Of a DNA stretch of 64,000 nt, positions 1 to 64,000 are shown piece after piece. Origin of the DNA: a virus (Duplodnaviria > Caudoviricetes); the IMG/VR virus record IMGVR_UViG_3300021254_000029, positions 1 to 64,000 of that record; one strand, 5' to 3'. The notes under the pieces are model-generated. The model was not told the DNA's origin and did no database searches. It saw nothing but the letters and a program-made list of their open reading frames with translations. Positions within the stretch are counted from its first letter, which is position 1. The number at the start of each line of letters is the position of its first letter. The translations under genes and the position numbers were made by a program.

Positions 1-414
1 CACCTGAAGCAGCTCCAGCGAGCCGGGGCCAGAGACAGGCAACTCTCTCTTTTTCAGTTCCTGTTCGCAGAAGGATACGAATCGTGTTGTACGCAGGGCT
101 GAAGCGCGGCGTGCTTCGCGGATGCGTTCAGCGAGGGCATGGTAATAGGTTGAGTCCCTTTCTGCATTAGACGAACCGATGGGCGCGCCACCAGTTTTTT
201 CACTTTTTGCATTTCGTGTACCACTCATCATTTCGAGAATAGCCATAGCGCTTAGCTCAGCGTCGTCGGGCTCAGGGGTGAGATAAGTGTGTGTGCCTTC
301 AATCATTAGGGGGGGAAAAGATTGGCTGGTGACTGAATCACCGGGCGTTGTCGATTGTGAAGGGCAGGCCGATTGACGGCGGAAAAAGGTAATGATTCTG
401 TAGAATATGTTCAT
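1..414 (-). CDS. hypothetical protein, truncated by window edge
   Basis: Open frame from ATG 414 (MNIFYRIITFF...) runs off the left edge; preceded by the TGCCCTTGAT late-promoter-like motif at 463-472 (-). Confidence 0.55.
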   Translation of the reverse strand, partial: MNIFYRIITFFRRQSACPSQSTTPGDSVTSQSFPPLMIEGTHTYLTPEPDDAELSAMAILEMMSGTRNAKSEKTGGAPIGSSNAERDSTYYHALAERIREARRASALRTTRFVSFCEQELKKRELPVSGPGSLELLQV

Positions 415-462
415 GAGTATTTTTCCGTTGTTGTTGCCAATATCGGAATATTGGCAGCCAGC

Positions 463-516
463 ATCAAGGGCACTAAGTGTCTGCCCTTGACCCATGGGAA
501 ACTATCGTTAATTTCG
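463..516. promoter_or_regulatory. divergent pair of putative late promoters (TGCCCTTGAY + -7-like box)
   Basis: Motif at 463-472 (-) and 482-491 (+), the latter followed by TAATTTCG at 509-516. Confidence 0.6.
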
Positions 517-540
517 GGGTATATTTTCCAATAACAAGAC

Positions 541-1806
541 ATGCTAATTACAACTCAGAACGAAATTCTCAGCCTGATGCCAACGGCACGCTGGGACAGG
601 CCAGAACAACTTCTTGGATACCTCGAGGAAGAGGAACGGGTAGCGTTGGAGCCGCTGCTTGGCACGACGCTGTTCGACGACGTATGCGAGGTATATTCAA
701 GGCTGCGAAAGGATTATAAAGACATTACGTCATCCACAATACGAATGACAGGTCAGGCAAAAAAAGGTCCGGAATTAGCTTATGCTGACGTTACGGAACG
801 CATTGAAGCTATCCATGAAGGCACCTACAACGGTCCTTATACCGGTTCTCTTGCTGGCCTGGAAGAGGTTCAAGAAGAAGACATGTTTTATATCCGTCTG
901 ATTCGGATTTGCCAGCAGATTGAGTTTTACAAGATGATCTCGCATAAGGCGGGACTGCTCACGGTGTCGTTCAACGAAGGCGGTGGCATGAACATGGTGA
1001 GTGCCGACGGCTATGAGCCGGCGGACGAGAAACGTATGGAAAGGGTGGTAAAAGACGCCTATATGAGTGCCGGTAGAGCCATTGACTCGTTATTGCTATT
1101 CCTGGAGTCTGACGCTAAAGGGAAAAAGTACTTTACGGAGAAGTGGCAGGAGGCCGACGCGTTCTACCTGCATAAGGACCTCTTGTTTCAGACGGCACGG
1201 GTGCTTAATGAATACTTGGATATCAAGGGCGAGAGGATGGCATACGCTGCACTGGTAAGGGATATCCGGTTCTGTCAGAACAAGTACCTTAAACCGAGGA
1301 TTGGCGGGAAGCTGTTGAAGGCGGTGATGGAATGGGCGAACCTCGGTGGCGAAACCGCCGAGCACAGTGACAGCGGCGAGGCCGCTGTGCTCAGCGATTC
1401 CGTCGCTGAGGAACTGCTTTCGCTGCTGAGAACTGCGCTGGCTTTCTACGTGGAGAGCCGACGAACGACCATCACGCAAACCACCCTGCTCTCGGGTTCC
1501 GGAACCTATGCAACAGCCAGTTCTCAGAAAGAGGTGAAACTGGCGCGGAGGGACAGTATGACGGACGCACAGCAGGCGATGGCGATGGCGTGTCAGTTCA
1601 TCGAGGAGAACCTCGAAGCATTGGGCGAGGCAGTGGTAGATACACCTATATATAATAACGTGCGCGCACGCGAGAAACAAGCGAAGTTGGATAAGGCTTG
1701 CGCCAGTGCAGCAGAGGTACGACGGAGGAAGGAGGCTTACGAACAGCAACACAAGATGCTGTTCACGGCTTTCCCGATGACGCACCGGGTAAATGAGCAC
1801 AAGTAG
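541..1806 (+). CDS. putative virion morphogenesis protein (head completion/adaptor-like)
   Basis: 421-aa helical ORF immediately upstream of prohead protease; function from position only. Confidence 0.45.
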   Translation: MLITTQNEILSLMPTARWDRPEQLLGYLEEEERVALEPLLGTTLFDDVCEVYSRLRKDYKDITSSTIRMTGQAKKGPELAYADVTERIEAIHEGTYNGPYTGSLAGLEEVQEEDMFYIRLIRICQQIEFYKMISHKAGLLTVSFNEGGGMNMVSADGYEPADEKRMERVVKDAYMSAGRAIDSLLLFLESDAKGKKYFTEKWQEADAFYLHKDLLFQTARVLNEYLDIKGERMAYAALVRDIRFCQNKYLKPRIGGKLLKAVMEWANLGGETAEHSDSGEAAVLSDSVAEELLSLLRTALAFYVESRRTTITQTTLLSGSGTYATASSQKEVKLARRDSMTDAQQAMAMACQFIEENLEALGEAVVDTPIYNNVRAREKQAKLDKACASAAEVRRRKEAYEQQHKMLFTAFPMTHRVNEHK

Positions 1807-1807
1807 G

Positions 1808-1830
1808 GTATGTTGCGATAGAATCGCAAC
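1808..1830 (+). repeat. REP-like palindrome GTAT-GTTGCGA-N5-TCGCAAC (copy 1 of 9)
   Basis: Other copies on - strand: 5346-5368, 8580-8602, 9051-9073, 10053-10075, 16938-16960, 19224-19246, 24373-24395, 24475-24497. Confidence 0.85.
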
Positions 1831-1861
1831 GAAAAGGACGGGACGCAAAGGGTACATCGCT

Positions 1862-1897
1862 TGCCCTTGACCCCGCAGCAACAAACATTTAGATTTG
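1862..1897 (+). promoter_or_regulatory. putative late promoter TGCCCTTGAC-N18-TAGATTTG
   Basis: Recurrent motif plus a perfect Bacteroidetes TAnnTTTG -7 box upstream of the protease gene. Confidence 0.7.
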
Positions 1898-1937
1898 CAA
1901 TAAACGACGGGCGCAAGCCCCACAAACACAAACGACA

Positions 1938-3737
1938 ATGATTTCAAGAACGTATTTCACGGAGTCCTTCTACGACATGGCCGAGGAGACAGCCCAGCGT
2001 TTCGCGCAGGCTATCCGTGAGGCATGGGTGAAGGGGCTGGACTTCGAGGGAGAGAAGAAGCACGGATTCTTCCTGTCGAAGAATCGTGGCTTTGACGATA
2101 AGTTGTATGTAGGCAACATCCACCGCATAGAGAATCACCTTTACTGGAACGATGAGGAGTTGGCCGACGACGACGAGATTGTAAACGTAGTCGTGATTGA
2201 CGGACCCGTGACACGCGACGGCGACGGTTGCTCGTATGGCTCAAAGGATCACCGAGACCAAATCCTGTATGCCAACACCATCCCGCAGGTGAAGGGACAC
2301 ATCTTCATCATCAACACGCCCGGCGGTGCTGCTTCGGCACGCATCGACTACGAACAGGCGATTGCCGACTGCCGCGAGAAGGGCAAGCCGACGGTGGCAT
2401 GGGTAGATGGACTGTGTGCCAGTGCCGGTCAGTTGGTGGCTTCGCTATGCGACCGCACCATCGTGATGAACGGACGCAACACAATGGGCTGCATCGGTAC
2501 GATGTGTGCTTTCTGGGCTGTGGCACACAACACGGTGTCTCAGGATGGCTACCGCTACATCGAACTGGTGAGCGTGACCAGTCCCGACAAGAATGCGGAA
2601 ATTCGTGAGGCTGCCGACGGCAAGACGGAGAAACTGCAAGCCGAACTGAACAGGCTGGGCGAGGAGTTCCGCGAGACGGTGCGCCAGAACCGACCATTGG
2701 TAAAGGAGGAACACCTGACTGGTAAGACCTTCGATGCTGACGAGGTGATGGGCGCATTGGTGGATGAGATTGGCGACTACAACCGCGCCATCCAAGCCGT
2801 GTTTGAGTTGGCGGGAGGCACACTGGCTCCAGCCCGCGAAGCCACCGTCATTGAGGACGAGCCGGCCGCAGGGAACGAGCCAGAGGAACAGGAAGACCTC
2901 GCCACGTTAAATGAGCAACAGAAAGCAGCCATCGCCAAGAGCAAAGGAGACTTGATGATGGCCGAGAACGGACACGTGACAACAGAGATACAGGGTTTCT
3001 TTGGTCCTGAAACAGTAGAAGTAGCAACCCCTAAAAACGATACGACTATGACAGAAGAAGAGAAGAAGGCCGCTGAGGTTGCCGAGCAGCCAGCAGCCAC
3101 GCAGGAGGAACAGGCTCCTGCCACGGAACAGCCTGCCGAGGGAGCGCCCGCGACTGAGGCACCTGCTTCTGAAGAAACACCCGCCACGGAGAAACCTGCC
3201 GGAGAGGAAGCCCCTGCACAGGAGCAGCTCGCCAACGAGGAAGCCGCAGGACAGGCAGAGGCGCTTGCCAACGCAGAGGCGATGATTGCCGAGAAGGACA
3301 AGGAGATTGCCGACCTGAAGGAACAACTTGCCACGCTGGAAGGCATTGCCAAGGAGCGCGACAAGGCGATGGCGGCTATTGACGAGGCACAAGCCAATGT
3401 CGCCGAAGCGAATAAGAACTTCAACGAAGCTCAGGCCGTCATCGCCGAGCGCGACAAGACGATTGCCGAGCACGTGGCCACCATCGCTGCCAAGGACGCA
3501 GCCATCACCGAAAAAGACGCCAGAATCGAGGCTCTCCAGAAGAAGGTGGCTGACCTGCAGGCCGAGGTGAAGGAACTCAGTGAGAAGCCCGCTCCGATGA
3601 CCAACGGTGACGCAGGTGTGCCAGCCGGCAACGGCACGGGCGAGGCTCCGAAGGTGAACCAGCACCAGCGCGTGAAGGCCGGCATGACGTATGAGGAGAT
3701 ACGCGCCTTGAAGAAGGCGGAAAAGGCTGAGAAGTGA
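1938..3737 (+). CDS. S49/ClpP-like prohead protease fused to acidic coiled-coil scaffold domain
   Basis: INTPGG and DGLCASAG motifs of SppA/S49 peptidases; E/A/P-rich linker and coiled-coil C-terminus; directly upstream of capsid gene. Confidence 0.85.
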   Translation: MISRTYFTESFYDMAEETAQRFAQAIREAWVKGLDFEGEKKHGFFLSKNRGFDDKLYVGNIHRIENHLYWNDEELADDDEIVNVVVIDGPVTRDGDGCSYGSKDHRDQILYANTIPQVKGHIFIINTPGGAASARIDYEQAIADCREKGKPTVAWVDGLCASAGQLVASLCDRTIVMNGRNTMGCIGTMCAFWAVAHNTVSQDGYRYIELVSVTSPDKNAEIREAADGKTEKLQAELNRLGEEFRETVRQNRPLVKEEHLTGKTFDADEVMGALVDEIGDYNRAIQAVFELAGGTLAPAREATVIEDEPAAGNEPEEQEDLATLNEQQKAAIAKSKGDLMMAENGHVTTEIQGFFGPETVEVATPKNDTTMTEEEKKAAEVAEQPAATQEEQAPATEQPAEGAPATEAPASEETPATEKPAGEEAPAQEQLANEEAAGQAEALANAEAMIAEKDKEIADLKEQLATLEGIAKERDKAMAAIDEAQANVAEANKNFNEAQAVIAERDKTIAEHVATIAAKDAAITEKDARIEALQKKVADLQAEVKELSEKPAPMTNGDAGVPAGNGTGEAPKVNQHQRVKAGMTYEEIRALKKAEKAEK

Positions 3738-3857
3738 AAAACGAAAAGTGAAAAGTGAAAAATCTAAGTAACTCTTCGCAAAACCGTTTGCCATCAATCC
3801 GTATGGCAGGTAACTCTAATTTTTCACTGTTCACTGTTCACTGTTCACTCTTCACTT
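3735..3857. repeat. heptamer (GTGAAAA / TTCACTG) repeats in inverted arrangement
   Basis: GAAAAGTGAAAAGTGAAAA ... TTTTCACTGTTCACTGTTCACTGTTCACTCTTCAC can form a long stem. Confidence 0.6.
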
Positions 3858-3868
3858 GCAAGGCCACT

Positions 3869-3905
3869 TGCCCTTGACCGCGAAACTCGGAATACCGATA
3901 TTTCG
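3869..3905 (+). promoter_or_regulatory. putative late promoter of capsid gene
   Basis: TGCCCTTGAC at 3869-3878 and ATATTTCG at 3898-3905. Confidence 0.6.
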
Positions 3906-3981
3906 GTATAACGAAATTACGACACAGAACACAAGAGAACACAAACACAATTATTCACCCTCAAGACACAAACACACAACT

Positions 3982-5277
3982 ATGGCTTACGCACTTAGCA
4001 TCGCACAGATTCAGACCGTAAAGGAAACGATCCACCCCGAGTTGGTAGCCAAGGCTTACCTACTCACCGACAGCATGTTTGAAGACCTGGGAGTGAAGGT
4101 GACTACGGATGTCGAGAATATCGACACGTGCTACATCTTCAACCGCAAGGGTCTGCAGGCACGTCCCTACGTCGTTGGCAACGTGAAGAGCAGCGAACTG
4201 GGCAAGTTCGTTGACAACCCCGCAAAGGTTGAACCCATCGTGCTCCACACCGCCGACTCCATCGAGCGCTACAAGGAGAAGGGCCCCTTCGAGGTTACTA
4301 ACGTAGCCGAGAGCGCCGAACACACTACCTTCCTGCTGAACGAGCTTTCGGGCCGCTTCGCAGAGGATGTCCGTGCCAACTTCTTCTTCGGTAATATCGC
4401 CAACCGTGCCCTCGCCGAGGACAGCAACGAGAACAAGGTGAAGAAGGGTCTGTCCCTCTTCGATGGTATCTACACCATCATCGCCAAACGCCGCACCGAC
4501 GGCACCATCTCGAAGGCCAACGGCAACCTCATTGAGACCGGCGACATCACCGGCTTGGAGGCTGACCAGGTTTACGAACTGCTCACCACCTTCTACGGCG
4601 GCCTCTCCGCTGCCATGAAGAAGCCTGAGCAGACCCTCTACATCTACGCCAGCGACGAGTTCTGCCGCAAGGCCGTGAAGGGCTACATGCTGACTTATCC
4701 TCAGATTGCTCCTACCGTGCTTCAGGCAGGTTGGAAGTTCGCCGAGATGCCCAACGTGGTTCTGAAGACCAGCTCCGGTATGGGCAAGGGCGGCCAGCTC
4801 ATCGCCAGCGTAGAGGGCAACCTGGAGTTCATCTGCGACAACCGCGAGAACTCCGCTCTCATCAGCATTGGTCAGGTCAACACCGACCTCCGCGTGTTCG
4901 ACTACCAGGCCAACGGTCGTGCCACGGCACGCATCCGCGACTTTGGTCCCGAGGTGTTCGCCGTGAACGATGCAGTGAACACCCACAGCGACCTGCCAGT
5001 AGGCGACTACATCGCAGACATCTTCACTGTTTCCAGCAACAACGAGAAGATGGGTACGGCTGCCATTCAGTCTCCTCAAGATCTCTACAAGGAGGGCGAC
5101 GTCATCACCGTGAAGGCTACTCCGAAGACAGGTTACGTCTTCATCGGCTGGTCGGACGGTGGCGAAGAGGCTACTTACGCTTACACCTTCAAGGGTGGCG
5201 TGGTTGACCTGCAGGCCCGCTTCACCGAGGAAGTTCCTGAGAACGGCAACGAAGGCGGCGATGAGCCCAATCCCTAA
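3982..5277 (+). CDS. major capsid protein with C-terminal InlB B-repeat/Ig-like domain
   Basis: Follows protease-scaffold; strongly biased codon usage; LFDGIYTII motif; C-terminal YKEGDVITVKATPKTGYVFIGWSDG; likely start MAYALS at 3982. Confidence 0.8.
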   Translation: MAYALSIAQIQTVKETIHPELVAKAYLLTDSMFEDLGVKVTTDVENIDTCYIFNRKGLQARPYVVGNVKSSELGKFVDNPAKVEPIVLHTADSIERYKEKGPFEVTNVAESAEHTTFLLNELSGRFAEDVRANFFFGNIANRALAEDSNENKVKKGLSLFDGIYTIIAKRRTDGTISKANGNLIETGDITGLEADQVYELLTTFYGGLSAAMKKPEQTLYIYASDEFCRKAVKGYMLTYPQIAPTVLQAGWKFAEMPNVVLKTSSGMGKGGQLIASVEGNLEFICDNRENSALISIGQVNTDLRVFDYQANGRATARIRDFGPEVFAVNDAVNTHSDLPVGDYIADIFTVSSNNEKMGTAAIQSPQDLYKEGDVITVKATPKTGYVFIGWSDGGEEATYAYTFKGGVVDLQARFTEEVPENGNEGGDEPNP

Positions 5278-5416
5278 CCCTTAACGTTGGAGATGTGCGG
5301 CGGCTATACAATACGGTCACTGGCCGCCGCCCTCTGACACTTTTAGCTACGATATAATCGCAGCATACTGAACAACTAAGCAGTAACAATACACAAACAT
5401 AAACACATATACGAAT

Positions 5417-5962
5417 ATGGCACTAACTTGTATCCCAAAAAGCGTACTCAGCAGCGCGGTCTGTACGGAAAATCCAGCCGGTCTCTCCACGTTTCTCTAC
5501 GCTGTTCCCGTCGAAGGTATCCAGATCCAAATAGACGACGACAAGAACCAATATACTATTAGCGCTGCCGCAGGCGAAAATGCGGCGTTGCAGGGCTATC
5601 GGATTGATTTCAAGGCTCAGACCGGTAATTATTCATCTGAAGACAACGGCATGGGTAAAGGTTGGACCGGCACACTCACTGGCCGCGTCGAGCTTGCGGA
5701 AGATGTCATGGCTTGGACCAGCCGCGTGCTGCACAACAGCGACAAGTACCTCTACTTCGTCGCAACAGGTAAACGCGTAGAAGGCGATCCAGAGTTCATT
5801 GTCATCGGAAATGAAAACGGAGAGGCCGAGTGGGCCGTCGCCGCAGACACAGGCACGACGCGTCAAGATGACCACGGTCAGACTTTTACCGTAACATGTG
5901 GTTACCAACTTTATCCACTGACAAAATATGTGGGTAATATCCAGCAAAAAGACAAGGCTTAA
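5417..5962 (+). CDS. putative major tail/virion structural protein
   Basis: 181-aa beta-rich ORF after capsid, N-terminal C-x10-C-x2-NPAGL; position. Confidence 0.5.
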   Translation: MALTCIPKSVLSSAVCTENPAGLSTFLYAVPVEGIQIQIDDDKNQYTISAAAGENAALQGYRIDFKAQTGNYSSEDNGMGKGWTGTLTGRVELAEDVMAWTSRVLHNSDKYLYFVATGKRVEGDPEFIVIGNENGEAEWAVAADTGTTRQDDHGQTFTVTCGYQLYPLTKYVGNIQQKDKA

Positions 5963-5990
5963 CCCCGTTGTCATTTTCATAAAATAAAAC

Positions 5991-6024
5991 AGGCTCAGGC
6001 TCGATTTGTGAGCCTGGGCCTTTT
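5991..6024 (+). terminator. rho-independent terminator
   Basis: AGGCTCAGGCTC-loop-GAGCCTGGGCCT followed by T-run. Confidence 0.7.
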
Positions 6025-6047
6025 AGTCACCTCTCTAAAAATCAGGA

Positions 6048-6551
6048 ATGTTTTTGATAGAACCATGCTGTGCCGAGCGTCACGTATGTCAGTTGCGCTC
6101 GATTCTTGGCGACGACGGCACAAGAGAATTTAAGGGGTACGGTGATTTATCCCTGACGGAACTTCTGCCCGCTATTCTGTCTCGGTACAGTGAGACAGAG
6201 ATGGTGATTGCTGCTCCTGTCCTTCCCGAGCAAGCCACCGATATCATCGCAGAATGTATGAAGAAGCAATGGGCGCGTAAGACCGGCACAGGCAAGCTCG
6301 ACGTCATTCGCCACATGATTGTTGTCACAGATAAAAAGAAGTCTCCTGTGGCATTCCAGTGGGCGAAGGATAATCGCTTTGGTGCACGTTTGTCGCTCGT
6401 CAATAAGCAACAGGAAGGCACTATAATTTTATTACCAGACTTCGCGATTACGGGCCCAATAAACCTTCGTTATGGTCATTCGTTTGTAGCCACTGCGACG
6501 AGCGATTGCGTAAAAATCCAAGAGCTCTGGCGACAGTTTAAAGAGCCTTGA
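6048..6551 (+). CDS. hypothetical protein
   Basis: 167-aa ORF. Confidence 0.6.
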   Translation: MFLIEPCCAERHVCQLRSILGDDGTREFKGYGDLSLTELLPAILSRYSETEMVIAAPVLPEQATDIIAECMKKQWARKTGTGKLDVIRHMIVVTDKKKSPVAFQWAKDNRFGARLSLVNKQQEGTIILLPDFAITGPINLRYGHSFVATATSDCVKIQELWRQFKEP

Positions 6552-6557
6552 CATCAA

Positions 6558-6968
6558 TTATGATTTAATCTGCACAATAAAATTGGCAAAGCTCTTTCGC
6601 TGCCTAATGTTCAGCTCTTTTAAGTTGTCTTTTTGTTCCTGGCATTCTTTACGGAATAACAATATTTGTCTATGCTCCTCTTCGCGTTGGTTAAAATAGT
6701 CCACAGCTGCGACAATCGCAGCTTCAAAGAGTGCGGCCTCCATATTGTTTAATCTCCGGCTACACCCATCAGCATCCTTAATGCGCATAGAACCTTTTGC
6801 TTCTGTCGTCACTCGACCAGCGAGAGCCTTGATTTCTGCATCCGTCATCCCCAGGATAGGTTCAGGACTATAAAGTTTGCAACTTTCTCGCATCTTGCGA
6901 CGGCATTCAGCTTTGCGTGTGAGTTCTTGCCGTAAAGATCTTTCTTTCGTTAATGGCTTATTAGACAT
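6558..6968 (-). CDS. hypothetical protein
   Basis: ORF from MSNKPL; TAATTTTG box upstream. Confidence 0.55.
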   Translation of the reverse strand: MSNKPLTKERSLRQELTRKAECRRKMRESCKLYSPEPILGMTDAEIKALAGRVTTEAKGSMRIKDADGCSRRLNNMEAALFEAAIVAAVDYFNQREEEHRQILLFRKECQEQKDNLKELNIRQRKSFANFIVQIKS

Positions 6969-7033
6969 GACTATATTTTCGGATTGTGCAAAATTACGCC
7001 GATTCGGGACACAGGGCAATAGTGTGATGATAT

Positions 7034-7627
7034 TTAACTTTTTTTATTAAAATAGCCTTGCTGCTTGAGCCGTTGGTATTGCCTTCTCAGATCATCAATA
7101 AAAGCCGGAGGAATATTGTTATCCTCACAGAAACTTTCCAACATGTCTTTGTCAATTCTAAAGCTGCCAATCCCCATTGATTGATCATAGTTGCGTATGG
7201 CAGCCCAAAATTCGTGATATACTTGGTTGGCCAGGAACTTTGCTGTGCCTGGAGCGAGCTGCATTAACCTCGAAAACGGACGAATAGCCCCCCCGTCGAC
7301 TTGCAGGAAGTCTGGTACGTGTACAGGCAGAAAGGCATTGATGGTCTCTCCTCCATATCGCTCCATAATATTCTCGTTGCAAGTACGAGCATTCAGCACA
7401 GATGAAACTACTTCATAGCCAAGTTGTGAAAGTGACATTTTGTTCTCGATGGCCAAGTTGTCATCCTCTTCGACGATTCCACGAAGAGCTTGTTTTACTC
7501 CCTGGAGGGTCCTTAGTTCAAGGATGCGATGGCCACCTAAAAGAATCCCGGTGCCAAACTCCTCTTCAGCCCACGCCGTCAGATATGGTGTAAAGCGGAC
7601 CCATATTGCATGAATTGTATGGCTCAT
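7034..7627 (-). CDS. hypothetical protein
   Basis: Likely start MSHTIH just after stop of upstream ORF. Confidence 0.6.
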   Translation of the reverse strand: MSHTIHAIWVRFTPYLTAWAEEEFGTGILLGGHRILELRTLQGVKQALRGIVEEDDNLAIENKMSLSQLGYEVVSSVLNARTCNENIMERYGGETINAFLPVHVPDFLQVDGGAIRPFSRLMQLAPGTAKFLANQVYHEFWAAIRNYDQSMGIGSFRIDKDMLESFCEDNNIPPAFIDDLRRQYQRLKQQGYFNKKS

Positions 7628-7631
7628 AGTC

Positions 7632-8111
7632 TCAGATGACAGGCTGCACGCCCATGAAATTCTGGATTTTAAACGATACAGACGCCTTGCCACCGTCGCG
7701 CTCAGTAGTACAGACATAGGTGTCTTTCGTCGCTGACACAAAGGCTTTTGTGCCATCTCGGAAAGTGAGTAAGAGATGAGAAGGTGTGCGTTCCAGCGCG
7801 AGAAGATTATTCCATACGGAGGCATCACGCGCATCAATTTCGCACGTGACGTTGACAAAGTGGATGCGGTCTGCAACGCTGTCGTTTTCTTCATCCTTTG
7901 CTTTGCCCGTCCTCCTTAAGATTGGGATGACGGGACGCCCTTTAGCAGCCGGTTGGATGCCGATTGTTATCGCATTATTGAGCGGAGGATCAAGTTCGTC
8001 CCGTGGAATAGTAGGGGTCAGTTGCCATTGGCTAAATCCGAGGCTGTAGTCGGACACGGGGATTGCGGTGATTGCTATAGCATCGTCTAAGATAAATTCG
8101 CTGCAAAACAT
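7632..8111 (-). CDS. hypothetical protein
   Basis: ORF from MFCSEF; TATCTTTG box upstream. Confidence 0.6.
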   Translation of the reverse strand: MFCSEFILDDAIAITAIPVSDYSLGFSQWQLTPTIPRDELDPPLNNAITIGIQPAAKGRPVIPILRRTGKAKDEENDSVADRIHFVNVTCEIDARDASVWNNLLALERTPSHLLLTFRDGTKAFVSATKDTYVCTTERDGGKASVSFKIQNFMGVQPVI

Positions 8112-8168
8112 AACTATGTGCCTTTTAATACAGCACAAAGATATGAAAAAAAATGCAAATAAAAAAAC

Positions 8169-8561
8169 TTACCTTTTCGGGCAAAGGAGTGGTGAAATGG
8201 CATCGTATGCAATCTGGCCAATGAACCCCTGAAGATACGCACCCTGTTCGGAGTCTTGTGGGACTTGGTAATAGGAAAGAATCGCTTGCTGAAGATGGTC
8301 GGATTCGTGCATGAAGGAGTTGAGAAATTGTGCCGGATGTGTAACACGGCCAACCACCATGACAGACATTCGTGCCCATGGAACGTTAAAGACAAAGGCC
8401 TTGTTGGAGCTGTGGATGGTATTCCACGCTCTATCTATTTCCGGCTCAGGGCAAGCAAACTCGCGGAGAATAGGAGCGAGCTGTGAGAAGTCGTCGGGTA
8501 GAGCATCATAATAAGCGAGTATTCCCCAGTGTCCTTCTATGTCAAGATAGTCTCTAATCAT
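8169..8561 (-). CDS. putative HExxH metallopeptidase-like protein
   Basis: HESDH motif with downstream E (SEQGAY). Confidence 0.55.
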   Translation of the reverse strand: MIRDYLDIEGHWGILAYYDALPDDFSQLAPILREFACPEPEIDRAWNTIHSSNKAFVFNVPWARMSVMVVGRVTHPAQFLNSFMHESDHLQQAILSYYQVPQDSEQGAYLQGFIGQIAYDAISPLLCPKR

Positions 8562-8614
8562 GTTAGTAGGGTTAGTGGAGCTGCGACAGAGACGCAGCAT
8601 ACGGTACAGGATAA

Positions 8615-9034
8615 TTAAATCATGTCTTCCCAGTAGGGTATGTATTTTGGACCGAGGCCGCAGAGGTCGGACATCCAGCGGTCGAAGAGGTAGCCTTCGG
8701 CTTTATCAATGTCGTCGATGTAGTCGCGGATGGCGAGTGCGTGGTGCTTGGCATCAACGATGGAAGAACCGAGTTGGTCAGATTTTACCATGTTGGCGAC
8801 AAACACGTGGTCGTAGAGGACATTGTTCTTCAGCTCTACGCCGTGGGTCTTGAGGAGGGTATCAACTTCCTCGCGCGACATGGGAGTGATGGCAACGGGC
8901 TTGCCGTCGGGACCTGCCTTCTGCATGAGCGATACGGCGTAGTCGCAGAGAGGTTTTGAAAAGTGGTGGCCGTACTGGGCGAGGTAGGCACGAAGGCCAC
9001 TGGGAAGAATATCGTACTGACGGAGGTCTTGCAT
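8615..9034 (-). CDS. helical hypothetical protein (accessory operon)
   Basis: 139 aa, YGHHFS...DYIDDID. Confidence 0.7.
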   Translation of the reverse strand: MQDLRQYDILPSGLRAYLAQYGHHFSKPLCDYAVSLMQKAGPDGKPVAITPMSREEVDTLLKTHGVELKNNVLYDHVFVANMVKSDQLGSSIVDAKHHALAIRDYIDDIDKAEGYLFDRWMSDLCGLGPKYIPYWEDMI

Positions 9035-9092
9035 TGTTTTTTATTTTAGGGTTGCGATAAAATCGCAACATACGTGACAGAAATGGAAATGA

Positions 9093-9117
9093 TGGGTGGC
9101 GGCTAACCGCCACCCAC
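9093..9117 (-). terminator. hairpin / putative terminator
   Basis: GGGTGGCGG-CTAA-CCGCCACCC. Confidence 0.5.
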
Positions 9118-9136
9118 TCTGAAATGGGAGAAGGGC

Positions 9137-9451
9137 TTAGTAGCCGCGGCGGTCTCCGTAGCCCATGTAATCAGGGTTCTCACGGTACATGGGGTAGCCG
9201 TTCATGCCGTAGCCACCACGGAAGTTGCTGCCGCCACCGTAGTTGCGGTAGCCTACGTTGCCGTTCCAGCCACCGGGATTGCCCATCATGCCGCTGCGAT
9301 AGCGACCACCGCGCTCCTGGATCTGCTGGAGTTCTGGCATGTGCTCAGCCATCTTCTCCCAAAGGTCGCAGACGGACTCCTTGGCCCTTATTGCCATCTC
9401 GACGAGTTCTTGCTTGTCGTGCTCGTCACGAAATTCAAATCCGAAAATCAT
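9137..9451 (-). CDS. G/Y/R/N-rich low-complexity protein
   Basis: C-terminal RGG/GY repeats. Confidence 0.7.
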   Translation of the reverse strand: MIFGFEFRDEHDKQELVEMAIRAKESVCDLWEKMAEHMPELQQIQERGGRYRSGMMGNPGGWNGNVGYRNYGGGSNFRGGYGMNGYPMYRENPDYMGYGDRRGY

Positions 9452-9474
9452 AGTCGTAATGGTGTTAGGGATTT

Positions 9475-10026
9475 CTACTTGTTTTTCGACGCAGACGAGA
9501 TGCCTTTCTTCAGGTCCTGCATCATGGTCATCATGGTGTTCATGGTGTTCACGATGTCGCCCATTTGTCCCTTCAGGTTGGCGATGTCCTGTTTCTGCTC
9601 CTTTTCCTCGCGGTAGCGCGGATTAAGGGTTTCGAGCATCTTCTCACCTTCCACGAGGACCGTCTTGTGGAAGTCCACCTTTTCGAGCGCCTTGCGGCTT
9701 TCCTGAATCATCGCATCCACGGCAGGCAGCATAGCATCGGGCGTGGTGGTGATGAAGGTTTGACCGTTGTTGTAGGTGGCAGAGGTGTCGGTGGGGGTGA
9801 GATTACTGAAGGGTACATCTTCGGTGCCACAGCGGGCTACGACTTCGACCACAGGAGCCATCATGTTTGTGCCAGCGTATGCGGCTGGCGTGGCTGCCGG
9901 AGTCTGCGTCATGTAGCGAGGCTTTGGCTCGGGTTTGTTCTGGACGGTAGCCACAATGAGTTGTGGCGTTGTTTCGCGGTGCAGGATGTATATAGCACTG
10001 CCTGGACGTAAACTTTGGAAATCCAT
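9475..10026 (-). CDS. hypothetical protein with C-terminal coiled coil
   Basis: 183-aa ORF in co-oriented operon. Confidence 0.7.
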   Translation of the reverse strand: MDFQSLRPGSAIYILHRETTPQLIVATVQNKPEPKPRYMTQTPAATPAAYAGTNMMAPVVEVVARCGTEDVPFSNLTPTDTSATYNNGQTFITTTPDAMLPAVDAMIQESRKALEKVDFHKTVLVEGEKMLETLNPRYREEKEQKQDIANLKGQMGDIVNTMNTMMTMMQDLKKGISSASKNK

Positions 10027-10084
10027 GTGTTATTACTTTTTGTTTGATGTTGGTTGCGACAGAGTCGCAACATACTGAACGCTG

Positions 10085-10429
10085 TTAAACGACTGTGCGG
10101 CTCATCAGCTGTAGTATGCCGCTCTCCTCGTCGTTGAATACGAGAAAGACACCTGTTCCGCCGATGAGGTCAGCCACAGTGACGGGAGTACCGTCGAAGA
10201 GGGTTAGGGCGCGGGTCTGACCGTTGCGGGTCAGTGTGACAGGCAGCGTCGTAGTCGTGCCCGTCGGGATGGCATCGGCAATCCGCACCGTGAAGTATCC
10301 GACTTGAGGGAGCGGACGACGGTATGAACCGAGGGCGAGATCTACAGATGTAGTGCCTACGGTTGTGTTCGTCGTGCGCAGGTAGGGGATACCGTTGATG
10401 TTAGTAGGTATGTTAGCGTAGCATCCCAT
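10085..10429 (-). CDS. small Thr-rich beta-strand protein
   Basis: 114-aa ORF in operon. Confidence 0.7.
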   Translation of the reverse strand: MGCYANIPTNINGIPYLRTTNTTVGTTSVDLALGSYRRPLPQVGYFTVRIADAIPTGTTTTLPVTLTRNGQTRALTLFDGTPVTVADLIGGTGVFLVFNDEESGILQLMSRTVV

Positions 10430-10445
10430 GGTTTACCTCCTTCCG

Positions 10446-11531
10446 TTAAAATCCGTAGTTACCGTAGTTGAAGCCGCCTCCGAACATGCCGTTGGGGTAG
10501 ATGCCACCGCTGACGTAAGGCGTCGCATTGACGGCTACCAGGTTCGGGAATGGCACATTGACCGTGTTAGGCAGCTTGCACTTGATGTCGTCCACTTCCT
10601 TGTTGAGGGCTGCGAGCTGTGCGTTAACTGGAGCCATCGTCTGTCCAACTACACCAGCGATATACTGATTCTGGTTTAGCTGAGAGATTTCGCCTGCCAA
10701 CTGAGTGTTCTTCTCGCGTGCGGCGTCGAGTTTGTCCTGCAGAGCCTGAGTCTGCATAGCATCGAGTTTGGCGAGGACAGCCTGCGTGTTGCGGTTGGCG
10801 CCGTCGGTGAGCGTGTAGGTCTGCTGACAGGTAGCCAGTTCGTCCTTCCCCGCATTGAGCGCCATCTGCGTCTGTATGCCGCCAAGTCCCCTTTCCACTC
10901 CGTTGAAGCCTTGATTGAGCCCCATCTGCACGCCATTGAAGCCAGCGTTCATACCCTGCTGAAGTTCGCTGGTCTGTTGTGCTATGGCAAACTTGTTGTC
11001 GCAGCAGCATTGACACAGTTGCTGACTGAGGGCAGCGTTGCCACTCTGGATGCTGTTGATGATTTGCAGCGGCGTCATCCCTTGCTGTGCGGCGATGCTT
11101 GCCAACGAAGACTGGATGAGCTGAATGCTGCTGTTGACGAGGTTGAAGTCTTGCCCCAGCATCGTGGAGAGAGTCTGTGTAGCCGTGCGGCTCTGCTCGC
11201 CCTGTGAGGTTACGGCCTGCATGATTAGGTCACGTCCGTTGTTGCCGTTAATCTGGCTGGAAAGGAAAGCTGCGCCGCTACCACCGCCCATGCCGTCACC
11301 GTTGCCATACCAGCCGAACATGCGGGCAAGGATGCCCATCGCGAACAACTCGGTGATGTTATTCATGTTCATCGCGCTCCAACCGCCCATGTTGCCGCCC
11401 CAGCCGCCAAAGCCGCCGAAGCCACCAGACATTCCTGCTCCAAGCATGAAAGGAACGACACCGTTAGCGAGCGCATTACCACCATTGCCTCCATTAGCGT
11501 CAGGAATGGAGAAAATTTTCATGTCACTCAT
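10446..11531 (-). CDS. G/N/Q/M-rich protein with CQCCC motif and coiled coil
   Basis: 361 aa; Gly-rich hydrophobic N-terminus; TAATTTTG box ~11608-11615 upstream. Confidence 0.75.
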   Translation of the reverse strand: MSDMKIFSIPDANGGNGGNALANGVVPFMLGAGMSGGFGGFGGWGGNMGGWSAMNMNNITELFAMGILARMFGWYGNGDGMGGGSGAAFLSSQINGNNGRDLIMQAVTSQGEQSRTATQTLSTMLGQDFNLVNSSIQLIQSSLASIAAQQGMTPLQIINSIQSGNAALSQQLCQCCCDNKFAIAQQTSELQQGMNAGFNGVQMGLNQGFNGVERGLGGIQTQMALNAGKDELATCQQTYTLTDGANRNTQAVLAKLDAMQTQALQDKLDAAREKNTQLAGEISQLNQNQYIAGVVGQTMAPVNAQLAALNKEVDDIKCKLPNTVNVPFPNLVAVNATPYVSGGIYPNGMFGGGFNYGNYGF

Positions 11532-11699
11532 AATGAGAATGTGTTTGTGTTTGTGTGAATAAAAAGGGTGAAAGATCTCGTGATTCGGGACATCCCGAAC
11601 GTTGCAGCAAAATTACCCGCTTGCCACACAGGCACAAAGCCATTCCACATAAAACACCTGAAGACGCAGCTTCACTTCGGCAATACTCTTTTCAATCCA

Positions 11700-11930
11700 T
11701 TAGTACACAACTTCTTTCATGTGGTTGATGATATTATACACCTGACGATTAGAGATTCCATATCGCTCAGCCAAAGTGATGAACACAGCCTTCCTATTTT
11801 TCTCATTTTTCGACATTTCGACATAATCACGGTATAGTTCGCAGTACTTATAATCATCCATACGGATACCAACCTGTTTCATCTTTTGAAGCAGTTCTTT
11901 GTTAAAATCAATTAAATCTGCACGTATCAT
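11700..11930 (-). CDS. small HTH regulator (Mor/C-like)
   Basis: LAERYGISNRQVYNII resembles Mor-family C-terminal HTH. Confidence 0.6.
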   Translation of the reverse strand: MIRADLIDFNKELLQKMKQVGIRMDDYKYCELYRDYVEMSKNEKNRKAVFITLAERYGISNRQVYNIINHMKEVVY

Positions 11931-11955
11931 AGATATATTATTTCATAAATATAAT

Positions 11956-12110
11956 TATATTTGCAGCCTCTTACCTTCACGCTCAAACAATAAGACGCCC
12001 GCCAATGACGGAGGAAGAGGACTTACAGGTCCCCGGCCTTTCCGTCATTGGCGGGCTTAGCGTAAAAAGAAGGTAAGAGAGCTTTTTGTGCAGAGGTCGG
12101 GGACTTTTTA
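11956..12110 (+). ncRNA. putative structured ncRNA (long hairpin)
   Basis: TATATTTG box 11956-11963; nested stems CTCTTACCTTC/GAAGGTAAGAG and GCCCGCCAATGACGGA/TCCGTCATTGGCGGGC; U-tract. Confidence 0.6.
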
Positions 12111-12132
12111 TATTCCCCTTTTATATCAAGTC

Positions 12133-12768
12133 TCAGACATAATCAAAGACAAATACACGGTTAGGTGTTTCTCGCTGAGCCTTAGTTGGATTCCCATTTT
12201 CTTTAGCCCTTTTCTTTATGCTTTTGAATGGGAATGCGATTATTCCTTTGAGCTGTTTGTGCCATGCCTTGTCGCGCTTATAGGGGACATAAGACAGGTC
12301 GGTGATAGCCAGTCCAGGGCGACTATTCCACAGCACTTTCCAGTTTTTCTTGATAACAGCGCCTATTACACAAGGCCATTGCCGCGCCATAACCTGCTGA
12401 TTGAAGTATTCGCTGAAGAGTCCTTCGTCAGAGTCGTTGCCGCGCTCAAGCATGATGCGTGCCACGCCTCCACACTGCTGTATCTGGCGAAGTACGCTAT
12501 CGAGTGTTATCCGGTATGTGCCTGCATCGCGCCCTGTCTTGCTGTCTGTTTTTCCTAACATTGCGAGATCAACCTCTCCATGTGCGAACTTCCAGTAGAC
12601 AGACCCTTTCGCATTGCTGTCATACGCCACGCGTATATCAAACCATCGCACACCGGCATCAATCTGCTCGCTGAGCGTCTTGTCCTGGCATCGCCAGTAC
12701 CCAGCGATAGCCTCCCATACCTTGCTCTTTGCCTTCAGGTATGTCATAGAATTGTGAGTCCCAATCAT
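12133..12768 (-). CDS. PI-PLC X-domain-like phosphodiesterase
   Basis: IGTHNS, CQDKTLSEQIDAGVRWFDIRV and FAHG motifs. Confidence 0.75.
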   Translation of the reverse strand: MIGTHNSMTYLKAKSKVWEAIAGYWRCQDKTLSEQIDAGVRWFDIRVAYDSNAKGSVYWKFAHGEVDLAMLGKTDSKTGRDAGTYRITLDSVLRQIQQCGGVARIMLERGNDSDEGLFSEYFNQQVMARQWPCVIGAVIKKNWKVLWNSRPGLAITDLSYVPYKRDKAWHKQLKGIIAFPFKSIKKRAKENGNPTKAQRETPNRVFVFDYV

Positions 12769-12773
12769 AATTT

Positions 12774-13976
12774 TTAAAATTTTATATTTTCAAGCTGCTC
12801 TGTTGTATCAATATCAACAGCGTTATCAACAATAATAGGTTGCATAACTCCAACCTGATATAGACTATCAAATGCTAAGGCGTCTGTATGGAAACATTCT
12901 ACTGCACCAGTAATACGAACTGTCTTAGGTAATAATTGACGTGCCACACTTGCGGGAGGTAATGCCTGTGAGTTGGGCAGATACACTCCGTTCTCTTCTC
13001 TAAAAATCGCTGTGGGTTTAAATTCTAAAGGAACAGCTGTTGCTGTCAAGCTTGCCAAAGCTAATCCTTCAAAACATTTTTCGACCCACTCTGGCTTAAG
13101 ATACGGTGAAGTGCATTGTACAAGTGCTATATCACCAGAGAAACCGGTCTCAACCTGCCATTTTCTCAGAGTTTTTGTCACATCCTCAAAAGCATATATT
13201 TGAGGTACTTCTACTGTATTTATCTTATATTTCTTTTTAGCTTGATGTAATAAATCATAATCATCTCCGACAACATATATTGGATAATTCAGTTTAGTCA
13301 ATTTCTCCAAGCAAGGAAGAAGTAATTTTTTATTCTTTTTCGGAGCACCTTGTGAATTTGCCTTAATAGGTACCACTATTGCTTTCGGAATCTCTTTAAG
13401 AGGTGGCTCCACAATTCTTAAAGACTGAAGTTGCGCGATAGCATTTAACATTACAGGACGTTCTTCATCTGCAACATTACTATAATGCTTTGCATCAGTA
13501 GCAATGTAATTTAGCCAAGCATCATCGTGACCCTCATTGGAGAATCCGTAGACGTGAACTTCTGCATTAGTCAAATTCTGAGCAAGATAACACAAAGAAC
13601 ATGTCCCTGTAGTAAACTTCCACCAAGGCTGAAACCAGTTTGTTCCATTATCAACACGTATTCCTTTACCGTAAGCTCTGTGGACATTCGTATCATAATG
13701 ATCTGGTCTCTTGACCAAGAATATGGCAGGTCTTTGTTTTTGGACAATATTAATATGAGCTTTGCCACTATTTACAGCATCGTACCAAGCCTGAGCTACA
13801 GTTTGTAACACAATATCTACACGTTTTCCAACTAATCCGCTGTCATAATTATAGAAATGATTAAATCTTATAACTACATCAGCGTTATCTATCTCAGCAG
13901 AAAAATCTCTGCTTACCATGGAATTGCCTACAATCGCAATTCTCTTTCCATATAACATTTGTAAAAGTCTATTCAT
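12774..13976 (-). CDS. GT29 (sialyltransferase-like) + NeuA/CMAS-like cytidylyltransferase fusion
   Basis: N-term IAIVGNS...IDNADVVIRFN; C-term VPIKANSQGAPKKN, LVQCTSPY, RQLLP, VDIDT. Confidence 0.7.
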   Translation of the reverse strand: MNRLLQMLYGKRIAIVGNSMVSRDFSAEIDNADVVIRFNHFYNYDSGLVGKRVDIVLQTVAQAWYDAVNSGKAHINIVQKQRPAIFLVKRPDHYDTNVHRAYGKGIRVDNGTNWFQPWWKFTTGTCSLCYLAQNLTNAEVHVYGFSNEGHDDAWLNYIATDAKHYSNVADEERPVMLNAIAQLQSLRIVEPPLKEIPKAIVVPIKANSQGAPKKNKKLLLPCLEKLTKLNYPIYVVGDDYDLLHQAKKKYKINTVEVPQIYAFEDVTKTLRKWQVETGFSGDIALVQCTSPYLKPEWVEKCFEGLALASLTATAVPLEFKPTAIFREENGVYLPNSQALPPASVARQLLPKTVRITGAVECFHTDALAFDSLYQVGVMQPIIVDNAVDIDTTEQLENIKF

Positions 13977-13977
13977 A

Positions 13978-16896
13978 TTAATTTACATCTATTTCTTGTT
14001 TTGAGATGAGCCAGAACTGGCCATTCCAAAAAGCGGTGATTTCATATTCACGTCCGCTGTCAATGGGGTTATCTATATAATCTTTGGTATATTTAATTGT
14101 CTGTCCGGAAGTAAAGGAAATAGCAGGCTGGTCAGAAGCAGTGACATACAGCTTTGAAGTTGTTGACAAACCTTCTGAGGCTATCGGTAAAGATACAGAC
14201 AAACTATTTACAGGAACTGTAAGGATTGTACAAACATCTAACCCAAGACTTATGCTTGTTTTTGCTGTAGTAAATGTTATTAATCCCATTCCTGTCTGTT
14301 CCATTAAATATTCAATATAGTCGAGAGAAGGAATCAACTGTTCACTATTTGCATGAGCTGCAGCACCTTCAGGATCACTTCTTGTAACTACATATTCAAC
14401 ATAATCACCTTTGTCATTAACAAGTGTGACCTTATCGTTTGTTGTCCCGAAGTGTTCCTCGTTAAACTGAGGCAAGACAACAGTCTGTGGAATAACAGAT
14501 TTCACGAAAGCAGTCGTAGCAACCTGATTATTGTTACTATTAGCTTCTGCCGTTGGTGCTGTCGGAGTACCTGTTAAAGCTGGAGAATTAAGGGGAGCAT
14601 AAGCAGTATCATCCGTGGAACCATCAGCTTTTAAGAACTGAGAGGCAGTACCTCCAGACTTAATGAAAGAGGAAGCAGTAATAGGTCCTTTACTTTTTGC
14701 TTTTTTCTCCAACACAGACACTCTGCTGAGATATCGCAAATCAGTGACAGGAGCTAAGGATGTGAGACTGGCTTCACTATTAGGCAACGTTTCACTTACA
14801 CCCCAAGCATCTTCTTTAAAATCAACAGGTAAGTCAAAATTATCAAGGATATACTCTTCAGGGGTAGCAAGTTCGTAGTACAGTATCACATCAGACATAG
14901 CGGCTTTGAAGGAGGCTACGTCGGTATAAGAAGAGTCCTTGACAAAAATTTGATTCCTATCGACGTACCCACATTGTTTGTCAGACAAATCTGAATACTC
15001 GCCCCCAAAAGGATATGCCGAACAAATCGCATAAAACTTGTTTTTTGCTGTTGGGTTTAACGCCGCAGACATACCTCTGAGATTACTACGGTAAATCCAA
15101 CTCAGTGTCCCCAAATCCACACTCCCTACTCTCTTAATAGCCTTAGTAATACCGTTCTCAACTTTTATTTCATCATATACATTTCCAACTCTTTTCATTC
15201 CGTCAGGAAAGACAGCTACACTCTCACCTTCACCATTTAGCTTACCTGTGATAGTTGTAATATTCAACGGAGCTATATTTTCCCAGTAAGGCTCATATTC
15301 ATCATTACGTTGTCCTGCAAAATGTACACAAGTAGTACTATCTGCACCTTCTATAGTTATATATTCAGTACTTGGAACATAAAATCCATCAGAATCAAGC
15401 GTAATCTCTTCTTCTCCGTCAAGCACCTTAGTATAAGAACCAGTAACCTGAACTTGTTGTCCTTTAATCACATGGGCCTTATTAGTTGCCAAGTTAAACA
15501 AGTTAAATCCTGTAGTTTTAAACGCAGTGCTCTTGACTGATATAATCTCACCCTCATTATAATCATAGTAATCTCTTAGACCTATATTCTTATCAAGCCA
15601 GTCTTCAAAATCCTCTGTGGTTGATGGTTCCTTATCTGTGCCGAACATTCGGGTAAGGTTAAACATGTTCTTATTATTTATAAGAAATTTATTATTATCT
15701 TTCCCTATTTTATCAGCTGGATTACATACCGGGCGTACTGCAAAACCGCGGCACCGATTGTCGTAGTACTGCGAACTGACTCCGCCACTGCTGAAGCCCA
15801 GGCCCCGCGCGTTGCGGGCTGAGTTCCACGTCGAAGACCAGTAGCGGCCGTACGACCCGCGGTAGTGCCACGAGCGGCCAGCTCCGATACCCGAGCAGGA
15901 CAAGAACAGACGTGCGCCGTTGAGTTTGCTCTGGATGTACAGGCCCATCACGCCGTTCACGCTCACTCGCTTGTCGGTCTTCGTGGTGTCCACCTCGTTG
16001 CCATCTGCATCAATGTAGATGATGTTGGCGAACAGCTCAATGAACTCCGTTGTGGTTGGCATCCTAAAAATACTTCCCAGAACTTCCTGAGCAGCATCAT
16101 AACCACTATTTAAAGCAATAAAAGAAGACAAAGAATTGCCTGGTGTGTCAGCATAAACTTGTCCGTCATACCAAGGGGCGGCAGAATTTATATTACCCCA
16201 ATCATAATCAAAAGAAGATGTACTGATTGGATTATGTCCTTCTACATTACCCCAAGAAAAAAATGAGCAATCGTACTGAAACTCACTGGCTGCTAACTTG
16301 TCAGCTTGAGTAATATCTATATTTTTTCTACACCATAAAGTGCCACTTGGGAGACCCATATCAACCCAATCATCTTGGTTCATGGCTTGATTCCACACTA
16401 CAGTATTACCTTGCAATCGAGTTATCTCACCTTCCCCAGTTTCTCGGCTTCGTATAAATGTTGTTGTGATGCCATTGTAGAATTTATCAGCCAAAGGATC
16501 AGTAGTAGCATTATAAGAATCCCAGCAGCCACCTTCTACACGGGAACTATTATAGACAAATAAGTAAGTAGACGACTTACTGAATAAGTCCTCCGCTCCT
16601 GTTTGTTGAAAATATACTGGTTTGGCACCCAGTCCGTTAATGTTTATTGTAAATTCTGACGCAGAATTTATCACATCATTTGTCAAATAAACACATATAC
16701 CGTCTCTTAATTCAGTAATTCCTTCGATTGTAGCAGTAAATTCTGTAGAGGTCGATGTACTATCCACCTGTCCGGAAGGAATACCTATAGCCAGGTCAGC
16801 AGGAATAATATCCGTTCCTGACCGACCTGAGCTTGCGAACATAGATTTCATTTTAGCCCAAAGATAGGCTAAACCAGTTGGATTAAGATATTTCAC
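13978..16896 (-). CDS. tail fibre/receptor-binding protein with internal DGR-type CLec domain
   Basis: VDMGLPSGTLW...RMPT..EF.EL...YWSS...GFAVRPV; tail-fibre repeats (SFIKSGGTASQFLKADGS, SPALTGTPTAPT, VATTAFV); GTG start. Confidence 0.85.
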   Translation of the reverse strand: MKYLNPTGLAYLWAKMKSMFASSGRSGTDIIPADLAIGIPSGQVDSTSTSTEFTATIEGITELRDGICVYLTNDVINSASEFTININGLGAKPVYFQQTGAEDLFSKSSTYLFVYNSSRVEGGCWDSYNATTDPLADKFYNGITTTFIRSRETGEGEITRLQGNTVVWNQAMNQDDWVDMGLPSGTLWCRKNIDITQADKLAASEFQYDCSFFSWGNVEGHNPISTSSFDYDWGNINSAAPWYDGQVYADTPGNSLSSFIALNSGYDAAQEVLGSIFRMPTTTEFIELFANIIYIDADGNEVDTTKTDKRVSVNGVMGLYIQSKLNGARLFLSCSGIGAGRSWHYRGSYGRYWSSTWNSARNARGLGFSSGGVSSQYYDNRCRGFAVRPVCNPADKIGKDNNKFLINNKNMFNLTRMFGTDKEPSTTEDFEDWLDKNIGLRDYYDYNEGEIISVKSTAFKTTGFNLFNLATNKAHVIKGQQVQVTGSYTKVLDGEEEITLDSDGFYVPSTEYITIEGADSTTCVHFAGQRNDEYEPYWENIAPLNITTITGKLNGEGESVAVFPDGMKRVGNVYDEIKVENGITKAIKRVGSVDLGTLSWIYRSNLRGMSAALNPTAKNKFYAICSAYPFGGEYSDLSDKQCGYVDRNQIFVKDSSYTDVASFKAAMSDVILYYELATPEEYILDNFDLPVDFKEDAWGVSETLPNSEASLTSLAPVTDLRYLSRVSVLEKKAKSKGPITASSFIKSGGTASQFLKADGSTDDTAYAPLNSPALTGTPTAPTAEANSNNNQVATTAFVKSVIPQTVVLPQFNEEHFGTTNDKVTLVNDKGDYVEYVVTRSDPEGAAAHANSEQLIPSLDYIEYLMEQTGMGLITFTTAKTSISLGLDVCTILTVPVNSLSVSLPIASEGLSTTSKLYVTASDQPAISFTSGQTIKYTKDYIDNPIDSGREYEITAFWNGQFWLISKQEIDVN
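15727..15905 (-). other. DGR variable region (VR)
   Basis: NNY codons at positions where Bacteroidetes template repeats carry AAY; ends GGTTTTGCAGTACGCCCGGT. Confidence 0.75.
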
Positions 16897-16997
16897 GATT
16901 TTTAGTTAAGGATTATGAGAACTGAAGTGAGAGAAGGGGTGCGACAAAGTCGCAACATGCTGGACTGATGGGAGCTAAGCCTTCAGCTGGGACAGAA

Positions 16998-17024
16998 GCG
17001 GTCCTGCAAAGACAGCAGGACCGC
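16998..17024 (-). terminator. hairpin / putative terminator
   Basis: GCGGTCCTGC-loop-GCAGGACCGC. Confidence 0.5.
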
Positions 17025-17038
17025 TATTAGAGCAGCGT

Positions 17039-18358
17039 CTATCCGGCGTTAGGCGTCTGGTCAGTTGCGTCATCAATCTCGGCACTGGTCATTGGGTCGA
17101 GGTTGGCTTGAACGACCGTGAGGTTTTCTGCGTTGTACTCAGAGCCATCGGCGATGGCATAGATAAGGTCGCCTGCCTGCAGCTCTCCCAATCCGGCAAA
17201 GGTGCCGGGTGTTTTAACGAGCCAGTACCATCCATTCTTATAGTTGACAATTTGTGTGCCGTAGTTAGTGGGAAGCACAGCACCTTTGAATGTTGCCGAG
17301 CCTGTCTGGGCGGCAGCCACCTCATCCTTTACGAATTTTGTTGTGGCGAGCGTCGTATCATTTGATGACGAGACGGGGTTGGAGCTGGCCTTTCCATTAG
17401 TGAGCGTTTTATTTGTAAGTGTTTGTTCAGCCGTCAAGGACACGGTCTCGACCCCCCCCGTGTAAACTTTGCCGTTCTTGATGTAGGCGCCACTATTAGA
17501 GTACGTCTGTGGGTGATCGCCTTGCGACTTAGCTCCCACGATAAACAGACAACCGGAGTCTTCCGTGCTGCCCGCAGTGTTGCGTGTATCCGTTGCCTGG
17601 CCAAAACCAACGAGGGTGACATGTCCTCTTTCGTCAGTCTGGACTCCCGTAACAACTGCGACGGTGGCACCTGGTTGAGGGTCTGCCATGCCATCACAAC
17701 TATTCCAGCACTTAAACGTTGAAGGCACGTAGTGGTTGTTGGCGCATGTCACCTGCGTGTCCGTATTAGGATTTTCAGGCATCACCACATGAATGAGGTC
17801 GCCTGCAACGCAGGCCACCTCCGCCCTCTGGCCCCACTCCAGTTGCGGGGATTTATCGATAACTACCACATAACAACTTGTATTATCCTTCCTCACGAAA
17901 TCTCTGTCTACCTGGAAGGCATTGAACGCACGTTCTTTGCTTATTGCAGATCCTGTCGTGCTGGAATCTCCGATGATTATCGCTGTACTTTTTCCCGCGT
18001 CAACGATAGTAGTAGCGTGAGCTATATTGGTAGCTTTTCCATTGATCGTCTGAGTAAGATTGCCGCATTTCGTGTCAAAATTGACGTTGGTCACAACATC
18101 TTTAGTCTTAGTTGTAATCTTGATAGCCCCGCTGTTAACGTCTTTTGCAACGGTCGTCTGGATATTATCGCCACTGACGAACTGAAGGGTATTGGAGTCC
18201 GCTCCCGCAGTGTAGGTAGTCGATGATGTAGGGTCTTCTGCATTCGCGCCCGTTACCTTTTGCCAAGCGAAGATGCTACCCACACCATCGCCCACATACT
18301 TTTTGATTTTATTCCAAAGGTACTGAAGACCTTGGTAATCAAGATACTTTGTTGCCAT
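17039..18358 (-). CDS. tail-fibre-associated protein
   Basis: N-term KYLDYQGLQYLW; EQTLTNKTL and LATTKFV fibre motifs; C-term MTSAEIDD. Confidence 0.7.
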   Translation of the reverse strand: MATKYLDYQGLQYLWNKIKKYVGDGVGSIFAWQKVTGANAEDPTSSTTYTAGADSNTLQFVSGDNIQTTVAKDVNSGAIKITTKTKDVVTNVNFDTKCGNLTQTINGKATNIAHATTIVDAGKSTAIIIGDSSTTGSAISKERAFNAFQVDRDFVRKDNTSCYVVVIDKSPQLEWGQRAEVACVAGDLIHVVMPENPNTDTQVTCANNHYVPSTFKCWNSCDGMADPQPGATVAVVTGVQTDERGHVTLVGFGQATDTRNTAGSTEDSGCLFIVGAKSQGDHPQTYSNSGAYIKNGKVYTGGVETVSLTAEQTLTNKTLTNGKASSNPVSSSNDTTLATTKFVKDEVAAAQTGSATFKGAVLPTNYGTQIVNYKNGWYWLVKTPGTFAGLGELQAGDLIYAIADGSEYNAENLTVVQANLDPMTSAEIDDATDQTPNAG

Positions 18359-18379
18359 ATTCGTATTGTGTTTATGTTG

Positions 18380-18568
18380 TTAATAATCTGTGCAGATGTC
18401 GTCTATGTCGCGTTGGGACAGAGTTCCAATATTATCAAGTTTATCTTTATCGGTGCTGCTCATAGTGCCGCCCTTCAAAGGCGTAGCATCTTCAAGCGCC
18501 TCTATTTTATTGAGCAAGTCCCGGACATTATCGCCTTTTCTTTCAATTTTATATCCCTCGTAATTCAT
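18380..18568 (-). CDS. small tail-fibre-associated protein
   Basis: AT...G.MS..DK.KLD motif; C-term LSQRDIDD. Confidence 0.6.
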   Translation of the reverse strand: MNYEGYKIERKGDNVRDLLNKIEALEDATPLKGGTMSSTDKDKLDNIGTLSQRDIDDICTDY

Positions 18569-18571
18569 ATT

Positions 18572-18844
18572 TTATTTTTTTAGCACGAGCATGTATTCGT
18601 TATCAATAGTTATCAGATTACCCTCGATGACCTGTAGGTATTCATAGCGTTCAGCCACACCTACCCCACAGACAAGCGCCGCAGAGATTTTTAAGTGCTC
18701 TGTCCGGAGAACCGCCTTGACGCAAAAGCAGCCAATGCGCTCCGCCTTTACCCTCGGCGGCGTTGAGAGGATTCGGGCTGACAACTTTAAGCACCCCAAG
18801 ATACACTGCTTGACATTCCGATGTTGGCATCCCATATTATCCAT
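18572..18844 (-). CDS. hypothetical protein
   Basis: ORF coupled to neighbours. Confidence 0.55.
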   Translation of the reverse strand: MDNMGCQHRNVKQCILGCLKLSARILSTPPRVKAERIGCFCVKAVLRTEHLKISAALVCGVGVAERYEYLQVIEGNLITIDNEYMLVLKK

Positions 18845-19157
18845 GATGAATTATCCGGCAAAGGTCTAAATACCCCACCTCCCGCCGTCGATGCGATGGG
18901 AAATCATCGTCAGGAACATGGGCTGTCACTTTCATTTTAAGAATACCTTCAGGGAATTTCGTGGTGTCCACTAAAAGGTAGCATTGTCCTTCGGAATCGA
19001 AGGTGATTTCTTCCTCTGTCACTTTCTGGCAGACAGAGCCACACCGCAACTCTATATCAAAGTCATCCGTGGCCATGTCAAAGCCTTTCGCCTTGATGTC
19101 TATAGCGAATTTCAGGTCAGAGCCTATATAATATCCTTCGGAGCAGTTGCAAGCCAT
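18837..19157 (-). CDS. BppU-N-like baseplate/fibre adaptor (tentative)
   Basis: IGSDLKFAIDI...VDTTKFPEG.LK; first gene of fibre operon after late motif 19202-19211. Confidence 0.5.
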   Translation of the reverse strand: MACNCSEGYYIGSDLKFAIDIKAKGFDMATDDFDIELRCGSVCQKVTEEEITFDSEGQCYLLVDTTKFPEGILKMKVTAHVPDDDFPSHRRREVGYLDLCRIIHHG

Positions 19158-19300
19158 GAGATTGTTTTTATAATGTAAAATTAGAAATTATCTGTGCTTG
19201 GGTCAAGGGCAGGGAGGGGAGGGGTTGCGACACAGTCGCAACATACGGGACGACTGGTGAAGGAATGGGAGGGAGGAAAGGGAGGACGGTGTTTTAGGGG

Positions 19301-22300
19301 CTACATGTCGATGAGATATTCAGGGGCGAAGTCGTCGGCGTTAAGATTTATTGCGCCTGAGTCTACATCCCAGTAGATAACTTCGGGGGAACTCAGATTA
19401 TATGCGACAATGGCGGCGTCAGCACATCTGCGACAAGTAAAGCGTAACATCCGCCCCGATGTAAGGGCATAGCGTTCTGTCACCTGGTACTGTTTTCCCA
19501 TCGTCATGTCCACATTATTATTCACCGATAGGTACTTATTATATACACCAATGAGATATACCGTGACGCCCGTCAGGTTGTAAATTTCGATGGTTCGTCC
19601 AAGCATGGCGCGTGCGCGCATCTTTGCACGGCGGAGGCTCGCCATCTCTTCTGCCGAGAGTTGGTTGAACTCATCTTCGGTCCGAGCTCCGGTGTAGAAA
19701 TAGTCGAAGCTCGTTGCAACTTCGCCAAAGGCCGCGATGAACGGAAGGTGTATGATGGCGTTGTCAGGGTCCCAGCATTTGACGACAATAATCTGCCCGA
19801 GATTGTCGAGGTCGAGGATTGGTGTTGGGGTTATGATATTTCGCGATGGCTTGTCGTTATATTCGTTGAACTCCATCCACGCCTTCTTGGTTGTTGTGAA
19901 TTTGTCAAAATCAGCAGCCGTTGTTATAAATGAGAAATTATTTCGTTGGTAGGCATTCGTAATCAGTCCTGCACCATTGGCATCCCAGCGAATGTTGCCG
20001 CCTGCCAGGAGCCCACTGCCATCGGGGTTGAACTGTACGCGATCTCCACAGAAGTGAGCATAGCCGTTGCTCCAGTCAATAGCCACCTTGGGGATGAAGT
20101 TGGCAAAGAGACCGGCCCATTCAAAGTCCGTGACGCCGGAAACAGACAGCATGGTCACTGTGCCAGTGTAGGAACCTGTATATGACGAGCTCTTTTTAAC
20201 GACCGCCATTTGGACAGCCACTCCACGGTCTGCTTTTGGGCGGAATGTTATGCTCTTTGTTGTTTCGGAGGTTGTCGTAATCTCTATTACGCTACCCAGT
20301 TGTTCATTATAACTTCCAGGATCAACGACTCTGAGCACAAGCTTAGCTTGCGTGCTGGAAACGTGTCCTGTAATATTAATCTTATATTCAGCGTCTTTGA
20401 ATCCTACACAAGAGAAAAGATTAGAATATTGCGGTGTAGTAGATGAACCTTCCACGGTTTTAGGGAATCCGCTTGAAGGAGAATAGGGCACATCGGAGTC
20501 GTATTCGAGTTTAATCTCATGAACCCCAGAATGTTGTGCAGTAAATACCACACTTTCCTCGACGAACTCCCATTTGTCGGCGTCATTTGGTGTTGTAACC
20601 TTGGCTCCCTGAACAACCGTCGAATCATAGTAGACGGCAAGAGAGGCAGACCGTGCGTATCTGCGGCTCGATGTTGCCAACGTGTATTGCATTCCCTTAG
20701 TCAACTGGACAGATCCGAGCAATACACTTCCATCCCCAGTCTTAATACTTTTATGACCGTAGAGTTTGTTTGAATGTTCGAGGTTGTAGAAATTACGGTC
20801 GAAGTCCTTATATGCGGTAGTATCGAACTGGCCGAGTCCTGTAAGACCATACTGCGAGAACATCCAGTCCTTGTTGAAGATAGCCGACCCCAGCTTCGCA
20901 AAATCGGAGAATATTGCCTGTGAGATGAGGTATTTGAACTGCGTCGTCATGAGCTCCCAGTTGGGATTGCTGGCAGAGGGAGTACCAGCGGACGTGCGGC
21001 TGTAGGATCCTTCTTTTGCCACGAGCATGTAGTACGTCGTTGTGCCGTCGGATGTTACGGACACGTAAGGCGCTACGTGCTTAGTCACGTCGAAGGAGGC
21101 ATCTGATGCGATGAAGTTCTCGTTGGATGTGTCGGTCCACTCACCGAGGTAGTAATAGCCCTTGCCCGTTTCGCCTTTTTGTCCTTCTCCGTCCTTTCCA
21201 TCTTTAAGGATTGGAATTTCCAGCTCGGCAAGGAACTTGGTTGATGGGGACATTGTAGCTGTATCATAGATGCGAACAACAATGGCGTCCGCCCTTACAG
21301 CAGAGGAATTGTTCGTAGACAGTCCCGTTATTGATGCCGTTCCCGTAGTACGTTTCGTGGAATACGATGGGTAATAAGTTGTGTTGCTAATGCGTGTATA
21401 AGATGTTCCACGTCTCCAAAACGCCGTCGTGTAGCAAGGATAAAGCTGTTTGGTCTCGCCTCCTACAGCTTTCCAGAACGACAGTGATGCGGAGAAAGAT
21501 GTCGCTGTAAGGTTGGCTGGTATGACCACCGACTGCACGTTGGACGTTATTGAAAATGTCTCTCCGTTCTTCCCATTATCACCATCTTTGAGAATTGGGA
21601 TTTCCAGTTCCGCAAGGGGGATGGAATTTTCCACAGGTGGAGTGGAATATATGCGTATTATAAATGCCGTTGCCCGCACGTCCACACAGCCTGTAGTACT
21701 CATTGTGGTTGACAGTTCCCTTATTTCCGCCCGGTCAACGAGGTCCGTAGGTGCTGTAAATACCGAAGTGTCCGTTATCTGAACATCCTCGCCATTGCCG
21801 CGCCACCATGCTGCGACATAGCAATAATGATGTGTTGGGGTACTGTTGCCCACTTTCTTGAAGAAATCCAGAGTTGCCGAGAAATGCGCCTCTGTGCTGC
21901 CAGCGGGAATTGTCACACTCCTTCGCGAAGACTGAATGAAATACATCACAGCCGACTCTCCATCAAGTCCGTCGCGCAGGACAGGAATTTTCTCCCGGTC
22001 AACGATATTTTCATCACCTATCGCTTTCACCGTCATAGCGGGAGACAAGACAAATTCGACAGCGGCCAACAATTCCCCGCTGATTTTACTATCTTTAGCA
22101 ACCGTAATTATTCCGTCAGGCGTTGAGCCAGAACTTGCCGCACTTCGAGCCCATAGCCACGATCCTACGGCCGTTTGTCCCATTAGTCGATAGAAAATGT
22201 TGTAGGGTGCAGAGTATGTCTGTCCCGCTGGATTCCCATCCGATTCCGAGGTTGCCAAATTGCCCATGATGTTTCCAGGGAAATTCGTCACGCCGTCGGC

Positions 22301-24316
22301 ATTTATACGAGTGTAGCCACAGAACACCGTCAGAGCGTCAGGCGTCAGCTTGCCATTTACGTTGGTGAATGACAGCACATCAGCAGACGGATACAACTGG
22401 AAAATCTCCGGTGTCGTTCCTTCGCTCAGGACATTCAGTTTGAATATCGCGTTGTATTCCTTTCCGTTGTAAGCAGCCACGATTCGTGCAGTGTAGGAAG
22501 CGTCTGGGCATCCGACATTTGCCGGAATATTCCAGACCAACGTCCGCACTCCTCCCGCCGTTGTAGCCGTCGCTGTGATGCGATTCCCCTGCGCATCGAC
22601 AAGATATGTGCCGTTACTATTCTTGAGGCCATAGTCGCCGCTGAAATTCACCCCCGTCTGAATCAGCTGTCCTCCCAGATACAATCGTGCATGAGTAGTA
22701 ATTACCCGTGCGAATGCCGTCTTTCCATTCGCTCCACGAGCGATGGCGTCAAGCTGGTTGTCGAGATCCAGCGAGACCGTCTGAAAAGCATATCTCGAAA
22801 AGAGCGCAGGTGTGGAGAACGCGCCCCATTGCCCTCCCGTTTTCGACCGTTTCGACACCCATGTATATGGCGCAGCCGCTGTGTGTGTCAACGGCGTTGA
22901 TAACCATCCATCCGGCACCCATGCGTCAATAGTATTCTTGTACGCTGTTGCTGTTCCATTGACGGACCCAGATGTGATTTCAGCCGGCGGCGTGCCGTTG
23001 AAAACCGGTTCGTCGTCTGAGCCGGCAGCCGTCGCCGTGCGGCAGAAGATATTCTCGAATCCCTTGCCTTCGCTGCCATCACTGATGCGCGGTAGCGTGA
23101 CGACATCCGCCTGCAGTCCTGAGATAAACAGCGTCAGTGTCACCCCCTCAGCTGACGTCCAAAGCGAAGTAGCCCTTCGGTAAGTACCCGTATCCGAGTA
23201 TTCAGGTACGTCTTCGTTCCCCATCTTCACTACGGCACCTATTCTCAGAATATCATCATGCGTGAGATACGTCTCTGACCCGTCCATGTCTTTAGCGAGA
23301 ATCTGGTACGATACATAAGACACCGGTGTGAATGACTTTGTAGATGGATGATAAATTACAGAGGATACCGATGGCACGAGCTTGTATTCGATAGCGGTCT
23401 CACCCATGACTGTAATTGCAGCAGACGCCAGCAGTGTATTCTCTTCATCGTAAGCCAGCACAGTAAACACAGCCGCATAGGCGGCAATATCGTCATTTGA
23501 AGACAAATGAGACAAGGTTAACTTGTTACCGATGTTTACATGTGCTGTATTCCATTCTTCATCTTTTGAGTCGTTGCCTGTATCCCTCGTAACATTGTAT
23601 GTTACAGGGATGTCATGCGCTGTCCATCCTTTGAATATTGTGAAGGATATAGTAATATGCTCGTCCCATCGTAAAAAAGGTACATCTGTTTCTTGCGAAT
23701 TAGTTATTAGGAGGCGTATTGGGAGGTCGGTGGGGTTTAAAGCCCACTCTGTATTCCACTGCTCAGTGCCGAGTATTCCCGTGTCGATGGTTACACTGCG
23801 TTGACCGTTTCGAGGTTCCGACACATCTCCCAGTTTTATCCACCAGTAGTTTGCCCGTCCCTCCCCAGCCTGTCTTGCTGGAATCGGAGACCAAGAGTAT
23901 TGCTGTCCGTCATACCCGGTTGCGTGTATGCCACCGCTGCTACTGGTATTAGGAGATAGTATATATGGGTCTTCCCACTTCTTTGTCTCTTCATCCTGCA
24001 CTTTTTTTGCAAAAACAAGGTAGGCGTCAGCATGTGCGTCGCTCACCTCGGAAGCATCAGACCAATTAGTCACTTTCTTCAACCGGGCATAGATGGTATA
24101 TGGCGCATTAGCATCTGCCAGACGTCGGTTGCGACCCTTCAGGTTCCATTCTTGGAATGCGGTATCGACCATCCCCAGATCGGCAATTCGCGGGTCATAC
24201 ACTTTAATTCGCGTATTAATTGCGATAAACACAGACAAGTCACTGGCCTTGCCGTTGGCGTTAGGGGTGATAGCGATGTCGGATGGCGCTACATAATAGA
24301 CTGGTGATGTACGCAT
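19301..24316 (-). CDS. large tail protein with duplicated Ig-like modules
   Basis: 1671 aa; repeated SV.IPA...LAELEIPILKDG modules; DG..G linkers; late motif at 24353-24362. Confidence 0.75.
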   Translation of the reverse strand: MRTSPVYYVAPSDIAITPNANGKASDLSVFIAINTRIKVYDPRIADLGMVDTAFQEWNLKGRNRRLADANAPYTIYARLKKVTNWSDASEVSDAHADAYLVFAKKVQDEETKKWEDPYILSPNTSSSGGIHATGYDGQQYSWSPIPARQAGEGRANYWWIKLGDVSEPRNGQRSVTIDTGILGTEQWNTEWALNPTDLPIRLLITNSQETDVPFLRWDEHITISFTIFKGWTAHDIPVTYNVTRDTGNDSKDEEWNTAHVNIGNKLTLSHLSSNDDIAAYAAVFTVLAYDEENTLLASAAITVMGETAIEYKLVPSVSSVIYHPSTKSFTPVSYVSYQILAKDMDGSETYLTHDDILRIGAVVKMGNEDVPEYSDTGTYRRATSLWTSAEGVTLTLFISGLQADVVTLPRISDGSEGKGFENIFCRTATAAGSDDEPVFNGTPPAEITSGSVNGTATAYKNTIDAWVPDGWLSTPLTHTAAAPYTWVSKRSKTGGQWGAFSTPALFSRYAFQTVSLDLDNQLDAIARGANGKTAFARVITTHARLYLGGQLIQTGVNFSGDYGLKNSNGTYLVDAQGNRITATATTAGGVRTLVWNIPANVGCPDASYTARIVAAYNGKEYNAIFKLNVLSEGTTPEIFQLYPSADVLSFTNVNGKLTPDALTVFCGYTRINADGVTNFPGNIMGNLATSESDGNPAGQTYSAPYNIFYRLMGQTAVGSWLWARSAASSGSTPDGIITVAKDSKISGELLAAVEFVLSPAMTVKAIGDENIVDREKIPVLRDGLDGESAVMYFIQSSRRSVTIPAGSTEAHFSATLDFFKKVGNSTPTHHYCYVAAWWRGNGEDVQITDTSVFTAPTDLVDRAEIRELSTTMSTTGCVDVRATAFIIRIYSTPPVENSIPLAELEIPILKDGDNGKNGETFSITSNVQSVVIPANLTATSFSASLSFWKAVGGETKQLYPCYTTAFWRRGTSYTRISNTTYYPSYSTKRTTGTASITGLSTNNSSAVRADAIVVRIYDTATMSPSTKFLAELEIPILKDGKDGEGQKGETGKGYYYLGEWTDTSNENFIASDASFDVTKHVAPYVSVTSDGTTTYYMLVAKEGSYSRTSAGTPSASNPNWELMTTQFKYLISQAIFSDFAKLGSAIFNKDWMFSQYGLTGLGQFDTTAYKDFDRNFYNLEHSNKLYGHKSIKTGDGSVLLGSVQLTKGMQYTLATSSRRYARSASLAVYYDSTVVQGAKVTTPNDADKWEFVEESVVFTAQHSGVHEIKLEYDSDVPYSPSSGFPKTVEGSSTTPQYSNLFSCVGFKDAEYKINITGHVSSTQAKLVLRVVDPGSYNEQLGSVIEITTTSETTKSITFRPKADRGVAVQMAVVKKSSSYTGSYTGTVTMLSVSGVTDFEWAGLFANFIPKVAIDWSNGYAHFCGDRVQFNPDGSGLLAGGNIRWDANGAGLITNAYQRNNFSFITTAADFDKFTTTKKAWMEFNEYNDKPSRNIITPTPILDLDNLGQIIVVKCWDPDNAIIHLPFIAAFGEVATSFDYFYTGARTEDEFNQLSAEEMASLRRAKMRARAMLGRTIEIYNLTGVTVYLIGVYNKYLSVNNNVDMTMGKQYQVTERYALTSGRMLRFTCRRCADAAIVAYNLSSPEVIYWDVDSGAINLNADDFAPEYLIDM

Positions 24317-24593
24317 TTTTTTAACGCAAAAATAGGATTAACAGCAGGCCGAGTCAAGGGCAAGGAGAGAGGGTTGCGACAGAGTCGCAACATACGGGAC
24401 AAGGAGACTGACGGGGGCGAAAAACTGGAGAAGGAGATAGAGAAAAAAGAAATTTGATGATGGGACAGGGGAGGGTTGCGACAGAGTCGCAACATACGGG
24501 ACAAAAGAGGGAGGGGCAAGGAAGGGAGGAGGATGGAGCTGCCCTTGATTCTGCGGGGCACATTATTATATTACGGTGTAATTTAATATATTC

Positions 24594-27500
24594 ATGGAAC
24601 ATCTTGCACTCGAAATTTTCGACCTTACCGGCACAGGTTCAAAGTTTGCCATGCTGGACGACGACGCGAACATCCACGTCATTGAAACGTCCGAGCTCTT
24701 CGACTCTGGCAGCAAGCGGAGTCTTCCCTTCCACCTGAACATACCAGCCAATGCACACATATTCGGTTCAAGCGGCGATATACATGGCAGCCGTCTACAC
24801 GAATTGATAGACAAGCGAAAGGCTCGCCTGTGGGTGTGCGGGTTGCCTCTTTTCCTTGGGAGCCTCCGTTTGGAAGATGAGGTGGAGGTCGACGCAGATG
24901 GCTATATTGACATAAGTTTAGAAAGCGGGCAGAAGACGTTTATGGACATGATTGAAGGTGTCAAGGCCCGCGAAGTAAGCGTCGGCGATGTCGTAATAGG
25001 CGTAGCGCTCAACCGGAAGCGAGTCTCAGCCAGACACATCTCCAATGTAAAGTACCGCCTCAGTGGTCTTGAAGCCTACACAGTTGACAATGACTTTATT
25101 GAGATGGTCTATAAAAAAGAGTTTAGTATTGGCTCTGCCCTCAATAGTGGCAAGACACCACATGTACAACGTTGGCCGAAACTGGTGAAAAGCACCGGGA
25201 TAGTGTATGACGCCTCAGGTGCAGAAGAGACACTTGACTTCACCAATGTACAGACACCTTACGACGAGGGACACCCGTTCTGTAACATTAACATTTGCTA
25301 CCCGTTCAAGGCATGGGATAATGGCGAAGAAAAATCAGGCAGAAGTTACACCCTGCGACTGGCACACGGGAAAGACACGACAGACGGAGGCGATAACCAG
25401 ACGAGATTCAATAACGCACCCAATTTTTATCTTTTGCACTTTATTGATCGGCTTTTCAAAGATCTGAAAATCCACATAATAGAAAACCAGGCACTGGATG
25501 TGGAAGACTTACGACGCGTCTTTATGCTTAACTTTGGCTGTCATTATGAAGAGTTGGAAAACGAATACCAAGACGACGAAATTTTATCCCATCTCACCCC
25601 GAAAGACAAACTAAAGAGATATAAACAATATTACATTCCTATTATCAGCAAGGACGATAAATACAGCCTTGTTAAAGGATGGGAAAGCGCAGGCCAATAT
25701 ACTTTCGGTAATACAAAAGGCCTTGATTATCCCGGAAAAGTTTTGATGGCCAACGTAAACATTACCTTGGGAACCGGTGAGTCTATTCTCCAATTAGGCT
25801 CCATCGAGGGGACTGTAACGGAAGTAAGCAGTACCGTAAAAGACAGCCCCAAGACAGCGCTACAACTTGACAAGACAGATCTGGAATATCAACATCGGGC
25901 TTACTCGGCATATCTCGCTTATGCCACGGGAGACAACTACCCGAACGTGGAAATCAGCGAGATCATCAAAGCGATGGAGTCCGCATTTGGTGTCAGGTTT
26001 ATTTTTAGCCAAGACTACAAAGAAGTCAGGATAGTTCTCTTGAGAAACATCTTTCGCAGTCCTGAAGTGCGGAAAATAAATTGCGACATTATAGGGACAC
26101 CCACCAAGAAAGATAATTGCATCCGTGGCTTTCGTATGACCTACGGGAAGGGTATGGAAAACACAGATTATTACTACAAAGGGTTTAATGATCTTTTCCC
26201 GCGTGCGCAAAAGACTTGGAAAGACACCAGCGACACCCACGACTATTCCCAGTGGTGCCTTAACGCCGAATATGGGCGCATCAGACAAGACATATCGGCT
26301 TTCGACAAGACATGTTACGTTACGCCGGTCAACGGTAATGCTTACGGCGTGAAAGTGGATGAAGAAGAGGACGTACTTTTCCCATCATTGTTCGGGTTGG
26401 CAGATTACATAGACGCGGAAGACGGTGACTGCTCTGGCGACGATGAAACGATAAAGACCGTTCAAGTAAATTTCTCGCCTGTTGTCATGAACGAGATAAA
26501 CAACACCTATGCGGTTTTCTTTCCCGGAGAATTAAAAGCACCGGCTCCAGATATCACAGGTTCGGGGAGTGACGAGATAGAGCAAAGCTGGAAGAAGAAC
26601 CAGAAATGGCTTTCCACCTATGGCCGGGTGACTATGGACAGGTTACATAAAGAAGACTCTTTTACGCCCTTATCCTTATTGACGGATCAGGTAAACATAT
26701 CAGGCGACCTTGATGTTTTCATCTCCGAGGGATTTCGGATTCGTCTGCTTGACAACTATAGCATTAGTAATGGTGGCACACCATTCGACAATGAGGACCC
26801 CGGGCTGAGTTTCGGGATAATGAGAAGTTCTGGCCGCGATGCTTATATCAACTATCAGGAAGATACGTTAGGAGCAGAAGGCAATGACTGGTGGGAGGTA
26901 GTGCCTGGTGACGGTGCGATTGACCATCCAGATACCTGCGACGGCTATGGCAAGCTCTGGGATTACAACGCTTCAGAAGAAGTCAGTGTTAGCACAGCCC
27001 CAGATAAGCTTGCGGACATGTGGCCTACGGATGTGCGCAACGCTCCGTTCAATACCGATGCACTTGGATACATTAATGGCGCGGGGATATTTTATCTGAC
27101 CGACAGCGACGGTAAACGTCACAAAGCTCTCCTTGTCACCAGCTACAGCACGGGCGGTCCCACGATGTACCCGTCGGAGCTTGTCAGCTACCCTGAATAC
27201 CTTAGCGGTGGTGCAGTAGACGAGATATTGGCACGAGACCGTGTCGGGATGGGACAGGTTCGCAATCTCATCGTTGAGATTGACAGTAGCCAGGAGCGAT
27301 GTGACACCCTGTTGAAACTTTGCCGATGGGCATGGGGGAACCACCGTTTTGAGAAGATGTATCTTGACAATGGTGTTGGCAGTACTTTTGGTCGGTTTTC
27401 GCTCAAGCTTCGCGCCGAAAAACCGAATCCTTATTATAATAGCTCAGCTCGAGAAGAAAGTGAGACTAATCAGCGCTATATGCCGATTACAACCCCCGAC

Positions 27501-27731
27501 CTTCGTGGGCGTGGTCTTGCTGACCAGTTTTACAAAGAGTATTCCAAGTTTATCCGGGAATCTCGCACAACGGTAATTCCTGTAAAGATTGAACTGGCAC
27601 AGTTGCTTTCTATTGACAAGACCATCCGTGCGACCATTGGAGATGTCACAGGGTTCATCAAGAAGTTAGAGTACGACGTCAACAATAAAACGGGCCTCTC
27701 GGGCGTGACAGTTGAAATGATGTATATTTAA
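24594..27731 (+). CDS. putative tail/baseplate structural protein
   Basis: 1045 aa; late motif at 24540-24549. Confidence 0.6.
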   Translation: MEHLALEIFDLTGTGSKFAMLDDDANIHVIETSELFDSGSKRSLPFHLNIPANAHIFGSSGDIHGSRLHELIDKRKARLWVCGLPLFLGSLRLEDEVEVDADGYIDISLESGQKTFMDMIEGVKAREVSVGDVVIGVALNRKRVSARHISNVKYRLSGLEAYTVDNDFIEMVYKKEFSIGSALNSGKTPHVQRWPKLVKSTGIVYDASGAEETLDFTNVQTPYDEGHPFCNINICYPFKAWDNGEEKSGRSYTLRLAHGKDTTDGGDNQTRFNNAPNFYLLHFIDRLFKDLKIHIIENQALDVEDLRRVFMLNFGCHYEELENEYQDDEILSHLTPKDKLKRYKQYYIPIISKDDKYSLVKGWESAGQYTFGNTKGLDYPGKVLMANVNITLGTGESILQLGSIEGTVTEVSSTVKDSPKTALQLDKTDLEYQHRAYSAYLAYATGDNYPNVEISEIIKAMESAFGVRFIFSQDYKEVRIVLLRNIFRSPEVRKINCDIIGTPTKKDNCIRGFRMTYGKGMENTDYYYKGFNDLFPRAQKTWKDTSDTHDYSQWCLNAEYGRIRQDISAFDKTCYVTPVNGNAYGVKVDEEEDVLFPSLFGLADYIDAEDGDCSGDDETIKTVQVNFSPVVMNEINNTYAVFFPGELKAPAPDITGSGSDEIEQSWKKNQKWLSTYGRVTMDRLHKEDSFTPLSLLTDQVNISGDLDVFISEGFRIRLLDNYSISNGGTPFDNEDPGLSFGIMRSSGRDAYINYQEDTLGAEGNDWWEVVPGDGAIDHPDTCDGYGKLWDYNASEEVSVSTAPDKLADMWPTDVRNAPFNTDALGYINGAGIFYLTDSDGKRHKALLVTSYSTGGPTMYPSELVSYPEYLSGGAVDEILARDRVGMGQVRNLIVEIDSSQERCDTLLKLCRWAWGNHRFEKMYLDNGVGSTFGRFSLKLRAEKPNPYYNSSAREESETNQRYMPITTPDLRGRGLADQFYKEYSKFIRESRTTVIPVKIELAQLLSIDKTIRATIGDVTGFIKKLEYDVNNKTGLSGVTVEMMYI

Positions 27732-27804
27732 TTTCTCACACTTCCTTGCACCTGCGGCAGTATTATAATATTTTAAAATTTTAAACCAACTCACAGTATT
27801 TCAC

Positions 27805-28890
27805 ATGGTAACAATATCAGGCATGTTTGGCGACGGGAATACATATTTTGCCAACTCCCCCGTAGTTATTGATATTGATGGATTGAAATGGCCAGGCGAC
27901 AGTCCCTTCAACATCGTCAGAGTCGATGTTTTTTCTGGAAGCAACGTCGTTGGTTCTTTTCGTGCCGACACGGGCGGGCAGCCGCGCATCAGTTTTGACA
28001 TATCTTCGGCACTCAGGGCAATATGGTGTGACTATGATTTCCGAGACGAGATAGCCGATGCCAACATCGCTGCTGCCGGCACCCCAGCAACGGAACCATG
28101 GATACGCTCCTTCTTGCGCTACTCATTGCGTATCTATACGGAATATCTTGCGAGCGACGACGGCGGCGTTTTTACCACCACGGGATTCGGGCCATTCACA
28201 GGCGGCCAGTGTGCCATGGGCGGCATGACGGAGTGGGAACGGCGGCAAGCTATAAAGGATCTGGGCGACAAGGCTAATGCTGATGTGTCGTACCACGAGC
28301 ATGACAATCATCGAAACGGCGATGCGAGCACCAAACCGACCAGCTCGCCCGAGCGGGTGGGCAAACATAGTATAACCTCTTGGGTGGACGTAAGCGGGGC
28401 TGGAACACAGAGCATCTTCTACCCTGCAAGTGCCCTCTGCGCAGAAGATAGTACTGCTGCCCATGCGCCTTTGGTCCTACGAGACAGCCAGCCTTATGTG
28501 GATTTTCTCTTCGTTAACCGTCGCGGGGCTGTCGAGACGTGTAGCGCAGTGATGAAAGAGAGCATGGAGATAGAGGTAGATGTGCAACAGTACAGCCGCG
28601 TGGAACGCCCGTCTTTTGCACCAGACCGTAGTCTGATGGCTATCGGTGGCGGAGGAAGGAGAAGCTGGAGTATGTCAAGCGGCCCGCAAACACGCGAGTG
28701 GGCAGAGTGGTGGATTATGGAGTTCTTATCCTCCCGGCGGTGGTGGATGCGTTTCCCCATCGGGGACGCGTCAGGGATGTATTACCCCGTAGTAGTGACA
28801 CCGCAAAAGAAAAGCTTTCAAACTTACGACCGCTCAAAGCAACAAATGCCGCACGTTGATTTTACCGTCACATTAGCGCTTGAGGGCTGA
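27805..28890 (+). CDS. putative tail structural protein
   Basis: 361 aa; FLFVNRRGAVET motif; co-oriented with 1045-aa gene. Confidence 0.55.
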   Translation: MVTISGMFGDGNTYFANSPVVIDIDGLKWPGDSPFNIVRVDVFSGSNVVGSFRADTGGQPRISFDISSALRAIWCDYDFRDEIADANIAAAGTPATEPWIRSFLRYSLRIYTEYLASDDGGVFTTTGFGPFTGGQCAMGGMTEWERRQAIKDLGDKANADVSYHEHDNHRNGDASTKPTSSPERVGKHSITSWVDVSGAGTQSIFYPASALCAEDSTAAHAPLVLRDSQPYVDFLFVNRRGAVETCSAVMKESMEIEVDVQQYSRVERPSFAPDRSLMAIGGGGRRSWSMSSGPQTREWAEWWIMEFLSSRRWWMRFPIGDASGMYYPVVVTPQKKSFQTYDRSKQQMPHVDFTVTLALEG

Positions 28891-28941
28891 ACTGCCCTTG
28901 ACGCCATCGTAACGTTCCCTTAAATTAGCAGAAAAAGAACA

Positions 28942-29211
28942 ATGCAAGCTAACACCAAAGAATGGATTCAGTATGGCACAGCCGTAGCCATGATAGCCAG
29001 TGGCATCGTCCTGGCCTTCCTCTCGTTCTTCCTCAACAACTACGACATCGCTGAAGGCGTGCTCTGGTACATCAGCCAGGCGCTCATCTATGCAGGTGGA
29101 GTGTTCGGAGTGAGCATCTACTTCAAGACGCGATTAGGCGAGTTTGAACACCGGGCCAAACAGGAAATTGCAGAGTACATACGCAGTACCTCAAGCACCG
29201 AAACAGAGTAA
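28942..29211 (+). CDS. holin-like two-TM membrane protein
   Basis: Two hydrophobic helices, charged C-tail; late motif at 28893-28902. Confidence 0.6.
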   Translation: MQANTKEWIQYGTAVAMIASGIVLAFLSFFLNNYDIAEGVLWYISQALIYAGGVFGVSIYFKTRLGEFEHRAKQEIAEYIRSTSSTETE

Positions 29212-29305
29212 CAACCCAAACACAAAATAACAACACGTTTCATAAGTAGGTAGTTTAAGGTTTATAGGTTTATAGACAAGTTTCTTGTACATGATGTTAG
29301 AAGAT

Positions 29306-29341
29306 ACATTGCCGCTGCACTGTGAAGTACGGCGGCAATGT
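29306..29341 (+). terminator. GUGA-loop hairpin / bidirectional terminator
   Basis: ACATTGCCGCTGC-ACT-GTGA-AGT-ACGGCGGCAATGT between convergent genes. Confidence 0.55.
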
Positions 29342-29363
29342 TATTCCTTATGCGCTTATTAAC

Positions 29364-30209
29364 TCAGACCCCCATTTTCTTACGCCATGCTTGGAAGGCC
29401 GCTTCGCGACGACTGGGTTCCTCCATGCGGCTTAGGTTCTCATCGTAGATAGCCTTTGCGCGGATGGCGTCTGGGTTGCCTTTTGCTGCTTCGGTTTCGA
29501 GCCAACGGACATATTCATTAAAGGTCATGGGCTGCGATAAAATCGCAGCGGAAGAAACGAGGCGGGTGTCATTGGAGGATGGGCGGGTGTCATTGGATGA
29601 GGAACGGGTGTCATTGGATGAGGGGAGGGCGTCATGTTGGGGGGCGGAGCGCCGAGCTTGCTGCTCACAGAGGATATCGCGCTCGTAGTCGTACTCGTAG
29701 AGCCAGGAGAGGAGGGTGTTGGGGTCAAGCCGGTCATAGACCTGTGCCGTGCGGCGGCGGATGGCAAAGGCCGTTGCGATTTCTTCGAGCGTCATGTAGC
29801 CGAAACGGTCAATGATATCATCTACGGTCATGGCTACCTGTGCGGCATTCATCGTCTTACTTACGTTGAAATACTGGACCTGCTGCGAAACGACAATGGT
29901 GAGTAGCGTCGTGGAAAGCGAAACGCCAGGACGCCCCGGCGCACAGATGGCGGCAAGATCCGCCACGCTGGCGCTGGACTCGTCGAAAGCCTCCTGTGCC
30001 GTGCGGCGGCGCAAGGCTCGAAAAATGCCGACTTGAAGAGTGTCAATCTGCTCGCCTACCTGACGTGCGGCAAGTGTATTATTCGTCCTCACAGCCTCCG
30101 ACAAGGCCTGCGAGAGCGGCTGCGCCTGCCGTAGCAATGCGAGATAGCTCTCGCACTTCTGCCTTGTTGGTTTCGGCCATGAAAGTGGCGGAGTGGGGGA
30201 GAGTTGCAT
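29364..30209 (-). CDS. replication-associated hypothetical protein
   Basis: FGYMTLEEI...VYDRLDP..LL.WL..Y helical domain; start uncertain, overlaps upstream gene. Confidence 0.5.
   Translation of the reverse strand: MQLSPTPPLSWPKPTRQKCESYLALLRQAQPLSQALSEAVRTNNTLAARQVGEQIDTLQVGIFRALRRRTAQEAFDESSASVADLAAICAPGRPGVSLSTTLLTIVVSQQVQYFNVSKTMNAAQVAMTVDDIIDRFGYMTLEEIATAFAIRRRTAQVYDRLDPNTLLSWLYEYDYERDILCEQQARRSAPQHDALPSSNDTRSSSNDTRPSSNDTRLVSSAAILSQPMTFNEYVRWLETEAAKGNPDAIRAKAIYDENLSRMEEPSRREAAFQAWRKKMGV
29563..29625. repeat. 21-nt tandem repeat x3 (in-frame SSNDTR units)
   Basis: CGGGTGTCATTGGA at 29563, 29584, 29605. Confidence 0.85.
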
Positions 30210-30684
30210 GTGTGGTGTGGGTTGTCTGGTCAATGATTTCATCCTCCCAGCTGCGGTTGCGTAAGAAGGTGTCGGGGTTCTTGCGGTAGCGTTTGTCGGG
30301 CTGCGCGGCCTTGTAGGCAGGGATGTAAGCCAAGGCCGCTGCACGGTCGCGCTTAGAGAGGCGCGCCCACAGCGCTTCGGCTTTCCTGCGGGCCACCGCC
30401 TTGTCGTAAGATTCCCAAAATTTGTCGAAAGCGATGACGTCGGGACTTGCCGGTTTGGGTTTATCACGCCCCCCGTTTTCCCCGAAATAAAGAGGTTCTA
30501 AACGTTCCATTCCCGTAAGTTCGGCTCCATTCAATATCTTTCTTACGCAATTCAGCGAACCTCTTACGTTCCTGTCGAAACAAGTCTCTTGTTTCTTTTC
30601 GCGGATGTTATATGCCATACAAAGGGTGTTTTCAATATTTTCCAAAACCCAAAGTGGCACTAATAAATGCTGTTCACCTTCCAT
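30079..30684 (-). CDS. replication-initiator-like C-terminal domain protein
   Basis: FDKFWESY...KAEALW.RL...P.TFLR..SWEDE. Confidence 0.55.
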   Translation of the reverse strand: MEGEQHLLVPLWVLENIENTLCMAYNIREKKQETCFDRNVRGSLNCVRKILNGAELTGMERLEPLYFGENGGRDKPKPASPDVIAFDKFWESYDKAVARRKAEALWARLSKRDRAAALAYIPAYKAAQPDKRYRKNPDTFLRNRSWEDEIIDQTTHTTHATLPHSATFMAETNKAEVRELSRIATAGAAALAGLVGGCEDE

Positions 30685-30711
30685 ATATTACTTTTCCTTA
30701 TTATTATCGTT

Positions 30712-31176
30712 TTAGTATGTAATCACTTCCACCCGCTCTGCCTTACGCCACAGCCGCCACCACACGCGCTTGCGGGTGAGAAGGAGGGTGTAGATGAGGT
30801 CGTGCGGTGCATCTTCCTTCACAACATGGAGGGCAAAGGGATAGCCCATACATTCCTTTAGCTCAGAGGTAGGGATGGGCGGGGCTGTTACGCCTTCATC
30901 GCTTATCTCTGCGGGGTATTTTGCACCTACACTGACGGCTGAGAGATAGGCGGTGTAGGCTCGAATGTGGCGGGCGGTGTCGAGGATGCGGGTGTCGGCG
31001 AAAAGGCCGCCGACCTCCGTGTCCATAGGTACAACTCCAGCAATGGTGCATAGTGACGCACGGGTAATGTATGCCTCGTGCTTGTCGGGCTTCACCTCCA
31101 AGTAGCCTTTCTGTTCGTAGGTGTGCAGCAGCTCGAAGTAGTCGAGCCAGGGCTGCAAAGATTTTCTTTTGCTCAT
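30712..31176 (-). CDS. hypothetical protein
   Basis: 154-aa ORF. Confidence 0.6.
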   Translation of the reverse strand: MSKRKSLQPWLDYFELLHTYEQKGYLEVKPDKHEAYITRASLCTIAGVVPMDTEVGGLFADTRILDTARHIRAYTAYLSAVSVGAKYPAEISDEGVTAPPIPTSELKECMGYPFALHVVKEDAPHDLIYTLLLTRKRVWWRLWRKAERVEVITY

Positions 31177-31226
31177 AGGTGTCTGATAATTCCGATTACT
31201 CTGAGTACTCAGATTGCTCCGATTTC

Positions 31227-31493
31227 TTAGAAGGGTAGGTCATTGTCCTGCTGCTGCCCGAGCTGGTCGGCGGCAATGGGCTGTCCTTCGGGTTGCATCT
31301 CGCGGAACACGTCGCACAGACGGCTGATGTATTCCTCTGGCGACTGCTCCAGTCCTATCTGTCCATCCATGCAATAGTCGCGCAGGGCGAAGTAGGGCGG
31401 GGATGTCACCACGCAGTCCACCATCCCGTCGGGAATCATCTTCATGCCTTCCAGACAGTCCATGTTGTAAATCTGATCGAGCTCAATCTTCAT
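31227..31493 (-). pseudogene. truncated N4/N6 DNA methyltransferase fused to SSB-like acidic tail
   Basis: DCLEGM...VVTSPPY, then abruptly QQQDNDLPF*. Confidence 0.7.
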
Positions 31494-31503
31494 CGAAGTC
31501 GTT

Positions 31504-32892
31504 TTACTGTTTGTTTTTCTCCGTCTTGCGGCGCTGGACGCGCTCGTGTTGCAAGGCTTTCTTGGTGATGCCTTTTGGGCGGTGCTGTTCGAGGTGGTGG
31601 CGCAGGGCCACGACGTCGTACATGAGGGCAGCCTCGTGCTCGCCGTACTGGATATCAGCCACGGAACGCTCCACTTTCTCTGGCGACCAGTCGGGGTGCA
31701 GCTTGGCCATCGCGTCGCGCTCGATGTCGTAGGCACGGCGACATTCGGCCTCATGCTTCGCCCAATCGTCTTCGAGGCCGGTGGTGATGTCGAGCCAGAG
31801 GGCTACAGGAGACTCACACGATTTACCCTTTACCATTTGCTCGAATCTCTCCGCAGCGCTCTGTGCCGCCTTGCACTCGCCGCACTTCTCGCTTTGCAGT
31901 TTCCACTCGTGGGCCGCTTCGAGAGTGTGGTCGCGACCGTTGTCATCGAGCCAGTCGAGGTAGTCCTGCTCGATGGCATCGAAGTCTGCCCATGCCTTCG
32001 GCTCGGTAGCCCGCCGGATGAAGTCGGTGCGGTTGGCGCGGTTCAGGATGATGACGCTGGCCTGACCGACGGGCGAGAGTTCCTTGTCGGCCATAAGCTG
32101 CCCGCTGTCCGGCAGGGAGATGCCCAGATGGCCGTAGAAGAGGTTGGCAGCACGACTGATGGCCAGGCGCAGCGGACGGGTGCGGGCGAAACGACGGTGC
32201 GACAGCTCGCGATGGAGCTTGGGATCGGACTTCGCCAGGCGGGCGTGCAGGCGGTTGTCGGCGACGGCCAGCAGGTGCAGCGGCGTATGCTTGCCCGCAT
32301 CGGCAGTGTCGGCACTGGGCGCGGGCAGGTTCAGGATGTCGGCAAAGAGCGGGTCGATGTCGATGAGCGAGCGCGAGTAGCAGTCCACGTTGATGTCGAT
32401 GAGTCGCACGAGGCAGGTGCAGAGGTAGAGGTCGTAAAGCGGTTCGGGCAGGTCGATGCCCTGCTTCAGGAGGTAGTTGCGCAGGGTGTAGTGCAGGATG
32501 GTGAAGTCGTGCTCGATGCCCTGCTGCTTGTAGCGGCTGATGGCCTCGCGCACAGCAGGTGCAGGCCACCACTCGTCATAGGTCTGCGGCGCGCAGTGGC
32601 GGCGCAGGTCGGTGGCGAAGCGCTCCACTTCGCGCAGAGCTTTCTTCCCCTCGCGCACAGCGAGTGCGGCGTGTTGGGGGAAGTTCTCGCGGTCGAAGAA
32701 GCGCCCGATGATGTCGTCTACGTAGGACATCATCGTCAGCGTGAAGATGCCGACGCTGCGCGTACAGAGGTCTAAGAACGACATCCAGCGATCCAGTGTT
32801 GCATTGATGCGGTCGGTGTAGTTCTTGTCGGACTGCCGCTGTGCCGCGATGGCTGCGTGCAAAGTGCCGACGGTTGTTGTGTTATCAGTCAT
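31504..32892 (-). CDS. hypothetical protein
   Basis: 462 aa, co-oriented with the operon. Confidence 0.7.
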   Translation of the reverse strand: MTDNTTTVGTLHAAIAAQRQSDKNYTDRINATLDRWMSFLDLCTRSVGIFTLTMMSYVDDIIGRFFDRENFPQHAALAVREGKKALREVERFATDLRRHCAPQTYDEWWPAPAVREAISRYKQQGIEHDFTILHYTLRNYLLKQGIDLPEPLYDLYLCTCLVRLIDINVDCYSRSLIDIDPLFADILNLPAPSADTADAGKHTPLHLLAVADNRLHARLAKSDPKLHRELSHRRFARTRPLRLAISRAANLFYGHLGISLPDSGQLMADKELSPVGQASVIILNRANRTDFIRRATEPKAWADFDAIEQDYLDWLDDNGRDHTLEAAHEWKLQSEKCGECKAAQSAAERFEQMVKGKSCESPVALWLDITTGLEDDWAKHEAECRRAYDIERDAMAKLHPDWSPEKVERSVADIQYGEHEAALMYDVVALRHHLEQHRPKGITKKALQHERVQRRKTEKNKQ

Positions 32893-33222
32893 TCTTCAGT
32901 TCTTTATAGATTTTTTCCAACTCTTTGTCGCTGGCGCGCTGGTTCTGCTTCAGCACTTCGAGGAAGCGGTCCCGTCCGAGGCGACGGTAGTGCTTCACGA
33001 AGTCCAGACGCACGAGGTCGGCAGGTTCTCCGGTTCGATGGCCTTCTCACGGCCAGCCTTGTCCGCTAAGGCGGAACACTCGAAGATGTCCTTGCCTTCC
33101 TTGTTGACGATGACATAGACGTGTCCGTCCACTTTGATTTGTCCGTAGTACCGGGCGATGCTGAATGGGCTGTTGGCCCAATACTCCTCGGCCATACAGA
33201 TAGGTACGAATGTAGTGTCCAT
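32885..33222 (-). pseudogene. frameshifted hypothetical gene
   Basis: One missing base near 33032 (GAACCG|GAGAA); restored frame reads EPGEPADLVRLDF...KELKND* and overlaps the next start. Confidence 0.6.
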
Positions 33223-33243
33223 TGTTGTTTTGTTTTTTAGGTG

Positions 33244-33534
33244 CTACCATCCCTCTCCGAACACCCCATCAAGCGGGTCGTTATCCTCGTCTTGAGTAGT
33301 TGGTGGTGGCGCTGGTTCGCACATAAAAGCGGGTAACCAGGCTTTGGCTGGGCGCCCTGGCATGTCGGCGAAGTTCAGCATCAGAAAGGCATGACGGGTG
33401 CCAATGCACTCGCCTATGCGGTTGCCATACTTCTCCGCCAACTTGCGTATAGCCTTGAAAAATTCATATTTATCCTCATAGCCATATTCATGGTGTGGAG
33501 GTATATTGGGATGAGATGTAATGCGGTAGAACAC
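33244..33534 (-). CDS. hypothetical protein
   Basis: 96-aa ORF. Confidence 0.6.
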   Translation of the reverse strand: MFYRITSHPNIPPHHEYGYEDKYEFFKAIRKLAEKYGNRIGECIGTRHAFLMLNFADMPGRPAKAWLPAFMCEPAPPPTTQDEDNDPLDGVFGEGW

Positions 33535-33576
33535 GATTTACGATTTACTATTTGACGATTTACAATTTACAATGAT

Positions 33577-34731
33577 TTAGTCATTCAGCATCATTGGCAT
33601 GACGAGGATGAGAACTGCAGTGTTCGGGTCCTGTTCAGCGGGCGTGAAGATCATTGCTCGGTTCGGTTCACTGAGAATAATGCAGATTTCCTTCGGCAGA
33701 CGTGTAAGCACATCGAGGAGTAGGCTCCCCTTTGCGCCGATGGAAAAGCTCTTTGGCCCGTTGAAGGTAGCGCGAATCGTTTCCTCGCCACTTGTGGCAA
33801 AATCCACATCGCTGGCTTCCAACCTCAGTGCTTCTGCAGTCAGTGTGAGACGCACGAGAGCACTGTTTCGGTCGCTGAATGCCAAGACGCGGCGGATGGC
33901 CGGCACGAGTTCGGCAGCGTTTACGTTGGCTATGTAGGGACTGTTTTTTGGAATGACGCTGTTGTAGTTTGGGTAGCGCCCGTCGATGAGTCGTGCATGC
34001 AGTTCAAGTCCGTCAGCGTGAACGAAAAGCTGCTGCTCAGTAAATTCCATGCTTACTACACCACTGGCCTTGAATAATTGTCCACGTAGGATATTGGCGG
34101 TTTTCTTGGGCATAATCAAGGTGGCGTCACGCGCTGGCAATTTCACATCGTTGTCGATGGTGCTACGACGCACGAGAACTCTTCCGTTAGTCCCCACACA
34201 GGTCATGCTCTCAGGCGTAAGGTCGAAGAAAATTCCCGTCATCACGGGGCGTATCTCGTCGTCGGCCACGGCAAACAGCGTGCCTTCAATCTCCCCAAGC
34301 AACCGCGAGGCTGGCAGCGTCAGTGTGTCGCCGTTCTCGCCCAAGGCGGGGGGGGCTGGATACTCGCTTGCGTGCTCTCCAACAATGTCAAAATGCCCAT
34401 TGGCGTAGTCCCCACGGATTTCCATCGTCGCCATGTTGATGGCGAGCGTGACGGGCTGCGACGGTATTTCCTTCAGCGCATCTATAATCAACTTAGCCTT
34501 GACGCAAAAACGGCGTTGTTCAGTCTCATCGTCGGGCTTGAAGTTCGCAAGTGGGCACGAGAGAGTCAAGGTGTTCTCGGCATCACTGGCCGTAATTCCA
34601 AGCGCCTGATCCTCAGCTTTCACTTCAATAAGGAAGCAGTCGAGGATGGGCAAAGAGTTCTTGGAGTTCAGCACGCGTCCAGCCGCTGACAGTTGCTGCG
34701 CGAGGGCAGCGGAATCAAATGTGATTTGCAT
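33577..34731 (-). CDS. dnaN: DNA polymerase III beta sliding clamp
   Basis: LPILDCFLI, RPVMTGIFF, RLIDGRYPNYNSVIP, LVMPM; 384 aa full length. Confidence 0.95.
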   Translation of the reverse strand: MQITFDSAALAQQLSAAGRVLNSKNSLPILDCFLIEVKAEDQALGITASDAENTLTLSCPLANFKPDDETEQRRFCVKAKLIIDALKEIPSQPVTLAINMATMEIRGDYANGHFDIVGEHASEYPAPPALGENGDTLTLPASRLLGEIEGTLFAVADDEIRPVMTGIFFDLTPESMTCVGTNGRVLVRRSTIDNDVKLPARDATLIMPKKTANILRGQLFKASGVVSMEFTEQQLFVHADGLELHARLIDGRYPNYNSVIPKNSPYIANVNAAELVPAIRRVLAFSDRNSALVRLTLTAEALRLEASDVDFATSGEETIRATFNGPKSFSIGAKGSLLLDVLTRLPKEICIILSEPNRAMIFTPAEQDPNTAVLILVMPMMLND

Positions 34732-34735
34732 ATTA

Positions 34736-35833
34736 TTAATTTCTTTTAATTTTAGTTCTCATCTGTTCAATCTCCTTCGCCTTCTTGGCCATGCGATTAA
34801 GAATGCTCAAAATGAAAGGGAGGTTTGCCTCGTAGACCTGCTTCGGGTCGGTGAATCCTCCTTCGTCCATAACGGCTACGATGGTGTCTGACTCACCAGT
34901 GAGGGCAGTGTGCAGCGGATTGTGTTTCGCTGGTCCTCCGAAGAGGTCTGGGAAAACCGCCTCGTAAAACTGCATCGCAGTCTGATAAGCTTGAAAACAA
35001 ATGTGGTAGAGCGCAAAGGCACTTGGATTACTCCGACTTCTCCAATCACTTCGCTCCAGTTGCTTCTCCCACCACTTCGCCAGCCAGTCTGCACGGTCAG
35101 CATCATAGCGATATTCCCAATGCAACCTGAAGCGGATACTACCGCCAGAGGTGTCGAAGAGGGCAAGTGAACGTGGGGTGAGTGCGGTGGCGAGAAACTG
35201 TGCCTGCAAGCGCTCGGTGACGCCTTCTTGGAATATCTGTGCCACGATGCCTTGCAGTTGCCGGTATTGATACCAAGTAAGGTTGTTAAGCGCCACCTGT
35301 GGCAGGGCAAAATATCTCTTACGCCACGGCAGGAAGCGCGAGGTGCAAATCACGACGTTCTCCTGTGGCATAGCCAGCGCATCTCGCCATTCTCCCACGG
35401 GATTGACGTAGCCTGGGTGCGGATCACGACGCTCCTTCACAACCTCACCCTGCTCATTCTTCTCTTCCTTATCGCCCATGTCGCCGTATGGGAAGTCGAA
35501 CCACGGCAGTGCCTGCTTCGCCATTTGCGACAGCTCGCGCGCCGTGGTGGCAAATTGTCTCCAAGAGGGGGTGTGAAGAGTATAGAGGACTTCGCCCGTT
35601 CCCTTATGACATTCACATCTATCCATATAGGGTGCAATGTTATGATGGCATACCTCCAACCGGCACAGCGTCAGCAGCGCTGCCACCCGTGCCGCGTCGG
35701 CATTCCCTGCATAACAAGCTTTCACATGCCAGCACTCGCACAACTGCTGCCAAGTGAGTTCACTCCAAGAGTGCGGGAGGGGAGGTAGGGAATCTGTCAT
35801 TACTGTCTTAGTTTTATCTCGTGATCCTGGCAC
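34736..35833 (-). CDS. hypothetical protein
   Basis: LPHSWSELT N-terminus; start may be ~35800. Confidence 0.6.
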   Translation of the reverse strand: MPGSRDKTKTVMTDSLPPLPHSWSELTWQQLCECWHVKACYAGNADAARVAALLTLCRLEVCHHNIAPYMDRCECHKGTGEVLYTLHTPSWRQFATTARELSQMAKQALPWFDFPYGDMGDKEEKNEQGEVVKERRDPHPGYVNPVGEWRDALAMPQENVVICTSRFLPWRKRYFALPQVALNNLTWYQYRQLQGIVAQIFQEGVTERLQAQFLATALTPRSLALFDTSGGSIRFRLHWEYRYDADRADWLAKWWEKQLERSDWRSRSNPSAFALYHICFQAYQTAMQFYEAVFPDLFGGPAKHNPLHTALTGESDTIVAVMDEGGFTDPKQVYEANLPFILSILNRMAKKAKEIEQMRTKIKRN

Positions 35834-35933
35834 GCCTTTGATGCTTGATCACAGCCATCGTTTGCGACAACTTCCTTTGGGAGGATAGGCAGAAAAAGGG
35901 TTAGGTCATCTGCCAGCCATGCGGTAATTGGTC

Positions 35934-36326
35934 TCATCTGTTTGGTTCACTAAGATTATATACATCTACACTTACTTCTACATTCTCTCCAAAACATTCG
36001 TTATGTGTTCGCATGAAATTATGAGCTCTCTCCTCATATTCACCAATGAGTTGTTTCAACTTTTTTGCTTCCTCGAACTTCTCGCATTTGACGAGATGAC
36101 CCAATGCGGCCTTCATCTCCGCAATTTGGTCGAACATGCTCTTCAGGTACAACGCAGATTGCCTTGCTTCCATTCTATGCAGTTCAGCCTTTATGCTCGG
36201 AAGAAGGGTGAAGTAGCAACGGATAGCAAGCCAAGCTGTTGCGGCATAGCCTACAACAGCAGCAACATACATGACAGCAAGTATTATATCCATGGCGTTA
36301 CAATTATCTCGCAGCGAGGGTATCAC
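35934..36326 (-). CDS. membrane-anchored protein with UvrB/C-like coiled-coil motif
   Basis: TM helix; VKCEKFEEAKKLK. Confidence 0.5.
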   Translation of the reverse strand: MIPSLRDNCNAMDIILAVMYVAAVVGYAATAWLAIRCYFTLLPSIKAELHRMEARQSALYLKSMFDQIAEMKAALGHLVKCEKFEEAKKLKQLIGEYEERAHNFMRTHNECFGENVEVSVDVYNLSEPNR

Positions 36327-36753
36327 AGCCTATCACGTCCACAATTTTCGTTTCGCTGAGCTGCACGTTTACCCAGTCACCGAGCGTTCCATTCATGCCA
36401 TCCTCGATGGTGTCGCGTGCATCGTCGAAATCCACAGCCTTCACCATCACCTCTTGCGGCGTACGCTTCTCCTTGCCCGTTTTCTCGTCGATCGTGATAT
36501 ACGCCAGCTTGGCGCGGAACCAGCGGTCGGCATCAGCCTGTTTGCTCTCGAAAATTTCCGCCACCGGCACACGTTTGATAGCCGTCACGTCAAACTCACC
36601 GCTTACATACGGCGCTATATACTCAACGAAGCGAGTCTCGGCTTCCGTGAAATTCGAGGCCAGCACGAGGTATTTTTCACTCACTTTCTTGATCACGCCA
36701 TTTTCTTGAGTCTTGTCGCACCTAACAGTACACTCGTAATACATTTTGTTCAT
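36304..36753 (-). CDS. DUF4494-like protein
   Basis: KKVSEKYLV.A..FTEAE...WFRAKLAYITIDEKTGKEKRT. Confidence 0.8.
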   Translation of the reverse strand: MNKMYYECTVRCDKTQENGVIKKVSEKYLVLASNFTEAETRFVEYIAPYVSGEFDVTAIKRVPVAEIFESKQADADRWFRAKLAYITIDEKTGKEKRTPQEVMVKAVDFDDARDTIEDGMNGTLGDWVNVQLSETKIVDVIGCDTLAAR

Positions 36754-36786
36754 TTTAGTACTCTTTTATATTAAACATAACTCTTG

Positions 36787-37179
36787 TTAGTTGATTTTTC
36801 TTTCTCGCATTTTCCGTCGTATAATAGAATCTTCTTCCCTACGGCGCCGTTCTTCAACGATATGCTCGTAGAACTCGCGATGACAGGCAATATCCTCTTT
36901 GCTTAATTTAAGCAGTTGCTGAATGGCAGCCTTTTGCTTTGACGACATTTCAGAGGTTATTGGGATGTCTTCAATACACTCATTGAGCAGCCGAATGATA
37001 TTCGACTTACGCCATGCGGTTCTAACGCCCCATCCACGAACCCTCTCAATCTCTTTTTTACAAGCACGCCAATAAGCAGTGTTAGCAGCCCCCTTAGAGG
37101 GCCCTTTATATATCCACACAACCCGTCCTGTCAAACATGATCTTCGGATTACGATTACTTGTTTATTTTTGCCAGACAT
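36787..37179 (-). CDS. hypothetical protein
   Basis: 130-aa basic ORF. Confidence 0.55.
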   Translation of the reverse strand: MSGKNKQVIVIRRSCLTGRVVWIYKGPSKGAANTAYWRACKKEIERVRGWGVRTAWRKSNIIRLLNECIEDIPITSEMSSKQKAAIQQLLKLSKEDIACHREFYEHIVEERRRREEDSIIRRKMRERKIN

Positions 37180-37200
37180 ACTTTATTCTTTTTTGGGGCA

Positions 37201-40200
37201 TTACTCGCCTCCCTCCTCGGGATCTTTCTCGGGTGCAGCCTGAACCCAATCCTCATCACCTTCATGAGAAGGGTCAAAGAAGTGGCGTGGGACGTAGCCT
37301 TTCCGGTAGAAGTAATACACTCGCGTACTGTTGCGCAGTTCGCGCGGCTTCCGTTCACCACTTTTTTCGTCGATGGCTATGCTGTAGCCGTCAGGGCCCT
37401 TTGGGTGTTGCCACGCCGCACACTGACGAAAACCACGTTCCCTGTCAGTTGGTGTCAGCAGCACAACAGGCGGATCCACGACGTAGATGCTTGTCTTGAT
37501 GTAGTCCGCCAGGTTGTCGCGGATGCGCTTGTAGGCAGCCTTCAGGGTCTTCTCGCCCACGGTGATTCCGCAGTAGTCGAGCAGGCTTATGGCAAGCTCT
37601 CGCTGTGCGATGGGCGTACCGAGATGTCGTTTGTCGGCGAGGTACTGGGCTATCCACAAAGTGAATTGCTCGTCCTTGCTTGCAGCCAGTGCCTGACGTA
37701 GCAGGGCACGGCTGTCACGTGGCGGCCGCAGGGTCTCGTCGGGCAGCTGGAAGAAAAGCTGCGCACAGCCGAGCAGGAGGTTTCTGGCCTCGTTGAGCAT
37801 GGCGGCAGGCAGGTTGCGCGACACTTCCTTGATGTGGTAGTCCTTGCGGAAATCGTCGGCGGGCGTGTGGGCTGGCCGGCTGCCGTCCATGCTTCGGGGA
37901 TGATACCAGTCGCCCACGAGGATCTGATAGATACGTCGGCTCGTAGAGTCGCTGCTGAGGTCGAGTTGCTCGTTGCTGGCCACCACAAACTTCGGCAGGT
38001 CGTCGCCAGTCAGACGGACGGAGCCGTGATACAACCCACGCGAGGTGACACCCAGCGGCATATTGTACATCTTCTTCGGCGAGAAACCTGCGGGCAACTC
38101 GTCCAGACAGACCACGTTGTGCAACCCCGGCACAATCTTCCCGAGTTCCTGCTCCAGGATGATGTTCGACCCTTCCAATGCCTTGCCGTCGATGGTGAGG
38201 GAACAACGCACGAGCGAGAGCATTTCCAAGATGGCTGTCTTACCCGTGCCGCCCGACGCCAAATCCTCTCGCCGTGTGCCGTTGTCCGTGATGTGGATGA
38301 ACTGCTGACGGTTGGCGGAACGGTGCCTTACCAATGCCGAACCGAGGGCATGGAGCATGGCGATGAAGTACATATCCTGCACCTGCTTCTCCGTCTTCGT
38401 CAGTTCCTGCGTCTGCTCCTTCTCCCAGAAGATGCGACAGGTGTTATAGAGGAAGCGGAAGTGCATGGGCATTTCGTCTATGGGTTTGTCCGTCACCAAA
38501 CGGTATTTCCACAGCGCCTCCCACTGGTCCCAGCGCATATTCTCCTGCGCCCGCTCTTCTTGAGTCTTGGCGGTCTGCAATATCTCTTCGTGCTTGATGC
38601 GCTCCGGCTCGTAGAAGGGATTAACCTCCACGCGCCACGCTTGCGGCACAACCTCGAACTTGCCGTCGAGGATGGCATCGGCGCTCGTCCACCACTTCAT
38701 GCTGCTGTACGGCACCTTCTCTATCTTGTCGGCTGTAACCTTCACTGCCGTATTCTTGAAGAAGAAGTGGTCGAAGTCCTCGCCGAAACTCTTGTCGTTG
38801 AAATCCACTGTTTCGATACTTTCCATAACGTTCTGTTCCATCTTTGCTGAAAAAATAGCGCGTGAGAGCGCGCCCTTCTCGTCGTTGTATTCTTTGTGTG
38901 CCCTGAGCCATTCCGCCATGAGGTCACGGCTCTGCGCCACGAGTTTGTTACTGCCTTTCTGTCCTGTGAACAACTCACAGAACGTGTGGTCGTTGCCCAA
39001 CAGGAAGAAGCGTGAATAGGAGTCATCGCCCTGCTCCACATATTTCCTCACCATACCCCTCGCGCGGAGGAACACGGGTGTATTGCGCAGGTCGAACTTA
39101 TATCTGTTTCTCGGCGAACCATCCTTGTCCTTGCGCTCACTCTCGTACTGCCAGAACTGGCACGTCGGCGTGTCAAAAAGGGCATTGTCGAACCACTCCA
39201 CGGGGTCGTCGTGCTGCACGTCGGCGGGCATCAGCCCCTCCACCTCCGCAAAGCGCGTTATGAAGTCCGTGACATCTTTCAGCGGTTTCTGCAGTGTGCC
39301 TTGCGGTTTTCCCGCAAGGACAGTCCCCAGCTCCTTCGGCAGTCTCAGCCACCTCACCTGCGGATTGTTGAGCGCAATAGCCTGGCTTGCCGCCAGTCCC
39401 GTGGCATCCTCGTCATAGCATACATACAAGCCACCTTCCTTCGTCACGCCCAGCAACTTCTTGATGAAAGCCCGGAGCCAGCGGTTGGGTCGCACGTTGC
39501 CGCCCTTCTTGTCAAAACCCGCCTGCTCAGAATGCAACCACACAACATGGGTATTGCTATGACTATACACCGCCATTGCATCCCTCGGACCGCTGCACAG
39601 CACCACGCGCTCGAACTTCACTTTGCCCGTTTCCTTGCCGTCCTTGTCCGTCACCTTTTCGTAGGGATGCCGCTCGTCCACCTCCGGTACGGCACCTTCC
39701 AGCGCATCCGTCAGCCCGGCATCGGCATACCAGCGATGCTCCAAGTCGGCATCCTCCGTGAGGCAATACCACGTCCACTTCGTCTTACCGTAGAAGTCCT
39801 TCGGCTCATATTTCTTTACGCCCCACGCATAGCGGAACATAAAAATGGGATAGTTCTTAGTGGCTCTTACGATGCTCACGTAGTAGCCACCCTTTTCCTT
39901 ATTCTCTTTTCTCCGGATAAACCTCGCCACTGGCTCCACGCCAAACAGCCTTTCCACCTCTGTGCCCCACTGTGCAATGGTCCGCGCTTCGGCTTTCTTC
40001 GGCCCACGGTAGAAGCCCGCTCCAAGCGAGCACCAATACAGTGCCTCGCCCGTGTCGGGGTCGAACTGCGTCAGCAAATCGCCCGGCCTTATCTCCACCG
40101 CAGTGTGCTCGGCGGTTCTTGAAGTATCAAGCGTCCCTTCGGGCCGAGCGTCCCCACCGAGAACGATAGCATCCTTCCGGCTTGCCTTCCTCGTTGCCAA

Positions 40201-40701
40201 CTCCACCCGGAATCCCAGCGCCTTCAGCCCTTCTTCCGTCCACTCTCCACGCTCGAACTGCGGTTCCTTGCCGTCCCACTCAGCATACTGCACCTCCGCC
40301 TGACGAAAAGCATTCCAGCCAATAATCTGTGTTCGCAGCGCGTTGTAGTACGGCTTCTCACCCTCCTCCTCTTCCAATTCCACGTTGCAGCGTGTAGCCA
40401 GCTCCTTCAGCACCCGCTCACGTTCCTCGTCGGGCACCTTACCCGCCGGCAGACCCATCAGCCGTGCAGCTAACTGCACAGCCCCGAAGCCCTCCTCGTG
40501 GCACGCGAAGCACTTGAAGCCAAGGTCCGTCGCCCCCTTCCTCCCCTCCTTGTCAACGATGAACGAAGGTCTATGGTCATCATGCCACGGACACAGGAAC
40601 GATGCCGACTTGTCACCGTCGCGCATCGGCACCCTGCCCCACCCTCTCATCACCTCCACGAGGCTCAGGCTATTTAATATGTCGAAGTTTTCCTTGTTCA
40701 C
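37201..40701 (-). CDS. primase-helicase (CHC2 Zn finger, TOPRIM-like, P-loop NTPase)
   Basis: CPWHDD...CFAC; CYDEDATG; GGTGKT and VCLDE. Confidence 0.85.
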   Translation of the reverse strand: MNKENFDILNSLSLVEVMRGWGRVPMRDGDKSASFLCPWHDDHRPSFIVDKEGRKGATDLGFKCFACHEEGFGAVQLAARLMGLPAGKVPDEERERVLKELATRCNVELEEEEGEKPYYNALRTQIIGWNAFRQAEVQYAEWDGKEPQFERGEWTEEGLKALGFRVELATRKASRKDAIVLGGDARPEGTLDTSRTAEHTAVEIRPGDLLTQFDPDTGEALYWCSLGAGFYRGPKKAEARTIAQWGTEVERLFGVEPVARFIRRKENKEKGGYYVSIVRATKNYPIFMFRYAWGVKKYEPKDFYGKTKWTWYCLTEDADLEHRWYADAGLTDALEGAVPEVDERHPYEKVTDKDGKETGKVKFERVVLCSGPRDAMAVYSHSNTHVVWLHSEQAGFDKKGGNVRPNRWLRAFIKKLLGVTKEGGLYVCYDEDATGLAASQAIALNNPQVRWLRLPKELGTVLAGKPQGTLQKPLKDVTDFITRFAEVEGLMPADVQHDDPVEWFDNALFDTPTCQFWQYESERKDKDGSPRNRYKFDLRNTPVFLRARGMVRKYVEQGDDSYSRFFLLGNDHTFCELFTGQKGSNKLVAQSRDLMAEWLRAHKEYNDEKGALSRAIFSAKMEQNVMESIETVDFNDKSFGEDFDHFFFKNTAVKVTADKIEKVPYSSMKWWTSADAILDGKFEVVPQAWRVEVNPFYEPERIKHEEILQTAKTQEERAQENMRWDQWEALWKYRLVTDKPIDEMPMHFRFLYNTCRIFWEKEQTQELTKTEKQVQDMYFIAMLHALGSALVRHRSANRQQFIHITDNGTRREDLASGGTGKTAILEMLSLVRCSLTIDGKALEGSNIILEQELGKIVPGLHNVVCLDELPAGFSPKKMYNMPLGVTSRGLYHGSVRLTGDDLPKFVVASNEQLDLSSDSTSRRIYQILVGDWYHPRSMDGSRPAHTPADDFRKDYHIKEVSRNLPAAMLNEARNLLLGCAQLFFQLPDETLRPPRDSRALLRQALAASKDEQFTLWIAQYLADKRHLGTPIAQRELAISLLDYCGITVGEKTLKAAYKRIRDNLADYIKTSIYVVDPPVVLLTPTDRERGFRQCAAWQHPKGPDGYSIAIDEKSGERKPRELRNSTRVYYFYRKGYVPRHFFDPSHEGDEDWVQAAPEKDPEEGGE

Positions 40702-40758
40702 AATTCATATCCAGTCTCTTTCACCTTGATTTTATCGCGGGTGAAGTTGATTTTTTCG

Positions 40759-40834
40759 TGGGAGGATGAGGACTCGAACCTCCGCTCAGGTCAGACTTAT
40801 TCTACAGTTGCGCCATTTACTGTCTTTTCCTCCC
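40759..40834 (-). ncRNA. tRNA-like element (acceptor stem + T arm, non-canonical core)
   Basis: GGGAGGA/TCCTCCC-A; GAGG-TTCGAGT-CCTC. Confidence 0.55.
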
Positions 40835-40931
40835 GTTTAAAAGTGCGTTAGTTCCTTATGTAACCCAAACGCACTTCTTGCCGTCTTTCCGGCTGCCTTC
40901 CTAATGCTCCAGATATGGATAAGAGCGATCT

Positions 40932-42146
40932 TTATTTGTTGTTCATCTTCTCCACCACCTGCATCAGCATGTTCAGCCCAACGGCATCCATCGCGCTTCC
41001 GCTGCCGTTTCCATTGCCCATGATGATTTCAGGCACCCAGCGGACTTGGCTCTGTGCCAGCTCGTGCGCGATACCGATGGCCGTCTCTTTTTCGATGGTG
41101 GCGCGTTCCAACGGTGTTAGACCGGCACTGACAAGCGCACGGTTGGCAGCAGCCTTGGCTTCACCCTCTGCCTTGACTCGCTTGGCTACTTCCTCGGCTC
41201 GGGCAGCTTCCAGCCGAGCAACCTCGAACTCTTGTTCTGCCTTGGTCACGGCCTTAGCCTTTTCCTTTTCCTGTTCCCACTTGGCCGTCTCGGCGGCTTG
41301 CTTACCCTGCTCCGTCACGAGAATGGTCTTCTGTATGGCTTCCAAACTCTTGGTTTTCGATGTCACCTGCGCCAAGTTTGCCGCCTTCTGTGCGTCTATC
41401 TGGTCCTGCGTCATCTTATCATATTTGATGTCCGTGATGCTGACGAGGTTGCAGACAATACCATACTGCGAGAACGGACTGACCTCCTGTCGCTTGTAAC
41501 CACCTGGGGCGTTGCTATCAATGATTAGCTCAGCCTTCGCCACGATGTCGCTATCTCCCGTCAACTCATTTATGACTGTCAGCTTGTGCATCTTGGTCTT
41601 ATACACACCATCGTTAAGTTGGTCGGTGATGTACTGAATAAGGTCGGTACGAGTTTCACTGACACTCTCCAGAGATGACATAAGCGGACCGCAGGAAGTG
41701 ACTACCTTGTAGAGCGTAGGACGGATGAGTGCAGAAATCAGAGCTTGCTCAGATCCGAAGTCCTGCTGTATCTTGCTCATGTGGTTTGCATCCGTTGGCA
41801 ACACCACACGCAGCGAACCGATAATAAACCCTTTACCCTTATCGTTGAAGGTGACAGCTGCCCCTGGATTGTCACCTACGGCCACATAACCCTCTTCGTT
41901 TTTCTCCACGCCTGTAAACTCCACCTGCGAAGTTTTGTGGTACTCGTAGATGTTACCCCACCACTGCTGTTGCAAACCTCCGTTGATCCATACGGCATAG
42001 TTGCCCGTGTAGGGGTATTGATTGACATAGATTTTCGACTTGTCGCAGTCCTCAAAGGCTCCCTGTAACAGGAAGAGCATAAAGATAATGAGGGCACCGA
42101 CGCAAACGCCAACAATGTGGCTTTTCTTAATCTCAAATGGTTTCAT
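40932..42146 (-). CDS. SPFH/band-7 (flotillin-like) membrane protein
   Basis: N-terminal TM, SPFH-like core, A/E/K coiled coil, WVPEIIMG tail. Confidence 0.75.
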   Translation of the reverse strand: MKPFEIKKSHIVGVCVGALIIFMLFLLQGAFEDCDKSKIYVNQYPYTGNYAVWINGGLQQQWWGNIYEYHKTSQVEFTGVEKNEEGYVAVGDNPGAAVTFNDKGKGFIIGSLRVVLPTDANHMSKIQQDFGSEQALISALIRPTLYKVVTSCGPLMSSLESVSETRTDLIQYITDQLNDGVYKTKMHKLTVINELTGDSDIVAKAELIIDSNAPGGYKRQEVSPFSQYGIVCNLVSITDIKYDKMTQDQIDAQKAANLAQVTSKTKSLEAIQKTILVTEQGKQAAETAKWEQEKEKAKAVTKAEQEFEVARLEAARAEEVAKRVKAEGEAKAAANRALVSAGLTPLERATIEKETAIGIAHELAQSQVRWVPEIIMGNGNGSGSAMDAVGLNMLMQVVEKMNNK

Positions 42147-42336
42147 TTTTTTGTTTTTTAGTTGTTAAATAAATGAAGTAGTAGAATGGAATTAGTACTT
42201 TCGGGAATGTAATGTCTGCCTTGGTAAAGCGAATCACCCCGAAGAGTTGCAACACACACAGCAGATAGTACACCGCCGCCAGCGGGATGAGCGTCATACT
42301 CAAAAGACGAGCGTAAATCATAGGCCTAAAAATCAA
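42133..42336 (-). CDS. small membrane protein
   Basis: Hydrophobic, overlaps SPFH gene start. Confidence 0.6.
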   Translation of the reverse strand: MIFRPMIYARLLSMTLIPLAAVYYLLCVLQLFGVIRFTKADITFPKVLIPFYYFIYLTTKKQKNETI

Positions 42337-42682
42337 AAGGGTCTGAACTCTCTATATCCTCTGCATCATCCGTGACAATCGCACTTGCCGATGACTCAAC
42401 CTTATGACACGGACAGTCTGGACTATGGCGTAGGAAACAGTGATTTTTTTCACATTGTCTCACGGTATGACCAGACTTTCCGTCGCATGTGGCATACACC
42501 AAATAAAACTCATGTTTGCCAAGGTATATACTCTGGGCGTACAATTCACTGCTGTAGCCACCAAAAACCACAGTTTCTTCGGAATCTGTCCCTTGCTGCG
42601 CCGGAGCTTCCTCACACGCGCCAAGAATCACGAAGACAGCTACCGCTAAAGCAGCTTTCAGAGAACAATAAATCTTTTTCAT
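42326..42682 (-). CDS. putative lipoprotein
   Basis: Signal peptide with LGAC lipobox; HSPDCPCH. Confidence 0.6.
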   Translation of the reverse strand: MKKIYCSLKAALAVAVFVILGACEEAPAQQGTDSEETVVFGGYSSELYAQSIYLGKHEFYLVYATCDGKSGHTVRQCEKNHCFLRHSPDCPCHKVESSASAIVTDDAEDIESSDPFDF

Positions 42683-42705
42683 ATTTCTTGAGTTTAATCA
42701 GCAAT

Positions 42706-43065
42706 CTAATCCCCATAAGTTTTCAGTTTCTGCACGATTTTATCTGCCATTTCCGGCACCTTCGGCAGATCCATGTCACCACGTCGCAGCAGCATCTTCG
42801 CAATCTCCACGCGCTGATCACGCCAGAAGTGGTTCTTTACCGAATCCAGCATTTCCTTCATCATCGCGGTGGTGTCCGGCATCTGTGGCACGCCGCCGAA
42901 AGCAGGCTGCTCCATCGCCGTTGATTCTCCAAGGATTTCCAGCTCGTCGGCTTTATATTCCTTGACATTATCGTCAAGTCCTTCTGTAAACACGTCTGGC
43001 TTGCTGCCTTCAAACAATACCTTCTCTTCGCCCGTCGCCAGGACTTTTGCCTTTACAATTCTCAT
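42706..43065 (-). CDS. hypothetical protein
   Basis: 119-aa ORF. Confidence 0.65.
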   Translation of the reverse strand: MRIVKAKVLATGEEKVLFEGSKPDVFTEGLDDNVKEYKADELEILGESTAMEQPAFGGVPQMPDTTAMMKEMLDSVKNHFWRDQRVEIAKMLLRRGDMDLPKVPEMADKIVQKLKTYGD

Positions 43066-43094
43066 AATCTTGTTTTTTTAATTGTTATACGATG

Positions 43095-43412
43095 TCAGTT
43101 ACTATTGCTATTTTCTACCGCCGTCTGATCCTTCCAGAATGAATGAGGGTCATAGCCTGTCATGTCTTTGACAAGTTGCCGCAGCCGCTGACCGAAGTCC
43201 TCGACATTCTTCTCGTTGATACATCCTGCCTTGATGCCGATATTACTTGCCACATGCTGAAAGAGATAAGTGGCATTCATCAGGTCGCGTGGAAAGTAGT
43301 TCAGTTCCACCGCCCACTGTTTTGCTTCGGTTTCCAGCGCAACGTCCGCCCAGTGTTGAAGATCATCACAGATGGCCAGATTGATTTCCTGTATGGCTTT
43401 TTGGTGTTCCAT
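43095..43412 (-). CDS. hypothetical protein
   Basis: 105-aa ORF. Confidence 0.65.
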   Translation of the reverse strand: MEHQKAIQEINLAICDDLQHWADVALETEAKQWAVELNYFPRDLMNATYLFQHVASNIGIKAGCINEKNVEDFGQRLRQLVKDMTGYDPHSFWKDQTAVENSNSN

Positions 43413-43640
43413 AATATTCGTTTCTTAAAAATCGACACAGGCCCGACGGCAGCGGATGATGTCTGCAACAAGGACAAGACCCAGAGCAAGAACCGTTGCA
43501 GCACTCGGCAAGAGCAAGAGCATTACCGGGAGGCGGCAGCCTCCCTACCTGAGTGTCGCACTACAACGTCATCGGGTGAAAATTGCCATTCTGCGTGTTA
43601 CCATTACACTACCTCACCCATAAGTCTTTCCCGAAGGATA

Positions 43641-43800
43641 GGGGTGAGGACAGGACTCGAACCTGCAATACAGCCACCACAAGGAAGGCGATTTTTGTAC
43701 ATATCCACTCTGTCACTCGCGTAAGTTGGTACGCAAGGTGGGAATCGAACCCACGTATTATTGTTGATAGAATATCACCCTCTGTCATCAGTGCGCCGCA
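43641..43800 (-). ncRNA. two tandem degenerate tRNA-like elements
   Basis: T arms GTGGG-TTCGATT-CCCAC (followed by ...ACCA) and GCAGG-TTCGAGT-CCTGT; shared TGACAGAG D-arm-like segment. Confidence 0.5.
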
Positions 43801-43863
43801 GTTTCGCAGTAGATACCTTCAGTCTGCGGCTACCTGTGTCGATATGTCAAAGAACTCAAACGG

Positions 43864-45021
43864 CTATTTCCCTAACCCGTTGATGCGCTCATAGACAGGG
43901 CGCAGCTCGTTCGGGATGATGATGCCCAGCCCTGCGATGCGATTGGCTTCCGCCAGTCGCCATACCGCAAGGTCGGTACTCAACTGCAGGTGACGGTTTT
44001 TCTGCTCCGTCATCCACTGGTCGTACTCGCTGCGGTACTCGCTCAGTTTCTTGCGCTCCCCTTCGAGGTAGGCGTTCAGTTTGTCCTGCAAGGCACTCGT
44101 CTCGCGGGCATGGTCGTCACACGCCTTCTGATATGCAGCCGCCTTCGCCTGCTTGTCGGCCTCGATGGTGCGCTGGCGTTCGGCCAGCATCCCGTTCAGT
44201 TCGGCTTGCAAGGCACGATGCTCGGCAGCCAGGCGGTAGAACATGCCATCCACATACTCCAGCGACACCGTAGGCTTGAACTCGTGCATCAGTGTGTTTG
44301 CACCCTCGCCGCTCGTGCCGACAGGATGCGCCAGCACACCGCGCAACTTCTTACGCTCCTCGCTGAACGTGCCGTCCTCGTGGATATACTTGCCGATGGC
44401 AGCAGCCTTGGCTTCGAGCAACAGCATACGGTTTCTATCCTTTACCGACAGCCCGGCCATATACTCGTCCTCAGTCATCGCGTCCTCCTTCTCCACGTCG
44501 TCGGGCATCGTCAGACCGAACTTCTTACAGAAGAGATAGAGTTTAGAGATAGCGTAACCCATCGCCCTGCGCACAGCCGGCTCCACATCAGGAAACTCAC
44601 CGTTGATGTCGGGCATCGTCAGCCCGCGCTCCTTCAGCCAGTCTTCCAGTTTCATATTGACCTTCGGCACTTCCACGCCGCCCAGCACGTCGCGGCAATA
44701 GTCCTCCAGTGTCATGTCCTTCACCTCCTTCAGCAAGCGTTCACGCGCCTTGATAGCCTCGCGCAACCAGGCAATCAGTGCATGAGCCTCGCCGATATGC
44801 GACAGGTTCTCATACGTCTTGTCCAGTTCCTCGGTGGTCTTCCCCACCTTCGCCGTCTTCGGTTCGCCGCCACTGAGCAGGCTCACGGTCGTTCCGTAGA
44901 AACTCACGCCGCCCAACTCGTCGGTCACGTTCCTCACACTTTCCTTCGCCATGTTTGCCACATGGTTCGCGCTCGTACTTGTCAGTCCCGAGTCGCCGAA
45001 ATAAATGTAATCTGCTTTCAT
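43864..45021 (-). CDS. coiled-coil hypothetical protein
   Basis: 385 aa; GLTSTSANHVAN...IIIPNEL. Confidence 0.7.
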   Translation of the reverse strand: MKADYIYFGDSGLTSTSANHVANMAKESVRNVTDELGGVSFYGTTVSLLSGGEPKTAKVGKTTEELDKTYENLSHIGEAHALIAWLREAIKARERLLKEVKDMTLEDYCRDVLGGVEVPKVNMKLEDWLKERGLTMPDINGEFPDVEPAVRRAMGYAISKLYLFCKKFGLTMPDDVEKEDAMTEDEYMAGLSVKDRNRMLLLEAKAAAIGKYIHEDGTFSEERKKLRGVLAHPVGTSGEGANTLMHEFKPTVSLEYVDGMFYRLAAEHRALQAELNGMLAERQRTIEADKQAKAAAYQKACDDHARETSALQDKLNAYLEGERKKLSEYRSEYDQWMTEQKNRHLQLSTDLAVWRLAEANRIAGLGIIIPNELRPVYERINGLGK

Positions 45022-45130
45022 ATTATATTATATATTCGTTTAATTCGTTTTCAATGTCTTACAGAAATCACGGATAGCACAGAAACAATTCGTTCAATTC
45101 GTGTAATTTGTGGTTACAAAAATCTGTGGT

Positions 45131-45451
45131 TCAATCTACTTTTGTAATATCTATCTCATGTCGCTGCGTGTAGGTGAGTACACCTTCGTAGCCCAGCTCC
45201 CGAAGCCTGATCATCAGTTCGCGTGGCTGAAAGTCGCGGAGCCGCAGTTGTCGAGCTTCTTTCACCTGCCTGCGCAAATTGTCCAGTTCGTCGAGTTTCT
45301 TACGTCCCTCGCGTCGTTTCCGTGAACAACATTCTTTGCATGTCTTGTGCAGTCCATAACCACCTCTGCTGAACATCTCTATCGGTAGTTCCCGTCCGCA
45401 GCACTTGCACACCTGCGTTTCTGGGGGGGGTAAAATTACTTGTTCCATCAT
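45131..45451 (-). CDS. Zn-ribbon protein
   Basis: CKCCG...CKEC. Confidence 0.65.
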   Translation of the reverse strand: MMEQVILPPPETQVCKCCGRELPIEMFSRGGYGLHKTCKECCSRKRREGRKKLDELDNLRRQVKEARQLRLRDFQPRELMIRLRELGYEGVLTYTQRHEIDITKVD

Positions 45452-45485
45452 TTGTTGTAGCTTTTTTTAGGGGTAATCGTTTACG

Positions 45486-45558
45486 TGGAACGTGCAGGGC
45501 TCGAACCTGCGACTCGCGGATTAAAGATCCGCTGCTCTTCCTGCTGAGCTAACGTTCC
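45486..45558 (-). tRNA. tRNA-Lys(UUU), atypical C33
   Basis: Full cloverleaf: GGAACGT/ACGTTCC, GCTC/GAGC, GCGGA-TCTTTAA-TCCGC, GCAGG-TTCGAGC-CCTGC; no encoded CCA. Confidence 0.85.
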
Positions 45559-45559
45559 A

Positions 45560-46294
45560 TCAATCGTAGTTCACGTTGTCATCGTCCCTGTGGCCATCCG
45601 TGAAGTGCAGGCGCTCCACCAGCTCATTCTTGCGGCGCAGCACCATGAGGTATTGCTGTGCGATGCGCGTGAGGTGGTTGCTCCAGTCCAGGTATTCCAC
45701 CACAGCCTTCACCTTCTCCTCCTCACCGCTCTGCATGGCGGCATAGAGGTCGTCGAGGGCGTTGTTCGTCTTGTCGAGCATAGCCTGCGCCAGACACTCG
45801 CGCCCCAGCGCCCTGTTGGCCTTCTGCAGCTGCTCCAGCGTGGCGTCCAGGTCTTCACGCAACGCCTGAATCTTCGCGTCGCGCTCGCTCATCCGCTCCT
45901 CATACTCCTCATGTCGGTCCACGCGGTCGCGCTCATAGCGCTCCTGCTGCTCGCGCAGCTCGCGGGCGTGGGAGACATTCAGTTCCTCCACCTTCGCGGT
46001 GTAATCCTTCAGCACCTGCGCCAAGCGCTCGCGGCGTTCCTTCGTCAGAGCTTCGATGGTGATGTCTTTGTCCGTCAGGTGCTGGCGCAGGTTCTCCGTC
46101 AGGTTCTCAAACTCGCGCACCCGCTTGTTGGCGTCCGCCATCTTCTGCTCCAACGTGTAACGCAGCTCGTCCAGGTGGCGCACCCGCTCGGCGGTCAACT
46201 CATATTCGTGCGTCACCTGCTCCAGCTCCACACGGTAGGGATTCCGCCCCAGCAGGGCGATGAATAAGTTCTTCAGATAGCGTGTTAGTTCCAT
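45560..46294 (-). CDS. coiled-coil protein
   Basis: 244 aa, E/R/L heptads. Confidence 0.7.
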   Translation of the reverse strand: MELTRYLKNLFIALLGRNPYRVELEQVTHEYELTAERVRHLDELRYTLEQKMADANKRVREFENLTENLRQHLTDKDITIEALTKERRERLAQVLKDYTAKVEELNVSHARELREQQERYERDRVDRHEEYEERMSERDAKIQALREDLDATLEQLQKANRALGRECLAQAMLDKTNNALDDLYAAMQSGEEEKVKAVVEYLDWSNHLTRIAQQYLMVLRRKNELVERLHFTDGHRDDDNVNYD

Positions 46295-46313
46295 AATATA
46301 ATATGTATATAGG

Positions 46314-46508
46314 TTATTTCGTCCGTGTAATACTCACGCTGGCCGACGTATAGTCAGCCTTCACCTCGAAGCCCATCTCTTCCTCGTTCTTCAGTTGCTG
46401 CGCCTGCACGCGGGCCGACTGTATCTTCTTCTTGTCGGCCAGCGTGAAGATGCGCGTCTGCCCGACCCGCATGTCCCTCAGTTCCTGTCGACTTACTCTT
46501 TCTTGCAT
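46314..46508 (-). CDS. Cro-like small DNA-binding protein
   Basis: First gene of leftward operon, divergent from XRE gene. Confidence 0.55.
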   Translation of the reverse strand: MQERVSRQELRDMRVGQTRIFTLADKKKIQSARVQAQQLKNEEEMGFEVKADYTSASVSITRTK

Positions 46509-46559
46509 TTTTATCTTTATTTATTAACACTAATTTCTTAAAAATACAGGAAAAAGTCT

Positions 46560-46701
46560 TACCTTTGCGATGGATATTTCATTTTTTTAGCATCGGTGGC
46601 ACTACGCTTTCCGCTGAAAGACGCACTTTGTCGCGCCTGCAGGCTCTTCCTGTTCCCAATACAAATAAAACTTAATTTATTTATATGGGATTGCAAAGTT
46701 A
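46560..46701. promoter_or_regulatory. face-to-face promoters of lysis/lysogeny switch
   Basis: TACCTTTG (+) 46560-46567 and TAACTTTG (-) 46694-46701. Confidence 0.6.
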
Positions 46702-46762
46702 AGGATTAGAAATGAAAGTTGTGCATAGCCGAGCCTATATTTAACGGTTTTTAATATAACTT

Positions 46763-47383
46763 ATGACTATGACAATGAAATCAAATGAGATTTTCAAGCA
46801 AATGCTTGACTGGGTTTATGCCAACACTGAGGTGCATAATCAGGCAGAGATTGCCCGAAGGACGGGCGTTAACGAAGTGACAATATCTCGCATCCTAAAC
46901 GGGAAGATTCAAAAGGTGAAACAAGAAACGATTCGCAAAGTGAACATAGCATTCGGCAGCGTCTTTAATCCGGCATGGCTCCGTGGAGACAGCGACATCA
47001 TGCTTATTGACGAAATCCGGAAACAGCCAGACGAGAGTCGTGCCGCCACCCATGTCTGTTCTCATGACGATACTCCAGACATGAACAGCCTGATAAACAC
47101 TGCACTTAGCGCAAAAGATGAAACTATAGAGTCACTGCGTCGTGAGTTAGAAGCAAAAGATGCAGCTGTCAGTTTCCTGAACGAACAGTTGAAAGATCGC
47201 ACCGACATTATGCACTCAATCCGGCAACAAGCCGAGAAAATTACATCAAAGTACGAGTCATTGCTACAAGAGCATCAGCGCTTGCTTCACCACATCAACG
47301 TTAACATCGGCACCATCCACGACTCCAACCTCTCCATTGCCGCAGAGCCTACCGCCTTTCCCTACGGGAAGCCTGAGAAATAA
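46763..47383 (+). CDS. XRE-family repressor (CI-like)
   Basis: QAEIARRTGVNEVTISRILNG HTH; NPAWLRG; AAEP tail. Confidence 0.8.
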   Translation: MTMTMKSNEIFKQMLDWVYANTEVHNQAEIARRTGVNEVTISRILNGKIQKVKQETIRKVNIAFGSVFNPAWLRGDSDIMLIDEIRKQPDESRAATHVCSHDDTPDMNSLINTALSAKDETIESLRRELEAKDAAVSFLNEQLKDRTDIMHSIRQQAEKITSKYESLLQEHQRLLHHINVNIGTIHDSNLSIAAEPTAFPYGKPEK

Positions 47384-47401
47384 GTGCGTTGGCACCAAAA
47401 C

Positions 47402-47447
47402 AAAAGAGCCGCCTCGCCCTCACGGCGAAGCGGCTCCAAACTCAAAA
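47402..47447 (-). terminator. GUGA-loop terminator hairpin
   Basis: GAGCCGCTTCGCC-GTGA-GGGCGAGGCGGCTC-TTTT. Confidence 0.6.
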
Positions 47448-47513
47448 TCACTACGTTGAAAGCAACGGAGTGTGCTTTAGCGTGCGCGCACGCACGCTAT
47501 ATATTATAGTGTA

Positions 47514-48002
47514 TCAAGGTGCAACGTATGGCGTCACCTTCATGTCGAAGTCCGAGGCGTTGTATAGCTCGGCTACAAAACGCACATAACCATTGCCAGA
47601 TTTCAGGTGCTTGACAATCTTACGGATGTCCTTTCGCCCGAACGTATAACGTTCAGCCGTCGTTATATATTTCCGCATTGTATTGTCATCCGGATAGAGG
47701 ATGACCGACACCATCTCTTCCAGGTTCCCATAAATGTCATAGAACCCAGCCTTTACGGGGACGTACACAGAACCCGATGATACCCAAGTCCTGAACATCC
47801 CCTTTTCGGTGATCAGCCGGAAGCTGGCCTTATCCCAGTCAAAGACGACGATAGCCCCGACTCCCGGCACTTCATAGATAGGCACATCCTTTTCGGTCTG
47901 TCCTTTCATCGGGTCAGCCGCGCGATGGAACACAGTCCATTTCTGTGCGCTTGCCGTCAGCCCGGCCAACAGCAGCAATACGATTGATAATAGTTTTTTC
48001 AT
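47514..48002 (-). CDS. secreted/periplasmic protein
   Basis: Signal peptide MKKLLSIVLLLLAGLTASAQ. Confidence 0.7.
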   Translation of the reverse strand: MKKLLSIVLLLLAGLTASAQKWTVFHRAADPMKGQTEKDVPIYEVPGVGAIVVFDWDKASFRLITEKGMFRTWVSSGSVYVPVKAGFYDIYGNLEEMVSVILYPDDNTMRKYITTAERYTFGRKDIRKIVKHLKSGNGYVRFVAELYNASDFDMKVTPYVAP

Positions 48003-48036
48003 AGTTGTTTCAGATTTTATTTGTCATTATTCATTT

Positions 48037-48627
48037 TTACGACCCAAAACTGACCGTCGCCAACCCGTTGGGATGCACGTCCAGTTGCTCGATGACATAA
48101 TCACCGATGGCGTGCCCCATCTCATCCTCATGCTTGGCATACTCACGCTGGAACACCTCGACGATACGCGTCAGCAACTCGCCCCACGTCTTTGCTGGCT
48201 CAATCGGATAGACGTTATAGTCACCAATCTCATCCACCTTAAACGGATAGTTCCAACGCACACGCTTCACCGGCACCTTCAGTTCCTGCTCCGGGTCAAC
48301 ATTGCAGTCAGCCAGGTCGCAAGTGTCCATCGTCAGCCCCACATACTCGCAACGCTCCGCGACATTCGACGGCAACTTGCCGTCATCCTCGTCGTAGCCA
48401 GTCCCTGCCATGAAGCCCTCATAGCCCACCTCGTTGCACACCGGACCATCCCACGACGACGTTATGTCTTCGTCGTCGCAGTTCCATTCATAGCCTTTCC
48501 AGTGTTTCTCACCGTCGATGACTACCACGGCAAAGAAGTGCTCGCACGTCGTGCCGTCGCCCTGCTCATAGATGTCGCTGTCAGGGTCCTGCCCGACACA
48601 AACCACCTCAATACTCTTGGGATTCAC
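48037..48627 (-). CDS. acidic hypothetical protein
   Basis: D/E-rich 196 aa. Confidence 0.65.
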   Translation of the reverse strand: MNPKSIEVVCVGQDPDSDIYEQGDGTTCEHFFAVVVIDGEKHWKGYEWNCDDEDITSSWDGPVCNEVGYEGFMAGTGYDEDDGKLPSNVAERCEYVGLTMDTCDLADCNVDPEQELKVPVKRVRWNYPFKVDEIGDYNVYPIEPAKTWGELLTRIVEVFQREYAKHEDEMGHAIGDYVIEQLDVHPNGLATVSFGS

Positions 48628-48711
48628 ATTATCCTGCTCCCATTACAGGATTCCTTTCTTGACCTGATTAAATGTCAGCTTTTCAAATCGTTTCATAGTT
48701 GTTATTTGTTT

Positions 48712-49113
48712 TTAATTTTGCTTCTTCAATTCCTCATAGGCTTTCTCCACCCAATGACACATGTACGGCACCCATAGCCCGTGCTTAGCCAGAACAGACA
48801 CTACATAGGTGATTGCCTCAAAAGGCTCATTTCCGATCAGAACTTCGTTCATCACCCACTCCACCATACTGAACTCGCGGGGAGGCTCCACAAGCACTAC
48901 TCCATCAGTGTTGGCAATCAATTCTGCGAGTGTCTGCTCTTCGAGACATTGTTCGTCACCTATCACATAGCGAGTCGCTATTGTTCCATCGTCGGTCAGG
49001 ATTCTGATACGCCAATCGGCCTCTCCGATAGCATAGCCCCGTCCATACTGCCCTTCGATTCCAATTATGTATTGTATCAATACATTTACTTTTTCGATAG
49101 ATATTACTTTCAT
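48712..49113 (-). CDS. hypothetical protein
   Basis: 133-aa ORF. Confidence 0.65.
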   Translation of the reverse strand: MKVISIEKVNVLIQYIIGIEGQYGRGYAIGEADWRIRILTDDGTIATRYVIGDEQCLEEQTLAELIANTDGVVLVEPPREFSMVEWVMNEVLIGNEPFEAITYVVSVLAKHGLWVPYMCHWVEKAYEELKKQN

Positions 49114-49145
49114 ATTCGTTACTTGTTTTTAATCGTTACTATTCC

Positions 49146-49350
49146 ACATTTCGGCGGCGAGGGCTGTGAACTACCGCGCAGCTAAAGACAGCGCGGCTTC
49201 GGAGCAGGGATTGCTCCTCTCTTTTCCTGCTTCGCCCGCCGAGACGGATGCGCAACACTGCTTCTTAGGCACTCGGTGAGTACGGTCGTCCACAGGAGGT
49301 TGCTCCACAGGCTTGACTTTCCCCCGCACCGGGGGTAGGGCCTCCATCAA
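49146..49350 (-). ncRNA. TnpB omegaRNA (scaffold ending TTCAC at 49166, guide 49165-49146)
   Basis: Right-end hairpin CCGCGC...GCGCGG followed by TAGTTCAC; 5' boundary approximate. Confidence 0.6.
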
Positions 49351-50448
49351 AGCGAGGCCAAACTTTTTGATATTAACGGCGGCATTATGGTCGCGGTCGT
49401 GGTGGGTTCCACACTCAGGACACGTCCACTCCCGTTCCTCCAGCCGCAAACCACGATAGCGATGTCCACAGACATGACACAACTGAGACGAGGGATCGAA
49501 ACGCCCTATCTTGACAAAGCGGATGCCTTGCCACTGGCACTTGTATTCCAGTTGCCGCATGAACTCGCCTATGCTTGCATCGGCAAAGCTGTAGGCGAGG
49601 TGGTGGTTTCGCATCATGCCCTTCACGTTCAGGTCCTCCACACAGATGGCCTGCACTTGGCTCTCGTGCGTCAGCCTGTATGTGGTCTGCCCGATGAAGT
49701 GGGCGCGTCGGTTGGCTACCTTCTCATGCAGCCGTGCTATGCGTTGCTTCGTCCTGCGATAGGCGCAGGAGCCTTTGGTCTTCTTCGAGAGGCGGCGTTG
49801 CAGGAGTTTCAGCTTGCGCTTCTCCTTCTTGGCCTCGTGCGGCGGTTTGATTTCCTCTCCGTCGCTGACCACGGCAAACGTCTTCAGTCCCGCGTCGATG
49901 CCGATAACCTTCTCCGCTGGTACGCTCTTCGGAGCTTCTGGCAGAGGGGCATGGTTCTCGACGAGGATGCTGGCGAAGTATTTGCCCGTCGGTGTCTTGC
50001 TGATGGTGACGGTCTTGATGTCGCCACGGAAGCGGCGGTGCAGCACGGCGGGGATGTCCTTCGCCTTGGGGATGCTGATGGTGCCGTGTCCGAAGTCCAC
50101 GCTGCAATGCTGCGGGCACTGGAAGCTCTGGCGGTCATACTTCCCTTTGAAGTTCGGATAGCGTGCCGTGCCACGGAAGAAGTTGTCGTAGGCCGTGCCG
50201 AGGTTGCGGACGCTCATCTGGAGCGACTGCGAGTTGACTTCGTTCAGCCATTCCTTCTCTGCCTTCAACTCCGACTTCATGCGGTTGATGAGCGTGTTGG
50301 TGCTGATGCTCTCGCCGCGTTCCTTATAGGCCGTGGACTTCATATCAAGCGCCCAGTTCCACACCACACGGCAGCAGCCGAAGGTCTTGGCAAGCAAAAC
50401 CATCTGCTCCTCCGTGGGGTAGATTCTGTATTTGTACGCTCTCTTCAT
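49171..50448 (-). CDS. tnpB: IS200/IS605-family TnpB RNA-guided endonuclease
   Basis: KRAYKYRIYP; RuvC IGID, VED, DRDHNAA; CHVC/CPEC zinc finger. Confidence 0.95.
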   Translation of the reverse strand: MKRAYKYRIYPTEEQMVLLAKTFGCCRVVWNWALDMKSTAYKERGESISTNTLINRMKSELKAEKEWLNEVNSQSLQMSVRNLGTAYDNFFRGTARYPNFKGKYDRQSFQCPQHCSVDFGHGTISIPKAKDIPAVLHRRFRGDIKTVTISKTPTGKYFASILVENHAPLPEAPKSVPAEKVIGIDAGLKTFAVVSDGEEIKPPHEAKKEKRKLKLLQRRLSKKTKGSCAYRRTKQRIARLHEKVANRRAHFIGQTTYRLTHESQVQAICVEDLNVKGMMRNHHLAYSFADASIGEFMRQLEYKCQWQGIRFVKIGRFDPSSQLCHVCGHRYRGLRLEEREWTCPECGTHHDRDHNAAVNIKKFGLALMEALPPVRGKVKPVEQPPVDDRTHRVPKKQCCASVSAGEAGKERSNPCSEAALSLAAR

Positions 50449-50837
50449 AAATTCTGCGTATCTCGTAATTGATACGTCTTTCCTACAACCTCATCGTTAA
50501 GGTCTTGCCAGATTTTCACTTCGCGCTCATCTTCGCGGGTCAAAGAATTAAGCTCTATGCCGTCGATGCCATAGAACATCCGCTTATTCCCAATGCCATA
50601 GGTGGACAGGTGGATACGCAGGCTGTTGTCGGGGAGCCCCGGACACTCGGTTTTGTAAATCGTCATGCGATTATCTGTGCGCCAGTGCCCTTTCATCATT
50701 CCAGGACACAGACTGCCGTCATACGGTTTCAGCCCACGTGTCTGATAGTCTATTTCCAGAAACCCTTTCACATCTTCCTTCGTGACCGTCTTGCGACCAT
50801 TCACAAAGGCAATCAATTTGTCTTTTAACTTTCCCAT
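50445..50837 (-). CDS. hypothetical protein
   Basis: Stop overlaps tnpB start (ATGA). Confidence 0.65.
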   Translation of the reverse strand: MGKLKDKLIAFVNGRKTVTKEDVKGFLEIDYQTRGLKPYDGSLCPGMMKGHWRTDNRMTIYKTECPGLPDNSLRIHLSTYGIGNKRMFYGIDGIELNSLTREDEREVKIWQDLNDEVVGKTYQLRDTQNL

Positions 50838-50851
50838 ATCTTCTCGTTTTA

Positions 50852-51091
50852 CTATTCAAACTTATCCTTCCACACCAACCTCCCTTCGTCTATCAGGATG
50901 TCGACGCATCCCTCGTCGCCGTCGAAGACCTTTGCGACACAGCCCTCGGAGCAGAAGGTGTCCGAGTCATCCCAGACATAGCCGCTGGTGATGACCTTGC
51001 CGCAGACGGCACAGGTTCGCTTCCCGGTGCGGTCTTTTTCTTCGCGCTCGATGTTCTCCCAATAATCGGGATCGTCTCGTAGTGAATACAT
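50852..51091 (-). CDS. small Zn-finger protein
   Basis: CAVC...FCSEGC. Confidence 0.65.
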   Translation of the reverse strand: MYSLRDDPDYWENIEREEKDRTGKRTCAVCGKVITSGYVWDDSDTFCSEGCVAKVFDGDEGCVDILIDEGRLVWKDKFE

Positions 51092-51113
51092 AATCTTGTC
51101 CTCCTACAATTTA

Positions 51114-51815
51114 TTATTCGGCCTTAATTGCTTCCAGTGCAGTCCTTTTGACGATGCCGCTCAGTTCTCTTCCATACGAGGTTGCTTCCTCGTACACATT
51201 CTCGAAGTCGATAGTATTATGCTCGAAGTCGCTCCAGCCCATCGGGTCCTCATATTCACTGCAGGTATTCTCCCAACTTTCCTTGTGACTCTCGATGCAA
51301 GTCTTCAGGGACTCTATCCATCCGTCACGATCCTTGATTTCTTCAGGCGTCAGATCGTCGTCTGCGAAGCCATCATACTCGCTCAGTTCTTCGTCGTGCT
51401 TCTCCATCGTCTGCTGGATTGCTTCAATCATCTTCCTGCGCTCACTCTTCCAGGAGTAATATCTGTCAGTAGTTACCAGCAGCTCGCGAACAAACTCGTC
51501 ACTCTTATTGTCCGCGACTGGAGACCATACACAATCCACCAACAGGCATTGGTTATTCTCCTCGTTCCTGATTGGCCTTTCCGTGATTTCCTCACCCTCT
51601 TCGCATCCTTCAGCATAGACAGTCACCCACTGCACACGGTTGTAGTCTATATCATCCTTCGCCAGAAAATCATCCATCGGGATGAAGTCAGGTGCCCAGC
51701 AGCATGGGTGTTGAACTTCATAAATAACGCCCAAATTGCCTTCGTAGTTATAGATAGGCATATTCTTTCCTGTTGCAGCCTTAAACTCCTGCTTTACCTG
51801 TTCAATAGTCTTCAT
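51114..51815 (-). CDS. acidic hypothetical protein
   Basis: D/E-rich 233 aa. Confidence 0.7.
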   Translation of the reverse strand: MKTIEQVKQEFKAATGKNMPIYNYEGNLGVIYEVQHPCCWAPDFIPMDDFLAKDDIDYNRVQWVTVYAEGCEEGEEITERPIRNEENNQCLLVDCVWSPVADNKSDEFVRELLVTTDRYYSWKSERRKMIEAIQQTMEKHDEELSEYDGFADDDLTPEEIKDRDGWIESLKTCIESHKESWENTCSEYEDPMGWSDFEHNTIDFENVYEEATSYGRELSGIVKRTALEAIKAE

Positions 51816-51917
51816 AGTTTTAAGTTTTTAGTGTTGTTAAACCATTCGTTTTATGTTTTACAACACATCGGACGCGAAAAATGGTAAATAGTAAATTGTC
51901 AAATCGAAAATTTACAT

Positions 51918-52085
51918 TACCTTTGCAACGCAATCCGATGGATTGTCATTCGTCAGCCCTCGGGCTGTGGATTGAAACGAGCTTACGCTCTCACAATTTC
52001 TACTGTATGTAGATGACCGCAGATGCGGTGTCAGCGCCTGGCGCTGAGGATTAAGCCCCGTGGCCCACCCACGGGGCTCTTTCGT
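51918..52085 (+). CRISPR. cluster of solitary CRISPR-repeat mimics (I-C-like / Cas12a-like / I-C-like) with own promoter and terminator
   Basis: TACCTTTG 51918-51925; GTCAGCCCTCGGGCTGTGGATTGAAAC 51952-51978; AATTTCTACTGTATGTAGAT 51995-52014; GTCAGCGCCTGGCGCTGAGGATTAAG 52030-52055; terminator 52054-52083. Confidence 0.8.
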
Positions 52086-52091
52086 ACCTGC

Positions 52092-52157
52092 TTACTTCAA
52101 GCCCATCTTGAACATGCAGGCAATCATAATGATTGCAAAAATCCAGTTTTCTACCAT
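52092..52157 (-). CDS. 21-aa hydrophobic peptide
   Basis: MVENWIFAIIMIACMFKMGLK*; start context CAACT-ATG like other genes here. Confidence 0.45.
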   Translation of the reverse strand: MVENWIFAIIMIACMFKMGLK

Positions 52158-52177
52158 AGTTGTACGTTTTTTAGGGG

Positions 52178-53113
52178 TTAGACGTTAAAGTACTTCTCAT
52201 CAATGATGTCTCGGATATCATCCTCGAAGGTATCAAGGTCTTCGACAATAGTCTTGGACCAGAACTCGGTGGGGTTATTCTCATAGTCGCTACGCACGGA
52301 AGCGGCAGCAGCTGCGGCGTCATCATACTCGTAGAAATTGAAAGTCTCGTTCAATACTGAGACAAGATGTTCCTTTTCCTCGATGAGCATATCTCCCCAT
52401 GAGTTAAAAGTCTTCTTCCGAAGGTCTTTCAGATAGCTCTCGATGTATGCTTCGGCCTTGAAGTTCCATTTCCACTCTCCTTCGCCGCACGAACAGCCGT
52501 CGTGCAGGCGCTCCTCAATCAGGTCGTAACGTTCTTGCGGCGACAAGCCTTCCAATTCCGATGCCTTAACCAATACGCTGCACTGGTTACGGAACGTATG
52601 GTCTTCGTGAATGCACATCTCCGTGGTTTCGCCATACATACCTCTGCGGATGTCGCGGATGCCACGGGCATAACCGACATACCGATCCCAGTACCAGATG
52701 ACCAAGATGGCGCCTGTGACGCTCTCGTATTCGTAGGTGATACCAACTTCATCGCGGACGTCAATGTCACTGACGGAGGCAGCGATCTTCATCAAGTCAT
52801 CGTCGCCAAACGCATCCTCGCCATATTCCTCCACATCTTCCCAATCAACGTCTTCGATGTCGTTGAGGGTGACGTTAGCCTCCATAAGGTCCACCTCGAT
52901 ACGTTCACCGAAGTCGGCCTTCTTAGCGCCGGACACTTCGCGAAGCTCAGCCTTCGCCTCTTCGATGTCGAAATATAGGGTGCCAACGTTGTCAACGTCT
53001 ATAGGGTCGTCACTCCCATGTTCGCCATCCTGATAGGTATAGATACGGATAAACCATACCTTCGCTGCTTCGCCCGTAGCCTTAATATGCTTAATAAAAT
53101 CTATTGCTTTCAT
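52178..53113 (-). CDS. very acidic hypothetical protein (Acr/DNA-mimic candidate)
   Basis: D/E-rich 311 aa, in operon with HTH gene. Confidence 0.7.
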   Translation of the reverse strand: MKAIDFIKHIKATGEAAKVWFIRIYTYQDGEHGSDDPIDVDNVGTLYFDIEEAKAELREVSGAKKADFGERIEVDLMEANVTLNDIEDVDWEDVEEYGEDAFGDDDLMKIAASVSDIDVRDEVGITYEYESVTGAILVIWYWDRYVGYARGIRDIRRGMYGETTEMCIHEDHTFRNQCSVLVKASELEGLSPQERYDLIEERLHDGCSCGEGEWKWNFKAEAYIESYLKDLRKKTFNSWGDMLIEEKEHLVSVLNETFNFYEYDDAAAAAASVRSDYENNPTEFWSKTIVEDLDTFEDDIRDIIDEKYFNV

Positions 53114-53123
53114 AATTTTTAGT

Positions 53124-53576
53124 TTAATCTTTTGTTACAAATTCCAGTTCCATATCCAGCGCCTTGGCCACCTTCACGAGGATGTCAAGGCCCACGCTGT
53201 ACTTACCCGCCTCGATTCGGGCGATGTGCTCACGGCTCACGCCCACGGCATCGGATAGTTGCTGCTGCGTCATGCCGTGTTCATTGCGCACCTGAGCGAT
53301 ACGCTGACCGATACGCTGACGCTCAACTTCTACGTGCGATCTAACGCGATCGCATACGAGATCTATCCACTCGCCGTTATCGCTCACCAGACAGTCGTTT
53401 ACGACGTATTGCTGCCCATCTACCTCAATGGTCTCGCTGTCGATGTCGAAGTTCACCTTCAGCAGGGGGCAGTCCTTGTTGAACGGGATAGTCACGATGT
53501 AGTAACTACCCTCATTCGTGATTTCTCGGAAATTTTCAATTAAGAACATAAGTTTGAAGTTATTGCGTGTTACCAC
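53124..53576 (-). CDS. protein with C-terminal XRE HTH (Aca-like candidate)
   Basis: MTQQQLSDAVGVSREHIARIEAGKYSVGLDIL. Confidence 0.8.
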   Translation of the reverse strand: MVTRNNFKLMFLIENFREITNEGSYYIVTIPFNKDCPLLKVNFDIDSETIEVDGQQYVVNDCLVSDNGEWIDLVCDRVRSHVEVERQRIGQRIAQVRNEHGMTQQQLSDAVGVSREHIARIEAGKYSVGLDILVKVAKALDMELEFVTKD

Positions 53577-53767
53577 TTTCTGAATACACTTTGCCAGTCA
53601 TGCCCTAACTCGCGGCATACACGGCGGGCATGGGCGATGGAATACTCTCCCGCGTAGCCCTCGCGGTCAATAAGCAGTTCTACGGCGTCCTCTCTTATCT
53701 GCCGGAACTCGAAGCATGTGGATGCCTCAATAGACATCAAGCGTTGTTTAAGACTCTTGTTTGCCAT
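53570..53767 (-). CDS. small hypothetical protein
   Basis: Start MANKS; TACCTTTG box at 53834-53841 (-). Confidence 0.6.
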   Translation of the reverse strand: MANKSLKQRLMSIEASTCFEFRQIREDAVELLIDREGYAGEYSIAHARRVCRELGHDWQSVFRKW

Positions 53768-53933
53768 AATCTCTTTGCCGACTTTAACCTCCTGCGCGGG
53801 AGTGTTAGAAGTTATTGTTTGTTGTAGCTGTTGCAAAGGTAATGGACTTTTTGCAATGTGACAAATAAATCACAAAGAAATTTATCCAAACGTGTTGCAG
53901 AACATAAAATCATTTACTATTTAATTTAACTAT

Positions 53934-54248
53934 TTATTTCACCTGCATCCATTCGTACTGGAGTTCTGCGCAGTAGTCATCGTCAAAGTCCTCGTAGTAT
54001 TCCATACCCATCCGCACAGCTTCGTCCTCCATTGTCTTCCAGAAGTCTTCCTCCATGCCTTCGGGGTCGTTGACATTGTAGCGGGCGAGTTTCTGATTGA
54101 TACGTGCTGCCAATTCCGTCATGCGCTCGTCGCTCCACGTCCATGCCAGCATAGGATCCGGCATACCCTCGTAGTCACTCCTTCGGATAGAGAAGTGTTC
54201 GTTCACCGCGAACACTTTCTCCATGATTGTTTGTTGTTTCTCGTTCAT
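53934..54248 (-). CDS. acidic hypothetical protein
   Basis: 104 aa. Confidence 0.65.
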   Translation of the reverse strand: MNEKQQTIMEKVFAVNEHFSIRRSDYEGMPDPMLAWTWSDERMTELAARINQKLARYNVNDPEGMEEDFWKTMEDEAVRMGMEYYEDFDDDYCAELQYEWMQVK

Positions 54249-54268
54249 AGATCTTCAATTTTTAACTT

Positions 54269-54454
54269 TCAACTTTCAACTTTCCGCTCGAGCTCTGCTC
54301 GCTTCGCTTGCGAAGAACTCTCAACTATACTTATCCCGTTCTGTCGGGCTTTCTCATAGAAGTCCTGCCGGATAGCCTCAGTGGGGAGCCAGGCGAGCAT
54401 CCGCCGCTCCTGTCCGTCCGGGGCCCGCAGGGTTAGTTCATAGATGCCGGCCAT
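54269..54454 (-). CDS. hypothetical protein
   Basis: Start MAGIYE. Confidence 0.5.
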   Translation of the reverse strand: MAGIYELTLRAPDGQERRMLAWLPTEAIRQDFYEKARQNGISIVESSSQAKRAELERKVES

Positions 54455-54455
54455 A

Positions 54456-54833
54456 CTACTTTGTAGGCTGTCCATTCAACAAAGTACGGGTATTGTTCTT
54501 CAGGTCGGTGCGTAGATGTTTAATCCAGTCTATGTCGCGCATTTCGATGTAGCCTTCCTGCTTGGCATATTCTTCACTCACGGGTCGGAAATCTATCCAC
54601 TCTTTCCCTGCCTTCCATGTCATCTTGGCCGTTATCTTTTCACCATCCTTCTTGAAGGTGATAGAGTCGGGCAGCCCATGCTGGCACATTTCGAGGAAAA
54701 ACATTCTCACTACGCCAGGACAATAGTAGTAGGCAGTCAGTTCGTGTAGCGACACATTACGGCATTTCTGGCCAGGAATATATTTACCCCAACCATCCTT
54801 GTCAATGTTGCAGCTGATAATATACTTCGTCAT
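54456..54833 (-). CDS. hypothetical protein
   Basis: 125 aa. Confidence 0.6.
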   Translation of the reverse strand: MTKYIISCNIDKDGWGKYIPGQKCRNVSLHELTAYYYCPGVVRMFFLEMCQHGLPDSITFKKDGEKITAKMTWKAGKEWIDFRPVSEEYAKQEGYIEMRDIDWIKHLRTDLKNNTRTLLNGQPTK

Positions 54834-54849
54834 AGTCGTTTTTGTTTAG

Positions 54850-54916
54850 TGGGCTTCTTGCTCAGGCAAGCGTCACCCTTGCGGGATGCCGAGCGCGCCC
54901 AGAAATTATACAAAAT
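54850..54916. repeat. 67-bp structured repeat, inverted copy at 60354-60420
   Basis: 64/67 identical by manual alignment. Confidence 0.9.
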
Positions 54917-54938
54917 CTTTTCAAAATCTCACAGGACA

Positions 54939-56654
54939 TCATGCCACTTTCTCGAACCAGTCGCGCCAGTCGTCCACGCCTTTGCCTTTGTCCTGATAGA
55001 TAGGCCATGCGTGGTTTGCGTTTCCGCTCTCATTGGTAATAAAGCCCAAGAAATAATCATGTTCCCGTTCGGAGCGATACACCATATCCTTGCGGTACAC
55101 CATTGTTCCGTCTTTGCATGTCATATCCTTCTTACAGCGGAATAGGTCGCCCTTGTCGATGCGGGGAATAAGTTTCGATGGAGACTGCTGCCAACCGTCG
55201 CCCTTCTTGGGCAGTGTCCAGCCCTTTGTCTTGGCAACTTCGGCATTGAACTTATACCACACATCCTCGTCCAGAAACTCGAAGTGCATAGTGCCCTTCT
55301 TGAACGCCTTGCAGCGGAAGAAGCCCCAAATAAACCATGTGTTCCATTCCAAGTGACTGCAGTCATACCATGCAGGAATTTCGTTATAGTCGCGCCCTGT
55401 CAGGTAGCACAACGCCTTGCAGACATCGTACATCTTATCTACGCTGGAACCGCTCACCCTCACATACTCGCGCCCTACCCTCTTGCGGGCCATACTCCAG
55501 GATTTCCCTGTATATTCCCAGTCGTAGCCGTCGCACATATAGGGGATGATAAACTTGCGGTTGACCATATAGTTGGCATTCGTCTTCCATGTCTCTCCCG
55601 CCGTGGAGTTTTCGGCACTGAACGAACATATATGCTCAAAGGCTTCCACCAATGCCTTGTGCATCCGCTGACCGTGCGTCTGCACAATCATGTCGAGCAC
55701 ACGGTAGATGTTGCCCATTGTGAAAGGCACGTTCACCTGTTTCTCCACAAAGCGGTTCATCTGGTCGCGCAGCGATTGCGTTTCGTACTTTTCCATCTTT
55801 AGCATCTGGAAGATGGTGCGCCAATAGTATTTCTTCAGTTGCTTCTTGTACTCCTCTCGGGTGATACCCGTTACACGATTTTCGCGGGTCTCTACAGCGC
55901 GAAACTCTATGGGAGGCTCATCATACCGACTGTCCGTAGCCCGTGCCGTCTCGTTGATGCGCTGCGTCATCTCCATCACTTCGTCGAACATCTTCACGGC
56001 ACTCATGTAGCGGTTTACCAGTTCGCGCACCACATTGTGCTGCACCAGTCCCTCCGTCTCGTTCATGTTCAGCGCGTCCTCGTCCTGCTGACTGAACATA
56101 TAGTCCTGCCATTCCTCTTCGCCTGTGCCCTCCTTATAGAGTTTCACCAGCGCCACCTCCACGCTCGTCTTGCGCTCGGCGGTCTCAAACACCTTGCCCA
56201 GACGCTCCGTGTAGCCATAGAGCTGTATGTTTTCGTACAGGATTTTGTTGCGGTTGTAGCTGTGATATTCACTCACACTGTCATCGTTGCATAGTGCAAT
56301 CACTACACATCCCGGAGGTGCAATCTCGAAAGCGTGTAGTATATGCTCGACACCCTTCGAGAAGGGCGGGTTCATCACAATCATATCCACGTGACTCACC
56401 TGCTCGCTCGTTACCGTCAGGAAGTCGTCTGCCACCAACCGACACTTGTCAGCCAATAGTTTCCTACAATGCGGGTCGTTCTCGCAAGCAATCACCTCCG
56501 CCGCACCGTTCTCCTTCAGCCAGTCAACAATGTTTCCGCTACCGGCGCTCGGTTCCAGGATAATCTTGCCAGCCACGTCTTCGCCCATCATCATCTGCTC
56601 GATAACCTCCTTAGGCGTAGGATAGAAATCGGGGTTATTCGTAAATAAGTTCAT
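54939..56654 (-). CDS. N6-adenine methyltransferase with DUF4942-like domain
   Basis: DFYPTP, ILEPSAGSG, MNPPF; FKKGTMHFEF. Confidence 0.85.
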   Translation of the reverse strand: MNLFTNNPDFYPTPKEVIEQMMMGEDVAGKIILEPSAGSGNIVDWLKENGAAEVIACENDPHCRKLLADKCRLVADDFLTVTSEQVSHVDMIVMNPPFSKGVEHILHAFEIAPPGCVVIALCNDDSVSEYHSYNRNKILYENIQLYGYTERLGKVFETAERKTSVEVALVKLYKEGTGEEEWQDYMFSQQDEDALNMNETEGLVQHNVVRELVNRYMSAVKMFDEVMEMTQRINETARATDSRYDEPPIEFRAVETRENRVTGITREEYKKQLKKYYWRTIFQMLKMEKYETQSLRDQMNRFVEKQVNVPFTMGNIYRVLDMIVQTHGQRMHKALVEAFEHICSFSAENSTAGETWKTNANYMVNRKFIIPYMCDGYDWEYTGKSWSMARKRVGREYVRVSGSSVDKMYDVCKALCYLTGRDYNEIPAWYDCSHLEWNTWFIWGFFRCKAFKKGTMHFEFLDEDVWYKFNAEVAKTKGWTLPKKGDGWQQSPSKLIPRIDKGDLFRCKKDMTCKDGTMVYRKDMVYRSEREHDYFLGFITNESGNANHAWPIYQDKGKGVDDWRDWFEKVA

Positions 56655-56686
56655 AGTGATTTTGAATTTTTATTGTTCGACAAATC

Positions 56687-57193
56687 TCATTCAATAATAC
56701 TAAAAGTGTCGCTATCACCTTCAAGGTCGGTCCATCTGAACTCGAGCCAGTTGCGGTCTTCCTTCTTCTTTCCGTCACCGAAGTTGCGCCATCCAAAGTT
56801 AAGCTGGATGTCTGATACATGACTGATACAGATGTTGGCAGCAAAGATTTTAGCCTTTCTCATCGCCTCGCCCTTCTTGTCGCCTGTAAACTCTGCTATC
56901 TCGTCACGTATTTCCTTCTGCGTCATGCCATACTTACGGCGGACATTCAGACGTTTTTCAAGAGCCGCAAACGTACCCTTAAATATAACATCACCCTGAC
57001 CGCCATTGCTTCTAATAGCAATCTCAGTTTCTTCACGTCGCTTGTACTCAGTTCCAAGTCCATCGAAAGCATCGAATGTGATTTCTCCACTATCAACACA
57101 AACTTTCACCAAACCTTGATTACCTTTCAGTCTAATTCCTGTGCCTGATACTCCCTCAGTCCAAAGGATAAGTTTTGATTTTTTCTGTTCCAT
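56687..57193 (-). CDS. hypothetical protein
   Basis: 168 aa. Confidence 0.6.
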   Translation of the reverse strand: MEQKKSKLILWTEGVSGTGIRLKGNQGLVKVCVDSGEITFDAFDGLGTEYKRREETEIAIRSNGGQGDVIFKGTFAALEKRLNVRRKYGMTQKEIRDEIAEFTGDKKGEAMRKAKIFAANICISHVSDIQLNFGWRNFGDGKKKEDRNWLEFRWTDLEGDSDTFSIIE

Positions 57194-57236
57194 AACGCTT
57201 GTGATTTTGAGCTTTAATTTATATCATTTTGATGGG

Positions 57237-57590
57237 TTAGGCTGCCTGTACTTTCAGTCCATACTCTTGCAGGGCAGCGTTGAGCTCATCGGCCAGTCTT
57301 TTCTTCTGCCCGAGAAATGATAGTACATCAACAATTTCCTTAACCCTTCTCCGTATATTACCAGGCAGGTTTATCTCTGCATCAGCCTTGCATTTTTTCA
57401 ACAGAGTTTCTACCGTATAAGTGCCTCGCAGTTTGCCCATATCTTCGGCGTGTCTAAGCATTACGTCGTAGAGGTTTCGACGTTTTCCATCGTTGAGCCA
57501 CTTAATCCATTCGCACCGTTTTACACAGCAGAGTTCACTAAAAATAATAGCCTGCTCTTCGGTTGCTTTCATTTTAATATAACTTTCCAT
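57237..57590 (-). CDS. hypothetical protein
   Basis: Start MESYIK. Confidence 0.6.
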   Translation of the reverse strand: MESYIKMKATEEQAIIFSELCCVKRCEWIKWLNDGKRRNLYDVMLRHAEDMGKLRGTYTVETLLKKCKADAEINLPGNIRRRVKEIVDVLSFLGQKKRLADELNAALQEYGLKVQAA

Positions 57591-57652
57591 AGTGATTTGA
57601 GTTTTGTTAGATTTTGAATTAGATTTTGTTCGATTTCTTGCGGAGCAATCCC

Positions 57653-59134
57653 TTATGCTTCGTCGAGCACTGCCTGCAACTGGTCCAGCGTGACCACGGG
57701 AATGCCCATAGCCTTCGCCTTCTGCAGTTTCGAGGGACCTACGCCCCTGCCCGGCACGTTGGCGGTGCCGATGCACAGGTAGTCTGTATTGCTGCTCAGT
57801 TCAGAGCAAACCTTGTGTCCAGCATTGACGATATAGCGTCTGGCGGCATCGCGACCGTAGCCATCCACCGCAGAGGCGGTGAAACACCCACTGATAACAA
57901 TGTTCAGTCTGTCCACGGGAGCCTTGGCGATAACAGCCTTCGGCATAGCAGGCTCTGCCTTCTTCACGGTTTGCTCCACTGGTTTCACCTCGACAGGGGC
58001 GGCGGCAGTGACGCGATAAATCTTCGGCGTCACATCGTTGCTCAATCCCACCTCTACGGTACAACCCTCCGTCACACCCAGCTCCTGCATCTTCGCCTCG
58101 CTGCCCAGACTGGTCTTCTCCACACGGCGACCGAGGATAGTCACCGGCTCCAACCATGCCACAGGCGTGCGGCGACCCGTTGCACCCACCGTTATCTCGA
58201 TGCGACAGACGCGGGTCTCAGTGGTCTGTGCGGCAAACTTATAGGCAATGCTCGACTTAGGGTGATGCTCAGTTCGTCCGAGGGCGGCACCTGCAACACG
58301 ATTGTTCACTTTGATAACCACACCATCTGTCGGGTACGGCAGCGACTCACGTTCCTGTTCATATTGTTTCAATAGTTCAGACAGTGCCTCGCTGTCATCC
58401 GCATAGCGATAGTTGCAGGTGAAGCCCATCGACTCGGCCAACTTCATGCTCCCCGTTTCCGAGGTGTCGAAATAGTCAGCCAGCACCTCCCATGCCACAA
58501 ACACCAGCCGGGCGTTGTCGCTCGTTGGTGACATCTGATTGCACAGGCCACTGGCGGCACTGCGGCAGTCTTTATAGTCGGCCACCAGACGGCTCAGTTC
58601 CGCCTTCGGGCAGACGACTTCTCCGCGCACCTCCACACGTCCGCAGAGGTTGATGCGCTGCGGCACGCTCTGCATCATGCCGACGTGCTGCAAGATGTCC
58701 TGACCCTGCATCTTGTCGCCACGGGTGGCAGCGCTGACGAGTTGACCATCCTGATAGACCAGCGAGCAACTGATGCCGTCCATCTTCCATTCCGTCACAT
58801 AGCCATAGCCACCACCAACACGCAGCAGCTTAGGCTCGGTCGTGGCACACCATTTCTGCACGGCATCCGGCGTCTGCGCCTTCTGGCAAGACAGCATCGG
58901 TGTGCGATGTCTGATGAGCCGACGCCCATTGTCGGCAAGGTCGCTGCCGACGCACTGTGTTGGAGAGTCCGCCAGCGTCCACTCGGGATGCTCCTGCTCG
59001 GTCTGCTCGATGCGACCTACCAGAGCATCAAACTCTGCGTCGCTGATAGCCGGCCGACTCAAAACATAGTATTCATAACTGTGCTGCTTGGCAGCGTTTA
59101 CGCTCTCGATGTATTCTTTCTGTGTCATAGCCAT
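57653..59134 (-). CDS. ligA: NAD-dependent DNA ligase, shortened (no Zn finger/HhH), BRCT tail
   Basis: YY...P.ISDAEFD, PMLS, KMDG, TRGD, EVRGE, DGVVIK, AYKF, GPSKLQKA. Confidence 0.85.
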   Translation of the reverse strand: MAMTQKEYIESVNAAKQHSYEYYVLSRPAISDAEFDALVGRIEQTEQEHPEWTLADSPTQCVGSDLADNGRRLIRHRTPMLSCQKAQTPDAVQKWCATTEPKLLRVGGGYGYVTEWKMDGISCSLVYQDGQLVSAATRGDKMQGQDILQHVGMMQSVPQRINLCGRVEVRGEVVCPKAELSRLVADYKDCRSAASGLCNQMSPTSDNARLVFVAWEVLADYFDTSETGSMKLAESMGFTCNYRYADDSEALSELLKQYEQERESLPYPTDGVVIKVNNRVAGAALGRTEHHPKSSIAYKFAAQTTETRVCRIEITVGATGRRTPVAWLEPVTILGRRVEKTSLGSEAKMQELGVTEGCTVEVGLSNDVTPKIYRVTAAAPVEVKPVEQTVKKAEPAMPKAVIAKAPVDRLNIVISGCFTASAVDGYGRDAARRYIVNAGHKVCSELSSNTDYLCIGTANVPGRGVGPSKLQKAKAMGIPVVTLDQLQAVLDEA

Positions 59135-59162
59135 AATTCGTTTAATTCGTACAATTCGTAGT

Positions 59163-59825
59163 TTAGAGCAATACCGGCAGCTCCTTCCAGTAGTATTCGA
59201 TGCCGTAGTAGCCGCTCTGCTCCTGCATGAGGTCGTCGATGCACTCCTTTAGCTCCTGCTCGTCCTCGTCACAGCAAGGCGTGAACTTCTCACGAATAGC
59301 CTTGCGTACTGCGGCTGGGTCGTTCTTGAATTTCTCGCGGCTTACAGCCAGGAGAACTCCGTGGTCGCGCTCGTCCTCGTCGTAGGAGCACAGCGCCATG
59401 ATTTTCTTCTCCTTTTGCGATATGGGGTGCATAGCCTTCTCCAGCCATGCGGCAATGTTACGCAGCACATCTTCCTGGATGTCCTCTGCGTCAAAGGTGA
59501 TGTCACCAACTGCATCGCTTTCAAAAATGAAAGTCAGCGGCGTCACATCGTCGGAATCGTAGCACATGCAGTAGAGCCAGCCCGTGTCTTGCGAACCGTC
59601 ATCGAAAGTGACGGTACATGGTTTCAGTCCGTCGCATACCGGCTTGCCATCGCCACCGAAGTGATAGAGGTCGATGCTGATAGCCGCGCTGTCGTCCATT
59701 CTCTCATGCACCCACAGCGTATGCCCTTCCATGCGTCCCTTGAAGTACGCTGCCTGAATAGTGGCCATCAGATCGGTCAGATACTGAATAGTCTGTTGTT
59801 TGTTCATCTTTTCCATAATTATCAA
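59163..59825 (-). CDS. hypothetical protein
   Basis: 220 aa acidic. Confidence 0.6.
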   Translation of the reverse strand: MIIMEKMNKQQTIQYLTDLMATIQAAYFKGRMEGHTLWVHERMDDSAAISIDLYHFGGDGKPVCDGLKPCTVTFDDGSQDTGWLYCMCYDSDDVTPLTFIFESDAVGDITFDAEDIQEDVLRNIAAWLEKAMHPISQKEKKIMALCSYDEDERDHGVLLAVSREKFKNDPAAVRKAIREKFTPCCDEDEQELKECIDDLMQEQSGYYGIEYYWKELPVLL

Positions 59826-59836
59826 GAATTAGAGAA

Positions 59837-60025
59837 TTAGAGAATAATCGGTTTTTTGATGCTTGCGATGCGTGCTATTTCTGCGTCCATAGCACGCGGA
59901 TTGTTGCCATAGATGATGAAGTGTCCGTTCCCCATCATGAAATCATTGTCCGTAGAACCGCGTTGCTTGTCATCGGCATCCAGCTTCCAGATGATTCCAT
60001 TTTCTGTGGATTTGTGAATAGTCAT
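59837..60025 (-). CDS. hypothetical protein
   Basis: Start MTIHKS. Confidence 0.5.
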   Translation of the reverse strand: MTIHKSTENGIIWKLDADDKQRGSTDNDFMMGNGHFIIYGNNPRAMDAEIARIASIKKPIIL

Positions 60026-60050
60026 AGTCGTAATTCGTGTAATTAGTAGT

Positions 60051-60266
60051 TTAGTTATCGCTCTCGCTGAACGCACTCAGCATGTCGTCGATAAAGAAAC
60101 CCATCAGGCGATCGCAGTCACCTTGTTGCCAGCGTTCCAGCGTTGGCTTATAGTGCCGCTCGAAGTAAGACATGAAATCGGCAAACGTATCGAAGTGCCC
60201 GACCTTAATCTGTGTGCCGCCCTCTTCCATCTGGCGTGCGGCCTGTGCCAATGTCATTGTTGCCAT
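60051..60266 (-). CDS. hypothetical protein
   Basis: 71 aa. Confidence 0.55.
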   Translation of the reverse strand: MATMTLAQAARQMEEGGTQIKVGHFDTFADFMSYFERHYKPTLERWQQGDCDRLMGFFIDDMLSAFSESDN

Positions 60267-60353
60267 AGTGATTGAGCTTTATGATGCCCTTACGGGCAGA
60301 AATTATATAACTGCCGCCGTTGGCGGGAAATTATTTATAGAATTTTATATTGA

Positions 60354-60420
60354 ATTTTATAGAATTTCTGGGCGCGCTCGGCATCCCGCAAGGGTGACGC
60401 CTGCCTGAGCAAGAAGCCCA
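60354..60420. repeat. inverted copy of the 54850-54916 element
   Basis: Reverse-complement match. Confidence 0.9.
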
Positions 60421-60428
60421 TCCCTACC

Positions 60429-60695
60429 CTACGCTTCCAGTCGTTGCACAGCCAGCTTGTGTGCCTTATACACATTGGGGATAACCTCACGGCGTGGGAT
60501 ATCCACAGCCACGTCGTAGTGCTTGCCACTGACAATCATTTCCACGCCGTACAGTTTTCGGTCGATACGATGCTGCCAGACATAAATCTTAGCGTACTTG
60601 TCGCCGTCGTGCGGCAGCGTGGCGTTCAGTTTGTCCGCCACTTCCAGATAGTCAATTCGTGCCATGACTTTATTTACAATTTGACGATTTACCAT
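60429..60695 (-). CDS. hypothetical protein
   Basis: 88 aa. Confidence 0.55.
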   Translation of the reverse strand: MVNRQIVNKVMARIDYLEVADKLNATLPHDGDKYAKIYVWQHRIDRKLYGVEMIVSGKHYDVAVDIPRREVIPNVYKAHKLAVQRLEA

Positions 60696-60755
60696 TTACC
60701 ATTTCATTCTTCACTCATCATTCCCAACGCTCCCCTTTAGGGGGCTCGGGGGCTT

Positions 60756-62411
60756 TCACGCTGCCAGTCGTGCCCGCAGGGCCTCGCGCAGGCGGTCGGC
60801 GATGGATAGCGGAGCGGCAGGTTCTGCCTTAATAGGCACTGGCTTTGGTTGTGAAGTCGATTTCACAACCACCTTGGCCTTCAGTGCGGCGGTTGGTTCT
60901 GCCAGCGCCGCCCCTTTTGCGCTGCACTTGCGCCCGCCGCGCTTCGGCGCAGCCTGTGCTTTGGTCTCCGTGCTTTCCGCCAGCCATGCCTCGATGTCTA
61001 TAGTGTCCATCTCGTTGGCCGCCGGGTAGTAGTCGGCGCTTTCCGGCTTATCGTCGCGACACATAGGCATCATAAGGCCTATTGTTTCGGCATTGCGGAA
61101 CACCACCGCACGGGATTGTTCGGTATAGTGCATCTGCGTGGGTTGGAAGGCCAGCATCGCCAACGTCAGCTGTGCATTCAGCGCCGTAAACACTCCGCAG
61201 GCCACACCTCTCTCCACGGGGACCTGGGCGGTTGCGCTCTGCGAGAAATCTACGTCCTCGCCACTCAGTGTGATAGTTTCGGCACCCCGGCGCGCTGTCA
61301 TGTACATATAATGCGACGCGCTGTTGAGCTGTGGCATCACTTGCTTCACGGCCTTCGCCATGGCCTTTGCGTCGAAGGTGACAGCCCTGCCCACGGTACG
61401 AGGTATCACGCTCTGCCAGTTCGGGAATCGCCGTTCCTGCACCACCACGCCGCGCTTCCCTGTGCCGTCCTGAGCCGTGATTGTCATGGAAGCGTAGCTT
61501 TTAGCGTATTCGCGATAGTCGGAGAGCTCCACCTCCACTGTCACCGTGCCCTTCATCTGAGCGACCTCGCGCGGCAGGTTCACGATGTCCCATAGCAGCT
61601 CGCTCGTCACCTCGGCGGTATAGCCCTTAAGCTTGTGGGCTATCAGGATCTTTCCGTTTGTACATACGATGGTGTGTGCCTTGGTGTCCAAGGCAGGGTA
61701 ACACATCGTGACCCGCGACTGATCATCATCCCAGCAGCGGCGCAACGGCGACAGCGCCTTGTCGGCCTCGAAGGTGAAGCGAGCCGCTGTAGTGCGCCCC
61801 TCCCGTACCTCTGTGGCGAAGGTGAACCGCCGCTGACGAGCTGCACCAACGCCCTCGGCCTTCTCCGCACGGGCTATAACCTCGAACAGCGAGAAGTCCG
61901 ACGCCTGATAGCGCCCCGTGGGCGTTTCCACGGTGTACATCGTCTCTACGTCGCTCTCCGGCCATTCCACGGTCAGGGAGCCTTTGCGCGTAAAGTTGCA
62001 CACCTCCTTGGCCGTGAAGGTGTCACGCCCATCAAGTCCATTCGCCTTGGCGCGGGCTGCCAGGTGCTCGCCAGCCTGATAGAGACCATCCAGCATCGTG
62101 CCGGCATGAATGACGTGCCGCTCAAACTGATGCCGCACGGCGAAGTCCTCGGCGGGATAGTCGTCGATGCTGCCGAGCACGCGGCGCACTCGCCACAATT
62201 CCTCGGCGGGGAACACCCTGCCCTCCTTACGCTCCGATTCCTGCACCTTCTCGATGGTCACGCCTTCCGGCACGTCGGTGACGACCTGCTCGCCGCGAAC
62301 GGCTACACGCTTCAGCGTTGTCAGATAGACCTCTGCGGGCCATCCCTGTGCCATATAGGCACGCATTTCGTCGTGGCTCTCGAAGTGCCACATTTTGTTT
62401 GTCTTTATCAT
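60756..62411 (-). CDS. unknown N-terminal domain fused to divergent beta-clamp domains II-III
   Basis: VCTNGKIL, RFPNWQSVIP, LSGEDVDF, LMMPM parallel CVGTNGRVL, RYPNYNSVIP, LEASDVDF, LVMPM of the dnaN at 33577. Confidence 0.7.
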   Translation of the reverse strand: MIKTNKMWHFESHDEMRAYMAQGWPAEVYLTTLKRVAVRGEQVVTDVPEGVTIEKVQESERKEGRVFPAEELWRVRRVLGSIDDYPAEDFAVRHQFERHVIHAGTMLDGLYQAGEHLAARAKANGLDGRDTFTAKEVCNFTRKGSLTVEWPESDVETMYTVETPTGRYQASDFSLFEVIARAEKAEGVGAARQRRFTFATEVREGRTTAARFTFEADKALSPLRRCWDDDQSRVTMCYPALDTKAHTIVCTNGKILIAHKLKGYTAEVTSELLWDIVNLPREVAQMKGTVTVEVELSDYREYAKSYASMTITAQDGTGKRGVVVQERRFPNWQSVIPRTVGRAVTFDAKAMAKAVKQVMPQLNSASHYMYMTARRGAETITLSGEDVDFSQSATAQVPVERGVACGVFTALNAQLTLAMLAFQPTQMHYTEQSRAVVFRNAETIGLMMPMCRDDKPESADYYPAANEMDTIDIEAWLAESTETKAQAAPKRGGRKCSAKGAALAEPTAALKAKVVVKSTSQPKPVPIKAEPAAPLSIADRLREALRARLAA

Positions 62412-62442
62412 AGTCGTATATGTTTGGGGGTGAATAGTCTTA

Positions 62443-62583
62443 GAAAAAGGACTGCCGCATCATCACGACGCAGCAGCCCACACTCAAAATTCAAAAGTTA
62501 TGTTTAGCAACATAATAGTTCCCGCAGTCGCATCAAAGCGGTAGGTCTGTGCCGCTGCGGGATAGTTTCACGATGCAAAGATA
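62443..62583 (-). ncRNA. putative sRNA/attenuating leader
   Basis: TATCTTTG 62576-62583; stem TCCCGCAG/CTGCGGGA; GUGA-loop terminator with U-tract. Confidence 0.5.
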
Positions 62584-62642
62584 ATTCTTTTTCCGTGACA
62601 TCCGTGCCATCTGTGGTCATTTTCCCACACAGATAGCACAGA

Positions 62643-63131
62643 TTATTTCACTTCCTTCTCCTTAATCTCTCCGTAAGTTCGGTTGGCGCAGTGGTCCTCG
62701 AAGAGGAAATCATCATCGTTCTTTATGCTCACAACCTCGTCGTATTCCTTCGATGCGGTCAGCGTCTGCCATTCTTCGTCCAGACACTTGCGAGCTTCCT
62801 CTTCCGTGCCGAACACATTCACAGATACGTTAGGCAGTTCCCACTCGCAGTCGTTCAGGAACGTCACCACATAGACGGTCTGCTGCTTCGCCTTCGCTTT
62901 CACCCTGGCATGTGCCCAGGCTTCGTTCACCACCTCGCCCAGCTCATGCTCATAATAGTTGTCGGCGAAGATTTCTTCCTCCTTGTCGCCCTCCTTGATG
63001 AAGACGGAATAGTAGGCATCGTCCACTTCCACGCCCGGCCCGTCGGGACGGACGATAATCTCCATTCCGTACTGCTTCAGGTCCTCGTTAGCCATTTGCA
63101 GGGTGGCCTCCCAATCGTTTCTTGTATTCAT
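62643..63131 (-). CDS. acidic hypothetical protein
   Basis: 162 aa. Confidence 0.65.
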   Translation of the reverse strand: MNTRNDWEATLQMANEDLKQYGMEIIVRPDGPGVEVDDAYYSVFIKEGDKEEEIFADNYYEHELGEVVNEAWAHARVKAKAKQQTVYVVTFLNDCEWELPNVSVNVFGTEEEARKCLDEEWQTLTASKEYDEVVSIKNDDDFLFEDHCANRTYGEIKEKEVK

Positions 63132-63161
63132 AGTTCCGCTTAATCCGTTAAATCCGTTGTT

Positions 63162-63644
63162 TTACTCATTCACTTTCTCCACATCCCTGCGCAGGTGCCA
63201 GTAGATAGCCTGTGTCAGATAGTCCAGTTCAGCCAGCGACATTTCCGATGCCGGCTGGTGGGCAGGTTCAGCCATTTCACCCTGCCAGTTCACACCGCTG
63301 TTGAAGAACTGATAGAGCATCAGCGTCTCATATCCCGTCTCGTCACGCTCGATGTAGAGCGACCAGAAAGCGTGGTGCCCGAACTCGTCCGACAAGTCCT
63401 CTGGCGTGGGGTCTATGTCACCCTCAATGCCGTCCGCCCATCTCAGAGGCAAGGCAAAGGCACATCCGATTCTGGCAATGTCAAACACCTTTATGATGGT
63501 GTAGCCCTCGTCCTCCTCTATGCCGTGCTCGTCGCGGTAATAGTCGTTATAGTCGTCGCCGTTCTCACGCACCAGCGTCATCAGCGTGTCAAGCAGTTGT
63601 TCCTTGCACGCCTCTCTCACTTGATGAAGTCGCTCTGATTTCAT
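63162..63644 (-). CDS. acidic hypothetical protein
   Basis: 160 aa. Confidence 0.65.
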   Translation of the reverse strand: MKSERLHQVREACKEQLLDTLMTLVRENGDDYNDYYRDEHGIEEDEGYTIIKVFDIARIGCAFALPLRWADGIEGDIDPTPEDLSDEFGHHAFWSLYIERDETGYETLMLYQFFNSGVNWQGEMAEPAHQPASEMSLAELDYLTQAIYWHLRRDVEKVNE

Positions 63645-63747
63645 AGTTCGTTTCTTGTTTTTGTCCCGCAGAAATAGCGGAAATAGCGGAAATGTTCTGC
63701 GTGTATCCGCGATTTCTGCGAGACTGATTTAATTATGAATTAGCCAC

Positions 63748-64000
63748 TCACGCCGCCTTGGTAAACTTCGCCAGCACTTCGGGGTCGATATGCTTCAGGA
63801 TGTTCTCGGGCACGTCCTCGCCCTTCATCAGTTTCTCCAGCATAGCCGCCACCTGCTTCTCCGCACTCTCGGCGGCACGGGATTCTTCATTCTTCACTCT
63901 TCGTTCTTCATTCTTCTTGGCTGCCCACTGCGCTTTCTTCTCTTCCCAGCGGGCCTTGCCATCGCGCTGTGCTTGCTCATAGATAGCCATGCAAGCATCC
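63748..64000 (-). CDS. hypothetical protein, 5' truncated by window edge
   Basis: Open frame to right edge. Confidence 0.5.
   Translation of the reverse strand, partial: DACMAIYEQAQRDGKARWEEKKAQWAAKKNEERRVKNEESRAAESAEKQVAAMLEKLMKGEDVPENILKHIDPEVLAKFTKAA

What the first reader, a model, noticed from the sequence alone, without database searches (positions are those of the whole stretch)
51918..52085. Single small transcript carrying CRISPR-repeat mimics for two Cas classes: candidate multivalent RNA anti-CRISPR
Seen: a Bacteroidetes -7 box (TACCTTTG, 51918), a 5' hairpin (CAATCC-GAT-GGATTG), then (i) GTCAGCCCTCGGGCTGTGGATTGAAAC, a GTC-hairpin-TGGATTGAAAC unit with type I-C repeat architecture, (ii) AATTTCTACTGTATGTAGAT, matching the Cas12a handle AATTTCTACT-loop-GTAGAT, (iii) a second degenerate I-C-like unit GTCAGCGCCTGGCGCTGAGGATTAAG, and a GC terminator. 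The intervening 15-16-nt 'spacers' are too short to be real and fold on themselves (GAGC-TTAC-GCTC; ACCGC-AGAT-GCGGT), so they look unable to target. No cas genes are in the window, and the unit is antisense to all neighbouring genes. Known: phage solitary repeat units (Racrs) inhibit CRISPR by sequestering Cas proteins, and both I-C and V-A systems occur in Prevotella. Inference: one precursor is cut by host Cas5d and Cas12a into dud crRNAs, jamming class 1 and class 2 immunity together. I do not know of a described mixed-type Racr array.
Basis: partly seen in the sequence, partly recalled or inferred. Interest (0 to 1): 0.93.

Follow-up and report, generated by a model that had tools for sequence, protein, structure and literature searches.

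The report
Multi-CRISPR-type repeat-mimic phage RNA
This phage encodes a ~150-nt RNA that strings together look-alikes of the guide-RNA repeats of two unrelated CRISPR systems (type I-C and Cas12a); it belongs to a large, apparently undescribed family of gut Bacteroidota phage RNAs that combine two or three such mimics, most likely to jam host immunity.

Summary
One small plus-strand unit with its own promoter and terminator holds a type I-C repeat mimic, an exact 20-nt Cas12a handle and a degenerate I-C-like unit.

It is not a one-off. The stems covary, and 44 of 46 members retrieved without selecting on the Cas12a unit keep the exact handle.

Relatives swap modules: IC+VA, IB+IC+VA, IB+VA and 2xIC+VA. 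The I-B module matches a real Bacteroidales array repeat at 26 of 29 positions.

Real Bacteroidota I-C arrays (repeat GTCAC...GTG-TGGATTGAAAC) hold 34 distinct spacers matching 42 loci of this phage family. 14 of the 15 spacers checked have the I-C PAM TTC.

- "Spacer 1" is better read as the 5' half of a full V-A repeat mimic.
- No sampled host genome holds two of the three CRISPR types, so coverage of different hosts is more likely than jamming both systems in one cell.

No paper I could search describes mixed-type units, and the Cracr preprint says co-encoded RNAs always target the same type. This scan noted the same group once before on other DNA (e1-5842592). Function is inferred; no expression or binding data were obtained.

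The parts
51918..51925 (+). Bacteroidota-type -7 promoter box TACCTTTG (TAnnTTTG). A weak -33-like ATTG lies at 51895-51898. The predicted transcription start is near 51930.
   Evidence: TAnnTTTG lies upstream of 41 of 45 family units, at distances that cluster by architecture. The background rate is 0.12 per 200 nt. Use of this promoter is inferred.
51931..51945 (+). 5' hairpin CAATCC-GAT-GGATTG. Its 3' arm TGGATTG equals the first 7 nt of the I-C handle, so it may be a decayed extra unit.
   Evidence: It is shared only with the closest relative, L021.
51952..51978 (+). Type I-C repeat mimic: GT, then stem-loop CAGCC-CTCG-GGCTG (51954-51967), then the 11-nt 5' handle TGGATTGAAAC (51968-51978). 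The predicted Cas5d cut is between 51967 and 51968.
   Evidence: It has the same plan as real I-C repeats: GTCGTATCCCGCTGGGGTACG-TGGGTTGAAAC (a few copies TGGATTGAAAC) in G332 next to Cas8c, and GTCACACCCTTCGTGGGTGTG-TGGATTGAAAC in metagenome arrays. Across the family there are 18 distinct stems, all at least 5 bp, with 4 pair types at positions 3 and 4.
51979..52014 (+). Full-length type V-A repeat mimic (36 nt): small hairpin GAGC-TTAC-GCTC (51979-51990), linker TCAC, and the exact Cas12a handle AATTTCTACT-GTAT-GTAGAT (51995-52014). The predicted Cas12a cut is between 51994 and 51995.
   Evidence: The handle is identical to the 20-repeat V-A array of a Victivallaceae MAG. Several real Bacteroidia V-A repeats are 36 nt with a 5' hairpin such as GGC-TATAAA-GCC. 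19 of 21 distinct hairpin segments form a stem of at least 4 bp from nt 1, against a shuffle mean of 1.3 and maximum of 6. Unit length is 33-36 nt in 29 of 33 unique units. The handle is exact in 44 of 46 members retrieved without selecting on it.
52016..52029 (+). Hairpin ACCGC-AGAT-GCGGT. It sits where relatives carry the degenerate terminal I-C-like hairpin.
   Evidence: It begins 37 nt after the I-C handle. In 20 of 33 units this distance is 34-37 nt, as in a real I-C repeat-spacer-repeat unit.
52030..52055 (+). Degenerate I-C-like unit: GT, then stem-loop CAGCGC-CTG-GCGCTG, then the truncated handle AGGATTAAG.
   Evidence: Relatives end with hairpin + TGGTAAG, TGGTTAG, GGATTTAG or TGAATTAAG. 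As an extra unit after hairpin 2 it is unique to the window.
52055..52084 (+). Terminator-like GC hairpin GCCCCGTGG-CCCAC-CCACGGGGC followed by TCTTTCG.
   Evidence: The consensus scan does not call it because the U-tract is weak. 41 of 45 relatives have a strong hairpin followed by at least 4 T.

Best explanation
The locus is a self-contained small-RNA gene of a Bacteroidota phage. Its transcript of about 150 nt is a chain of CRISPR-repeat mimics with no real spacers: a type I-C repeat, a full-length type V-A (Cas12a) repeat, and a degenerate I-C-like terminal repeat in front of a terminator.

Most likely it is an RNA anti-CRISPR of the Racr kind, made multivalent. Each module is recognised by the Cas protein that normally binds that repeat (Cas5d/Cascade for I-C, Cas12a for V-A, presumably Cas6 for I-B in relatives). 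The module is cut out or held, and it ties up Cas proteins in complexes that cannot target, in competition with host crRNAs.

Because the sampled hosts carry only one of these CRISPR types each, the combination probably lets one phage gene work in whichever host strain or species it meets, rather than disabling two systems in the same cell.

Shown here: the sequence anatomy, family conservation, covariation, module swapping, likeness to real arrays, and I-C targeting of the phage family.

Inferred: transcription, processing, Cas binding and inhibition.
For: **A conserved gene**
- The I-C handle followed by the Cas12a handle occurs in 27 further IMG/VR contigs.
- In total there are 49 units (33 unique), and 46 unique members.
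- 41 of 45 units have a promoter box and 41 of 45 have a terminator.
- The unit is a lone plus-strand gene among minus-strand genes, and the flanking genes are a mosaic of mostly unrelated families.

**Selection on RNA structure and on the Cas-binding parts**
- All 18 distinct I-C stems pair, with compensatory changes.
- 19 of 21 hairpin-1 variants pair, against 1.3 expected from shuffles.
- The Cas12a handle is exact in 44 of 46 members retrieved by a motif that does not include it.

**Mimicry of real repeats**
- V-A arrays.
- I-C arrays.
- The I-B module matches the G537 array repeat at 26 of 29 positions. It also matches repeats labelled I-B in the Racr paper's supplementary data.

**Modularity**
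- IC+VA, IB+IC+VA, IB+VA and 2xIC+VA architectures all occur.

**Selective pressure**
- 34 distinct spacers from 9 real I-C arrays match 42 loci of this phage family.
- 14 of the 15 spacers checked have the I-C PAM TTC.
- One array-bearing contig carries SusD, sulfatase and BT4734-like genes, so the host is Bacteroidota.

**Precedent**
- Single-unit RacrIC1 and RacrVA1-3 inhibit I-C and V-A systems experimentally (PMC10651486).

**Against a guide role**
- The segment after the I-C handle covaries as a hairpin.
- The linker after the Cas12a handle varies from 0 to 10 nt, so there is no fixed seed register.
- Main-family seeds gave no PAM+seed hits in the host loci held.
Against: - No expression, processing or binding data were obtained.
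- The window's own phage has no spacer match and no identified host. The only sampled array with its exact handle loop is in a Victivallaceae MAG, not Bacteroidota.
- No sampled genome holds two of the three CRISPR types.
- The phage I-C stems (5-7 bp; units of 27-31 nt) are shorter and less GC-rich than real 32-nt repeats.
- In members not selected on the I-C handle, position 7 of the handle is usually not the canonical G. Recognition by Cas5d is therefore assumed, not shown.
- The window's terminator is weak.
- The units were not in the stored part of the Racr paper's SRU table.
Confidence: 0.68

Rival explanations
1. It is a regulatory crRNA-like RNA of the Cracr kind. One or more post-handle segments act as short guides that send Cascade or Cas12a to the host's own cas or creT promoters and repress them, in addition to competing with crRNAs.
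For: The preprint 10.1101/2024.10.29.618823 shows viral V-A, I-C, I-E and I-F Cracrs with the layout psi-repeat, psi-spacer, terminator, sometimes in arrays. The L097/L121/L105 subgroup has unstructured post-handle segments. One of them, preceded by TTC, matches a site next to the I-C array of one host species.
Against: In the main family, including the window, the segment after the I-C handle covaries as a hairpin. The segment after the Cas12a handle is a hairpin with a variable 0-10-nt linker, so no PAM-proximal seed is conserved. PAM+9-nt scans of 1.4 Mb of I-C host loci and 0.14 Mb of V-A host loci gave no hit for main-family seeds. The one hit is a single independent locus inside an ORF, against 1.5 expected by chance. 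The true hosts' cas promoters were not available, so the test is incomplete.
Confidence: 0.12
2. It is a working phage-borne type I-C mini-array (repeat, 33-36-nt spacer, degenerate repeat) whose spacer is a V-A repeat. It would turn the host's I-C Cascade-Cas3 against DNA carrying V-A repeats, either the host's Cas12a arrays or rival phages' V-A decoys.
For: In 20 of 33 units the geometry from the I-C handle to the next hairpin is 34-37 nt, as in real I-C repeat-spacer-repeat units. Host I-C spacers are 33-35 nt. Phage mini-arrays are a known class, mentioned in PMC10651486 and PMC11656645.
Against: The PAM-proximal 12-14 nt (hairpin 1) vary by compensatory change and match none of the sampled V-A repeats. 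No sampled genome has both I-C and V-A. In the L003-like group the distance is 39-44 nt, and to the third unit in the window it is 51 nt. A PAM would fall in variable sequence.
Confidence: 0.05
3. It is a structured phage small RNA with another role (for example antisense regulation of the flanking genes, or a remnant of captured host arrays), and its repeat likeness has no function.
For: It lies antisense to its neighbours, and its terminator faces the end of a converging operon. No functional data exist.
Against: An exact 19-20-nt Cas12a handle is kept in 44 of 46 members retrieved without selecting on it, while the surrounding stems change. The 11-nt I-C handle and a 26/29 I-B repeat match are also present. 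Modules are reshuffled among contigs with unrelated flanks. Remnants would decay, and antisense regulators would track their neighbours.
Confidence: 0.08

Closest known systems
Racrs / viral solitary repeat units, especially RacrIC1 and RacrVA1-3 (Camara-Wilpert et al., Nature 2023, PMC10651486)
   Same: [quoted passage not shown] The same two subtypes (I-C and V-A) were each validated experimentally as targets of single Racrs.
   Different: The published Racrs are solitary units of a single type, and SRUFinder sets aside units that have partial repeats nearby. Here two or three different CRISPR types, from class 1 and class 2, are chained in one transcript with no spacers, and there is a degenerate terminal repeat. 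The family is in Bacteroidota phages. No experiment has been done.
Cracr RNAs and Cracr arrays (Liu et al., bioRxiv 10.1101/2024.10.29.618823)
   Same: Viral crRNA-like RNAs, sometimes multiplexed in one transcription unit, against V-A and type I systems. A degenerate repeat is followed by a terminator.
   Different: Cracrs carry a spacer-like guide with at least 9 PAM-proximal matches to host cas or creT promoters. [quoted passage not shown] Here the units are of different types, and the inter-handle segments are structural hairpins.
Host CreA/CreR crRNA-like regulators and phage mini-arrays
   Same: A full repeat, a spacer-sized insert and a degenerate repeat. In 20 of 33 units the geometry matches an I-C repeat-spacer-repeat unit.
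   Different: The 'insert' is itself a conserved repeat of another CRISPR type, not a target-derived or promoter-matching spacer.
Genuine type I-C, V-A and I-B CRISPR repeats of Bacteroidota
   Same: The 11-nt I-C handle, the GTCA start and stem-loop plan, an exact Cas12a handle with a 5' mini-hairpin, and an I-B module 26/29 identical to a real array repeat.
   Different: There is a single copy of each, with no array, no variable spacers and no adjacent cas genes. The I-C stems are shorter, and handle position 7 is often changed.

Membership tests
Racr / solitary repeat unit (SRU) | Encoded on a virus or plasmid, outside a CRISPR-Cas locus | tested here: met
   The window is an IMG/VR virus record. 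It holds no other I-C or V-A repeat, and no cas family was seen among the neighbours.
Racr / solitary repeat unit (SRU) | Sequence and secondary-structure likeness to a real CRISPR repeat | tested here: met
   The V-A handle is identical to real arrays. The I-C unit shares the GTCA start, the stem-loop and the 11-nt handle with real arrays. The stems covary.
Racr / solitary repeat unit (SRU) | Solitary: no other full or partial repeat within about 100 bp (the SRUFinder rule) | tested here: not met
   Three repeat-like units of two types lie within 104 nt. Contigs carrying the composite are absent from the stored part of the paper's SRU table.
Racr / solitary repeat unit (SRU) | Expressed as a small RNA | tested here: inconclusive
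   Promoter boxes and terminators are conserved, but no reads were obtained.
Racr / solitary repeat unit (SRU) | Binds Cas proteins and inhibits interference | not testable with these tools
   This needs in vitro or in vivo assays.
Cracr (Cas/CreT-repressing RNA anti-CRISPR) | A spacer-like segment with at least 9 PAM-proximal nt matching a host cas or creT promoter next to a PAM | tested here: inconclusive
   Main-family seeds gave no hit in the host loci held. The one hit, for the L097 subgroup, is at chance level. The cognate host promoters were not available. Hairpin covariation and the variable register argue against a guide.
Cracr arrays | Co-encoded units target variants of the same CRISPR type | tested here: not met
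   The units here are I-C and V-A, plus I-B in relatives.
Phage-borne CRISPR mini-array | Two or more repeats of one type flanking a spacer of normal length derived from a target | tested here: not met
   The repeat pair and the spacing fit in 20 of 33 units. But the 'spacer' is a conserved V-A repeat mimic, not variable target-derived sequence.
Type V-A (Cas12a) repeat | A repeat of about 36 nt ending in AAUUUCUACU-loop-GUAGAU | tested here: met
   The unit 51979-52014 is 36 nt and its handle is exact.
Type I-C repeat | A repeat of about 32 nt: GTC, a GC-rich stem-loop, and the 11-nt tail TGGATTGAAAC | tested here: met
   All features are present, but the unit is 27 nt with a 5-bp stem, against 32 nt and 7 bp in real arrays.

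The most novel reading that the evidence does not exclude
These RNAs are a modular 'pan-CRISPR' decoy system. Phages assemble cassettes of repeat mimics (I-B, I-C, V-A) in one transcript, and the host's own Cas nucleases cut that transcript into separate decoys.

The modules are also nested. The V-A repeat serves as the spacer-sized filler of a complete I-C crRNA look-alike, so the same nucleotides can load a full but useless Cascade or capture Cas12a, depending on which system the infected cell has.

The frequent change at handle position 7 would then be a deliberate 'poisoned' handle that allows binding but blocks function.
Probability: 0.35. Interest if true: 0.88.

Novelty: new variant of a known kind. 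Interest (0 to 1): 0.8.

Why it matters
RNA anti-CRISPRs are known only as single-type units, and the multiplexed forms reported so far stay within one CRISPR type. A natural RNA that combines class 1 and class 2 repeat mimics in about 150 nt, and that is widespread in gut Bacteroidota phages under documented type I-C attack, has three consequences:

- It would show that phages solve the problem of variable host CRISPR content with swappable RNA modules.
- It would explain why these units escape detection pipelines that look for solitary repeats.
- It would offer very compact, genetically encodable inhibitors or processing-dependent switches for several Cas effectors at once.

It also gives a directly testable prediction: the set of modules in a phage should track the CRISPR repertoire of its host population.

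Tried and rejected
- **Rfam.** Nothing reached threshold. There was only a weak CRISPR-DR10 match in the region, and one tRNA in the whole window.
- **GenBank phage collection.** No match by megablast or by tblastn with a 1166-aa ORF, so the phage could not be named.
- **Relatives of a virus record.** The genome search does not offer them.
- **Host link by spacers from sampled genomes.** 141 spacers (V-A arrays plus the G332 I-C array) and then 78 I-B plus the G601/G480 I-C spacers gave no significant hits.
- **Co-occurrence of systems.**
  - None of the 9 genomes with V-A arrays has Cas8c. None of the 10 V-A genomes checked has an array with the GTGGATTGAAAC handle.
  - The I-B pattern gave only chance singletons in 10 genomes.
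  - I-C hosts G601 and G480 and I-B host G537 lack V-A handles.
- **Naming the I-C host.** The exact-protein look-up found nothing. The nearest sampled genome is only 69% identical.
- **Flanking acidic proteins.** They have no Pfam, PHROG or PDB relative, so an acr identity could not be tested.
- **Guide hypothesis.** PAM+seed scans gave nothing beyond chance.
- **MAFFT/RNAalifold alignment.** It misaligned the short hairpins, so the stems were analysed anchored at their bases in a script instead.
- **Covariance model.** None was built. Pattern scans plus the script analysis answered the same questions.

Full report
**What is in the window.** The window is the first 64 kb of a 96-kb IMG/VR virus record that is about 80% complete. 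At 51918-52084 on the plus strand lies a compact unit with these parts:
- a Bacteroidota-type -7 box, TACCTTTG;
- a 5' hairpin;
- GT-CAGCC-CTCG-GGCTG followed by TGGATTGAAAC;
- a 4-bp hairpin, GAGC-TTAC-GCTC, plus the linker TCAC;
- AATTTCTACT-GTAT-GTAGAT;
- the hairpin ACCGC-AGAT-GCGGT;
- GT-CAGCGC-CTG-GCGCTG followed by AGGATTAAG;
- a GC-rich hairpin followed by TCTTTCG.

As RNA it folds into a row of hairpins at -70.9 kcal/mol, z = -5.1. The 20-nt Cas12a handle is unique in the window (chance expectation 0.03 or less), and the unit is the only one of its kind in the whole phage record. All neighbouring ORFs are on the other strand. Rfam has no family for it. The only weak point is the U-tract of the terminator.

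**It is a conserved gene family.** The pattern "I-C handle, 10-25 nt, Cas12a handle" hits 27 other viral contigs. The scripts counted 49 units (33 unique), and 46 unique members.

Of 45 units examined, 41 have TAnnTTTG upstream, against a background of 0.12 per 200 nt. The distances cluster by architecture. 41 have a strong hairpin followed by a T-run downstream.

In nearly all relatives examined the RNA is a lone plus-strand gene inside a run of small minus-strand genes. Those flanking genes are mostly unrelated between contigs. So the RNA, not its neighbourhood, is what is conserved.

**Selection acts on structure and on the Cas-binding parts.** With each helix anchored at its base:
- All 18 distinct I-C hairpins pair over at least 5 bp. 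Position 3 shows GC, AT, CG and TA pairs (9/7/1/1) and position 4 shows CG, GC, AT and TA pairs (8/5/3/2).
- 19 of 21 distinct segments after the I-C handle form a stem of at least 4 bp starting at nt 1. In 2,000 shuffles the mean was 1.3 and the maximum 6.

The invariance of the Cas12a handle was at first a product of my search patterns. When the subfamily was retrieved by a motif outside the V-A unit, 44 of 46 members still had the exact handle. One had a single mismatch and one had lost the unit.

**What the pieces mimic.**
- *V-A.* The window's handle, with loop GTAT, is identical to the repeat end of a 20-repeat V-A array in a Victivallaceae MAG. Several real V-A repeats in Bacteroidia are 36 nt and begin with a small hairpin such as GGC-TATAAA-GCC, a few nt before the handle. 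In the phage family, hairpin 1 plus the handle is 33-36 nt in 29 of 33 unique units. "Spacer 1" is therefore better read as the 5' half of a full V-A repeat mimic.
- *I-C.* Real I-C arrays have the same plan. G332 carries GTCGTATCCCGCTGGGGTACG-TGGGTTGAAAC (TGGATTGAAAC in a few copies) next to Cas8c, E = 2e-166. A metagenome scan found at least 120 arrays with GTCAC...GTG-TGGATTGAAAC, many from human-gut assemblies.
- *Terminal unit.* The hairpin after the Cas12a handle, with tails such as TGGTAAG, GGATTTAG or AGGATTAAG, behaves like a degenerate terminal I-C repeat.

**Modules are swapped.** One large subfamily starts further upstream and carries TTTAATCG(T/A)ACCTTTATGGAATTGAAA(G/T). This is the reverse complement of repeats that the Racr paper's supplementary data label type I-B. 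It matches, at 26 of 29 positions, the repeat of a very large array with a 66-nt period in the Bacteroidales genome G537. Across unique non-coding Cas12a-handle units in the sample I counted 50 solitary, 27 IC+VA, 16 IB+IC+VA, 4 IB+VA and one 2xIC+VA. L093 chains I-B-like, I-C-like and V-A units with almost nothing between them.

**The phage family is under type I-C attack.** Spacers from the metagenomic I-C arrays were compared with the phage sequences held.
- 15 distinct spacers gave near-full-length matches, up to 35 of 35 nt, and 14 of them have the I-C PAM 5'-TTC.
- With more phage loci this rose to 34 distinct spacers, from 9 arrays, hitting 42 phage loci.
- The eight arrays with full-length matches that I checked share GTCACACCCTTCGTGGGTGTGTGGATTGAAAC or a close variant.
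- One array contig carries SusD-like, sulfatase, maturase, BT4734-like and DUF3874 genes, so the host is Bacteroidota.

No spacer matched the window's own phage.

**Host repertoire.**
- In a 401-genome Bacteroidia sample, 8 genomes had V-A arrays.
- None of these, nor the Victivallaceae MAG, has Cas8c, and none has an I-C array with this handle.
- I-C hosts G601 and G480, and I-B host G537, lack V-A handles.

So no sampled genome holds two of the three types. The sample is small and does not include the true host species. As it stands, it favours one RNA covering alternative hosts or strains over two systems being jammed in one cell.

**Decoy or guide?** Viral crRNA-like regulators (Cracrs) need a seed that matches a host promoter next to a PAM. 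Here the candidate seed after the I-C handle changes by compensatory mutation, and the linker after the Cas12a handle varies from 0 to 10 nt. PAM+9-nt scans of the host loci held gave no hits for main-family seeds. The one hit, for the L097 subgroup, is a single locus inside an ORF, against 1.5 expected by chance. I therefore favour a decoy of the Racr kind. The L097/L121/L105 subgroup, which has unstructured segments, may still be guide-like.

A geometric point remains open. In 20 of 33 units the distance from the I-C handle to the next hairpin is 34-37 nt, which is what a real I-C repeat-spacer-repeat unit gives, and host spacers are 33-35 nt. The V-A mimic may therefore double as the spacer-sized filler of a complete but useless I-C crRNA.

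**What is known.** Racrs are single solitary repeat units. RacrIC1 and RacrVA1-3 were validated one by one, and the SRU finder sets aside units that have partial repeats nearby. The Cracr preprint reports arrays but states that co-encoded RNAs always target the same CRISPR type, and it lists no Bacteroidota. Full-text searches found no description of mixed-type units. The contigs carrying the composite are not in the stored part of the Racr paper's SRU table.

Within this scan, another agent reported the same group from a different phage (e1-5842592). I saw that IB+VA architecture independently, in L043 and L066.

**Verdict.** This is a real, conserved, multi-type CRISPR-repeat-mimic RNA gene. 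It is most likely a multivalent RNA anti-CRISPR, and so a new variant of a known kind. Its function still needs experiment.

Noticed in passing
window 52178-53113 (-), 51114-51815 (-), 53124-53576 (-): The RNA is flanked by two very acidic proteins (311 aa and 233 aa, both pI about 4.3) with no Pfam, PHROG or PDB relative. There is also an HTH_3 (XRE-type) protein; homologues of it, and of the 311-aa protein, recur near the RNA in L013 and L016. This could be an acr-aca-like neighbourhood, but it is untested.
   Followed up: partly
   Followed up: no
L039, L052, L060, L069 and others (IB+IC+VA subfamily): In members found without selecting on the I-C handle, handle position 7 is mostly T, C or A (TGGATTTAAAC 11, TGGATTCAAAC 4, TGGATTAAAAC 2, canonical 1). 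Yet the I-C arrays that target these same phages use the canonical TGGATTGAAAC.
   Followed up: partly
L097:3554-3688(-), L121:3350-3484(+), L105:9314-9439(-): This subgroup has unstructured segments after the I-C handle (AAAAATCGATTCAG) and an unstructured tail of about 28 nt after the Cas12a handle. L105 has two I-C units. These may be guide-type (Cracr-like) rather than pure decoys. The one PAM+seed match in a host locus is at chance level.
   Followed up: partly
L091:621-654 and L139:1765-1798: One host I-C spacer (array L293, 33 of 34 nt, TTC PAM) targets the 3' end of the RNA gene itself, covering the terminator T-run and the sequence downstream.
   Followed up: no
L052, L060, L006 (about 60-110 nt upstream of the Cas12a handle): In the IB+IC+VA subfamily, a 5' element GTCTTCGGA(A/G)G can pair with the conserved C(T/C)TCCGTTGAC just before the I-C unit. 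The change GGAAG/CTTCC to GGAGGG/CCCTCC is compensatory. This would enclose the I-B module in a long-range helix.
   Followed up: no
L143 (Victivallaceae MAG JAZONY010000136.1): The only species-representative genome with the window's exact Cas12a handle (loop GTAT) in an array is a Victivallaceae MAG, not a Bacteroidota genome. The host of the window's own phage is therefore unresolved.
   Followed up: partly
L448 and L462: These are natural variants of the family. L448 keeps the I-C unit and hairpin 1 but has lost the Cas12a handle. L462 has GAAGAT instead of GTAGAT, which breaks the handle stem. Both would serve as natural controls.
   Followed up: no
window 54939-56654 (-) and 45486-45558 (-): A 571-aa protein with an N-terminal DNA methyltransferase-like region (phrog_32703, phrog_799), and a tRNA gene (Rfam RF00005, 64 bits).
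   Followed up: no
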